A stretch of DNA of 64,000 nt from Amoebidium appalachense. Its lineage: Eukaryota > Protista > Ichthyosporea. Below the pieces are notes generated by a model, which did no database searches, had not been told where the DNA came from, and saw only the letters and a program-made list of their open reading frames with translations. Below, in pieces: positions 1 to 64,000 of this stretch. The first letter of the stretch is position 1; the number at the start of each line of letters is the position of its first letter. The position numbers were made by a program, and so were the translations under genes. The stretch spans positions 558,001-622,000 of the forward strand of contig CAVNZM010000008.1 of the NCBI GenBank assembly GCA_963693365.1, in the 5' to 3' direction.

Positions 1-201
1 TGTGTGCGTGTGTGTGTGTTTGCATGTGTGTGTGCATGCGTGCATGTGCTGTGTATAGAGTATCGATTGATAAGTGGGCCATTCGAATCATTCAACTGTG
101 TTCATAAACTTCCACAAGTGTGAGCACATGGGTGCATGGGTGCATGCACATGATGTTGCAGCGAATTGTGACCAACCCAGATATGGCAAGAGGGGACCTA
201 C

Positions 202-1456
202 CTTCTAAGTGGTCGGATTTACCCTCCTTCTGGCGGTATGCCTTCAGCTCTCTCTTGAGGTCTTTCACCTGCACGTGCATGCTCAGTCACACCCACGGTG
301 TGCCTACACATTCCTTCCGCTGGCACGTGAACACACAGCCCCTCGCCCCCTGCCGCATGCACACACCCAAACAACCAACCGTAGCTACGTGACACACAAC
401 CCCCGGACATTTGCCTCTCCCCCCCCCCCCCCTCCCCCCTTCTCCCCTCCCCTGCCGCGTGCGCACACATGCAAAACCCGTGCCCACCCGCACACAAACC
501 GCCGGGTACATAATCCCCCCCCCCCCCCCCCCCCCTCCACGTGCACACATGCCACCCTGACCGTGCACGGACCATGCTCTGGTGTTTCTTCTCTGCCAAC
601 TGCATGGCTGCTGTGGTGTCGCTCAACTGCTGCTGCAACTCCTGGGGGAACCAATCACATCAGTGTAAATATAGCCTTGTAGCTTGGTATCATGGGCAGA
701 TGACCATACACCCTGCCGGCCTTGATTGTGCTTAGTGCATGCACGGAAACAGCACAGAGGTGAATCTATCGCTGAGGTCATGTGTACATTCACGTGACAT
801 CAACTGTGCATATGCACGGTCGGTGCACCACAAATCTACATTGCAGCAAAACACGTGTGCATGCATCCACGTGCACTTTTGTGCATCTATCTGCACGCTT
901 GTACATCTATGCGCATGCTTGTGCATCTATCTGCACGCTTGTACATCTATGCGCATGCTTGTGCATCTATCTGCACGTGCATGCCTACCTCTGCGTGTGC
1001 CTGTGCGGCCAGTGCGTTTGCCTGCTGGTCACGTGCTATGGCCGTCACAGACACTACCTCCTCGTCCTTGGCTGCAAGCTGCGCCGCCATCTGCGTCTGC
1101 ACCATATATAGAGGGTTACACACCATATATGGACGACTGTACACCATATATGGCAGGTTACACACATATATGGCGGATTGTATACCACATATAGCAGGCT
1201 GTATGCGATTTATGGCAGACTGCACACCAAACATGGCAGGTTACGCACCATATATATAGCATGCTGCTCACGAACATGTCATACATATCATGGGGACATT
1301 CAAAGGCCTTGCCATTCAAACCCCCTTTCATTCGAATCATTTGTCACCAAATCTGAGTGTATCGTGCTAGTGTTGGGTAGAAAGAAACAGTGGGCGGCGG
1401 GAAAGGGGAAGGGTGTTTTTTTTTTTTTTTTTTTTTTTTTGGGGGGGGGGGGGGGG

Positions 1457-1493
<37 letters not shown>

Positions 1494-2156
1494 GATCCCC
1501 CCTTTGTGAGGCTACCTGTGTCTCGAGCAGCACACACTCGAGCTTTGTGATCTTCTCCTCCTGCCTGCTCGTGCTGGCTTCAAGATGTGCCTGGGGGTTA
1601 CAGAGTCAGGGCTATGGGTCAACGTGCCACACACGTACAAAAGTGTACAGGGATGTTTGGTGCTGGCAAGTGTGCAGGTGTATGAACACATACTTGCACG
1701 CCTACATGGAATATGCATGTGTGCAGGTGTATGAACACATGCTTGCACACGTACATGGAATATGCATGTGTGCAGGTGTATGAACACATACTTGCACACG
1801 TACATGGAATATGCATGTGTGCAGGTGCGTGCACACAGGGTCCATACAGCCCGTGTATATGCCCCTTTACGGGCAAACACACACGGAGATGTGAGAAGAT
1901 AGCGGGAGAGACACACACCTTGAACGTTATGTGCCTTTGGTCTACCCACTGTTTCAACCTTTGTGCAATAGGGCGGCACATTCCAAAGTACGCGTCTAGC
2001 CATGGCAGAGCCTTACGCACACACAGCATAACCACAAATTTACCAAGCCCCCCCCCCCTCCCCCCCCCCCCCCCCCCCCCTTCCCCCGTCCCCCCCCCCT
2101 CCCCTCCTCCTTCCACCCCTAGAGACCACCCCGCACTCCAGTTACACTTGGCCCAC

Positions 2157-2205
<49 letters not shown>

Positions 2206-3482
2206 ACCCCCCTCTCCCCCTACCTTTTCAGCCTGCAGTGTGTCCACCAGTTCAGTCAGCCTCCCCACCTCTTTGTCTTTGGCTCTCTCCTCCGCACGTG
2301 CAGTCTGCAAGAACACTTCATCAGACAACCCCCCTCTCCCCACCCCCCCCCCTTCCCTGCACATGCACACACCCACACGGGCACCAATATCACACACTGA
2401 TCATTGCCACGGATGTGTTGTCGCCCAGTCACATCTAACGGCCTACTGTGGGTTCATTTTACGGCCAGAAGTCCCCCCCCCCCCCCCTCCCTCCCTCCCT
2501 CCCCCCCCTCCCTCCCCCCCCCCCCCCCCCCCCAAAAAAAAAAAAGAGAGAGAGAGAGAAAGAAGGAGAGAGCGAGAGGGGGGAGGGGGGGGGGGGAGGG
2601 GGCAGAGATAGAGCTGGGGAAAGGTGGGAGGGAGCGAGGGGGGGGGAAAGAATGATAGAGGGAGTGAGACAGGGAGGCGTCGGGAGGGATGGAGGGAGCG
2701 AGAGAAGGAAAGAAATGGTAAGAAAGGGAGGTCGGGGGGAGGGAAGGGGGCACGGAGATCAGGAAGTGAGTGAGAGAGAGGAGGGAAAGAGAAACCCACA
2801 ATTTAACAACACCATAACCCATCCAGACGCTGCGAACACACCGCCATTACATGTAACATATAACACAGGCACAACCGCATAAACTACTGCGCTCCAATCC
2901 TTTCCCGCTGCTCTTCTCCTATACCTTACACCTTGCCCCCCCCCCCCCCCCCCCCCCCCTCCCCCTTGCCCCCTTCAAATAGTGAACCTCTCCAACTGCC
3001 ACACCACACATTTGAATCGACTGCTAGTTCCGTAGATCACAGAGACTGTGCTCAGACACAACGTTAGATAACCCCCCCCCCCCCCCCCCCCCCCTCCCCT
3101 TCTCTTCCCCCCCGCCGCCTTTGCCCTCGAGCAGACGAGTGCACACACCCCTTTGAAACACAATCATCTCTATTTTCTGAGGCACCTTGACCCACTACCC
3201 CCCTCTCCCCTCCCCCCCCCTACTCCCCTGCCCCTTCCTAGAATAAACAAAAAACAAAAAAAAACAAAGCAAAAAACATTAAAAAAAAAAAAAAAAAAAA
3301 CCTTGAGCTTTTCCAGAAGATCCTTTTTTGCAGCCTCAGCCACTGCGGCCAACTCTGCAATCTGATTGGTCAGTTCGCTGATGGCTGCACGATGCCGCTG
3401 GTCTGTGTCCTGCTGCAGCTCTTTGTGTGTGTGTGTGTGTGTTTGTGTGTGTGTTTGTGTGTGTGTGTTTGTGTGTGTGTTT

Positions 3483-3559
<77 letters not shown>

Positions 3560-4085
3560 GTGTGTTTGTTTGTGTGTGTGTGTGTGTTTGGGGGGGGGGG
3601 GGGGGGGGGTTTGTGAGCATGTGTATGGTTGGTGTGTGTGTGTATGTGTCGCCAGTGTGTGCCCGTGTACCGTGCATACGCAAGTAGGCATGAGGTGTGG
3701 CTTCTATATGGGCACCAACCACCCCACCCACCTTAGCCAACATACTCCATCCACATACTCTGTTCCAGCCACGACACCGAGCACACAGCCCTCTTCTCCC
3801 CCTCTCCCTCCCCCCCCTCTCCCCCCCCTCCCCCCCCTCCCCCCCCCCCCCCCCCCCGCCCTTTGAGGGGGAATACTGGTAGAACACATTGCAAACACAC
3901 GAGCCACCTTCTATTCCCTTGTTGCCCGTGCATGCCCCTACCCAGTGCCCTGCTCTCACTCGTCTGCAGCTGCTTGCTCAAATCATCCACCATCACTTTT
4001 CGTTTCTCCGCAAGCTGTCGCCATTCAGCTACCTCCCGTGCAAGCTGGTGTGTGTGTGTGTGCGTGTGTGCGTGTGTGTGTGTAT

Positions 4086-4143
<58 letters not shown>

Positions 4144-4915
4144 GTGCATGTGTGCATGTGCCACGGTGTGCGTGAGCGCGTTCATGTGTGCGCGCGCGTG
4201 CCAGTATGTGTGTGCGTGTAAGTGGCCATGAGAACACACGTATACGAGTTGTTACAGTAGGGCATGCACACATGCAATGCTGTGGCGGAGGGAGGGGGGA
4301 AGGGAGGGGTCTCAATGGCATGCTGCATGCACTGACCTTTGTTATCTCCCACCACCCATCTACTCTCTCTTTCCCACCCGCTTGTTCCGGTCCGACTCTC
4401 CAGAAGGTATGTGCGATCAAACCCCAGCCCCCCCCCCCCCCAACCTCATCCACACTCACCCAACCATCCCCCAAACCCCCCCCCCACACCCCATACACAC
4501 ACCCACCCACCCACACACACACACACCGACACCCAGACCGATACCCATCGACCCCCCTCACCCTCTCCTCCTCCCCCCCCCCCCTCCCTTCCTCCCAGCG
4601 CCCTCCCCTCCCCCACACCCCCACCCACACACCTTATCCCTCTGCTCGCCCGCCTGCCTGCACTCAACCCTCCACCTCTCCGCCTCTCTGTCTGCCGCCT
4701 GCCCCTGTGCCTCTGCCTGCTCTCTGCCTAACATCTGCATGGTTGCTGTCTCCTCGGCACTGGCCAGTCTGCTGTTGAGCACGTGCACCTCCTCCTCACG
4801 TGACAGCCACAGCTTGCGCAGTTGTTCAGTGGCAGTGGTGGCACTGGGTGGAGGGAGGTAAGGTTGATACAATGGGTGGGATGTGGGGAGGGTGTGCATA
4901 GAGGAGTGTGTGTGT

Positions 4916-4964
<49 letters not shown>

Positions 4965-4983
4965 CATGGATGTAAAATAGGCA

Positions 4984-5031
<48 letters not shown>

Positions 5032-5798
5032 CATGTGGGTGTGGGTGGGTGTGCGTGCGTGTTCAAGCGTGTGTGCAGAGTAGGCATGTGGTCCTCTGAA
5101 CCTCAATGTGTGCTTATTCTTGCATATACAATGTGTCTGTGTGTTCCTCACTCAGGGTGGCCTGAAGATCTTGGGTGTACCCGCATGCTTATATTCTCAG
5201 ATACACGGTGCGCGCCGGCCAGTGCGAATCCAGGCATGTGCATCCCTGAATGTTTGTGCCTGTGCGCACGTGTGCTTGCTTTAGGTGCATGCACGTGTAC
5301 ACATGCACGTGTGACTCCCTTCACGCGTCTGCACGTGTGTGTCTGCACGTGTGTGTCTGCACGTGTGTGTCTGCACGTGTGTGGCTGCACGTGTGTGTGT
5401 GGGCCCACCTGACAAGTTCTGCCTTCAACCCTTCCACATGCTTCTGCATTGCTTCCACCCGTGCCTGTGCCTCCCGGCCCTGCACCCACAGATATAAGCA
5501 TCATGGCTCAGGTGGTGGTGGGTGTGCACCCTGCTGGAGCGGCAGGAAAAAAAAGGACATGTAGTTTCATACTCTCATGAGCCCTGACCAATATCGGCAT
5601 CACGACCACACCCTAGGCATATGAAAAAGAGGTACAAGACTTAGAAGCCGCCTGGCTGAGCATCCTCATGTGCACAAGCACACACACATGCACACCCACA
5701 AGCACCCCCCCTCTCTTCCAAACACACACACGCCCACACACCCACCCCCACTCCCACCAACATCCCCACATGCACATGCACACATGCACACGCCCTCC

Positions 5799-5829
<31 letters not shown>

Positions 5830-7002
5830 ACACACACACACCTCCTTCTCCCTGGCCTCCTGCTCCTCTTTCACTGCCTGTGTCTTTCTTGCACATTTTT
5901 CCCTCCACATGGCTGCCTCCAGCCGATAGAAGTCCACCTCGTTGCTTCTATTGGCCAGATATCACGTGAAAAGGTGCATACACACACACACACACACGCA
6001 CACACACACGCACAATGAAACCACATGCACATGCAAAACATGAAACAACGTATATGCCCCCCCCCCCCTCCCCCCCCCCGTCTTCCTCCCCCCCCCGTCT
6101 TCCTCCCCCCCCCCCCCCCCCCCCCCCCCCCTTTCATACTTCTGCTTTTTCCCTGCTTGTTTCTCACCCTTCCGAAATACACACCTCGTTTCTTGCCAAC
6201 TCTCTTATCATCCCCCCTCCCCCCCCCCCCCCCCCCAAAAAAAAAAAAACCTCCCTCCCAGCTCCACCACACCAAACCCAACACACACACATGCACATAT
6301 GCCCACACCCATGCATTCATCCCGTGTACACTTAATGTGTGTGTCTCCCCGGCTGTATTTGGGAGTTGGATGGCCACCTGACAGGAACTAGCAAAGCACG
6401 TGGAGTGAGCCAAACAGTGTGTGTGCCCTGTGTGTCGTGGACCCATGCCATGCCTCCCCTTCCCCTCCCCTCCCTTTCCCTCACACACGTGCATGTGTTT
6501 GTGTCTGTGTGGCGGCACGTACGTGTCTGCTGGCCGTGTTTCTTCTTCAGTCGAGCCAACCCGCCTGAGACTGTCGGCACTGCCCCGGGGTTCTGCAACA
6601 ACCATAGGTGAGGAAGGTGCAGGGGGGTGGGTGGGTGGGTGGTGGTGGGGGGGGGGGAGGGGGGGGAGGGGAGAGGAGGAAGAGGGGGGAGGGGAGGGGG
6701 GAAGAATGAAGGGGAGACAGCAGGAGAATGTTTATATGTGCACGAGGAGGGCAGACAGGACAAGAGAGAGACAGACAGAGATAGGGAGAGGGGGGGGGGG
6801 GGGGGGGGTTAGAGGAGGGTGAACAGGTGTGTATGTGTGTGTGCAGACTGAGTAGGTGGGTTGGTGGATGGGGGTGGGGTGTGGGGTGGGGGCACGTGCA
6901 CGCATGCAAACCCCAAACTCACCCCAAACACCACAACACATGTGTCGCTGGTGCAGAAATGGACGGACGTCCACAAGAGACACACAGACACACACAGGCA
7001 GA

Positions 7003-7062
<60 letters not shown>

Positions 7063-7257
7063 CACACACACACACACACACCCTTTATGCTCCTGAGGGC
7101 TGCCAGCTCCACGGCCACCTCCTCAGTCCTCTCGTCTGCTGCCCGGCACTTGCCCTGCCACTCCTCCACCTGCAACCAAACCATCATCAAAAACAAAACC
7201 TCTTCCCCCTCTGCTTTTACGTAAACACAACCACCAACTCCCTCCCCCCCTTCCCCC

Positions 7258-7288
<31 letters not shown>

Positions 7289-8389
7289 AGAAAGAAAGAA
7301 AGAAAGAAAAACCACACAGGCGCACACGCCAACCCGCCCATTCCCCCCCCCCCCCCCCCCCCCCCCCCCACACACACACACATCCACCCACCCACCCACC
7401 CACGCACACACGCACACACACACACACCTGCACCCACCCACCCACCCACCCACCCACGCACACACACACGCACACACACACACACACACCTCCCTCTGCA
7501 GCCTGGCCACCTGCCCCGACAATGATGTCTCATCCCCAATGGCCTGCTTGGCCCTCAAAAGCTCATCGGCTAGGTTCTTGCGGGCCATGGTCTGCACATG
7601 CCATATGAGGCAGTGTCGGTGGAATGGAATGTGCCATATAAGGTAGTGTCGGTGGAATGTGCCATATTAGGTAATGTCAATGGAATTCGCAATAATTAGG
7701 CAGTGTCAGTGGAATTTGCAATTATTTGGCAGTGTCAGTGGCATGTGCCATATTAGGCAGTGTCAGTGGAATGTGCCATATTAGGCATGGCCCAAAGAGC
7801 ATGCTTTTTTATGCAATACACCACACACCACAGCATGCCACATACTGTCATTACCATCCAATCAAAAAATCATCATGCCCCACACCACATCACGTAGTGC
7901 CACACAGTGTAAAACTTTTTTAAGCCCCCCCTCACCGACAACTTCACTGTACACTAAATAACACCCACCACAACCACCACACACACACAGTTACCTGAGA
8001 CTTGCAACTATTTTCAACCCCATGTGTCCCCAACTGCATAGCCCTTTCCCCTCTAAACCATAAGCCCTATCACGTCTAGTAAGGCAGAATAAGCAAAGGA
8101 AATGTTGCAAGCATGCGCCTTGTATTTGCATGAAACTTCACGGAGACCAAAAAAAAAACAAAAATACAATGCGTATGCATGATAGACAGGTTGGTGTGGG
8201 TTTGAGCCTACCGATTCTTGCAGAGACTTGCGCAGTGCAGAAATCTCCCTCTCACTCTCTTCCATAATTTTCTGTTCGTGGTTGTGGGTCAGTCGATGGC
8301 TTGGGTGCAAGAAACGTTGGGGAAGCATCAGGAGGGGGGGACGGGAGAGGAGTGGAGGTGTCTGTTTTTTTTCTTTTTTTCTTTTCCAT

Positions 8390-8432
<43 letters not shown>

Positions 8433-8937
8433 CGCGCGGGCACGTGTGTGTGTGTGTGTGTGTGTGGTTGGATAGGTGTGGGTGTGTGGGTGTGTGAGGG
8501 AGGCGGAGGGAGAAAGGGAGAGCGAGAAGAGAAGTGCAGAAGTGATAATTTTCCATGGTCGATCCGTGTGTGCTTGGCCATGTGGGGCTACGTGCATGCC
8601 CAAATTATATGTATGCCATCGATAGGAAGTGCCTGCATGTGCGCGCGCACCCGTGTATGTCTGTAGCTATCACTTTCTTGGCCTGTGCATGTGTGGGGCC
8701 GCGCTCTTGTGCATGCCTATGAAAACCCTGCATTGCTGCCCCACAATCCATTCTCCCCTCCACTCCCCTCCCCTCCTGCGCTCCCTCCCTACGCCCTTCC
8801 CCCCCCCCCCCCCCCCCCCTCCCTCCCTTCTGGCTCCAGCCACCACCATGACCCACCGCACACTCCACCCTCTCACTCGTTGATAACGACGCGATCACAT
8901 ACACCAATCGTATCGTAAGATATCCCCCCCCTCCCCC

Positions 8938-8988
<51 letters not shown>

Positions 8989-9126
8989 GAAGAAGAAGAA
9001 GAAAAAGAAGAAGAAGAAAAGGAAGAAGAAGAAGAAGAGGAATCCCCAATTTCCGCCCCAGCCACCTACCCACCCATCCATTTCCCGTCCCACTGTATCA
9101 CCACATCCAAGCTTTCTGATTACAAG

Positions 9127-9162
<36 letters not shown>

Positions 9163-9632
9163 TCCCCCCCCCGAGGCTCCCCCCCCCCACCCCACTCCAC
9201 CCCACACCTCCTCTCCTAACACCCATCCTCCACTACCAATACACACACACACACACACACACCTTCACAGCCGCCTTCAGCTGTGCATTTTCCTGCTCCA
9301 CCGCCCTCTGGTCTCTCCCCCAGGGCATACGACTAAACAGACCCTCTATCGTCCCCTCCCCAACACCCCTCACACCCTCCCGCTGCCGCTCCAACTCGGC
9401 CTATACCCCACATAGGTCAGTAGGTTACATAGGTACACTATGCACTAAGCTGAATGCTAGCTAGACTGGGTAAGGAAAGATGTAACAGTGCTACGTGTGT
9501 GACGCTAAGCTGTGTGCAATAAATCTTGTGTGCATTAATAATCTGGGCCACAAAAACAACATAACGGTACGTAATTGCGCAAGGAGGCGATGGGGAAGGG
9601 AATAATACAGGGATCCGAAGGAGAAGGAGGGT

Positions 9633-9680
<48 letters not shown>

Positions 9681-10335
9681 CTGTGCACACCCACGTACTA
9701 CATCATGTACATTTGTGTATGCCTGCGCGTCAGGGGTACATGTGTGGGGAATGTATGGAAGTGTGTTTGTGAGGTGTGAGTGGGTGTGCATAAGTGTGTG
9801 TGTGCGTGCGTGCGTGTCAGTGGGTGGGAGTGTGTGGCACGAGCTCGTCTGTGTACGGATGTGATTGTGTGTGCGCGTGCACGCGGTTGTGTGTGCGTGT
9901 AAGTGCGCGCGCTTGTACAAGTGGGTGAAGGGTTGGTGTGTGTGCCTGTGCGGTGTAAAGGAAAATTTCATCTGTTGTGTTTGCATGCATGTTCGTGTGG
10001 AAGTGTGTGTGTGTGTGTTTTGAATATTTCGTGCCTGGTTGGTGGGTGGGAGTGGGGGAGGGGGGGGGAAGGGGGTCATTGTAGTGTGTGTGTGTGCAAG
10101 CATAGGTGTTGTGTGTGTGTGGCATTCCTTTGCTGGGTGTGTGCACTCCTGTGTGTGCCCGCGCACGAGTGCGTGTGTGTGTGTGTGTGTGTGCGCGCGC
10201 ACGCATGTGTGCGCGCGAGCGTGTGTGTGTGTATGTCTGTACATGTGTGTGTTGTATGTGTGTGTGGAGAAGTGGGCAGGTGTGTGTGCACGTGTGTTTG
10301 TGTGTGTAGGGGGGGAGTGCAACTGTGCGTGTGCA

Positions 10336-10404
<69 letters not shown>

Positions 10405-11394
10405 CTGTGTGTACCTGCAGCTTCTTGACCTTCTGCTCAGCCTCATACATTCCCTCCTTGTAACCGTGCAGTTCAACCTGCAGCCCCATCCCCCGTCAAC
10501 CCACACGCCAACCAGTACCCTCGCCCCTTCTCTTCTCGTAGCTGCCAACTTCCTGCCAGGCGAATCTCACAACCTTCATGCGCTTTTCTTTCCAAACATG
10601 GCATGGAAGCATGTGCAAGCGTGCACTACTACCTATAAAATAACCCCCCTCCCACCCCCCCTCCTCCTCCCCCTTCCCCCCTCCCACCCCGCTCCCCTTC
10701 CCCCTCCAACACACACACCCCATCAACTCCTTCACCTTCCCCTGCCCACCCCCCTCCCCCCCCCCCCCCCCCCTCCCCCTTTCCCCCCTCTCGCAAGCCC
10801 GCCTGCATTTTTCTCTCCCTCACCTGCAGCCGCTGGAAATCCTCAGCGGTAAGCCCAGCCCCGTCTGCCACCCTGTCTGCCACCCTGTCTACTACCCCAT
10901 TTGTTGTGGCAGTGTGGCCCTGTTCGTCTGCTGCACCAGTTGCTACGGCAGGTGCGCCCTGTACGTATATGCCGGTCAGCAGGTGTGGGTAAGAGGGGGA
11001 GTCTGTTCTTGTTCTGGCGCCGAGTTCTGTGGTGCTTTAATTAAAAGGATTTGCCACAAACACGTGCACGGACGCGTCTGTTTCACGTGACACTACACAC
11101 AACACAGCGCTCACATTATAATGGACAACGTGTGCACATTTTCCACGACCTACACGCTCTAAGAGTGCGTTCAAGATGCAGGTGAAAAAGGAATCAAGTT
11201 CACAATTTATGCACGCACATGCACACGTATACGAACGCATGAGAACACGCACACCAACATTAAAGCACACGAACATGTGCGCACATGGATGCACACACCG
11301 TAAAGTTCAGCATATCGCGACTGCCACGCCGGCTCCCCCCGCCTTCGCTCCCACGGCGGTCAGGATAACTATTCGTGCGCGGCAAGAAGTTCAT
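202..11394 (-). CDS. GRIPAP1: GRIP1-associated protein 1 (GRASP-1)-like coiled-coil protein, multi-exon, 3' end beyond the window start
   Basis: ATG at 11394; exon 1 11394-11299 ([10 protein letters not shown]...) and exon 2 10958-10824 ending [10 protein letters not shown], resembling the GRIPAP1 N-terminal LSEEEFQRMQ. Exon 4044-3942 has [11 protein letters not shown] (cf. AEKRKAMLDEL). Exons 641-573 and 268-202 give [17 protein letters not shown] (cf. EKKGSAALKDLKRQL). About 18 short GT-AG exons, mostly heptad-rich. Confidence 0.75.
879..978. repeat. Intronic ~40-bp tandem repeat
   Basis: About 2.5 copies of tgtgcatctatctgcacgcttgtacatctatgcgcatgct. Confidence 0.85.
1670..1827. repeat. Intronic 49-bp tandem repeat
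   Basis: About 3 copies of gtgtgcaggtgtatgaacacat(a/g)cttgcac...tacatggaatatgcat. Confidence 0.85.
7006..7064. repeat. (GGCA)n microsatellite
   Basis: Perfect GGCA tetramer run in an intron. Confidence 0.9.
7598..7787. repeat. Degenerate ~28-bp minisatellite
   Basis: 6-7 copies of gcagtgtcagtggaatgtgccatattag, just before the acceptor of the TMARKNL exon. Confidence 0.8.
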
Positions 11395-12102
11395 GGTCGC
11401 CTGCATGCCTGCTCACGCCCTAAGGCACGCCAGCTGGATGCAGCAGAAGTGTTTTTGGCACCATACAACGCCCAACACTCTCTTTCTTTTCTTCTACTTT
11501 GCGCATACAAAACACCGGACTGACGACTGACGAAAACAGCAAACATAAAAGGCTTTGACAAAAGCCTCATCGTTGCAAATTCAGCCAATCAGATGCTTCG
11601 GAGCACATTCCAGCGCAATCTATCATTCGAAGTTCTTTATTTCCATTGGCTGCAAGGCAGATGAGATCTTGATGAGCCCGATAAGCTTTTTGTACATTTT
11701 TGCTGTGCATTTTTGCCCAAGTTGCCTGCGCGCTGCTCACGCCCTGGCTGGGCCAGCTGGCTGGGCCCTTGATTCAAGCCTGCAGCTGCCGGCCAGGCGT
11801 GCTTCGGTTCGATCAAAGGGGTTAGTAGTGGGGAGGGGAGGGAGATAGAGGGGGGATGTGTTGTCTGGTGCGCGCGTAGGGTAGCCTGTCCGTGTGTACG
11901 TGTATGTATGTATACAGGTTCATAAGGTGAAATGGCTGAGGCTCCCCCTGTTGAAGAGCCTTGCGAGACTGAGTCTAACGACACGGAAAAAGGTGATCGT
12001 CATAATCCCCCATGTAGTTAAAGCAAGATGAAATCCCCGGCTTGTCTTTCTCCGCTTGCAGTCTAAATGCCAGTGCGCGCTAACCAGTATCACGCAGAGA
12101 CC
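11395..12102. promoter_or_regulatory. Putative bidirectional promoter between GRIPAP1 and PTRHD1
   Basis: Divergent ATGs at 11394 (-) and 12103 (+). The interval is microsatellite-free, with CCAAT (~11585) and ATTGG (~11645). Confidence 0.5.
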
Positions 12103-15012
<2,910 letters not shown>

Positions 15013-15093
15013 GGGAGTTTTATGCGTTCTTTAGTAGGGGGTTTATATCTGTTCAAAAAGTGCCGGTCGTTAAGTAAGGTTGTGTGTGCATGG

Positions 15094-15199
<106 letters not shown>

Positions 15200-15232
15200 G
15201 TGATGGTGGTGCCCGGGGGGGGGGGGGGGGGG

Positions 15233-15281
<49 letters not shown>

Positions 15282-15881
15282 TGTTCCGTTGACGTGGTGC
15301 GCGAGTCTTTGTGTTTCTTTATTTCCAATCGGCATGAAAGGGCTTCTTGCTTGAACGTTGCAAACAATAGGCTAATTGCTTATTGGAACTGAGGTTACAG
15401 CCTAGGTGTATTGCCTTGACCATGCACTTGTTAGAGGGCCAAGTGTGTGTGTTTGCTGACACAACCTCACAAACATCCCCACGTATGCTCATGCATAGCG
15501 ATCTGATTGTGTCTAGATCCAAAATACTTGCGTAGTGAACCCGTGCACGTATGCTGTATGTGGCGGATGGCCTGCCTTTGCCACGCCTTGCATTTCTGGG
15601 CTGGTAGGCCATCCATGAACAGTAAAGTTTGCAGCCAGAGCAATGTTCGATCAAATGTTCGATAATGGATATCCCCCCCCCCCCCCCCCCAGGCTTTTGC
15701 CGCCACTTCCCACCATTATTAAACCTGTATACCGTTTGTGTTTACGCAAAATCCCCTTCACATTTGTGTACCGTAGTGGATGTGTATGTCGTACGCTATT
15801 AGGTGACCCATCATCCCCCCCCCCCCAACCACCACCACCTCTTGTCACGGTCCCAATGTCTAATACACATGCGCACACACA

Positions 15882-15935
<54 letters not shown>

Positions 15936-16235
15936 GCGCGCGCGCACACACACACACCACCAATATGATGTTCTCAGCAGACAATTGTGTTCGAATGGCT
16001 ATGAGCACGTGACGTGGCAAGATTATATGCACCAATGATCATCAACCTAAACTTTATTGCACTACTTTCATTGGGTAAATGGCTCAGGTAAATTTGATTC
16101 AACACATCCTAGGTACTACAGCGACTAACTACTCTATCAACACCTTGTACATGTTACTCCTTTTTTATGTTTCAGCTACAGATACAGATCGTCATTCGAA
16201 AATCATGATAGGAAACTGCATTCATTCCTTCATAG

Positions 16236-16280
<45 letters not shown>

Positions 16281-16515
16281 CCCTAGGAAAAAAAAAAAAA
16301 AAAAAAAAAAAAACTATGGGGTGACATGGGAATGTGAGCCGGATGCCCAAAGTTTGCCTCGACTTAATTGGTGGGGTTCAATGGCTGACATGCCGAACCA
16401 ATCAAATCCAGGCAGATTTCACCATGTGGCTCACATTCCCATGCCGTCAAAAAACGATTCTTGCTCTGACCACCCCATAGAAACGACCAAAAAACCCCAC
16501 ACGAGCACGAAGTGC

Positions 16516-16585
16516 TCATGCCTGTGGCTTGGATATCTCCCCCTTTTCTCGTAGATACTCAACAAATTCATCCAGCATCACCGGC

Positions 16586-16659
<74 letters not shown>

Positions 16660-18038
16660 ACATGCACGTGGGTGCAAGCGTGCAAGAATCTGCATGGCCG
16701 GCCACTGGTGTGTGCTGTGTATATGCATTGTGTGCTTGTGTGTGTGTGCGCACATGTGTTTGCACCGTTTCTATTCATGCATGTGTGTGTGTGTGCGTGT
16801 GCAACTGTGTGTGAGTTTGTGTGTGTCAGTATGTGTTGGTGGCCAGGTGTGTGCATGTGTGTGTGTGCGCGCGCACGTGCGCACATGTTTGTGCGTGGGT
16901 GTGTGTACGTGTGTGTGTGTGTTGTGTGTGATAATAGGCAGATGTATCAATATCCCCAGGATGGATAGGCAGATATGTCAATATCCCCAGCAACACCACA
17001 GCCTGTGTACCCGAACTGTAAGCCCACACTACCATCATACCCCCCCGCTGCTTCATGATCCGTAGAGATGTGAGCCAGTAATCCATACCGAGAGCTCATG
17101 TTTGACGTACAAGTTACAGGGAAAAAAGAACAAGAGAATAACATACTTCACGTTGTGGGGGTGGTCAGGAATACAAAGCAGGCGTCACAAGAGGTTAGCG
17201 TAGGGCTGTGTCACATGTGTGCATTCCTGTGTGTGTGTGTCCGGGGGGATGGGGGGGGTGGGGGTGGGGGGGGAGGCTAAGCGTGCACGTGTCGTGTATT
17301 GATGTGTGTGTATCACGTCCTTGTACCTGTGCACGCGTGCCTATGTGTGTGCAGATGTACCCCAATGCACATCCACACAAGCAGGGGGCATGGGGAGCAT
17401 ACATGCACTGTTTTCGTCGTAGGTGGCCAGGTCTGTAGGCAGTAGGGTGAACTCATAGAGACTGGTCCACTGGTCTCGGTTGATGCCCCGGTGGGTGCTG
17501 CCCTGCACGGTGCATGCGGTGAGCAGACAGGCACACACACGGTGCATGCAGTGAGCAGACAGGCACACACAGTGCATGCAGTGGGCAGACAGGCACACAC
17601 AGTGCATGCAGTGGGCAGACAGGGGCACACAGTGCATGCAGTGGGCAGACAGGCACACACAGTGCATGCAGTGGGCAGACAGGCACACACAGTGCATGCA
17701 GTGGGCAGACAGGCACACACAGTGCATGCAGTGGGCAGACAGGCACACACAGTGCATGCAGTGGGCAGACAGGCACACACAGTGCATGCAGTGGGCAGAC
17801 AGGCACACTCAGTGCATGCAGGGGGCAGACAGGCACACACACACAAGGTGCATGCTTGGTTCCGAGCCAACACACTCAGCCCCTCTTTTTTTTCCATTTC
17901 TCTTCCCACCTGCACAGTTTGTACCACCTACCCCTTCCTTCCACACCGATTCCTCCTCCCTTCCCCTCCCCCCCCCCCTCTTCCCCCGTTCCTTTCCTGT
18001 CCTCCTGACACACCCGCCAACAATCCCTTTGCCCCCCC

Positions 18039-18075
<37 letters not shown>

Positions 18076-19189
18076 ACCACCACCACCACCACCACCACCA
18101 ACACCACAAAAAAAAAAAAAAAAAAAAAAATTCCATAACCCCGCCACCTACCTGCAGATAGTCGATCAGGCACTCTGCCCACCTCCACCTGCCCACCAGC
18201 AGCAGGCCCAGCATGGCCACGGCACGGTCCATGTCCACACTGCGCTGGTCTGGATCCCGCACAAAGTCGTAGGCATAGCGGTACAGCGCCTGGTGGGTTA
18301 GATGGGTTAATACATAGCGGTGCGGCGCCTGGTGGGTTAGATGGGTTAATACATAGCGGTACAGCGCCTAGCGGGTTAATTGGGTTGATAAACTAATATT
18401 ATTGAGCATGGCGACAAAGCGTCATATTGAGGGTTGATAACGAGCACAATGGTACATCACCTAATAGGGTAAAAAAAAAAGGGTTCGTAGTTGGGCATAG
18501 TAGCACGGCACTAAAAGGGGTGTAGCTAGGTTTAATACTTGGATACTAGAGCCCATCGCTTAACGGGGTTACTGAAGCTATTAATCACTAATCACAGCGG
18601 TACAATGCCTATATAAGTGCAATCATGTAGCCAAGTGGTTGGTGAGTGCTGATGGCCTTGTGGAATCGGTAAGCCGTGATTTCATATTCAAACAAACTGG
18701 CACGGCCAATGGTTCCTCGCCTTAAACTGGGTCTTGTCTGCTAGCAGCTTCTTCAGGTCATCCCTACGGCCTCTCAGCTCCTCGGTCGACTGCACTCTGC
18801 ACGTGCACATCAGTCACGGCCCCCGGTTTGATTCCCTATCATCCACGCAGAAAACCCCTAGCTTATTGCGCCCACTATCTTACACCCTGGACCACCAACT
18901 TACGAATACCCCCTCCCTCCCCTCCCCCCCAACCCCCCACAACCCCGATGGATGCGCGTGGGTGCAAGCAATAGTGTGAGATATGCTCGCTGTGTGGGTA
19001 TGTATATGTATATACACGTGCAAACAACGACTTTCAACCGCTCAGGCTAAAATCAACACCTCAGGACCTTCAAGTTCCACTACCTTACTCGCCCTCCAGG
19101 GGAGTTCAAGCAAATTTTGCCCATCCCCCCCCCCCCCCCCCCCCCAAACACACACACACACAGACACACACACACATCAACCAGCTGCC

Positions 19190-19230
<41 letters not shown>

Positions 19231-21272
19231 GCACGCACGCACACGCACACGCACACACGCACACGCACACGCACACACATACACACACACACATACACAC
19301 ACACCTGAGCCTCTCCATGCCTGCCCTCCACTCCTCCCTCGTGAAGTAGCCCATTGTCTTTGCATTCAACTGCCATGCCAGCACAAGCATTGTAATCTGC
19401 ATCCCAGCCAATCAGCTCATGGCTGCGCACTATGCTCTGCCACGTGACCAACGATCATGTGTGCACCGTATCATACGGAAAAAGAGAAGAAGGGTCTAGT
19501 GGCTTCTGTGCATGTGTGGGGTCCTTTTTCTTTCATATAAAGAACATGACAATTGGGATTGAACTTCTGCAAGAAGGGGGGGCATCTCACCAAGGTTGAC
19601 AAAAAGTCATGAAAGAGGGGAGAGAACCAAAAAAATAAAAAAGTTGGAGCAGTTGGGGATCGAACCCAAGGCATCTCGCATGCAAAGCGAGCGCTCTACC
19701 ACTGAGCTACAGCCCCACATGATGTCGCCCAGTTGACCTATAATCAGATTCCTATCCTAGACAATCCTTCCTGTGTGCCTCAAATTCAAAATTAATGTAA
19801 AGCTTGTATCTCTTTTTACCATGTGCCGTGTCTCTGTGTGCATGCCATACCACACATAGCTTTCCTTTTCTCAATAGTTTATACTGTACGTGTAACTCAC
19901 CCCAGCTGGTCCCAGTGAGTACAGAAGCAGACATGCAGTGCACAAAACAAAACGAACACACAGAAACATGCCACTAATGCGGATGGCCCACACAGAATCA
20001 AAAAAAGAAAAAAAAAGGTTGGGGGGTTGGGGGGGAGGGGGGGGGGGAGGGGTTGGTTGGTTGGTTGGTTGGTTGGTTAAAAAAGAAAAAAAAAGGTTGG
20101 GGGGTTGGGGGGGAGGGGGGGGGAGGAGGGGGTTGGTTGTTGGTTGGTTGGTTAAAAGAATGTGTTCCAGAGTAAGAAGTACACATTCACAAAAAACATA
20201 ATACAGTGTGCAAACCACACAAAGAGTATAAATAAGAAGCAGAGCCCATCCTCAGGAAGGGACCAAGTCATACCGGGGCCGGGGGAGGAGGGGGGGGGGG
20301 GAAGGGGGTGGGGTGGGGGGGGGAGGGGGGGGGAGGAATTTTTACATCCTCCGGGACCACACCCAGGTCGTCACACAGCCTCTCCATCCCACTGGGACCT
20401 ATTGTGTCTTTGTCCTCGTCTAAATGAAAATGTGAGTGTTAGAGAATAAGGGGGGGGGGGGGGGGGGGGGGGGGGGTTGTAATACAGAAAGCAAGTATAC
20501 GCATGTACGGTGGACAAATAATGCAGAGGGCAAGCCACGGATAAATGGTATGCATAGTAGGAAGAAACCAGGAAGGGGGGAGGGGGGAGGGGAGGGGGGG
20601 GGAGGGGGGGGGGGGGGGGGGGGTTTTGAATGCGTCAAAAAGTACGAAGTACACAAGAACAAACGGATAACACGATGCAGAATGCAAGCCATACATAAAG
20701 AGTATGCATAATAAGCAGAGCCCATCCTCAGGGGGGGCCCACGTCATCCACAGTACCCGAGTTTCGACCTATTCCCCTCGTTAACGAAACCCAACTCAGA
20801 TACTGTTTCACTTGAACATGAGTAGGTCACCCGTCTTGATCAGAGACGAGCAGGGTTGCTTATGCAGGCAAGGGCAGTGGGAAAGGCCGGGGGTTAAAGT
20901 TGCAGCAGTAAGCAGAAGCAAGAAAAATATAGATAGGAACTCAGGAGACGGGGCTTCTAGGAAGCTCCCCCGTCGGGGGGGGGGGGGGGGATACTGCAAG
21001 GTTGCCAATAATGCAAGAGCGGAAATGTTCGCCGCCCACCTCAGCACGTACTCTTTTTAACCCCCACAACTAATACAACATCTCCAGTACCCCACCCTAC
21101 CACCCTTGCACCATCCTCCTTTCACGAATGATAAGCCCCCCCCCCCACCCCCCTCCCCCCCTTACACATATACCACCATCGTTACAACCCACCCAGGCAA
21201 CAACAACCCCCCCCCCCCCCCCCCCCCCCCCCAACCACCACCACCACCACCACAACCACGTGCGCGCACACA

Positions 21273-21307
<35 letters not shown>

Positions 21308-21310
21308 CGT

Positions 21311-21352
<42 letters not shown>

Positions 21353-22642
21353 ATACGAACATATCAACATATACCGAACCCTCCTATCCCCCCCCCTCCC
21401 GCGCCCCCCCCCCCCAAAGAAAAAGGAATACACAAACACACGTACGATATGCACACGCACACGCACACGCACGCACACACACACACACACACACACGTCT
21501 ACACCTGCACGCACAGCAATACCACCCTTTGAATCCCCACCCTTCATATATAACCCACCCAGCACCACGATTCATATGCTCTCCCACTCCACCCACCTCC
21601 AGCCCGTCCCACAGCCTACCCCATACGCTCTAATCCCCCCTCCCCCCTACCCCCACCTCCCGCCCTCCAGGCATCTCCATCCAGCCCCACCCCCCTCCCA
21701 CGCACTCACCCGTGTACTTGCCGAACCACTCGTCCACCAGGCCCAGGCTGAAGCTGTCAGCATCCTTAAAACTGTCCTCACTGGACGTGGCCTCCCTCTG
21801 TGGCTGGCTGATCTTTCGTCCACTCAACTTTGGCCCCAACCCATTGCCAGTCTCACGGCTGGACTTGCGGGAGCTGGGTGCCAAGGGGGGAAGGGGGGGA
21901 AGGTGGGGAGGGGGGGGGGGGGGGGAGAGGGGGGGAAAGATCGTAAGTGGACGGTGAGGTGGGGGGGAGGCAGGGGGGGGGTGATGGGTGATGGGGACTG
22001 GGGGGGGGGGGGGGGGGAGGGTAAGAGGCCGGGGGCCGGGGAGGGGGGGGGGGGGGGGAGGACTGAAGACGGCAAGATGTGACAAAAAGGTGACGTAAGA
22101 GGTGGAGGAGAGAAGAGTGGAAACAAGAGTGAGCAGAATAGTGAAGGTCGGAGGGGCAGGTATAGTGGAGAAATAGATGGATAGCTGGACGGGCGGTGGT
22201 GTGACAAAGAAATGGTGGGCAAAGAAAGATGATTCGAGTAAGGTGTGGTACTGCGCTTGGGTAGACCCTGAAAGGGTGAGGAAGGTTGGAGGGACGGAAG
22301 GGGAGGAAGGAGAGGTTCTGCATGGGCCAACGAAACGGTAGTTCTCACTTCGCCTGTCTCTTGGGTCCAAACAAAGAGAAATGAGATGCGTACAACTTGC
22401 AGAATCTTTTAGTTTGCGTGCACGTGCAGGCACAGTGAGTGGATGTGTGTGTGTGTGTGCGTAAATGTGGTGGCAGTGGTCCAGGAGGCGGAGGGCGGGG
22501 GGGGGGGGGGGGGGGGGAGCGGGGACAACAACAAGAGGAAAAGAAAGCACAACAGTGTTTTACACACAGGAATCCCCAGCATAGCTGAAACGTTTCACCA
22601 AGAGTTCAACAGCACAACTCACCTGCTTGCCTTCGCCCCCAT
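16516..22642 (-). CDS. DCN1-like (defective in cullin neddylation) protein with PONY domain, ~244 aa, no UBA domain
   Basis: Exons 22642-22623, 21873-21710, 20419-20346, 19396-19305, 18796-18721, 18289-18152, 17502-17403 and 16586-16516 join in phase. They give [77 protein letters not shown], with the D-A-D cullin-binding patch intact. Confidence 0.93.
17507..17842. repeat. 30-bp minisatellite
   Basis: About 11 copies of gtgggcagacaggcacacacagtgcatgca abutting a DCN1-like acceptor. Confidence 0.95.
18274..18390. repeat. 39-bp tandem triplication of an intron/exon junction
   Basis: catagcggtacagcgcctggtgggttagatgggttaata at 18274 and 18313, with a degenerate copy at 18352. Confidence 0.85.
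19645..19716 (-). tRNA. tRNA-Ala (TGC)
   Basis: GGGGCTGTAGCTCAGTGGTAGAGCGCTCGCTTTGCATGCGAGATGCCTTGGGTTCGATCCCCAACTGCTCCA folds as a cloverleaf with A and B boxes, the G3:U70 Ala identity pair and a downstream T-run terminator. Confidence 0.95.
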
Positions 22643-23300
22643 CCTGTCCCGCTGCAGAAGTCCGCTGCAAACGCTCTCTGCTGCAGCCTTATCGCCCCAC
22701 ACTTGCCAACCACACACCAACACACGCACACACGCAAACACGCAAACACGCCCGCACGCACAACTAGACTATGTGCGGCATCACGTCACCATGCAAGTGC
22801 ACTCAAACTTCAAGTCTGAAGCCTTCGAAGCCGGCTGCAGCTGAGCCAACCAGGCTCTGTGTGCAAGGTGTCAAAAAAGATGACGGCGCTGCACCTATCC
22901 GCGCCTCCGGGTGTCGTGACTTTATAGTCATATATGGGTTCCCAACACGCTACACCATTGGTCAGCTCCTTTCCACTGTAATGGTCGCAATTCGGGCTTG
23001 AGAGCTAAAGCACCAGAAACGCAACATAGAACATACAGCCGTGCCCTAATGTACGAATATTTAAGGTTTTTATTTTCTCTTCTCTGGAGTCTCTTCTTTT
23101 TGGGTTTTGAGGCTTGAGAGGTCTTCGATCAACTCTCCGCTCATCACGCACCGAGTTCATCCCCCTAGACCATGGCGCAATTTTAACCAATCAGCGCAAT
23201 CCAGCATGAGCCACTCGTGACGTCATGTAAGCCGCACCCCTCGCGATCGGGCGCAGCTGCCCAACAAGTCGATGCAGTCAGCTGCTTCGTTTTCGTTAAG
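22643..23300. promoter_or_regulatory. Putative bidirectional promoter (DCN1-like / ATG29) with CCAAT and CRE
   Basis: Divergent genes. CCAAT at 23187 and the palindrome TGACGTCA at 23218-23225. Confidence 0.45.
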
Positions 23301-24010
23301 CTTGTGCCCTTCAAGCGGCTTGTACGAGTGTTGACACTGCATACACCTCTACGCATACCCAACTACTAAGGGGATAGTAGGATAGTTGCATAGTTAGGCC
23401 CTATGCCACACTGTCTGGTTTAAAGGTTCAGGAGGCTGGCCGCTACCTTTGGTCCAAGGGAGTACTGACCAGCACGCAGGCGGCCCGGCGGATACGGATC
23501 AAGACTTGCAGGTATTGAGGTTTCTGAGATGTTTTGGTTTCAGAGAGAGCGGTTGAGGGTTATTGTTTGCTCGTGTACCTATACAGCCACGCGCTGAGCA
23601 CATTGGCACATTCTTGACTGCAATCGCACGCATCCTGCACTTTTGTGGGCAAGCACACACGAGCGCAGAGCCCTGCGCATCCCGTGTTAAATTAGGGCAT
23701 TGCTGGTTCTGCTAAATCGCACTTTCTCACCGCCACACGCAGACACATGCACACTTCACACGGAGACGTATACACACAAACACCTATGTACACCCCCTCC
23801 CCCCCGCCCCCCCTTGCGCTTAACACCCAACCACAGACTCACACCCATAATGTGTAAATACTCACACTCACAAACATTCGCATACAATCACAAACATTCA
23901 CACGCTACCCCCTCCCCTTCCCCCTCCCCCCCAAACACACAAACACGCCTATACACACATGCACAGCCAAGCACACAAGCACGAACACCACCATAAGCAC
24001 GCACACAGGC

Positions 24011-24388
24011 ATGGCCACGCACCCGTGCGGGCCACGTGGGCCCAGCAACCTGCACGTGATCATACGTGTGCCCTGGAAGCGCCCTGCCCCTCAGCAGGTG
24101 TGTGTTGGTCTATTCTCCCCACTGCTTATTGGGTATTGGGCGGGCATTTTGACTTTCCAAATTCTACTGTCTGTGCTGTATTGTGGCCATGAATGGCTGT
24201 CGTAAGGAGCTGGCTGCATGGTTGCTCGCAGCCCGTTTTATTTAGCGAATATAGTCTGCGGAGGGAAGGAGTGAGAAGGGGGAAAGGTTTTTCAGTGAGT
24301 AGGAGGTTGTGGGGGGGGGGGGGAGTAACAACAAGACTTTGGAGCGAGGCCTGCAACACACAAAGTGTGGATATTGGCACAGTGGCAG

Positions 24389-24419
<31 letters not shown>

Positions 24420-24834
24420 AAGGGGGGCAGGATGTGTGTCTGTGTGTAGGTTTGTGGGTGGTTTGCGTGGCGGGGGGAGGGGGGTGGGGGGGTGGGGGGT
24501 GGGCGCTCTTTGCCATATGGTTGATCCCCGAGAAGTCTTACGGTATTGGGAGCAGGAATGGACGGCAGACAGAGATGTTCTGCTGGGGCAGTATTTGGGG
24601 GCAGGTGAGGACTACGACAATATCGACTGTAAGTGCACACACACACACACGCACACACACACCTGCGCGCGTATAAACCTCTATGATGCGTGCCAAGTTC
24701 CTTGACCCTCCACACGCATGTACAATGGTCACGCAGTCTTCTTGTGCCGCCCATTACATAGCACTACCCTGTATACACCGGATCATCGTCTGGTCAAATG
24801 TGTCGCATTTGCCGGATATGGATAGGAAGGGACC

Positions 24835-24883
<49 letters not shown>

Positions 24884-25251
24884 CAAAATCTTTGCGTTGT
24901 GGTGTGCGTGTGTGTGTGTTGTACATGTCTTTGTGTGTGCGCATTTGTGTTTGTGTACACGTGTGTTGGTATGTTGTGTGTGTGTTTGTGTGTATGTTTG
25001 TGTGTGTGTGTGCACGTATGTGCACAGGCTCCGGTTAGAAGGTGGCTTATAGAGAATGCATGTGGTGCCTTGCCGGCCTGCCTGCATCGTAGTCAGCATG
25101 TAATCGTGTCTGATTGGCCCACGTTGCTGCAGGGCAAGCAATCTCATTCGCTGTTGGCCTGCCCGTGGAGGAGTGCATGCGCAGGGCCACACATCTGCTC
25201 CACCGCCAGTACCGGCAGGTGCCCCCTCCCCTCCCCGCCCTCCCCCTCCCC

Positions 25252-25301
<50 letters not shown>

Positions 25302-25594
25302 ACTATCCCATTACCACCATCACGGTTTCCATGTGCACACGGACAACAGCTCTATCCCCTTAGCCACCCGGGGCCTACAAACAATGGTTTGTTGTTTCGA
25401 AGATCGTTTCTAATGTAGATGCCTGTCGGAGTTGTTGAAGTGTAATGAAAGTTTGGTGCAAAGGTGGACGTAATTGGAGCCGGAAACGGGTGCAGGGTAG
25501 GGGCTTCCTATCGGATATATGTACGTGTGTATTTGGGTTGCTCAAATCTCCACGACAAAAGCTATACCCCTGCTCAAGTGGACACCCGTATTAT

Positions 25595-25630
<36 letters not shown>

Positions 25631-25949
25631 CCTTCTTCCCCCATCTCCCATTCCCTTTTCTTCCTTCCTGGGTTCTCACTTCTGGAACCACTGTCTTTTC
25701 TTTCATGCTCAAAGATCTTTGATGAACAGGCAGGCACACAAGCACACCCTGCACACATTTACACTTGTCCAATACATGCCTGTGTGCATGCACCCTCCAT
25801 TTGCGTGCACGCCCCCCCCCCCCCCCCCCCCCCCCTCCCCCCCTCCATCCCTCCACCCACCCACCCACCACCACCACTACCACCACCACCACACACTCAC
25901 ACGCGCGCGCGCGCTCGCGCTGCGCGCTCGCGCTGCGCGCACACACACG

Positions 25950-26007
<58 letters not shown>

Positions 26008-27097
26008 CCCGGAGTGCCATGACCGAGTCACAGGACACCAAGCCACCACCTGCCCCCACAACAACTGCCCCAGTCCCAAAAGAAGAACACACGAGCCACT
26101 CTCCACATCCAGGTAGGGGGGTGCTTGAAGAGAGAGAGAAAGGGGGGGGGGGGGGGGGGGGGGGGGGGGGAGGGAAGAGGGCTTTTTCTGATAGCATGAT
26201 TTGGTGGGTAGGTTTTTTGGTTTGCTTGTGTGTGTGTGCGTAGGGGGGGAAGGGGGAGGGGAAGGGAGGGGATACTTTTTCATTCTCAAATTGGTGTATG
26301 CTTCTTTTTTTGCAGGCGGTGTTCATCTTCTGTTGTTTTCTCACTTGATTGGTTGAGTGTGGCAGGGTTCTGGTGGACCATTTATTGCATATACCAGCAG
26401 TGATGTGGTGTGTGTGGTTGCTTGTGGTTCGATACACCCACAGCTAGACTTTTTTTACCAGCGTGTCTCTCTTGTTCTATATTGATGGCACCTAAATATT
26501 TCGATATATGTATTTTTTATATTGCCTTTCATCCAGGTGTATCTCTTGCTCTCCCACAAGTGCATGTCTCTCCTTTTCCCACAGGTTTATCCCATCTCTT
26601 TTCCTGCAGGTGTATCTCTCTCCCTCAGGCTTATCTCGTTTCTTTTCCTACAGGTGTGTGTTTTTCTTTTTTCTACAGGTTTATCTCGTTCTTTTCCTAC
26701 AGGTGTGTGTTTTTCTTTTTTCTACAGGTTTATCTCGTTCTTTTCCTACAGGTGTGTGTTTTTCTTTTTTCTACAGGTTTATCTCGTTCTTTTCCTGCCG
26801 GTGCATCAGGTTTGCACCCCCACGGGTGTATCTCTTTTCTTTTTCTCTTTCCTTTACTACAGGTGTACTTCTTCCCTTTCATACATATCTATCTCCTACA
26901 CTTTTTTCTTTCTCCCTTCCATCCTTTTCTCTTTAACCCCATCATGGCCTGTGTGTGCCTGCCCTACCTCCTGTGTGCCATGATCCCCACTGAGTGGCCA
27001 AACCCCCCTCGCCCCCTCCCTCCCTTCCCCATCCCCCCTGCAGACCGAGGCACTGATCCCAGGCACCACCCACCAATCGATGTATGTATCAGTCAAG

Positions 27098-27141
<44 letters not shown>

Positions 27142-27551
27142 ACCCCACCCCCTCGCACCACCACCACCACCATCAACCCAACCCGAGCCAACCCATCCAA
27201 CCACCACCACCACCACCCCAATCTTCCCCGTATTTTGCCAGGTCACACCACGCCGTTTCTGTTTCCTAACCTTTTGGACACTCTACTTCATTGTGGTTTG
27301 GTATGATGCACTTCCTTGCTGGTGTTAGTTAGTTAGAAATGAGGGAGTGTGCATGCAGGGTGCATGGGGTGCATGGGTGCTGGGAGTGTGTGTGGGTGTT
27401 AGAATAGGAGGTCGTGGCACCTACACACATCCATATCACTAGAAGAACACGTTCAGTTGTCCCTTTTTTTGCATGGGTATGCCACTGAAACACATGGTGT
27501 CTTGGGCGTTCTTGTACATACATACATAATATGCCCATGCCCGCATGCGCG

Positions 27552-27631
<80 letters not shown>

Positions 27632-29036
27632 GATGCTCTAGTGCTGCATCACCACTTTGACTGGGATGAGATTGGGGCTGCTATGGGTCTGCCCCCAGCC
27701 GAGTGCCGGGCAGCCTATTTGCAGCGCACACACACCACCCACAGATCACCAGGTGATGCACCCCCCCCCCCCCCCCTCCTCCTCCTCCCCCCCCCCCCTC
27801 CCCCCGCACCCCGCCCCCCTCCCCCCCCCCCCCCCCCCGGGGACCCCTCCCCTTCCCTCCCTTCCCTCTTCTATTCGTAGTTGCATATACATATATGCTT
27901 TAACATAACATACTTGTTAGTGTGAATGTGTGGAAGAGAGGGGGGGGGGGGGGGGGGGGAGGGGAGTGAGGGAGGAAGAGAAGCAGGGAGGGGGGAGAGA
28001 AAGAAAGGTTGGGGAGAGAGGGAGAGAGAGACAGGTGGTGGGAGGGGAGGAAGGGGAGAGGACGAGGGTGGAGGGGGGGAGGGGGGGGGGGGGGGGGAGG
28101 AGGCGGAGAGGGGAGGGTGGGGGGGGGGGGGGGGGGAGGGGGGGGGGGGGATTGATAAAACAGGACTGATATAAGTGAGATGCAGAAGGCATGAACAGGC
28201 CTTAATATGATAACAAGATAAACGGTAACAAGAAGAGCCGTACATGAACAAGGCCAAAAAGAAAACCAACCAAAAACACGGACACCAGTTTACAAACATA
28301 AGCCAATGAATCTGTCCATACACACACACCCTATCACACCACCACCACCCAAGTCCGCTCATGTGCCCTGCAGGTCCCCTCCCTCCCCCCCCCTCCCCCC
28401 CCCCCCCCAAAAAAAAATAATAATAATGGGGCCAACTAGTTTGTTTGTGGCTGCCATCCATTTTTCACTCACATCGAGTCGCCACAGTTTCAGTGTCTGT
28501 GCCAGGCATGATGGGGGCAGAGGGGCCTGGGGGGAGTTGGAAGGGTCAGAGGCTATCACCCGTGCCGTGGAGGTGGGTGGCTGTAACTAACTCTCTGTAT
28601 GCACCAGGTTGCTGGGGCCTGATTGGTTGTTGCAAATTTTATATGGCCTGTGTATGAATTTGCAGGTGTCTGACTGGTGTGTGTATGTTATATTGCTGGG
28701 GTCTGATTGGCCTTTGTACTTTTTATATTGCTTGGCCTAGATTCTTGTTTGTCAAAGCCCTATGATTGGAGTCTGCTACTGGCCTTTGGAGGACTTGTGC
28801 ACGTATAGGACTTGGACATGTGTGTTTTTGTGTGCAAGGGGAGGGAGTGAAGGGGCCAAGGGGGGGGGGGGGGAGGCGGGGGGGATTAAGTTGGCAGAAT
28901 CCCGAATGGTTTTTTCTTTTTCCCTGAATGGTATAAGGTGAAATCTGGAATAGACAAAGGGCTGCTGCTTTTCGACTGTGTGTGTGACTGTGGAGGGGGA
29001 GGGGGGGGGGGGGAAGGAGAGGGGGGGGGGGGAGAA

Positions 29037-29070
<34 letters not shown>

Positions 29071-30472
29071 GGCACGGGTCTCTGTACAGGGGCTAACCAG
29101 TGGTGTGTGGTTGCAGTGAGGCCCCAAAGCCCCCATTGAGCCAACAGCCACAGCGCCAACAGCACACAGGTACACCTCCCCTTCCCCCCGTCCCCCCCCC
29201 CTTCCCCCCCCCCCCCCCCCCCCCCACGCACACACACACAGACACACAAAAGACACACCGCCCACACACCGCCACCATGCCACAATTACTGCCACCACAC
29301 CACCAGTCAGGAATAAACCACCCATTCCTCTCCATCCCCACTCCATTTCCCGTCAACAGCAGTTTGATCCCCAAGTACCAGGTCCCCATTTTATCCCTGT
29401 TGCCTGATCTATTCTCTAACCTCCTCCCTCTCAGACCCACCTCTTGCCGGTAGCCGTCCACCCGTACCCCGGGTCGAGCATCCCCCACCTGCCCTCACCC
29501 ATCTGGACACACCTGCATCTGCCACCCCAAGGTCTGCAAATAGAACCGCCTCCCCCCTCCCCCCTCCTCCTCGGTACCATCACATCACCTCCTCCTCCTC
29601 CTCCACCAGACACGGAAACACACACACACACACACACACACGCACATACACACACACACACAAAGAGAGAGAGCTTTCCTCTTCCCTTTATTTCCTACAC
29701 GTGCACTTCTGGATTTTTGTATCCCAGGACACATTGGTTCGTGTGTGAGCAGATAGGAACGCGCGGGTATTTGAGGACTTTAGTGAAATGGTGTTTGTCC
29801 ATGTGAGAAGATGAAGAGAAGCATGATGTGTACGTGTGTGTGTGTGCGTGTGTGCGTGCGTGTGTGTGTGCGTGCGTGCATGCGTTGGCCCTGGGGCCTG
29901 GAGGGGGGGGGGGGGAGGAGGGTAAGGAATTTCATTGTGTAGATAGTGTGTAAGCCTGCCTGTTCTTTCGTGTCACACCTATGTTTTGCACCTCTCTAAC
30001 AAGGGCCCAACTCATACACGTGGCTCTATCGAATTGGTGTGCTGTGTTCTGCCTTCCAATCAAATAGGATACTGTGTCAACACTTTTTTAATCTTCGGGT
30101 TTACTGTGTGCTGCTTTTTATATCTTGTGATGCACCATGTTCCACATTCTGATCTAGTGGCAGATTGTGTTTCGCATTCTAGCGTACTGGTGCACTGTGT
30201 TCTGCATTCTAAGCAATGTGTTCCGCATTCTAACTAGTGGTGCACTGTGTTCCACCTTACCCCCCAGTGGCATGTCGTCACCTCTAACTGTGGATTATGA
30301 TGATGCCGCAGAGGATGGTAAGTACCATCCCCTCCCCCCCCCCCCCCCCTCCCCCACCCGAGGTCTCCCTCTCGCTTTTGCTCTGCAGCTGTTCTTTAAT
30401 TAACCCTCTACCTCAGTGACCTGTTCTCTTCCTGGCTCCTGTCTCCCCCTCTGCAGCTTTCCCTCTCCCCCC

Positions 30473-30507
<35 letters not shown>

Positions 30508-31633
30508 CCAGCCTCCCCTTTCTCCCTCTCTCTCTCCCCCCCTCCCCCCTTCTCTCTTTTCCTCTCTCTATCTCTCCCACTCTCTCACACCCTACTCTCC
30601 CTCTGTCTCTCTCTATCCCTGTCTCGCTTGCCCAGTGTCCCTCTCTCGCCCTTACCCCCTCCCCCCTGCCTCCACCCTTCCCCTCCCCCCTCCCCCCTCC
30701 CTCCCCTCCCCCCCCCCCCCTCCCCCGCCCGCCCAGCCTTCCCTCCTCCCTTTGCCTCTCTATCCACCTCACCCCCTCCCCCCCTCCCCCTCCCCTCCCC
30801 TCCCTCTCCTCCCTCTCTTTTACCCTCCCTCCTTTCCTCGACATGCTCCATATTGGCCCTGCCGTCAACCTGTTCCGCTGCCCTTTGCTGATTCTGCGTA
30901 TGAGCTCATCATTGACTGTCCGTCAACCCACTCTTTTGTGTTTTTTTCTCTCTCTCTCTTTCTTTTTTTCACGTCCTGTGGTTTCTTTTAGTGTCCCAGT
31001 TATTGTGTGGGTGTACGTGGTGACGGGTATCTGTTTGGTAAAGGGGGGGGGGGATTTGTGGGTGTGTGTGTGTGGGGGGGGGGGGGGGGGGGGGGGGATT
31101 CCCGGGCAGCTAATTTGTTGTGTTGCAGTCAAGAGCACCGGCACCCAGTCCAGCAGGGAGCTGTTTTCAGGTGCTCATCCCCCCCCCCCCCCCCCCCCGT
31201 GCACTCTACCCGGTGACTGTCCCCGGTTCACCCCATCACACGGGCACGTGAATGCACGCGTACACACCTGGACTTATCCACCCAACAAAACGAGAAAACC
31301 AGTCTTCCATGGATATCCTGTTTGCTGCAGTATCACTCTGGCACTCTCTCTGTGTAGTATGCTCAACCCACCCCCTTCCACCCGATTTGCTCCTGTGTGC
31401 TTGCCTTATGTGACAGGGGGTGTTGTGTTAAAGGTTAAGAGTTTTTTGTTTTTGTTTTTGTTTCTGGGGGGGGAGGGAGGGAGGGGGGGGGGGGATTTTA
31501 TGGTTGCTGGACGCAATGTGCGATCTAATTACCTGGCCAATTAGATTCTTCGGTGACCCGTTCTGCCCTGGAGGAGGCCTTCATGGATTTCAACTCACCG
31601 GCAAGTGCAAGCTTTGCCGCCCAATCAAAATAG
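24011..31633 (+). CDS. ATG29: Autophagy-related protein 29 homologue, ~285 aa, about 11 exons
   Basis: In-phase exons 24011-24097, 24556-24628, 25133-25218, 26007-26112, 27044-27081, 27629-27752, 28488-28572, 29454-29531, 30268-30317, 31129-31170 and 31545-31633. The N-terminus LHVIIRVPWKRP..EWTADRD..IDWQAISFAVGLPVEECMRRATHLLHRQY fits ATG29_N. The C-terminal DSSVTRSALEEAFMD fits the Atg29 SVxxSALEEA motif. Middle exons are less certain. Confidence 0.82.
26630..26796. repeat. 49-bp pyrimidine-rich tandem repeat
   Basis: About 3.4 copies of ttatctcgttcttttcctacaggtgtgtgtttttcttttttctacaggt within an ATG29 intron. Confidence 0.9.
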
Positions 31634-32216
31634 AGGCCCTACTGCCATTTATAGACCGTGTATTTATCTGCCCTTTTTGGCAAAGCCTGTTATGACTGTG
31701 AATATGTGTGTCTGTGATGCAACCGGCAGTCTGTATGTATTTAAGAGGTGGGGAAGTCTGAGGGTTGACAGCTGGACACGTGATGTAAGTTAGGCACAAT
31801 TGGATGCATGCACTGATAGGCAGCTGATTTCATGCTCATAGCGCACATACTTGCCATCTGTGCCATGTGAAGTGTATGTAGGTTACGTTGATGTATTGAT
31901 ATATATATTTAATATATGCTCGCTTACAGTATGCAATACAATATACTTCCGAACTGGGTGTAGCGCCCTATGCTGGCCATAGGATTAATACACACACCAA
32001 GCTAATCTCATAGCTAACCTGAGCAACATGTAAACTCCACATGCACAGCACCAAAACTATTCTGGACCTGTACACACTGGCACACGGATACTTATGCGGG
32101 ACCATACACGTTCACGTGCCACACGATTCAAACTGCATGCACCCTACAGTCTGACTCACCATGGTGGTGGTGGGGTGCGGGAGGTTCAGCAGTGCTTTCG
32201 CCGGGTGGCAGGTGCT

Positions 32217-32253
<37 letters not shown>

Positions 32254-32429
32254 GAATCACAGAGGCCTGCGTGGTGGGATCCCCTCCCACTACCCGACAC
32301 CCAGTGGTGAGACTCAGTATGTGTGTACGTTGCGCGGAGGGAGGGGGAGGGGGGAGGGGGGGGGAGGGGGGAGGGAGGGGGGGATCCGCTGGGGGTGGGG
32401 GGAGGGGGGGGGGTATAGGGTCAGTGGGG

Positions 32430-32460
<31 letters not shown>

Positions 32461-32531
32461 CTAGTTGAAGGCCGATTGAAGGCCCGGGGGGGGGGGGGGG
32501 GGGAGGGGGGAGTCATACGAAGGAACTAAGA

Positions 32532-32562
<31 letters not shown>

Positions 32563-32792
32563 TTAGGTTATAGCGTCTAAGGCACCCTTTCATAGCCCCC
32601 CCCCCTTTTGTATATTGTTTCTGTTGTTTCCGCAAGCTAGATATGCATACATGAGATAGCAACCATTTGACATGCATGCACACGTTACACAGTCCTTGCA
32701 ATTACCTCATTATTACGTAACAATTACATCACTATGACAACATAGCTTTGCATCTTGGCACACTATGGCCAGTTGCTGTTACAGTTGCATAC

Positions 32793-32948
32793 CTCTACAA
32801 ACTTGCTTTGCCTGGATAAGAACTCGCGATGGTTGAGCCGGTCTGTGCCTGGCTCGTACTCAATTGCAAGGGCGCCAATGACTTCTGTCAGGATTCCCTC
32901 CTCGCAGATTTCTTCAACTATTGATGCCTCGCCCAAATCAAACATGGC
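32793..32948 (-). pseudogene. Isolated exon of a PP4 regulatory subunit 3 (SMEK/Psy2) gene
   Basis: CAG|AMFDLGEASIVEEICEEGILTEVIGALAIEYEPGTDRLNHREFLSRQSKFVE|GTATGC resembles PP4R3 ..IMDVVGCLEYDP..HREFLTKTAKFKEV. I found no other exons of this gene nearby. Confidence 0.7.
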
Positions 32949-33399
32949 CTGGAGAGACATTTGCATTAATCGTTTTGACACGGCTTGTATGGGGCCCCTT
33001 ACTGTGACGTTCCACCCAAGCTACAAGCCAAGAAGGGAGGAAGAGAAAGGAGCACGAGAGTGTGTTTTGTGGCTGCGCCCAGGTTTGTGTGCGTGGCTGC
33101 AGGCCACGTGTTATGCCCCTGTTACGCACAAGTGTTTGGGACAGCCCCGGCACGTGTACCAATGTGTACGCACGTGGACAGTGGCACGCGATTGAGAAGA
33201 TTGACACTTCGTGTGGCATGGGTTCGGAAGATTGAGATTACATGTATTTCCGATTGGTTGTTTAGTCATTTGTTTATCAGTTGGTAATCGTTTAGGAAGT
33301 TTACGCTGTTTACTCGAGGCAAAGAGAGACCAGTCTCGGGGTTAGGGGTTTACGCAGCCATATATGGAAAATGTAAGTGCTCTCCTATTGGTTGGATCA

Positions 33400-33758
33400 T
33401 GTGGAGACTGGGCTCTCCGCGGAACTATATAAAGAACAGCTTCGGTCTACCACAAACACTCTACTCCAGAGTAAACGTAGGCATACAGCAGTGTAGATAC
33501 TCTAGAGATAATAATGCGCGTGTTGGCAAGAGGCTAAGAGTACACGCCAACTTTCCTTGATTTCTCAAGCACCCCTTCCTACCTATTCACCCTACATCTG
33601 GCCCGGTGTACTTAGCCTCTTGCCAACACGCGCACAATTATCTCTAGAGTATCTACACTGCGCAGCATGCTGTATGCCTACGTTTACTCTGGAGTAGAGT
33701 GTTTGTGGTTGACCGAAGCTGTTCTTTATATAGTTTCGCGGAGAGCCCAGTCTCCACA
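33400..33758. repeat. Nested inverted repeat (~150-bp arms, ~50-bp spacer), MITE-like
   Basis: 33400-33549 is a near-perfect reverse complement of 33599-33758. Confidence 0.9.
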
Positions 33759-33914
33759 GTTTTTTGGCGAAGAGTGCGCAGATCTGTGCTCTGAGTTAGT
33801 GCACCCGGTTGCCAGGATCCGGAAGTGGGTGAGGGGCCGGGCCAACCGCCGGCGGGGACCCGGGGGGCCCCGGTCCGGAGGGGGGGCCCGGGCTCCGGTA
33901 GGCAAGGAGGGGGT

Positions 33915-33954
<40 letters not shown>

Positions 33955-34148
33955 ACACGTGCATTAGGTGATCATGCTGTGACCAGTAGTACGGATAACT
34001 CCTGCGGTCCCCGAAAATTTTCGGAGAATTTTGTATGTTTTCGCGCTCAAAATCGATAATTTGGGGACTTCTCGACACCGTGCTGTTTTATCACGAGTAC
34101 ATGCATAAGTAGGGGCTGCAGCTAACGGGTGTGTGTGTGTGGTGGTGT

Positions 34149-34207
<59 letters not shown>

Positions 34208-37200
34208 GACGGAGCCGTGGCTCTACCATTCCTTTGGACGGTCTTTGGTAATCGTACAAAAAGACTAGTTTGGCAAATTACCGAACACTGTAAACAAATG
34301 ACTAAAAACAACCAATCGGAAATGCTGAATCTACAAATTGCACAAAATACATGCAATCTCAATCTTCCGAACGCGTGCCACACGAAGTGTCAATCTTCTC
34401 AATCGCGTGCCACTGTGCATGTGCGTACATTATTGGTACACGTGCCGGGGCTGTCCCAAACACTTGTGCGTAACAGGGGCATAACACGTGGTGTGCCAAG
34501 ATGCAAAGGGATGTTGTCATAGTGATGTAATAGTTACGTAATAATGAGGTAATTGCAAGGACCGTGTAACGTGCGCATGTCAAACGGTTGCTATCTGTAC
34601 ATGTATGCATATCTATAGCTAGCTTGCGGAAACAACAGAAACAATACACAAAAGGGGGGGGGCTATGAAAGGGTGCCTTAGACGCTATAACCTAACAGGG
34701 GGGAGGGGGGGGGGGGGGGGGGGGGGGCATGCGACCTACAACTTGCTTCAAGGGGGGAGTGGGCCGAGGGGGGCTCCGGGGAGGGGCGGGGGAGGAATGG
34801 GGGAATTCGGGGGCCCGAGGGGAGAAAGGGGGGGCCGGGGGGCGGGGGGCGGGGGGTATTGATCAAAATGTAGGATGCATGGGGGATTTCTGGGCAGCTA
34901 GCTATTACGGGGGGATTTCGAATTCAATTGTCCTCTCCATCCCCCCCCCCCCCCCCCCTCTCCCCCCCCCCCCCCCCCCCCCCCCCCCCCACTAGTCGGG
35001 GGCCGGGCCCCTCCCACCACCATGCATATGCGCGGCCACCTGGTGGCACTACGTTTCCGAGTTTTGTGTTTGTCACCGTGTACGTGCGTCTTTCCATATC
35101 AGTAAGGAGTTAAAATGTTCAAAACGTCGTTGTTGCTCTGGTGATTGGTGGGTGGAAAAAAGTTGTGTTGAGCGGTGTCGTACGTACAGCCTGTAGTGGT
35201 GCAACTTTGCAAGTCTGCATGGTCTGCACGTGCGTGACTCGACGCGATCGCGGAGCTCGAGACGAGGAGTCGTACGTCACCTTCGAAGTGTAGAATCCAT
35301 ACGATAGTGGGATTGCTGGGCCCGAATAGGGTGAGAAAATTACATCATGGCAGGGCCAAGATTAGTATAATATTAGTATTTCAATAAGCGAAATTAGCCA
35401 TGTTAAAAGAGTTATGTCTCACTACGTAGTTGCTGTGCTTCGCACGTAGGGGCATGTACGTGCCACTCAGGTCACTCCGGCATTAGGCTCTATCAGTTGT
35501 CAGGGCTGGAATTTTTTTATATTGACTTTATTGATATGCTCATGATGCGTCATGGCACTGTGGCGCTCCAATGCTACCAGGTAAGCCGTAAATTCCGGAA
35601 CGCCCCCCTTTCGTAATTGCATGGCACCCGTTGTGGCCGCTATCTGCACAAGATAACCAACATGTATTTCATGCAATCACAAGTTGAACAAACAACTTTC
35701 ATAGTTGATACAATAGCATCGTGCCGCATGGTCCATACTGATACTGATGAGAACTTTTTTGGTCATCAAAGTTTTTGGTCATCATCCCAGGGCTCGAAAA
35801 AAAAAAATTTCGACTTTATTGATATGCTCATGAAAGAGAAGCAAGTTGGATATATCACAGATATCTCAGAGAAGAAAATACAAAAACCCCTACTCACGGA
35901 TACGGAGGAGATAACGACTCAAATAATCATACACCCTAGAAAACTCGTTAAACATACGGTGGTTTAACAGATAGTCAATAGAAGTAATATCAGGATTATC
36001 TAAATAATCATGAAAGAGAAGCAATTGCAAGCCTCATGCATATGAAAGAGAAGCACTCGAAATTTCTATAGCCCTCCCCCCCCCCGGGCCTCCCCCCTCC
36101 AAAAAAATGTTATATCTCCACATATGATATATATATCTGATGCGTTGTATCTCCACATATAATTTGTATGATGTACTGTAAGTGTAACCCCGATTTTTTT
36201 TTTTTCTGATCAGGATCCGAGAGTTCCACCAACGCAGAGGTGACCTTGCATCGTTCCACGGATACATTGACTCATTGTGTGGAGCATGGTGACGTATGTC
36301 GAGGACGACATACTTCTTTTTACGGTGGGGCGTGTGGTATATTATACCGGATATCTAGTATGGATGTACACAGGTTGAGATATACGCACACGTGTACATG
36401 TATATATACCACTGTGTTTGATCTTAGGTAGGCCAGTATGCATGTCCCTCCCAGTCTTGTGCGCATGAGCATGGAGTTAAACGTATGTGCACGTGCAACT
36501 TGCAGGATTATTCATGGGAAAACAGATATAATAGCCACATGGGACCGACACGTAGCAGAGGAACCATGAGCGTTAAGTTATAGTTTTATCATGGGAAAAT
36601 ATGCAAGTAGCCGCGTGAGGTATGACTGTGGAATGCATCGATAATCAAGTACTGTCACCGATCCGAGAATATGAAGGATATGAAGGCAACGTGCAGCCAC
36701 AGGCTACGTGACCACCAAAATAACCGACTTCGAAAGAGCCACAGCAGCGATGAAATAAATAAAAAAACAACAAGTGACCAAAGGACACCAGCGGGCAAAG
36801 GTGCAAGTGCACGTGTATGCGTGAAACTAGTTTGCTCCAACTGGCTAGTCATATGCAGCGATGATGACGCGGCCACACTCCGCAAGAAGACATCATTACT
36901 GCTGCCCCCCAACAGGCCCCCCTCAAAACCTACCGGGGCACAGCAAGCAAGTCAGCCCTTTAAAGAGCAATGCAGACCAAATCCGAGCAAGAAAACAATC
37001 CCCACGGGCCCGTCCCCTACAAAACCCGCAGAAGCTGTCTCTAACTCTTTGATAAGGTGGCCTAGTTGTGGCAGGACACACAGGAAAACATAACTACAGA
37101 ATGCATGCAAGCAAATCAAGTCATTGCCATACTGCTGAAGGCTGAAAATACGGCAGCCACAAGAAAAGCTCCTCGACGACCCAGTAGCTACCCCACATGA

Positions 37201-38594
37201 ATATCTTGTTGGGTGGAAGCACTGATGGCCTCCGGTGCTGACAACTCATCGCAGCTCACCTACAAACAGCACCGTGATTCCACCTCGAAAAACAATTCGG
37301 AAAAACAGAATATTACTGGTCCAGTCCTAGCCGCTGATAGGTCAAGCCTAAACAGAGACGCGACAGTAATGATAATGATAAGAGGCAAAAATCTGTACAA
37401 CCCGAACATTTGAAAGGAATATGGCATATACATAAGCGTACGTTTTGGCTGCTCCTGGCTTCATGCAGGCTGGCTGCAGCTCTGTCCATGATTGCCAGGC
37501 GAGAGATCTCCTGACACGAGTCTAAGGTGTAATTCGACGTGTGAAGCCGGTAATTCAAACCCTGAATTCGCCTCGATATCTCAACAGATGTCATCAGCGC
37601 TTCAGGGAAGCGCTTCGTATCTATTATGCTTTGACTTTCACTCGATATTCCATGAGGAATACTTTGGGTTGTAAGCCCCTTGTAGCCAACTATATCTGTT
37701 GAAAGCTTTACGAGCGTCTTTTCATCATGTTGTCTCCTGCTGTATCAGGTGAAGATGCGTCTCGTAACATAAGCGCGTGATATCCAGCAAATAGGAATGC
37801 CGCAATAGCCGGTCCGGCCAAGAAGGTGTGACAGGTACAACTTGCCACTTCGCATTCTCATCGCAATCAAATTCTCGGCGCGTGAACTGTCTGTGAACGC
37901 AGCCATCGTGAGAAGAGGGGGGAACCTGTCGCCCACCCCATTACTCAAGGTAGGTGTTTCTGTTATAAATTCTGACCCTATCTGTGTGAGTAAAGATAGC
38001 AAATACCCTTCCTGCAGTAGCGGTCACTTGTCGAGACAGCATTTCGAGAGTTGTCGAAGGTGAACTGGGTTATGCACATGCATCTAGCAGCTGTTTTGAT
38101 CACCGGTACCATGCATATACATCATGACAGGCCTGGACCATGCCGCATGAGCTGGTAGAGAGATGGCTGGTGCTGACCTGAGCATGGCGGATGCACAGTT
38201 TTGCGTGTTACTGCAGCTGTGTCAACATGGTGTAATGTTTAGAAATTATCCAAGCACTGTAAGGACTAGTGGGGAAAGTCCTCTCACATGTATGGCATGC
38301 ATTTAAATGTGGATCGGAACACGTTCAGGCAAGACATGAATACCATGAAACAATTGTCCATGATAATATCTGTCACCGGTGCACCTTGGTTAATTCCGAA
38401 ACATTTGTTCCTTTAGAAGCATATGCAACCCTCTTGAGGCGCGTTAGTCGCCGCGCGTGCATTCGCAGCATTTTGTGTTCATTTTGAGGGGGGTGAACTG
38501 ACACACTGACTATGTCCGTGGCATGGCAGGGAGTTTGAATCAGCAGATTGTTAACAACTTGAGCTTAATTGAGGTGCACATCCCACCTACAACA

Positions 38595-41500
38595 ATGGAC
38601 GCCCCACTCGGCATCCACATCGAGTACTGGTGAGTACCTACACGTTCTGTGCCTGCACTGTGCTGCGAGCTCTCCTCAAGGATTTCCCAACACACCTAAC
38701 TAAGTTGCCGATATGCAACTGCCAAGTTAATAATGTCGCCCAATCATTGTGCTGTCGTCTATTAATATTGTGCCTTATGCCCGTCAGTAACTACCCTAAC
38801 GCACCAATCTGCATGACCTAGCTAACACCTAAACCCCCCTCCCCCCACCCCCCCCCCCCCCCCCCCCCCCCCCCCGCCTCCCCCCAGCTCGTCATGCGGC
38901 TACCGGCCCCGAGCCAATGAGCTGCAAGGACGGCTGGGGGAGGCGTTTGGGCCCAAGGTGGATGTGGCCCTGGCAGCAGGAAGGGGGGGGTCGTTTGAGG
39001 TCACTGCTGGGGACAAGCTGCTGCACTCAAAGCTGCAGGCTGGAAAGTAAGTGCAAGCAGACAATCTTGTAACATCATATGTAATGATATTACTTATTGC
39101 AATGAATACAGAAAGGCATCACTACATTACCAAGTCAATTTGCAATGGCCCTTGCACCGCAAACAACCCTAGTACATACAGCTCGTGCAAAACATAGTAA
39201 GCAACCCACCTTGCACTTAAATACCGTGACTTTGCACTGTCACTATCACCACGACCACGGTGCACACCGTGCTCAACACAACTGTGAGTGTCCCCACTAT
39301 ATATACTACGTGCACTCTCTGTATGGGCATTCAAATTTGCACACCTTAACACGTATATAAACCACATGCCTGCACAACAAAACAACTTGTTCATGTTACG
39401 CAAACCTACACCACCCACTCAACCCCCCCTCTCCCCTCCTCCCCCTCCTCCCCCCCCCCCCCCCCCCCTCCCTCCCCCCCATCTTTCTTAGGTGGGCCAA
39501 GGTGTCAGCCATCATTGAGCAGGTGGGGGCCATTCTGGGCGACCAATCAGCCGCCGAGACGGTTGCAGCCGCCAGAGATGTTGAGACGGAGGACACCTCG
39601 TTTATCGATGCCACTGCACGCAAACACGTGCTCGTGGTGTTCTCAAAGACCACGTGCCCACACTGCGACCGTGCAAAGAAGATTCTGGCAGCTGCCGGGG
39701 CCCACCCACACGTGGTCGAGTTGGATATGCGCCCGGACACCACTGCAATTCAGGTGGGTGACGTCATCCTTGTTAAAGCTTGCTCCTGGCCCATATATAC
39801 TACATAGATCATGTGTCGACCACCTACTATGGTATCCGGGATTCTCGGACTGAAGATAATCCTTTGCTGGTTCCCCTTGGGCTCCTGAGAAGAACAAAGT
39901 TTTTGCGGATACATTCATCCCGAATCTCTACAGCCCCTCGCCCCCCCCCCCCCCCCCCCCCAATCAAAAAAAAGAAAGAAAGAAGAAAGGGAAAAAAAGA
40001 AAGCTTCACCAACAGGCACACCCAGGGCGCACTTCTCCCAAATGCAAACGCTTATAACTAGCGTGTCATACTGTCCACACACCTAGTTTCCCGTTCGATG
40101 ATTCCTCACATATGCAGTGCAACACCTTGCTCACTTTATGATTGGCTGGGGGTCATCAGGATGCCTTGGCCGAAATCACTGGCCGCACCACCGTGCCCAA
40201 CGTTTTCATTGGCGGAAAGTCAGTCGGGGGTGCCGATGAGCTCGAGCAGCTGCAGGCAGCGGGCACACTGATTGGTGTGTTGAAGGATGCCGGCGTGCCA
40301 TTGGATGATGCCCCGTACAGCCCCCAGCCCAGCGTGGTGGTGACCAATAGCGTGGCCCTGTCTCCCTCCAAGAAGACCCACGGGGACACCCACATGCTGC
40401 AGGTACATGCACACCTTCACGTGCCACACTTGCAGAACACCAAGTCAAGATTTTGTGTCGAGACACACAAAGTTGCACACACGTACTGGCAAGCAGGCAC
40501 GCACAAAGGTGCGCTTACAACCACTTACCCCAGTCTTGCAATGTATTCCCACATCCGTCCTAATTTGTTACAGCTCTTACTGTCAGATATTGGCTAAACC
40601 ACAAAGATTCATTATAATTTCAACACCCTCTCTCCCTCTGCCGCATTAGCACCATTTTGCCCCCCCCCCCCCCCCCCCCCCCCTCCCCCCTCCCTCCACC
40701 GCATCCCCCCTCTCCCCACCCCACCCTCCTTCCACTTCCTAACCCTCTTCCCGCAGATGCCCCACCCATCCAATGGCTCGACCCTGACCCTTGTGAGTGG
40801 GTCTGATGCCGTGTCTGCCCGTAAGCACCTAGAGGGCCCGTTTGGCTGGCCCTCTTGGCTGGTGTGGCCGTTCTTCTTCTTCCCCTACAACGTCGACATC
40901 ATGACGAGCAGAGCTACCTCTTGCACAGTGGCCATTCTTGCTGCCGTGGCTGCCGGGGGCTACGACACTGAGTGGGGCCGCTGGCTGGCCACGCTATTGG
41001 CTGCCGACTATGTGCTAAGAATAGTCTGGGCTGGAAGGGCTTCTCTAATTGGCTCAGTCGTCAGCACCGTCACCGTGCACTTCAAGCCCGTCATGTATCC
41101 TGGACCCCCCCGTCAATTTGCGCAGATGGTGGGGTTTATGTTTGCAGGCCTGGCTACCCTCCTGCGGTGGCTGGAGCCAGGAGACAAGGCGTATGAGCTT
41201 GCCGGCAGCACGATTCTTGCCATGTTAGCAGGGGCTGCAGCAATGGATGGATTCCTTAACTTCTGCCTGGGCTGTCTTTTCTTCCGCATTGGATCGCAGA
41301 TATTGGGTGCTGACCCGAGTGCAAAGTGTGATAGTATCCAATCAGAAGACACGGCAAATCAGGTCTGGTGGCGCAAGGTTACGGCTGACGGAAGGCCCCA
41401 GGACATGGCGGCTAGCCTGCCCAATGAGGACGAGCCCCGGCACATTCCTTGCGTCTACAAGTAGGTGCCCCCCTACTACTTGCATGTTCATCTCTCTCTC

Positions 41501-42407
41501 CCATCGAGCCACCTACCATAAGCCATTGACGCACCAATGCATACACATGGACGATGGGAAAGGGAACAAAAGTGGGAACTCCTGTTTTTTCTTTTTTTTT
41601 TTTTTTTTCTTTTTTTTTGTGTGTGTGGGTGGGTGGGGGTGGGGGAGGGAGGGGGGGGAGGAGGGGGGTGGGGGGGGGGACTAGCAAACGGGCAAGAAAA
41701 AAACGTGTCTGCCTATCGCCTAAGTAGCCAATCATCATGTGCTGTTTCTAACCATGTATGGCAGGACCAAGAATGATGAGCAGGAGAAGGCCGGCTTCTC
41801 CATTGTGCGGCACACCGACAGCACCTACTTGGTGTGGCCCCTCTCTATGGCCGGTCTGGCTGCCTGCTGGAAGATGGCACACGACTCCCCCCTGCTCAGC
41901 GTCCCTAAGGTGCACACCCCCCCCCCCCCCCTCCCCCCCGGGGATCCCCTCCCTCCCGTCCAACCCTCTCCCCCCTTCCCTTCTTGTGTGGAAAAGTCTC
42001 AAAAACAATAAAGAAAAAGAGCATTGCACGTATTTCGGATGTGGCAAATGATACTCGTAAATGTTGCTATCCAGCATGCACATATCTTTTTGTGTGCGGT
42101 AACCTGCACATCACCACCGTATTTGGCATTTTAATGTGCTAGTGGTGATTGGTGCCCAGACTGAAACCAACAAAGCAACTAGCATTCCAAACATGCTGCT
42201 CTCTGAGCAAGTTGCTTTTCCATAATTGTCAACCCAATGTATAGTTAAACATAGTATTTTGCAATCACCCCATGATGATTCCTAGTCCTGAGCCACCGGC
42301 CCACTGCCCCATCATTTTTGTACAAATTTCTCGCCTCCCTTCCCTCTCATTTTAACACTGAAACTAACACCACCTTGAAACCCCCCCGCCCCCCCCCCCC
42401 CCCCCCC

Positions 42408-42440
<33 letters not shown>

Positions 42441-43453
42441 ACACACACACACATGCAGGGTGCCTGGATTGCCACGTGCATTGCCGCCGCCGCCGTATTT
42501 GCCTTTGTAGTGGGTGCCCTGTGTGCACGTGGTCTCCTTCATCCCCGCAAGGCAGCAAAAGACTGGGATGACCTAAACAAGGCCTCAGCCCTTGGTGCAC
42601 TGCCCCTCACCCTGTGTGTGTTTGCACTCATTCTCCAGTCAGAATCACGCGCATTTGCACGTGCTCTGTTCTGGGTGGGTGCCATCCTGCTCATGCTTCT
42701 GACTGTGGCGCTATGTACTGCCTGGGTGCGTAGGCCCATCTACCGGGGCACCATAGGGCCCATGTGGCTCCTAGTGCCTGTGGGCAATCTGCTGGTGGCT
42801 GCCGTGGCCCCCGTGGTGGATTCGGACTACACGGAGGTAAAAATAGACTCAGGCCCCCCTCTCTCCTCCCCCCCACCCCCCCCTCCTCCTCATCCACACA
42901 CACACAGATGCGCGCGCACACCTCCCTGCAAAGCAATAAGGTCAACCCATTCTCCCCCCCCCCCCCCATCCTCCACTCCCACCCACCCTTACTGCGCTGC
43001 GCCTGCCTCCACCCCCCCCCCCCCCCCCCCACGCTCACCAACAAAAAACAATGATAATGAAACGAAAATAAAAAAAAGGAAATGCAGTCAGGGTAAGAAG
43101 GGGGTGTGAGGGGGGGGGGGGGGGGAGACATTCGGAAGAGAAAATGATAGAGAGAACCATATTTGGCCAGAGAAAAAAACAAAAGCAAATACCATAATAC
43201 TGACTCTTTTTGCACGTGCAGGCCGGCTACCTGTGGCTGGGCATGGGTGGTGCACTGTGGCTTGTGCTGTGGCCAATGACCTTCCAGAGGGTCATGTTTG
43301 GTGCGCCCCTGCAAGAAACCATGAGACCTGGTCTGTTCATCTGGGTGGCTTGCCCACCCATGCTGGCTGTGGCATGGTCGGCACTCAATGGATTCGATGC
43401 GTATGTATCCCCCTAGTTGTTTGATGATGTGGGCATGGGAGAAAAGATAGGGT

Positions 43454-43515
<62 letters not shown>

Positions 43516-45758
43516 GCAGCTATGTGTGAAAGTGTGTGTGTGTGTGTGCTATGCAGTTGTGTGTGTGTGTGTTTGTGTGTCTGTGTGCGCGCACATGTGT
43601 GTTCGTGTGTGTTATGTAGTTGTACATGTGCGCACGTGGGGGTGTATATTGGGCTGCTCACGTGCTTACCCAGAAAGGAAGATTCACCATAAATTGTTTG
43701 CATCAAGCCACAACCCACATACTCACACCCCTACCCCCCCAGGCTAGCCCTTGTGTGCACACAACTAGGCCTCGGCCTTCTACTCTTCATGATGGGCCTG
43801 TTTGCCACAGGCTATCTGGGCCGCAATAGGTTCGACGTAGGCTACTGGGCATATGCATTCCCCCTGCAGGTTCAGACAATGGCATTGCTGCTGTGGTACC
43901 AGGCTAGGCCCACAGACGGCTCAGAGGTACATGTTGCACACTTGCCCCCCCCCCCCCCCCCCCCCCCCCCTCCCCCCCCTCCCCCCACCTACCTGTGGGT
44001 GACTGGAGCCCCTTACCGACAACTTGCTATGCATATGCTGTGTGTGCTTTTCAACCTGTATATTGTTGTCCTTCTTGAACATATAGTTCGTCTGCACAGC
44101 AAATGGATGCCTATTCTAGTGATGCTTAGAGGAGCTATCACACGTTCACTTAGCACGCATTGCGCATATCCCCTCCCCCCCCCCCCCCCTTCTCCTTCCC
44201 CCCCCCCCCCCTCCCCCTTCTCCCTTCCCCCCCCCCCTCCTCCCCCCCCCCCTCGGTGCATTCTCCCTTCCCTTTACACGTAAGCTCACCTTCTCCCTTC
44301 ACCCTATATTCGTACTTTACCCTTTTCCTCCCTTTCAGCTCCCCCCACCCCCCACCCCCCCCCAAAAGCCCCCCCTCCCCCCCGCGGCCCCCCAGCTTAC
44401 ACTCTGTCCCATCTACAGCATCGTAACCCAGATCCACCTCTTCCCTCCCCCTTCACCTCCCCCAATGTACTCTTTGTCCCATCTATGATATGTGCCGCAT
44501 GCTAACCTCCCCTTCCCCCCCCCCCCCCCCCCCCAAAAGAAAAAAAAATAAAAAAATCCGCACACACAAACACACACACACATACACACAGTTCTTTGCC
44601 AAGGCCGGGCTAGCCATAGTGAGCTACAGCACATCCATCCTTCTAGCAAACACCATTGCCTCCATCAGTGGCCGCATGGGTCTCTTTGTGGCTCCTGCGG
44701 CCGCTGGGCCTGGCATGCTGGGCAAGCTGTCCCACTATGCATTCCGAGGCGCACTCTCAAAGATGCAGACCCTCGCTAAGCGCCTACATAGCCCTGCGGC
44801 ACTGCGTGAGCTAGCAACACTAGTTGCTGAGTTTGGTGTTGCACATCACGAACACATGGTGTATGAAGACACGGTTATGTTTCCCCAGCTAGATGCATTC
44901 TTCCCTGGTGTTAGTCGCATGGCAGGGCAGCAACACGAAGGTAACGTCGGAGACCTGACTGCCCTGTGTGATTTGATGCAGACTTTAGCCCCGGCCACAT
45001 ACAATGCCGTTACACAGCGTGTGCAAGGGGGTAGGTGTGTGGCACCAACAGACACAGACCCTATCCCCAGTGCACGGGATGCAGGGCGGGTAGTGGAATT
45101 AATGGATGTAGTTGGTCGTGAGGCAACAGAGCATATGGATTGGGAGGAAGCCCACCTCGGCCCACTTTTGCGCAAATACCTTAACACAAAGATGCACAAG
45201 ACCCTGGCAAGGAAGATGTGGGAGGGCACGGAGCCAAACAAGTGGAGGGTGATACTGCCATTCCTCGTCAACAACCAGGTGCTACACTTCAGACGTGTGC
45301 AGTTGCTCAAGGTGTGTGCGTGCGTGTGGGTGTGTGTGTGAGGGGGGAGGGGGGGGGGAGGGGAAGGAGCAGTGTTGGCTATGCTGGTGGGCTGCTCAGT
45401 TGTGGTTATTAGTAAGTGCTAACACCCAGAGTACCTGGTTTTAAGGTGGTGAATAAAGTCCCGGGGAGCTTGGTGGGTGGGGGTGGGGGGAGGAGGGGGG
45501 GCTGGTGTGCATGTGCCGGGGGGGAGAATGAAGGGGGGAGGGGGGGGGGGGGGGGGTGATTTGGGCTATGGGGGAGGGTGTGCCGATCAAAATTCTATTT
45601 TTTATTTTCAGGCGTGGATTGCCGCCATGCCTGAGCGGGCGCATCTGGTTGGCCAGATGGTCTACGAGGGTGTAGACGCCTTCCTGTGGACCCGATTGAT
45701 TGCTGAGCTGCCTGAGCTGGCCCCCCGCCACGCCCGCCACCACCACCACTACGCCTAG
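38595..45758 (+). CDS. Five-domain fusion (~1051 aa): SelW/SelT-like Rdx + glutaredoxin + DUF4395 + SLAC1/TehA (TDT) channel + hemerythrin
   Basis: Eleven GT-AG exons join in phase without stops: 38595-38629, 38888-39046, 39492-39753, 40160-40402, 40757-41460, 41765-41909, 42459-42836, 43222-43400, 43743-43926, 44592-45311 and 45612-45758. Motifs: IEYCSSCGY..GSFEV..LHSKL (Rdx); VFSKTTCPHC..TVPNVFIGGKSVGG (Grx); PRQFAQ..NFCLGC (DUF4395); WLLVPVGNL..RPGLFI..YWAYAFP (TDT); H..HMVYED..H..HMDWEE (hemerythrin). Confidence 0.88.
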
Positions 45759-47267
45759 ATATGGAAGATGCCTAAATATGGAAATATGATGGTTCCTCGA
45801 TACCCGCCACCACCACCACCACGACTAAATATGGCAGTTGTCTAGATATGGAAATGTGGCAGTGCCTCGCGGGTGCCTTTTCATTGTTTTCACCAATAAG
45901 AGCGTGCTTTTGTATAGGCCAATACGGGCAGTAGTGTAAATCAGCAATAGAACAAAAAAGGTAGGAATATATCCAGAGTGCTGTAGGTACTGTGTGCACA
46001 TATAGAGTGTAGATCTGCCGTAAGTACCTATGAGCACTGCGGCTAGTGCCTGGACGGCCAATATCGACCTAATGCATATCTGTGTGCACCAATTTCTAAT
46101 TGGTGTTGCTATCAGTTGTTAATAGATCACGTTCAATAAAGAAAGGCAAGCCACACCCAGCGGCCTCCGTTTTTCTTTCCCCAAAATGTTTTTGTTACTT
46201 GCCCTTTGACAGGTCCAGTGTTCTTCTGTATGCATCCTCTTTTTTCTCTTCTTAGGTGGTGGTGGGGACAGGGGAAGGCAGTATTCATTCCCTTTTCCAG
46301 TCGTGCACTGCATCACGTTTATGAGCCGCGTGCACGTGACCGTGACCCCCCCCCCCCCCCCCCCAACGCCTCCCCTCCCCCCCCAACACACACACACCAA
46401 CCTCCTTTCCTCTCTGGACATGCACTGTTCAAGTATGTCACACTGTGCGTCTCCCCCTGCATTTTCTGGATCACACCCCGCATGTGAGCTTTGTGTGTAC
46501 GTCGTGCCATGGCCGTGAAACACTCTTTCCCCTCCTCTTCCCCAACCCCCCCCCCCCTCCCCTCGCACCCCCCCGGGCACACACAGTCACGTGCACGCGC
46601 GCACACACACACCGTGACACACACGCGCACGCACACACACGCACGCATGCTTGCACGCACACACACACCGACCCACCCGTCCACCCGCCCGCCCACACAC
46701 CCGCCCACACACACACCAACGCACACACGGACACACACCTCTCCCCCTCCCCCCAACCTTCCCTCCCTCCCCCCCCCCCCCCCCCCACCCACCCACCCAC
46801 CCACCCACCTCCCCCTCCCCAACACTCCCCCCCCCCCCGGGCCCCCCCACCCCCCACCCCCCCCCCCCCCCCCCCCCCCCAACCCCCACCCCATCCCCCA
46901 AAACACACACACACACACACACAGATGCAAACAGCAGACACACAACCATATCCCTCAACCCATCCATAAAACCACACACACACCCTTCCACTTTAGCCCT
47001 TGTGACTCCCCCATCCAAACAATTTCTCCTTCCCCCACCTCTCCCCCCCCCCAACTCCCGCCCCCACCTCCCCATTCACCCACCCATCAAAACCGTTAGA
47101 GCTCAATCGTCCACCCCCCCACACCCCACTCCCCCCCCCTCCCCCCCCCCCTTCCCCCACTCCATTTCCGCCCCGAGCCCCATCTATCCAAGCCGTCTCA
47201 CCTCACCCAACCACCCATTCACCCATCCACCTAACATCAAAAAGTCTACCCCCCCCCCCCCCCCGCC

Positions 47268-47820
47268 TTCCCTCCCCTCCACCCCTCCACCCACTCCTCT
47301 CACCCCCTCCTCCTCCCCCCCCCCCTCTTCCCCTCCCTCCCCTCCACCCCTCCACCCACTCCTCTCACCCCCTCCTCCCCTCCCCCCCCCCCCTCTTCCC
47401 CTCCCTCCCCTCCACCCCTCCACCCACTCCTCTCACCCCCTCCTCCCTCCCCCCCCCTCTTCCCCTCCCTCCCCTCCACCCCTCCACCCACTCCTCTCAC
47501 CCCCTCCTCCTCCCCCCCCCCCTCTTCCCCTCCCTCCCCTCCACCCCTCCACCCACTCCTCTCACCCCCTCCTCCTCCCCCCCCCCTCTTCCCCTCCCTC
47601 CCCTCCACCCCTCCACCCACTCCTCTCACCCCCTCCTCCTCCCCCCCCCCCTCTTCCCCTCCCTCCCCTCCACCCCCTCCACCCACTCCTCTCACCCCCT
47701 CCCCTCCCCCCCCCCCCCTCTTCCCCCTCCCTCCCCTCCACCCCTCCACCCACTCCTCTCACCCCCTCCTCCTCCCCCCCCCCCTCTTCCCCTCCCTCCC
47801 CTCCACCCCTCCACCCACCC
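47268..47820. repeat. C-rich degenerate minisatellite (~60-bp unit)
   Basis: Repeated ccctccacccctccacccactcctctcacccc...ctcttcccctccct units. Confidence 0.8.
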
Positions 47821-48656
47821 CTACTACACACTCACCCCCGTACACACACACACTCGTCCACCCACTCATGACCACCCAACTACCCACATACCCTAACATC
47901 CATCCACCCACCCATCCACCTCCCCTAACACCCACCCGCTCCCCCTCCACCCTCCCCCCCTCCCCCCCCCCCCCCAACACACACACCCACCCACTCACCC
48001 ACCCACGCACACACCCTTAGACCTACCCTATAGCACCCACCCACAGGTTAACACACCCACCCACACACCCACCCATTTAAAGAGTTCTCCCTCCTCAACC
48101 CACCTACCCACCCATTCATGCACCTGGTCTATCCACCCACCCAGCCCAGCCAACCATCCAAACACCCACAGACCGATCCTCCTCCTCCCCCCCCCCCACA
48201 ACCCCCATCCCCCCCCCTCCGCGCACCCCTCCACCAACCCAACCAAACCGTGTCACCTCACTCACCCGGCCGTGACACTTGCGCATTCACTGCTGACCCG
48301 CTCGCTTACTCCAAACTCACTATCCCTATTCCCCCTATCCCCCCTTCTCCCCCCCTCCCCCCTCCCCCCTCCCCCCTCCCCCCCCCCCCCCCCAACACAC
48401 ACGCATACATGCAAGCACCGTTCCACCCTGATCATTGCAATGAAGCATTTTGCAGGGGATTGGAAAAGGTTTCAATCGATGGGGTACGAGGTGTGTAGGT
48501 GGTGGGTTAGGGAACATGGGTGAAGGGGAGGGGAGAGAGAACGGGGAAAAAGAGAACCAATGGGGGCGGGAGGGGGGGGGGAGAAGGAGGCTCGGAAATG
48601 GTGTGTGTGCTTGTGGGTGAGCGGGTGGGTGGAGAGTTCAGCGGGTGGGATGGGGT

Positions 48657-48704
<48 letters not shown>

Positions 48705-49332
48705 GGGGGGAGGGGGGGGGGGGGGGGAGGGGGGGGGGGGGGGGGGGGGGCGGCGCGAGGGCGGGGGGAGAGTGGGGGTTGGGATGGAGGTGGGGGTGGG
48801 GGGAGGGGGTGAGCACCCCACAAGGTAGTGCTTAGGAAAGTGACACGAACCATTTACTGTTAAATGCCATTATGTAAGCATACAAATGTAATATAACCTT
48901 ACAATTTCACATATCGATATCATACACACAGCTAAGATATGCTTTGACATACTGAACATATCTGCCGTTAATTCCTGTCACACCACACCTGACCGATAGT
49001 ACAACAAGCCCGAGCAGTTGCCATGGCACCAGCACACTGCAATTATGTAATCGGGCTGCCTACCAAGAGGTAATTTTAGAAATAAAAATAAAAGTACTAC
49101 TGGGGGAACAGCACTTTGCGCTATTATTAAGCCCCAAAGTACCTAATATGTATACGTTAGTTGATTGATGTTGGTAGCAAAGCCTGTTATCATATCAGCA
49201 CCGTTAACGTGAAATCAATCGAGCATCAGAATGGGCCGTTTTGTAGGCCAGTATTTCATTAAATTTTAAGCATATAACCCTTATTTATAGGCCCCTATTT
49301 AATGAACCTTTACCTTAATCTTATCCCTGAAG

Positions 49333-51042
49333 TTATTCATTGGCTAGTACGGTTTGTGGGAAAAAGAACCCAGCCTGTCTTGCCTCCCTCATCCAATCAT
49401 TGTCCAGTGTGCATAGTGTCTCAATATAATCGTGCCCATTTTGGGCCAACCCCAGTCTTTGACCAATAAAATTACGTGGTTCAAAACCCCCCTTTTCAAT
49501 TTTCAATACGAAATCCGCTAAATCGCGCGCAATCGTTTCCACACTGCCGCCCATGCCGCATTGTGTGCACACATATGGAATGTCGGTGGGTTGTTGGGGA
49601 TGAGGCAGGGCCCGGCCCACGTCCGTCGGGAGGGTTCCGTTGCCCGTAGCAACCACCAATAGGGGCACGTCTAGCGCCATCGCATGATCTATAGCCAATC
49701 CCTGCGTCTCGCCATGTGCAAGAAGTATCATGCCACGTGACCGGCGTAGTTCCCGGTAGTATTCCGCCTGGGAATAACTCCCATACACCATCTTCACATA
49801 TTCCAGCCCCAACCCACCTAGTGCACGCTCCACCGCACTCACGTCACCATCCGAGCGAGTTTTTACATACAGTGTGTATATGTTTCGTGCCCGGTGTGAC
49901 TTCTGGGCCGTAGGAATGAGCTCAAAATCTCTGCTCGCATCAACGGCTGTGGGCAAAACAAGATAGTTGCTGAATAGGCCCCAATGATCCTGACCCCATG
50001 TGGATATACATTTTACCTGCTGTTGGATATTCGTGATATTCCTGTGGCACCGTAGATAGTCCGATGATGCCATGAAATTTATCGGTTGCATGTGCAAATT
50101 CGTACCTAGGACAGCCGCGTTAGTGGCCCGTGGGTGGGATTTATGAATGGGATAACCGTCTTTGTGTAGGACTACCTCCCCGTCTGCAGCCCAATTTTCG
50201 ACTGATTTTCGAAGTGCGATTATGTCCACCGTAGGTCCTATGATTATGCGCGTGGTGGTATTGAACGGCCTTAGCCCCAGTGCGGCCGCAGTCATAATTT
50301 GCGCCGCCAGCTCATTGGAATTAAACCCACCAATCACAACGTGCACCACGTCATACTTCCACCACTCAGGGTCGTTGAATGCAAACGGGTAGCCAATCCG
50401 CCGCATCTGGCTAATCAGCGTATTCAACACCACTGCAGGGCCCCCATGACCGCCTACTTCCTCTGGAGGAAACACCAAATTTACGCTCATGTTTCCAGGC
50501 AGACATCTGGTGGGCAGGCCGGTGTATGTGTCTTTGGCGGTTTGCAGGTCGTATTGGAATGTTTGGTAACCCGGCCCGGCGTGTTCAAAGGACGTGCGGA
50601 ATGGGTCTGTGGGTGATTCGGTTGGCACACAAAAACGAACAGTGTCGATTGCATAGTGGGCCACGTGTTCCATAAATGCCCAGTGGCCTCTGTCTCGCCA
50701 ATCGTTCATCCTCGTGCGGTTATCGTTCGCTAGACATTGAAAATCTTGCGGCGGAGGTTGGGCAGCAAAACTGAAACGGGTAGAATTTGAAAAACTGGCG
50801 GTAGGTGTTGGTGTCTGGTGCGTGTATGTGGGAAAGGTAGTGTATGTGTCTGTGCTGGGGGATTTCGTTCCTGTCTGGTTCAATGAAGCATCCCAGATTC
50901 CACTCTCCCACACAAACGTCTGTAGTGGGCGATGAGTCCCGTGCAAGGCTGAAAAAAGGAGAAAAGAGCTGAGGGCAAATGAAAAGCCCACAGCCCACCG
51001 TGGGCAGGCGGCCTGAAGACACTTGGCTGTACGGTGAGGCAT
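49333..51042 (-). CDS. Intronless putative GT-B (GT4-like) glycosyltransferase, type II membrane protein, 569 aa
   Basis: Long ORF free of microsatellites, with an N-terminal hydrophobic anchor (WAVGFSFALSSFLLFSAL), a Thr/Pro-rich stem, GGHGGPAVV, and YGSY...ETQGLAIDHAMALDVPLLV, resembling the GT4 E-x7-E region. Confidence 0.72.
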   Translation of the reverse strand: MPHRTAKCLQAACPRWAVGFSFALSSFLLFSALHGTHRPLQTFVWESGIWDASLNQTGTKSPSTDTYTTFPTYTHQTPTPTASFSNSTRFSFAAQPPPQDFQCLANDNRTRMNDWRDRGHWAFMEHVAHYAIDTVRFCVPTESPTDPFRTSFEHAGPGYQTFQYDLQTAKDTYTGLPTRCLPGNMSVNLVFPPEEVGGHGGPAVVLNTLISQMRRIGYPFAFNDPEWWKYDVVHVVIGGFNSNELAAQIMTAAALGLRPFNTTTRIIIGPTVDIIALRKSVENWAADGEVVLHKDGYPIHKSHPRATNAAVLGTNLHMQPINFMASSDYLRCHRNITNIQQQVKCISTWGQDHWGLFSNYLVLPTAVDASRDFELIPTAQKSHRARNIYTLYVKTRSDGDVSAVERALGGLGLEYVKMVYGSYSQAEYYRELRRSRGMILLAHGETQGLAIDHAMALDVPLLVVATGNGTLPTDVGRALPHPQQPTDIPYVCTQCGMGGSVETIARDLADFVLKIEKGGFEPRNFIGQRLGLAQNGHDYIETLCTLDNDWMREARQAGFFFPQTVLANE

Positions 51043-52200
51043 AATTCTTTAATTAATGAAAACGGCCTGCTTCATGACATAGGCTATGGAACATGTGCTT
51101 TTTGGGAAATGGTGCACATTGAATACAATAACTCAGCTACACGAATTTGGCAGCGGTTCGACACCGTGACGCCTAGCCATCGGTGCATGCACACCGTGTG
51201 GTCCGGTCACATTTGCATAAGCGAATGACCTAAGGTGGAAATTGTGTCCCCAAAATCCTGATACTATAGTAGCGCCACATACAACCTGGCAGGCATGTGT
51301 CGTGCGTGTGTTCCATTAGACTGTTGCTCGTTTAAATATTCCATAGTTTTGTCAACAAGCTACCCCTGCTAGCTGCATATGCTGCAGGTATCCAGCTGAC
51401 AAATAGCCTGCATATGTATGACTAGGCACAAGCTGTACTGCTATGAAACAAAGGTGAATCTATAAGTGCTGCGATAGCAGACACAACAACCTTTGAATTT
51501 ACATTACAACTCCATAGTCCACATACCTAATGAAGAATACACCGTTGCCGTAGGCTACTCTCATTATATGGGGTCGGGAATCTGGGGGGTCCATGGCCGC
51601 GTAATTGCTGATCAATAGACTCTTGAATTTGAGCCGAGCTGCTAGGGCTGCTCAGCATGCATGTTAATGATATCGGCTCAATGTAAGTAGTACAGAGATG
51701 CTAGACGTGCCTGTGCTTTATAACTAGAGATTGTAAATATAAAATGATAATAAAATCTATGTTGTACATTTTGAGTATCTCAAACGCTTGTCTTTTCGAC
51801 AGACACTGACACTAAACGTTTCGCGAGTTTGCGAGCTCGCAATGCTCGCATATTGATAATAGCTAAATTTTGGGGGTACCATGAATGAATCTAGCCAAAT
51901 CTTGCCAACATGTGATTGGCGGATCTACATATTGACAGCACGCCAATCACAGGCCAATCAGCTAACGAAGCAATTTGATTGGGTTGACAATGGCCTATGA
52001 GAAGTGCGGGAGGCAAGACCATTTCTTGCTACCGTCGTGGCTCCCCGAGACTCATGGACATGAAATCAGAGGCAAGTACGGAAGTTTATTATTTTGAAAA
52101 TAAAATAAATACTCTAAAAGAATATTATGAATAACTCTTGATGGACATCTAACGAACCATGAAAACTATGGTGTGTGTACGTGCATGTAAGTGCACGTAC

Positions 52201-52264
<64 letters not shown>

Positions 52265-53049
52265 CTACCCTAAAGAAGGAAACAGTGTCCCTAACGCGCA
52301 GCCAAGGACACCCCTTCATCTTAAAAAAGGACAGCTAGCTAAGGCAACTAGTTTGTGCGCTTTTACACTAGCACCACCAAACTTAATTCAACCAACTAAC
52401 TCTACAAATACCTTTTACCTCTGATGCCAGACACTCACACAAACGCTAAAACGACAACCAAAGACTGAAATCCAAACGACATGTACTCCTTTTTATACCC
52501 GTTCCCACGATGCATTTGGAATTTGAAGCTGAAGAAACCAATCAAATGCTTTAAAATCTGACCAAATCAGAACATGCAATCAAAACCGAACTACTCTAAC
52601 TATATATGGAAACCAGCAATCCAACACAACTAATGCATGACAAATAACCAATCACCTCACCGCAATGCCACTCGGTGGATCTTCGTCTCTCACCGCTGCC
52701 TCCTCCCGCTTGAAAACCACAGTGCGGGCTAGATCGGAATGCACATACGCCCGCCGCCCCGCAGCAAAAAGCTCAACAAAGAACATCCAGAACGAGTACT
52801 GAAATACGTACTGAAACAGTTTGTTCCAAGCCAAACTGTAGGTAATCCCACTATTCAGTAAGTTGAGCAGTCAAAAGGGATTCACTTTTCATGCAAAAGT
52901 TAGACATCTCGTATCAAATTTTATACCATACACACGCATGAATGCATGTATGCCCGGCTTGCCCACGCGCAAATCAAGCAACGCCCCCTTCCCCACCTCC
53001 CTGGTGTCCCCTCTAGCTGCTACCTAGGCTTCCCCCTTAAAAGCCAAAG

Positions 53050-53083
<34 letters not shown>

Positions 53084-53470
53084 TGTGAAAGGGCTTGCTC
53101 AGCTTTAATTTTTCAAGCTGTAGAGGTGCACACAACTCAGCCTCCACGTCTTCAAGTTGCATGGCCCACACGTTTCCGTCATTGAGCTACATAAACAAAC
53201 ATTCATATGGCCACACAAAATACACACGCAGACACTGCTGCACACTTGGTCACACGCACACACATCGCAAAGTTTATGTATGCGCACACTCGTCAACGCA
53301 CATCGATATCTCTAGAGCTGCATCGCACAACTCATGCATTCGTAGCACAGCTGGACAGACAATAGATGTACGTACGCCTGCACGCACGCACCAAATGGAC
53401 ATAAACATGGTAATACACAAACAGAAGCAAACTCTCAGACATCCACGCATACACATACACACAAACACAG

Positions 53471-53567
<97 letters not shown>

Positions 53568-54075
53568 ACACGCACACACACACACACACACATGCGCGCG
53601 CGCGCGCACATGTACATGTACACACACACAAAACACGTTGATTTAAGCACATAATCTAACAGTGTCGTACATTTTCCCACGAACATGTACATCGACACAC
53701 ACAAACTCCGTTCTACACCCACACATCTCGCCACATCTCACATACCCACGTGCACACACACACACACATGTAATACCACACATGCACTTACAGACACACC
53801 AGTGTACAAAAAGGCACAACGTGCACATATCTGTGTACGTACTCCCCCTGGCATACACAGGCCATTTTGATACATAAATCAACCCGGGGACAGTCACACA
53901 CACACACATGAACACATGCAGCACACACACAAGCAGCACGCACGCACGCACGCACGCACGCACGCGCGCACGCACGCACGCACGCACGCACGCACACACG
54001 CACGCACGCACACACGCACGCACACACGCATGCACACACGGGCACACACACACACAGACACACGTGACACACGTG

Positions 54076-54142
<67 letters not shown>

Positions 54143-54385
54143 CACGAAGCCGCGAAACAGGATAGTGGTTTGAAGCATGGGCCACAAGGAGAGAAAAAGT
54201 GAACATAATAATGTGATTGAAGGTCTGTTGTACCCAACATCTTGTTATTATTCCAAGCGAAACTTCTATACCCAGTGCTACATATATATTCCAAGATTGA
54301 AAATTGTGTTCATTAAAAGGATAATCCTTATCGTTGTTTGTGGCGCTACTCACAATGTCTTCTCCCTCTTTCTCTCTCTCCGGCT

Positions 54386-54440
<55 letters not shown>

Positions 54441-54462
54441 TCTCTCTCTCTCTCTCTCTCTT

Positions 54463-54495
<33 letters not shown>

Positions 54496-54754
54496 ACCCT
54501 TTCCCTCCATCCCTCCCCCGCCCCTCACTCTCTCGCTCTCTCGTTCTCTCTCTCTCTTTCTCGTGACTCCCCACCCCCCTTCCCCCCCTCCATCTCCCCC
54601 TTCCCTCCCCTCCCTCCCCTCCCACCCCCCTCTCTCTTTCTCTCTCTCGTTCTCTTTCTCTCTCCTATATCTCTCTTTCATCCCCCTTTCTTCTCTCCAT
54701 TTCTCCCCCTCCCCCCGCCCCCCTCTCCCCTCCCCCCCCCTTTCTCTTTCTCTT

Positions 54755-54787
<33 letters not shown>

Positions 54788-55702
54788 GTGTGTGTCTGTC
54801 TCAATCTCTCTTCAGCAAACCCTCTCTCATCCTCCCCCTCCCCCTCTCTGCCCTCTCCCCTCCTCCCCCCAAACGCCGTGTCTCCCTCATCTCTCTCTTT
54901 CCTCCTCTCTCGGTCAATGCCTTCTCTATCAGAGACAAGTCTGTCTCTCCCTATCCCTCCCCCGCCCTCACCCCCTCTCCCCACCATCATTTTCACTCTC
55001 TACGCTTTCGGTTTCTTGAGTTGGCGCACGTTTTTTGTCTCTTTTTCATTGCAGGCGTGTTGGAGGAAGGAAAGGAGAGAAAGGAGAGAGAGACTGAGAG
55101 ACTAAGGGGAAAAGAGTGTGCCGGGGGGGGGGGGGGGGGGGGAGGGGGGGGGGGGAGGGGGGGAGGGGGGGAGGGGTGGGGGTTGGGGGGATGGGGGGGG
55201 GGGGGGGGTGTAAGGGGGTGGGGGTGAAGGTGGGACGTCAATAGAGACACAAATGTCAAGATTGTGCAATTGATTAACCCATTTATTTGTGTACCAAAAC
55301 CATGATCAGGTTGCAAACAGTAATGTGTTCTACAGGCCACAAATACTATCTATAGCTAGTTATTAATAATATCAAAGGTTTCAAAGCTTTGCACCACAAC
55401 TACGTATACGCTCAGTTAGGTCGGGCCGGGCAACTTGGTATAATATAGAACCTAAAACTAGATCACCCAACACACTGGTACTCATGCACAACAGGTAGCC
55501 GATTGGTGTTGTAAGAACAAGAACAACATCTCAGATGCAGGATAAATAAAGCATCATTGGGCAGACAGATGCAGGTTCATGTGGCCCACCATTATCTAGC
55601 TAATTGGAATATGAAAACTATAGATAGAAGATGCATGTCTCATACAAAAAAGGCATCACAATTCAAACCGTTTCCCAGTACTAAAGCCAACACCGATGTC
55701 AC

Positions 55703-56281
55703 CTATGCGGCAGCCTGCTGTGTGGCGGTGCTTGTGACTGTTTCCGTGAGGGTTGTGGGCTGCAGCACGGTGCTGGTCTGCACGGCCGTGGTGGTGGCGA
55801 CCAGCGTGGACACAAGCGTTGCCGTCGCAGTCTCCGTGGCCGTCTCCGTGACCGTCGTGGGCACCGCCACCTCTTGCGTCTCCGTCACCGTGACAGGCGC
55901 GGGGGCGGGCTGTGTCTGCGTGAGCGTGGCTGTGACTGTGCGCCAGTGCACCTCGGTGGCCACCACGCTGCTTGTCACCGTGACCGTGGTGGCCGGGGGC
56001 GTCACGGTGGCTGTGGCCGTGACGTGCGCAGTGGTTGTGGCCGTCAGCGTGGCCGTGGTCGTGGAGACAAGCGTCTTTTCCGCCGTCTGCGTCACCGTCT
56101 TGGTCACCGTCTTGGTCACCGTCTTGGCCTTGGCCGCACCGACCAGCGGCTGGCTGTCGGCTGAAGGCGCCGTGGCCGGGCTCGCTGGAGCCACAAGGGC
56201 CGATGCAGAGGCGGTTGGGAGGATGGCGGCGGTGGCGGCAAGGCCGAAGAGCGCTGCGGAAAGGAGAGCCAGGCACTTCAT
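55703..56281 (-). CDS. Secreted Thr-rich mucin-like protein, copy 1 (192 aa)
   Basis: Signal peptide MKCLALLSAALFGLAATAA, a T/V-rich body and GC-rich third positions. Upstream TATAAA (56368-56373) and CCAAT boxes. Duplicated at 59024. Confidence 0.85.
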   Translation of the reverse strand: MKCLALLSAALFGLAATAAILPTASASALVAPASPATAPSADSQPLVGAAKAKTVTKTVTKTVTQTAEKTLVSTTTATLTATTTAHVTATATVTPPATTVTVTSSVVATEVHWRTVTATLTQTQPAPAPVTVTETQEVAVPTTVTETATETATATLVSTLVATTTAVQTSTVLQPTTLTETVTSTATQQAAA

Positions 56282-56664
56282 CTTGGTTGCCTGGGTGAGT
56301 TGTGTGGCTGTAATGGACCGGGTTGTGTTGTTTGGATTTCTGTCGACTGACTGAGGTTGTTGGCGTATTTATACCTGAGCAAGCGAGATTGGAATGTGAT
56401 TACAAAATATTATCCCCGTGGAACATTCCTAGATAAACGCGTTTGATTGGCGGAGAAGCTTATTGGGAGATGGCGAGATCTATCCAGGAGGCCTAGCTAG
56501 CCGCCTGACGCTGCCATATTGATATATATGCATGATGAAAGGGGCCCTATATTTATAGTCTAATATCGTCTCCCTCCCTTACTGTTGTATTTCAGTATGC
56601 TATTGGAAAATTTAGAGAGGGAGAGGAAGCGAAAGAGAGAGAGAGGGAAGGGGGGGGGGGGGGG

Positions 56665-56823
<159 letters not shown>

Positions 56824-56849
56824 GAGAGAGAAAGAGAGTCTCTCTGTGT

Positions 56850-56880
<31 letters not shown>

Positions 56881-56887
56881 GGGGGGG

Positions 56888-56929
<42 letters not shown>

Positions 56930-56944
56930 AAGAGAAGAAAGAGG

Positions 56945-56982
<38 letters not shown>

Positions 56983-57095
56983 CAGAGAGAGCAAGGGAAA
57001 TTCAACCTACGTACGTGAATGTGTACTCTGGTGTGTGGGGTGTGTATGTGCGTGTATATGTGCGTGTGTGTGTGGGTTTGTGTGTGGTTCTGTGT

Positions 57096-57178
<83 letters not shown>

Positions 57179-57235
57179 GTTTGTTGTGTATGTGTGTGTA
57201 CGTGCACCTGTTAATGTGTGTGTGTCTGTGTGTGT

Positions 57236-57267
<32 letters not shown>

Positions 57268-57696
57268 CTGTGTGTGTGTGTACTGTTTGTTGTGTATGGG
57301 TGTGTACGCACACCTGTTAATGTGTGTGTGCGTGCGTATTTAAGTCAGTGTGTGTCCTTGGTAGTTCCGGAGAGCAAGAGAGAACTTAATGGAAATGAGA
57401 TGTACATGGAAATTCGTTTTTTTTTATATTTTTATGTTATCCCGTTTTGTATCCGGAGGGACCTCTTGGGCCCTCAGGGGGAACTACCGTCTTCCACCCA
57501 GCACCAACTAGGGTGCTACGGTATTATTAGCTAAGCCAACACACCTTTAAACAATCCTAACTATTTTCACACACTTAACCCAAGATATTCACTACATTGA
57601 ATTTCACACAGGTTGATTTATGAAGCCATGCAGAACTTGGGAGTTCACACTCTCTCTCACTCTATTATGTTAGTATGTTCGAAGGTCTCTCTCTCG

Positions 57697-57861
<165 letters not shown>

Positions 57862-58244
57862 TGCATGTATGTGTGCTCGTGTGCGTGTGCCATCATGACG
57901 TGTTTGCGCATGCACCGTGTGTGTTGTGAACACGGCCCTCTGCACATCACTGCCCTCTAAACACCGTGGTTAGGCTGTAGCACTCTATAGTGTCGTTCGT
58001 GTGTTATTGTGTGTACACGTGTGTAGTTTTTAGTTGTATTGCCACACACGTGCACAGCTTTGCACTTGTGTGTGTGTTTTTTCGTTGTGTGCACCATGCC
58101 AAATGTGTGTGTGTGTGTGTGTGTGTACACGTGTGTGCTCGAGGATCCCCCCTTCCCTCCCCCCCTTTTTTCTCCCAGCTCTCAGAGGCGCACACGCGCG
58201 CACGTGCGCCCGCACACACGCACACGTACGCACACACACACGTG

Positions 58245-58311
<67 letters not shown>

Positions 58312-59023
58312 ACACATGTCACACACACACATGGCACACTCTTTCTCTCTCTCTATCTTGTCTCTCCCTCTGCCCCCCCCTCCTCCGGCTCTGTATACGT
58401 AATAGATCTATCTTACACCTTACGCTTTCTGACTGCCTGTAACGTTTGGGCCCTCTTTTGTGTGTTTGTTTGTGTTAGGCGAAGGAAGCCAAAAAAAAGA
58501 GAGTCTGAATGGTGGCGAGCGATAGTAAAAGCTGGGTCCAGGGGAGGGGGGTAGGGGGGAGGGGTGCGGAGGGGATAAAGGCTTAGAGGGGATACTTCTG
58601 CACATACAGCTTGGTACTTGATATACATGGACAGCTCAAAGTTTATAATGAACGTTAAACCATTACGACTTCTAATATCAGGCTAGCCTCAGTTTGAGGC
58701 AATTGTAGCTCAGTCAATATTTAAAAAAAATACTGCAGCAACATTATCTACTAGTACTGAGTTATGTGAATCCATCCATTATTGATAGTAAATTTGGTCA
58801 TGCATATGTGCAACAGGCGACCGACTGGTCTGAGAATCATACTATCACCAGTTGTAGTTGAAGATCTATGATAATTATTATTCAATGATGATGGGGATAG
58901 AATAAATAATCGATGGTTCTTCCCAGGCCGTAACACTATATATATACAGAATCTACGTGTGGCTGCACGCAGTGCCCTAATGTATTTCTTCTAACAATGC
59001 AATTCCTAGGGCAGTAGCGTCAC

Positions 59024-59593
59024 CTATGCGGCAGCCTGCTGTGTGGCGGTGCTTGTGACTGTTTCCGTGAGGGTTGTGGGCTGCAGCACGGTGCTGGTCT
59101 GCACGGCCGTGGTGGTGGCGACCAGCGTGGACACAAGCGTTGCCGTCGTAGTCTCCGTGGCCGTCTCCGTGACCGTCATGGGCACCGCCACCTCTTGCGT
59201 CTCCGTCACCGTGACAGGCGCAGGGGCGGGCTGTGTCTGCGTGAGCGTGGCTGTGACTGTGCGCCAGTGCACCTCGGTGGCCACCACGCTGCTTGTCACC
59301 GTGACCGTGGTGGCCGGGGGCGTCACGGTGGCTGTGGCCGTGACGTGCGCAGTGGTGGTGGCCGTCAGCGTGGCCGTAGTCGTGGAGACAAGCGTCTTTT
59401 CCGCCGTCTGCGTCACCGTCTTGGTCACCGTCTTGGTCACCGTCTTGGCCTTGGCCGCACCGACCAGCGGCTGGCTGTCGGCTGAAGGCGCGCTCGCTGG
59501 AGCCACAAGGGCCGCTGCAGAGGCGGTTGGGAAGGTGGCGGCGGCGGCAGCAAGGCCGAAGAGCGCTGCGGAAAGGAGAGCCAGGCACTTCAT
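59024..59593 (-). CDS. Secreted Thr-rich mucin-like protein, copy 2 (189 aa)
   Basis: Near-identical to 55703-56281, with an in-frame 9-bp indel and a shared ~180-bp upstream region. Confidence 0.85.
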   Translation of the reverse strand: MKCLALLSAALFGLAAAAATFPTASAAALVAPASAPSADSQPLVGAAKAKTVTKTVTKTVTQTAEKTLVSTTTATLTATTTAHVTATATVTPPATTVTVTSSVVATEVHWRTVTATLTQTQPAPAPVTVTETQEVAVPMTVTETATETTTATLVSTLVATTTAVQTSTVLQPTTLTETVTSTATQQAAA

Positions 59594-59927
59594 CTTGGTT
59601 GCTTGGTTGAGTTGTGTGGCTGTAATTAACCGGGTTGTGTTGTTTGGTTTTCTGTCGACTGACTGAGTTGTTGGCCTACTTATACCTGAGCAAGCGAGAT
59701 TGGAATGTGATTACAAATTTTGTTCCCCATGGAACATTCCTAGATGAACGCGATTTGATTGGCGGAGATGTTTGTTGGGACAACTTGGGAGATGGCAGCG
59801 AGCTTGCGATGTTATTTTGTTTGTTTACGTCTCGCTCCCTTACCGTCGTCGGTTGGCCGACGCCCTGGCAGGTGTTTTTTTGAACTGTTTGTGGGCTGGT
59901 CTCACCCTCTCTCACACACACCCTCGA

Positions 59928-59981
<54 letters not shown>

Positions 59982-60228
59982 ACACACACACCTACCCACC
60001 CCCCCCCCCCCGGGGTTTCTGTTTCTCTCTCTTTCCTCCTTCTCTATCTAACTCTCTCCCTCCCTTCTCTCTCTCCCTCCCTCTCTCCCTCTCCCTCCCC
60101 CCCCTCCCCCCCCCCCCTCTCTCTCTCACTCTCTCTCTCTCTCTAGAGCTCCCCACCCCCTTCTACTCTCCACCTCTCCCTCCCACCCACCCTCCCACCC
60201 ATCCTCCCTTCCCCCTCCCCCCCCGCCT

Positions 60229-60301
<73 letters not shown>

Positions 60302-60468
60302 CCTCTCCCTCCCCCCCCTCCCCCCCTCTCTCCCTGTTTCTCCCTCTTCTCCCCGCTCTCCCCACTCTCTCCCTCTCTCTCCATATCTCTCAGCTCGCAC
60401 ACACGCACAAGCACACACACACACACACGAATACACGCACACATACACACGCACACACAGGTACACAC

Positions 60469-60510
<42 letters not shown>

Positions 60511-61039
60511 ACTCACATACACACACACACACACACACACACCGGAACAGTCACACCCACCGTCACCGTATACCTAACAGTCACACACACACGCGCGCTA
60601 TGCGCGCGCACACACACACAGTCACACTTACCTCCAGAGTCTAGCGGTTGAAGCTGGGAGAAAACGTAAACAACATTACCCCGCAGGAACCACAAAAAGA
60701 CAACATGTAATTAGACAGGAAAAAACTTATACCCAACGATCTGAACATATTTTTTGGTGTGACTGGTACGTGTTTAAGAGCGGACGGAGAGAAGACCCTA
60801 CAACCGTACAGAGTGTGGTCGTGATTGCACGGAGTAACGAAATCAGAAAATGGTTGTTGGCGGATTGCATTCCACTGGACTGACTTTGCCTGGGCACACA
60901 GAGGAGACGCGTGTAGTGTGCCATTGAAAATGCCTCATCTAACGTATTTGTTACGTGTGACTGTTATTCAACATGTAACAAGTGAACACGGATTGAGACA
61001 CGATATCTAGAAGTCTACTTTTTTGGTGTGTCTGTCTGT

Positions 61040-61109
<70 letters not shown>

Positions 61110-61586
61110 AAGAAAGCATCAATGCTCTCTCTCTCTGTGGGTGGGTGGGTGAGGGGTGAGGGGGAAGGGGGAGGGGGGGGGAGGCTGGGAGCTTCGGTCG
61201 CTTTGCACTTTGTGCTTGTGTGGTCGCTACATTTGGTAGATAAACGGTGTGTGTTGTATTAATCCGCGTGCGTACATGTGTGTGGGGGGGTTGTTGTTTC
61301 GTCTGTGTCTGTCTGTGTCTTGTGTTCGTGTGTGTGTGTGCTTGTGTGCATGTGTGCGCCTGTGTGTGTTTGTGGCATGTTTGTGTATGTGTGCTCGTGT
61401 GTGGGTATCCCTACGTGTGTTGATTATGCCGCAGCGGATTGTTTCTGAGATCCAAGGCCGGATGGATGCATGTGTTCGGTATGCAATGACTGTGGGGATG
61501 GTGGTGATGCGCCAAGTCTTGGTAGGTGAACGACGGAGGAGGTTGTCTATTGTTATTGTTGTTATTTTTGTGGCTGTGTGTATGTT

Positions 61587-61630
<44 letters not shown>

Positions 61631-61807
61631 GGGGGGGGAGGGAGGGAGGAGGGAGGGCACATTGGCATGTTGTTGGTTCGTCTTATTGGGCAAGTGTATT
61701 AATGTGCACGCACATGGCCAGCATGGGGTGTCTGTTGCCCCCGTTTTCTCGGTCTCAGCACATTTGGTGCCATGCACATTATCTGAGACGTGCATCTATT
61801 GAACTAT

Positions 61808-61839
<32 letters not shown>

Positions 61840-62695
61840 CCTGTCCTTCTCTTGGGAGGGCGAGTTGGATGGGGTAGGAGGAAGGCGTACTGGAGGGGGG
61901 GGGGGGGGGGGGGGGGAGGCCGGTACCGTAGAATAGTAGGTATCGTTGGGCGGGTCCAAAAAATGGGGGAAAAAACGAAGGACTGCGCAGCAATAAAACA
62001 TGGGCTCCGCAGTAGCCAACAGCGCACAGATATAACCATGTATGGCTACTCAGTGCATTCTCCAATTGGCTGTTCTATGCTATTTCCTCTGGCAGGGGCC
62101 GGCCTGTTCACCAGGAAGGCAAGCCGGCCCACTAACCGTTGTAGACCCCCCCACCCCTACCCCTTCCCCCCCCCCCCCCCCCCCTGGTATCCGGTAAGTT
62201 ATGTTCTGTTACAAACTGCATGACGACCCACCTATATCTATCTGGTGTTGTGTATGACCTGTGTGCATGTGCTTGCCTGCCGCACGCAGTTTGAAAGAAT
62301 GTGTGTGTGATTATGTAAGACTATTATTAATAAAGATCCTATCGCAGGTTAGGACTGTCAGTATGTGCTTTTGTGTGGTGGCGCGCAAACTAAGCGCGTG
62401 CAGCTCTTACGTATTAAATGTTAGTCAAAAACACTATCGGGTTTATGTTGTGGTGTTGGATGTTGCTATGCAGTGAAGAGAATAGACCCACCGATGTGCT
62501 ATGATTCCTTATGTGTTTTCAGCTATATATCTACACGTATATCTATCTACTTTCAACCATTATTTCCAAAACAAACACTTAGCAACTGTTTGTCCTTCAA
62601 AAACCCACTCGCATCAACCCCCAATAGCTTCACACACTCACAAGCTCGCACCCTACCCATTCACAGTGCACATTCCACCCCATCCAACGGCCCAA

Positions 62696-64000
62696 TCACA
62701 TCTCGCCTTTCTCGACCACCTGGTTCTCCCTTCTTGCCCGCCTGTTTCTATTGGACACTGCAGCATAAACCTTGCCTATGGGCATATCTCTGTAGATGCG
62801 ATAGAACTCTTCCAACCCCCCACAGCGCTGGTATTCCTCGTAAAGTTTCTTGCGCTGTGAATAGATGCTGCGCTCCTTCCTGATTGGTGGTTGCTAAGAT
62901 GAGCATTGGCTAAGAGATTTAAGCGGTTGCCCCCCCCCCCCCCCCCCCCCCCCCCCGCCCGCCCCCTCCCTTCCCCTTCCCCCCCTTCCCCCACTCCTCC
63001 CTCCCCCCCTTCCCCCCCCCCCCCCCCCCCCCCCCCCCGGAGAAGAACATGGTTACCCCGGGGTATCCATTCACTGTTCCTACTTTCGTTTTCTCCTACT
63101 CATGTGAGCCACATGCCAGTGCCGCCCCCCCCCCCCTCCCCCCCCCCCCCCCCCCTCTCCCTCCCCCCCCCCCCCCCCCTCCCCCCCCCCCTCCCCCCCC
63201 CCCCCCCCTCCCGGGGCCCCACCACACCACACCACTGCAACCGGCCAATGCCCCCCCAACCACCCCCCTTCACACTCCACCCCACTTTTCTCGTGTCTTC
63301 CCTCCCCCACCACACGTATCATTTGCACTAACGCCCAATCCTACCACCGATGCCACCAGAGCAAAACGGACACCAAAGCAGCATGTGGTTTGAGGTGAAA
63401 ACAAGTGAATTCAAATCATCCGTACCACCACAATCACTTGTACGATTCCACTGGTAGAATTATCGGGAAGGAAAGGGGGGAGAGGGTGGGGGGTGGGGGG
63501 TGGGGAGGGGGTGGGAGGAGGAGTAGGTATGCATCAGAAGGTTAACCGGTGGAAATATGGAAGTAGGGACATCACAAGCCAAAATACAAAACGACACAAA
63601 AACACAATAAGCAGAACAACCAGCTCCCTGTCCCCCCCCTCCCCCCCCCCCAAAAAAAAAAAAAAAACGGCGCGGGGGGAGGGGGGGGGGGGGGGGAGGG
63701 GGGAGGAGGGGGGAGGGGGGAGGGATGGAGGAGGAAGAGGGGGGAAGAGGGAGGGGGGTGGAGGCAGGCAGAAGACACGTGCATTGCCCATCCCCAGGCA
63801 TCGGACTATGTGTCGAAGAAAAGACTTGAGCACATTCGACACGATTTACAAAATCCCGATCCAGATATCCCGTAACATAATAGCACAATGTGTTTACACA
63901 CGCATACACACACACCAGAAACACGTGCACACATACCTGCGCATCTCCACCGTCCAATCCTTGAGGGCCGGACACCTTGGGCCATCGCCAACCTCCCATT
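62696..64000 (-). CDS. 3' end of a gene entering from the right edge; possible GCR1_C/Crypton-like DNA-binding C-terminal domain
   Basis: Exon 64000-63937 (WEVGDGPRCPALKDWTVEMR, GTATGT donor) splices in phase to 62879-62696 (RKERSIYSQRKKLYEEYQRCGGLEEFYRIY...GEM*). Confidence 0.6.

Follow-up and report, generated by a model that had tools for sequence, protein, structure and literature searches.

A predicted TDT/SLAC1-type channel protein fused to thiol-redox modules and a hemerythrin-like domain, and its relatives in protists

Results

The window, by which we mean the whole 64-kb stretch of DNA analysed, carries on its forward strand a gene (38595..45758) whose 11 exons splice to 3156 nt; the predicted product is a single membrane protein of 1,051 residues, and the sole stop is terminal. 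All ten introns are GT..AG and phase-compatible, in agreement with the 11 in-phase exons of the preliminary description, and the exons have a GC content of 55–66%. They are arranged as follows.

Exon 1, 38595..38629, plus strand: start codon, followed by the first Rdx strand (SelW-like domain); intron 1 splits the first Cys of CSSC
Exon 2, 38888..39046, plus strand: Rdx body, Cys form, without a Sec codon
Exon 3, 39492..39753, plus strand: last Rdx helix, linker and N-terminal half of glutaredoxin; CPHC at 39655-39666
Exon 4, 40160..40402, plus strand: C-terminal half of glutaredoxin (TVP, GG-A-D) and linker (Pfam, TIGR02180)
Exon 5, 40757..41460, plus strand: DUF4395, four predicted long helices and a further helix from CLGC (41264-41275)
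Exon 6, 41765..41909, plus strand: conserved cytosolic linker and TDT helix 1 (family profile E 3e-6, alignment)
Exon 7, 42459..42836, plus strand: middle helices of TDT/SLAC1 (Pfam SLAC1 7e-14)
Exon 8, 43222..43400, plus strand: TDT channel, conserved R677 (Pfam SLAC1 7e-8)
Exon 9, 43743..43926, plus strand: TDT channel, codon of gate Phe741 at 43858-43860 (Pfam SLAC1 1e-5)
Exon 10, 44592..45311, plus strand: last TDT helix and hemerythrin-like domain with H811, H851, E855, H878, H944 and E948 (Pfam 4e-7)
Exon 11, 45612..45758, plus strand: conserved helical C-terminal extension and stop (family profile E 3e-13)

A Pfam scan run exon by exon on 10 of the 11 exons (exon 1 being too short) gave, from N- to C-terminus, Rdx (E 1e-10), glutaredoxin (2e-9 and 4e-4), DUF4395 (2e-17), SLAC1 (7e-14, 7e-8 and 1e-5) and hemerythrin (4e-7), and matched no domain in exons 6 and 11. 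This is the five-domain order proposed earlier for a single polypeptide, and relatives encode the same fusion as single ORFs, indicating that it is not the product of guessed splicing. The three dithiols named in the preliminary description, CSSC (residues 12–15, the codons interrupted by intron 1), CPHC (120–123) and CLGC (403–406), are all present and are the only CxxC motifs in the protein; WAYAFP lies at residues 737–742. The spliced model scored 588 bits against a profile built from 49 relatives, and the same profile, run against the six-frame translation of the window, gave eight segments with E <0.01, all inside the gene and in profile order (the exon 9 frame was absent from these, and exons 1 and 2 lie outside the profile span), so that the match is not due to chance. 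Nine of the ten splice junctions lie in or adjoin segments that can be aligned to one or more of the three nearest relatives, and junction 4 falls inside a variable linker.

The Rdx assignment follows from the score of exon 2 above the curated Pfam cut-off (41.6 vs 22.6 bits) and the position of CSSC near the N-terminus, together with matches to TIGR02174 (40.4 bits, cut-off 34.2) and to mouse SelW 2npb (E 0.003). With exon 1 included, the score against a local Rdx profile rose from 28.5 to 43.2 bits, and the relative P0137 shows the identical I-E-Y-C-S-S-C-G motif in a single ORF. A selenoprotein was considered and rejected, since the motif is coded TG/C TCG TCA TGC (the slash marking intron 1), with no internal stop or in-frame TGA. 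The second module is by sequence a class I glutaredoxin (CPHC, K117, TVP163-165 and GGxD175-178; Pfam and TIGR02180), and the predicted structure of this domain in a relative matched Grx structures at Z 17. We take K117, TVP163-165 and GGxD175-178 to be the glutathione-binding residues; glutathione is the reductant of class I glutaredoxins. The first glutaredoxin Cys is kept in all 57 relatives having the column and the second in 48 of 59, with S, T or V in the other 11, a loss that would fit a monothiol reset.

The majority of relatives have glutaredoxin without Rdx. Two of the 194 pooled proteins, P0137 and P0143 (Salpingoeca macrocollata), lack glutaredoxin but have Rdx, P0120 runs from an Rdx tail directly into glutaredoxin and the core in a single ORF, and P0116 has two glutaredoxins; two of the three closest relatives have Rdx alone, and one has an Rdx tail plus glutaredoxin. 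As judged from these predicted layouts, the N-terminal thiol module is swappable among relatives, which argues against an obligatory Rdx-to-glutaredoxin-to-DUF4395 relay. The window protein resembles known class I dithiol glutaredoxins in CPHC, TVP and GGxD, and SelW/Rdx proteins in CSSC within a SelW-like sequence. It departs from them in that both modules are joined to a predicted membrane channel, Cys takes the Sec position of Rdx and, in relatives, Rdx and glutaredoxin replace one another.

DUF4395 (PF14340) scored 64.3 bits against a cut-off of 24.5, with R, PxQFA and CxGC present. In its AlphaFold model (pLDDT 88.5) the CxxC opens the helix at 135–147; Foldseek gave no match at E 0.001, and VIA (best Z 8.8) gave generic four-helix bundles, with no DsbB or VKOR among the best 50 matches, which leaves room for a relation to those membrane thiol oxidoreductases. 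Both Cys are kept in 82 of 88 near-complete relatives, these being the pooled proteins that span DUF4395, TDT and hemerythrin and that serve for our conservation tallies. Bacterial DUF4395 proteins have the invariant R, PxQFA and CxxC in common with the window, but are stand-alone, 144–209 aa long, and carry additional Cys; by eye, all 17 have Cys beyond the CxxC (an N-terminal CP in 8, a C-terminal CxxC in 9), as a thiol relay would need. The window and P0137 also have an extra Cys, C424, where the bacterial proteins have their C-terminal CxxC (by eye). Among 1157 candidates from a word-based search with the DUF4395 part, none was confirmed as a stand-alone relative.

Bacterial DUF4395 adjoins cysH/cysD/cysN and bshB1 at locus L013, an O-acetylhomoserine/serine sulfhydrylase at L015 and a cystathionine gamma-synthase-like gene at L010. 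Rrf2 regulators were found at 4 of 16 loci and a peroxiredoxin at one. In the scanned ORFs a sulfur-assimilation neighbour was absent at 13 of the 16 loci and at the Tsukamurella locus L043, and the scanned neighbours included neither a TDT gene nor a nitrogen-cycle gene. Ms5788 of M. smegmatis, a cysteine-attenuated gene upstream of cysA2, was considered as a DUF4395 protein and set aside, as passages of 10.1101/834739 and PMC4633059 make no mention of this domain. The literature searched contains passing mentions alone of DUF4395.

In a model of the relative P0042 (988 aa; pLDDT 87, pTM 0.85) the domains are predicted to pack together, and ten TDT helices at 387–737 form the full TehA/SLAC1 fold, with Z 38.5 and rmsd 2.1 against SLAH1 and Z 38.0 and rmsd 2.0 against TehA (305 residues aligned in each). 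The window sequence can be aligned across the entire TDT region of relatives and is predicted to have the same ten-helix fold. The earlier claim of a gate-type Phe held up: F741, in helix 9, falls in the column of the TehA WAFSF Phe and is kept in 85 of 88 relatives, and the position of R677 is Arg in 84 of 88. Plant SLAC1/SLAH and Haemophilus TehA (PF03595; PDB 7wnq, 9m7s, 3m71) share the ten-helix pore fold and gate Phe with the family at about 14–18% identity in fold alignments, but are without thiol-redox, DUF4395 or di-iron domains. Fungal Ssu1 (sulfite) and Mae1 (malate) are single-domain proteins. They share the Pfam family and pore Phe according to passages of PMC6765260, and Ssu1 is described there as a yeast sulfite pump with the SLAC1 Pfam motif. 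Passages of PMC3509319 describe the pore Phe as gating TehA and SLAC1, the plant channels as opened by phosphorylation by kinases acting on cytosolic tails, and nitrate as released by SLAC1/SLAH3; TehA is a bare pore.

The di-iron hemerythrin domain proposed in the preliminary description can be placed more closely. The canonical O2-carrying class, with the pattern H, HxxxE, HxxxH, HxxxxD (five His, one Glu and one Asp), was rejected, as position 882 is Val and 949 is Glu. The window has instead the complete H-HxxxE-H-HxxxE set (H811, H851/E855, H878, H944/E948) and is of the hemerythrin-like (HHE) type with a putative iron site. Among the 88 relatives, H811 is retained in 81, H851 in 77, E855 in 75, H878 in 77, H944 in 77 and E948 in 82. 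Fewer than five of six counted ligands, with E949 taken as the sixth, remain in 14 of 88, including P0120, the sole relative with the window's Rdx-plus-glutaredoxin layout, indicating that the putative di-iron site is dispensable in some members. Loss of the Cys pair of DUF4395 and loss of di-iron ligands co-occur (4/6 vs 10/82; Fisher p 0.005). The hemerythrin part had no matches among PDB sequences, and the predicted structure matched the FBXL5 domain at Z 12.0 (rmsd 2.9, 151 aligned), which is in the usual range for helical bundles. FBXL5, BRUTUS/HRZ, YtfE and mycobacterial HLP have the same ligand pattern, according to passages of PMC12022348 and PMC6993866, but these sensors are ubiquitin-ligase fusions or stand-alone, whereas the window domain sits after a channel and is extended at its C-terminus by a conserved helical stretch.

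Of the 49 single-ORF relatives, 25 have the four core Pfam families together, and the fusion occurs in named proteins of choanoflagellates, green, red and golden algae, diplonemids and Rigifila; some relatives begin just before DUF4395. By these predicted proteins, the architecture is a broad protist family and not a one-off, and the novel element here is the Rdx-bearing form. The preliminary description knew of no characterised protein of this kind, and we likewise found no description of the fusion, and no mention of the accession numbers of six family members, in the literature searched (subscription journals and supplements lay outside its scope). A passage of 10.1101/2024.10.30.620910 concerns pelagophyte TehA transfer and does not include the architecture. 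None of 71 pattern matches to P0034 in metagenome contigs was confirmed, nor any of 232 for the family in viral contigs. A first tree, drawn from 45 of 50 rows after omission of five shorter than 730 aa, placed the window at the end of a long branch and was not informative.

Discussion

We tentatively favour, with something short of an even chance, the explanation that this protein works as an anion channel of the TDT/SLAC1 type, with an internal thiol switch and a putative di-iron sensor controlling when it opens. The N-terminus is not of the signal type, and DUF4395 contributes four helices and TDT ten; from this we infer that Rdx, glutaredoxin, CLGC and the di-iron domain all lie in the cytosol. 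CLGC, at the start of the helix that follows the fourth DUF4395 helix, would be oxidised or modified (by disulfide, glutathionylation or persulfide) and then reset by the tethered thioredoxin-fold domain, glutaredoxin acting via glutathione and Rdx serving as an alternative input, in parallel and not in series. Changes of state in DUF4395 and in the di-iron site (Fe loading, or oxidation by O2 or H2O2) would then move the helices around Phe741, filling the role that kinases have in plant SLAC1. A passage of PMC12022348 describes the H-HxxxE-H-HxxxE di-iron motif of BTS as reversibly oxidised by O2 and H2O2. The neighbours of bacterial DUF4395 point weakly to a sulfur oxyanion such as sulfite as the leading guess for the transported anion.

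Several observations count against gating. The Cys pair is missing in 6 of 88 relatives, and the ligand losses noted above have the same bearing; glutaredoxin is absent in 19 of 88, of which 17 also lack Rdx, several being possibly incomplete. The channel encoded in the window is divergent, with Ala at the glutaredoxin GG-Cys position (Cys in 66 of 69) and Leu at the second pore Phe (Phe in 65 of 88). Sulfur context was found at 3 of 16 bacterial loci only, and according to passages of PMC6765260 the gate Phe has a counterpart in S. pombe Mae1 that is required for transport and does not serve as a lid alone.

It is conceivable, though rather unlikely, that the protein is instead a substrate-processing exporter or importer, in which the thiol modules are catalytic and a sulfur, selenium or tellurium oxyanion is released or reduced and passes the pore; one example would be sulfite freed from an adduct of thiosulfate or S-sulfonate type on CLGC. 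The sulfur genes at L013, L015 and L010, the Rrf2 and peroxiredoxin neighbours, the sulfite pump Ssu1 and the extra Cys of all 17 bacterial DUF4395 proteins agree with such a role, but the locus count stands without a background control, most scanned loci (and L043) have no sulfur-assimilation neighbour and none has a TDT gene, members without any tethered reductant exist, and the di-iron domain is left without explanation. The serial relay from Rdx through glutaredoxin to DUF4395, put forward earlier as the working principle, is very improbable as an obligatory arrangement: its order is found in the window and P0120, and all three window dithiols are intact, but Rdx-only and glutaredoxin-only members exist, some have neither, and the presumed glutathione-binding residues are present.

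CLGC could also be a metal or Fe-S site that glutaredoxin or Rdx and the hemerythrin-like domain load or guard, making the channel mainly iron-gated, and the three or four Cys of bacterial DUF4395, C424, the Rrf2 neighbours and the coincidence of Cys-pair and ligand losses beyond chance would suit this. We consider it improbable, as most eukaryotic members have two Cys only there, the co-loss may reflect just decayed, related sequences, and CPHC/CPFC-type glutaredoxins are usually not cluster carriers. Handling of nitrite or NO, with the di-iron site reacting with either, the pore moving nitrate or nitrite and the thiol modules repairing nitrosylated Cys, is a still slimmer prospect; passages of PMC6993866 describe NO reductase activity for YtfE and a reaction with NO for a Mycobacterium kansasii protein that shares the four-His two-Glu core, and SLAC1/SLAH3 release nitrate, but the scanned bacterial neighbours hold no nitrogen-cycle genes and the ligands are lost in 14 of 88. 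There is only a very slight chance that the locus holds at least two separate genes, or that its main transcript begins at ATG 40757 or terminates at the stop found right at the beginning of intron 2. An in-frame ATG opens exon 5, some relatives start just before DUF4395, exon 2 read on into intron 2 meets an immediate stop that would yield a 65-aa Rdx, and intron 2 contains chance ATG..GT stretches; these stretches are, however, AT-rich and non-coding-like, no Met lies upstream of CPHC in the exon 3 frame, and single ORFs join Rdx tail, glutaredoxin and core in P0120, and Rdx and core in P0137 and P0143. Exon 3 also appears to carry the last Rdx helix, a weak signal (46.8 bits; 500 shuffled tails gave 44.3 +/- 1.2, and 20 of them scored as high).

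TDT channels known so far either consist of the pore alone or depend on kinases for opening. If gating by the built-in thiol switch and di-iron sensor is true, this would be the first TDT channel with sensors built in and the first function for DUF4395, whose role would become tractable with channel current as the read-out, and it would tie anion flux directly to the redox or iron state of the cell in microbes of ecological importance. In the Rdx-bearing branch, a SelW-like domain and its likely target would lie on one chain, and a same-chain target is rarely available for Rdx proteins. The natural variants (Rdx only, glutaredoxin only, both, or a ligand-less hemerythrin) offer built-in controls.

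More broadly, it is possible, though we hold it doubtful, that these are old pan-eukaryotic self-regulating anion channels, in which the DUF4395 thiol switch repeatedly recruited varied thioredoxin-fold partners, the di-iron domain reads iron or O2, and sulfur-anion flux is gated directly. The partners recruited in such a history would be glutaredoxin, double glutaredoxin, Rdx, and Rdx plus glutaredoxin.

Gene model and domain order

The gene is eukaryotic and rich in introns, which carry poly-C and CA-repeat sequence. It and the other features discussed here lie as follows.

38595-45758, plus strand: predicted gene of 11 exons (start codon ATG at 38595, stop at 45758), encoding 1,051 residues without an internal stop
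41327-41329, plus strand: codon of C424, an extra cysteine 18 residues beyond CLGC
46300-48500: long, low-complexity C-rich tract with a GC skew of -0.95, directly downstream of the gene
49336-51048, minus strand: open frame of 571 codons amid intron-rich surroundings, its C-terminal part glycosyltransferase-like by eye

The 571-codon frame had no Pfam match, either as a whole at 1e-5 or in its C-terminal 459 aa at 0.1.

All 10 introns of the gene are GT..AG with compatible phases, and the domain order is Rdx, glutaredoxin, DUF4395, SLAC1 and hemerythrin (Pfam, 10 of 11 exons), with the glutaredoxin divided between exons 3-4 and SLAC1 spanning exons 7-9. Exons 6 and 11 had no Pfam match, and both matched the family profile. 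CSSC, CPHC and CLGC are the only CxxC motifs in the protein. The splicing model and Pfam thus bear out the preliminary description of 11 in-phase exons, three dithiols and five domains. Each domain belongs to a known family, and their assembly is unstudied; we found no description of the fusion in the literature searched, mostly at title level.

Relatives encoded as one polypeptide

When longer proteins were searched with exon 5, one of 4152 candidates matched: P0001, a single ORF with glutaredoxin, DUF4395, SLAC1 and hemerythrin. With P0001 as query, 49 clusters were recovered from 8000 scored candidates, all four Pfam families being listed in 25 of them, and the spliced model scored 588 bits against the profile of these relatives over aa 97-1050. 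In a profile search of 1.84 billion representatives, 426 proteins reached an E value of 1e-30 or lower, and the best 150 of the 426 were taken further. The pooled relatives number 194. DUF4395, channel and hemerythrin are all covered in 88 of them, and the tallies were made on these 88, without the 106 partial proteins. Judged from these relatives' sequences, the Amoebidium domains probably form one gene and one polypeptide, and separate genes would be very improbable.

Of 21 members whose records were consulted, those with a species name are Chlorochromonas danica, Mallomonas annulata, Rhynchopus euleeides, Salpingoeca macrocollata, Myrmecia bisecta, Porphyridium purpureum, Raphidocelis subcapitata and Rigifila ramosa, and the closest named relative of the Amoebidium protein is the choanoflagellate one. 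Database labels on members read 'tellurite resistance protein', 'SLAH3' or 'glutaredoxin'. P0008 (RYH22982.1) is labelled 'archaeon' (MAG) at NCBI, yet falls within a chrysophyte-containing clade among eukaryotic members in a quick tree; its source is likely a eukaryotic contig binned into an archaeon MAG.

The N-terminal slot

Rdx was absent from the first 49 relatives (0/49) and present in 2 of the 194 pooled proteins, P0137 and P0143, both without glutaredoxin. P0137 carries CSSC and is 37% identical to our protein over aa 1-97 and 35% over aa 131-1050; P0143, an annotated complete ORF of S. macrocollata with CAES, is 38% identical over aa 248-1050. P0120, whose N-terminus is cut, runs from an Rdx tail through glutaredoxin into the core of DUF4395, channel and hemerythrin, the same course as exons 2-5 (34%, aa 56-1050), and its glutaredoxin is the best match among 109 to that of Amoebidium. 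In a core-only quick tree of 32 of 195 rows, hand-picked to span architectures, the Amoebidium protein, P0137, P0143 and P0120 grouped together with an SH-aLRT of 91, below the mark of 95, and their neighbours were forms without an N-terminal module. The layouts of P0137, P0143 and P0120, together with this grouping, indicate that the five-domain layout is real.

Across the relatives the slot holds glutaredoxin (most), two glutaredoxins (P0116), Rdx, or Rdx plus glutaredoxin, and no module was seen in 17 of 88, some probably truncated. Since Rdx-only, glutaredoxin-only and combined forms all occur, the N-terminal thioredoxin-fold slot is swappable.

Other glutaredoxin and Rdx arrangements were also encountered. 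Four glutaredoxin repeats are fused to a pyridine nucleotide-disulfide oxidoreductase in P0203 and to a methionine sulfoxide reductase in P0218, and stand without a fusion partner in P0212. Tandem Rdx genes in Chloroflexi (L022/L025, L023/L026, L021/L027, L024/L028) consist of a CxxC copy followed by one in which an in-frame TGA occupies the CxxU position, likely a selenoprotein; the L028 copy has additional stops.

Conserved residues and predicted structure

Among the 88 clusters, which are kin sequences and hence not independent events, both DUF4395 cysteines are kept in 82, the gate Phe in 85, and the predicted di-iron ligands in 81 (H811), 77 (H851), 75 (E855), 77 (H878), 77 (H944) and 82 (E948). 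The first glutaredoxin cysteine is kept in 57/57 and the second in 48/59. C424 is common to the Amoebidium protein and P0137, and by eye its position is that of the first cysteine of the bacterial C-terminal CxxC.

Oxygen-carrying hemerythrins have a five-His site, from which this hemerythrin domain differs in its ligand pattern, H-HxxxE-H-HxxxE. That pattern is the BRUTUS di-iron motif according to passages of PMC12022348, and resembles the four-His two-Glu site of an M. kansasii protein in excerpts of PMC6993866. The gate Phe aligns with the phenylalanine of TehA WAFSF, which is the gate in TehA and SLAC1 according to a passage of PMC3509319.

An AlphaFold model of the relative P0042, built with 49 sequences (pLDDT 87, pTM 0.85), has a channel part of ten helices. 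Its Z scores (Foldseek, VIA) were 31.8-38.5 against SLAH1/3, TehA and SLAC1 and at most 17.2 against glutaredoxins; matches to the hemerythrin domains of FBXL5 (12.0) and DcrH (11.9) have values that helical bundles attain by arrangement alone. The Amoebidium DUF4395, modelled with 17 bacterial rows (pLDDT 88.5), has four long helices and a short middle helix, and CLGC opens a further helix. By helix counting, we infer a topology in which the three dithiols and the di-iron domain would all be cytosolic.

Possible mechanism

Alongside the observed domain content and conservation, we infer gating, direction and substrate, and our preferred reading is a tentative one that may well be wrong: CxGC on DUF4395 would be a switch gating the TDT channel, the tethered thioredoxin-fold domain, whichever is present, would reset it, and the di-iron domain would supply a second input. 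The thiol modules might instead be catalytic, releasing a sulfur, selenium or tellurium anion that is then passed, which we consider possible but rather unlikely. That CxGC is a metal site seems doubtful, and a role in nitrite/NO handling more doubtful still. At least two counted ligands are lost in 14 of 88 (P0120 among them) and the DUF4395 cysteine pair in 6 of 88, and the Amoebidium protein has Leu561 at the second pore Phe and Ala177 at the family's GG-Cys; these sequence differences speak against a strict need for every part. An obligatory serial relay of the thiol domains appears highly unlikely. Gating by a CxGC switch remains the reading we favor.

Bacterial DUF4395

Scanning prokaryote genomes with a sequence pattern yielded 16 loci of 60 matches, a sample skewed by that pattern and including five loci from related Chloroflexi, and every DUF4395 protein was stand-alone. 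Additional cysteines occur in 17/17 bacterial proteins, by eye as an N-terminal CP (8) or a C-terminal CxxC (9). Neighbours were scanned with Pfam on 44 of 126 called ORFs and NCBIfam on 13 locus ORFs, those of L002, L005 and L007 being left out. Sulfur-assimilation or Cys/Met enzymes lie beside DUF4395 at 3 of 16 loci (L010, L013, L015), Rrf2 regulators at 4 (L012, L013, L015, L016) and a peroxiredoxin at one (L009), and at the Tsukamurella locus the neighbours are instead a MarR regulator and flavodoxin. As a lead, taken without a background control, these neighbourhoods point to thiol and sulfur metabolism. Two DUF4395 genes stand in tandem at L006:4968-6122.
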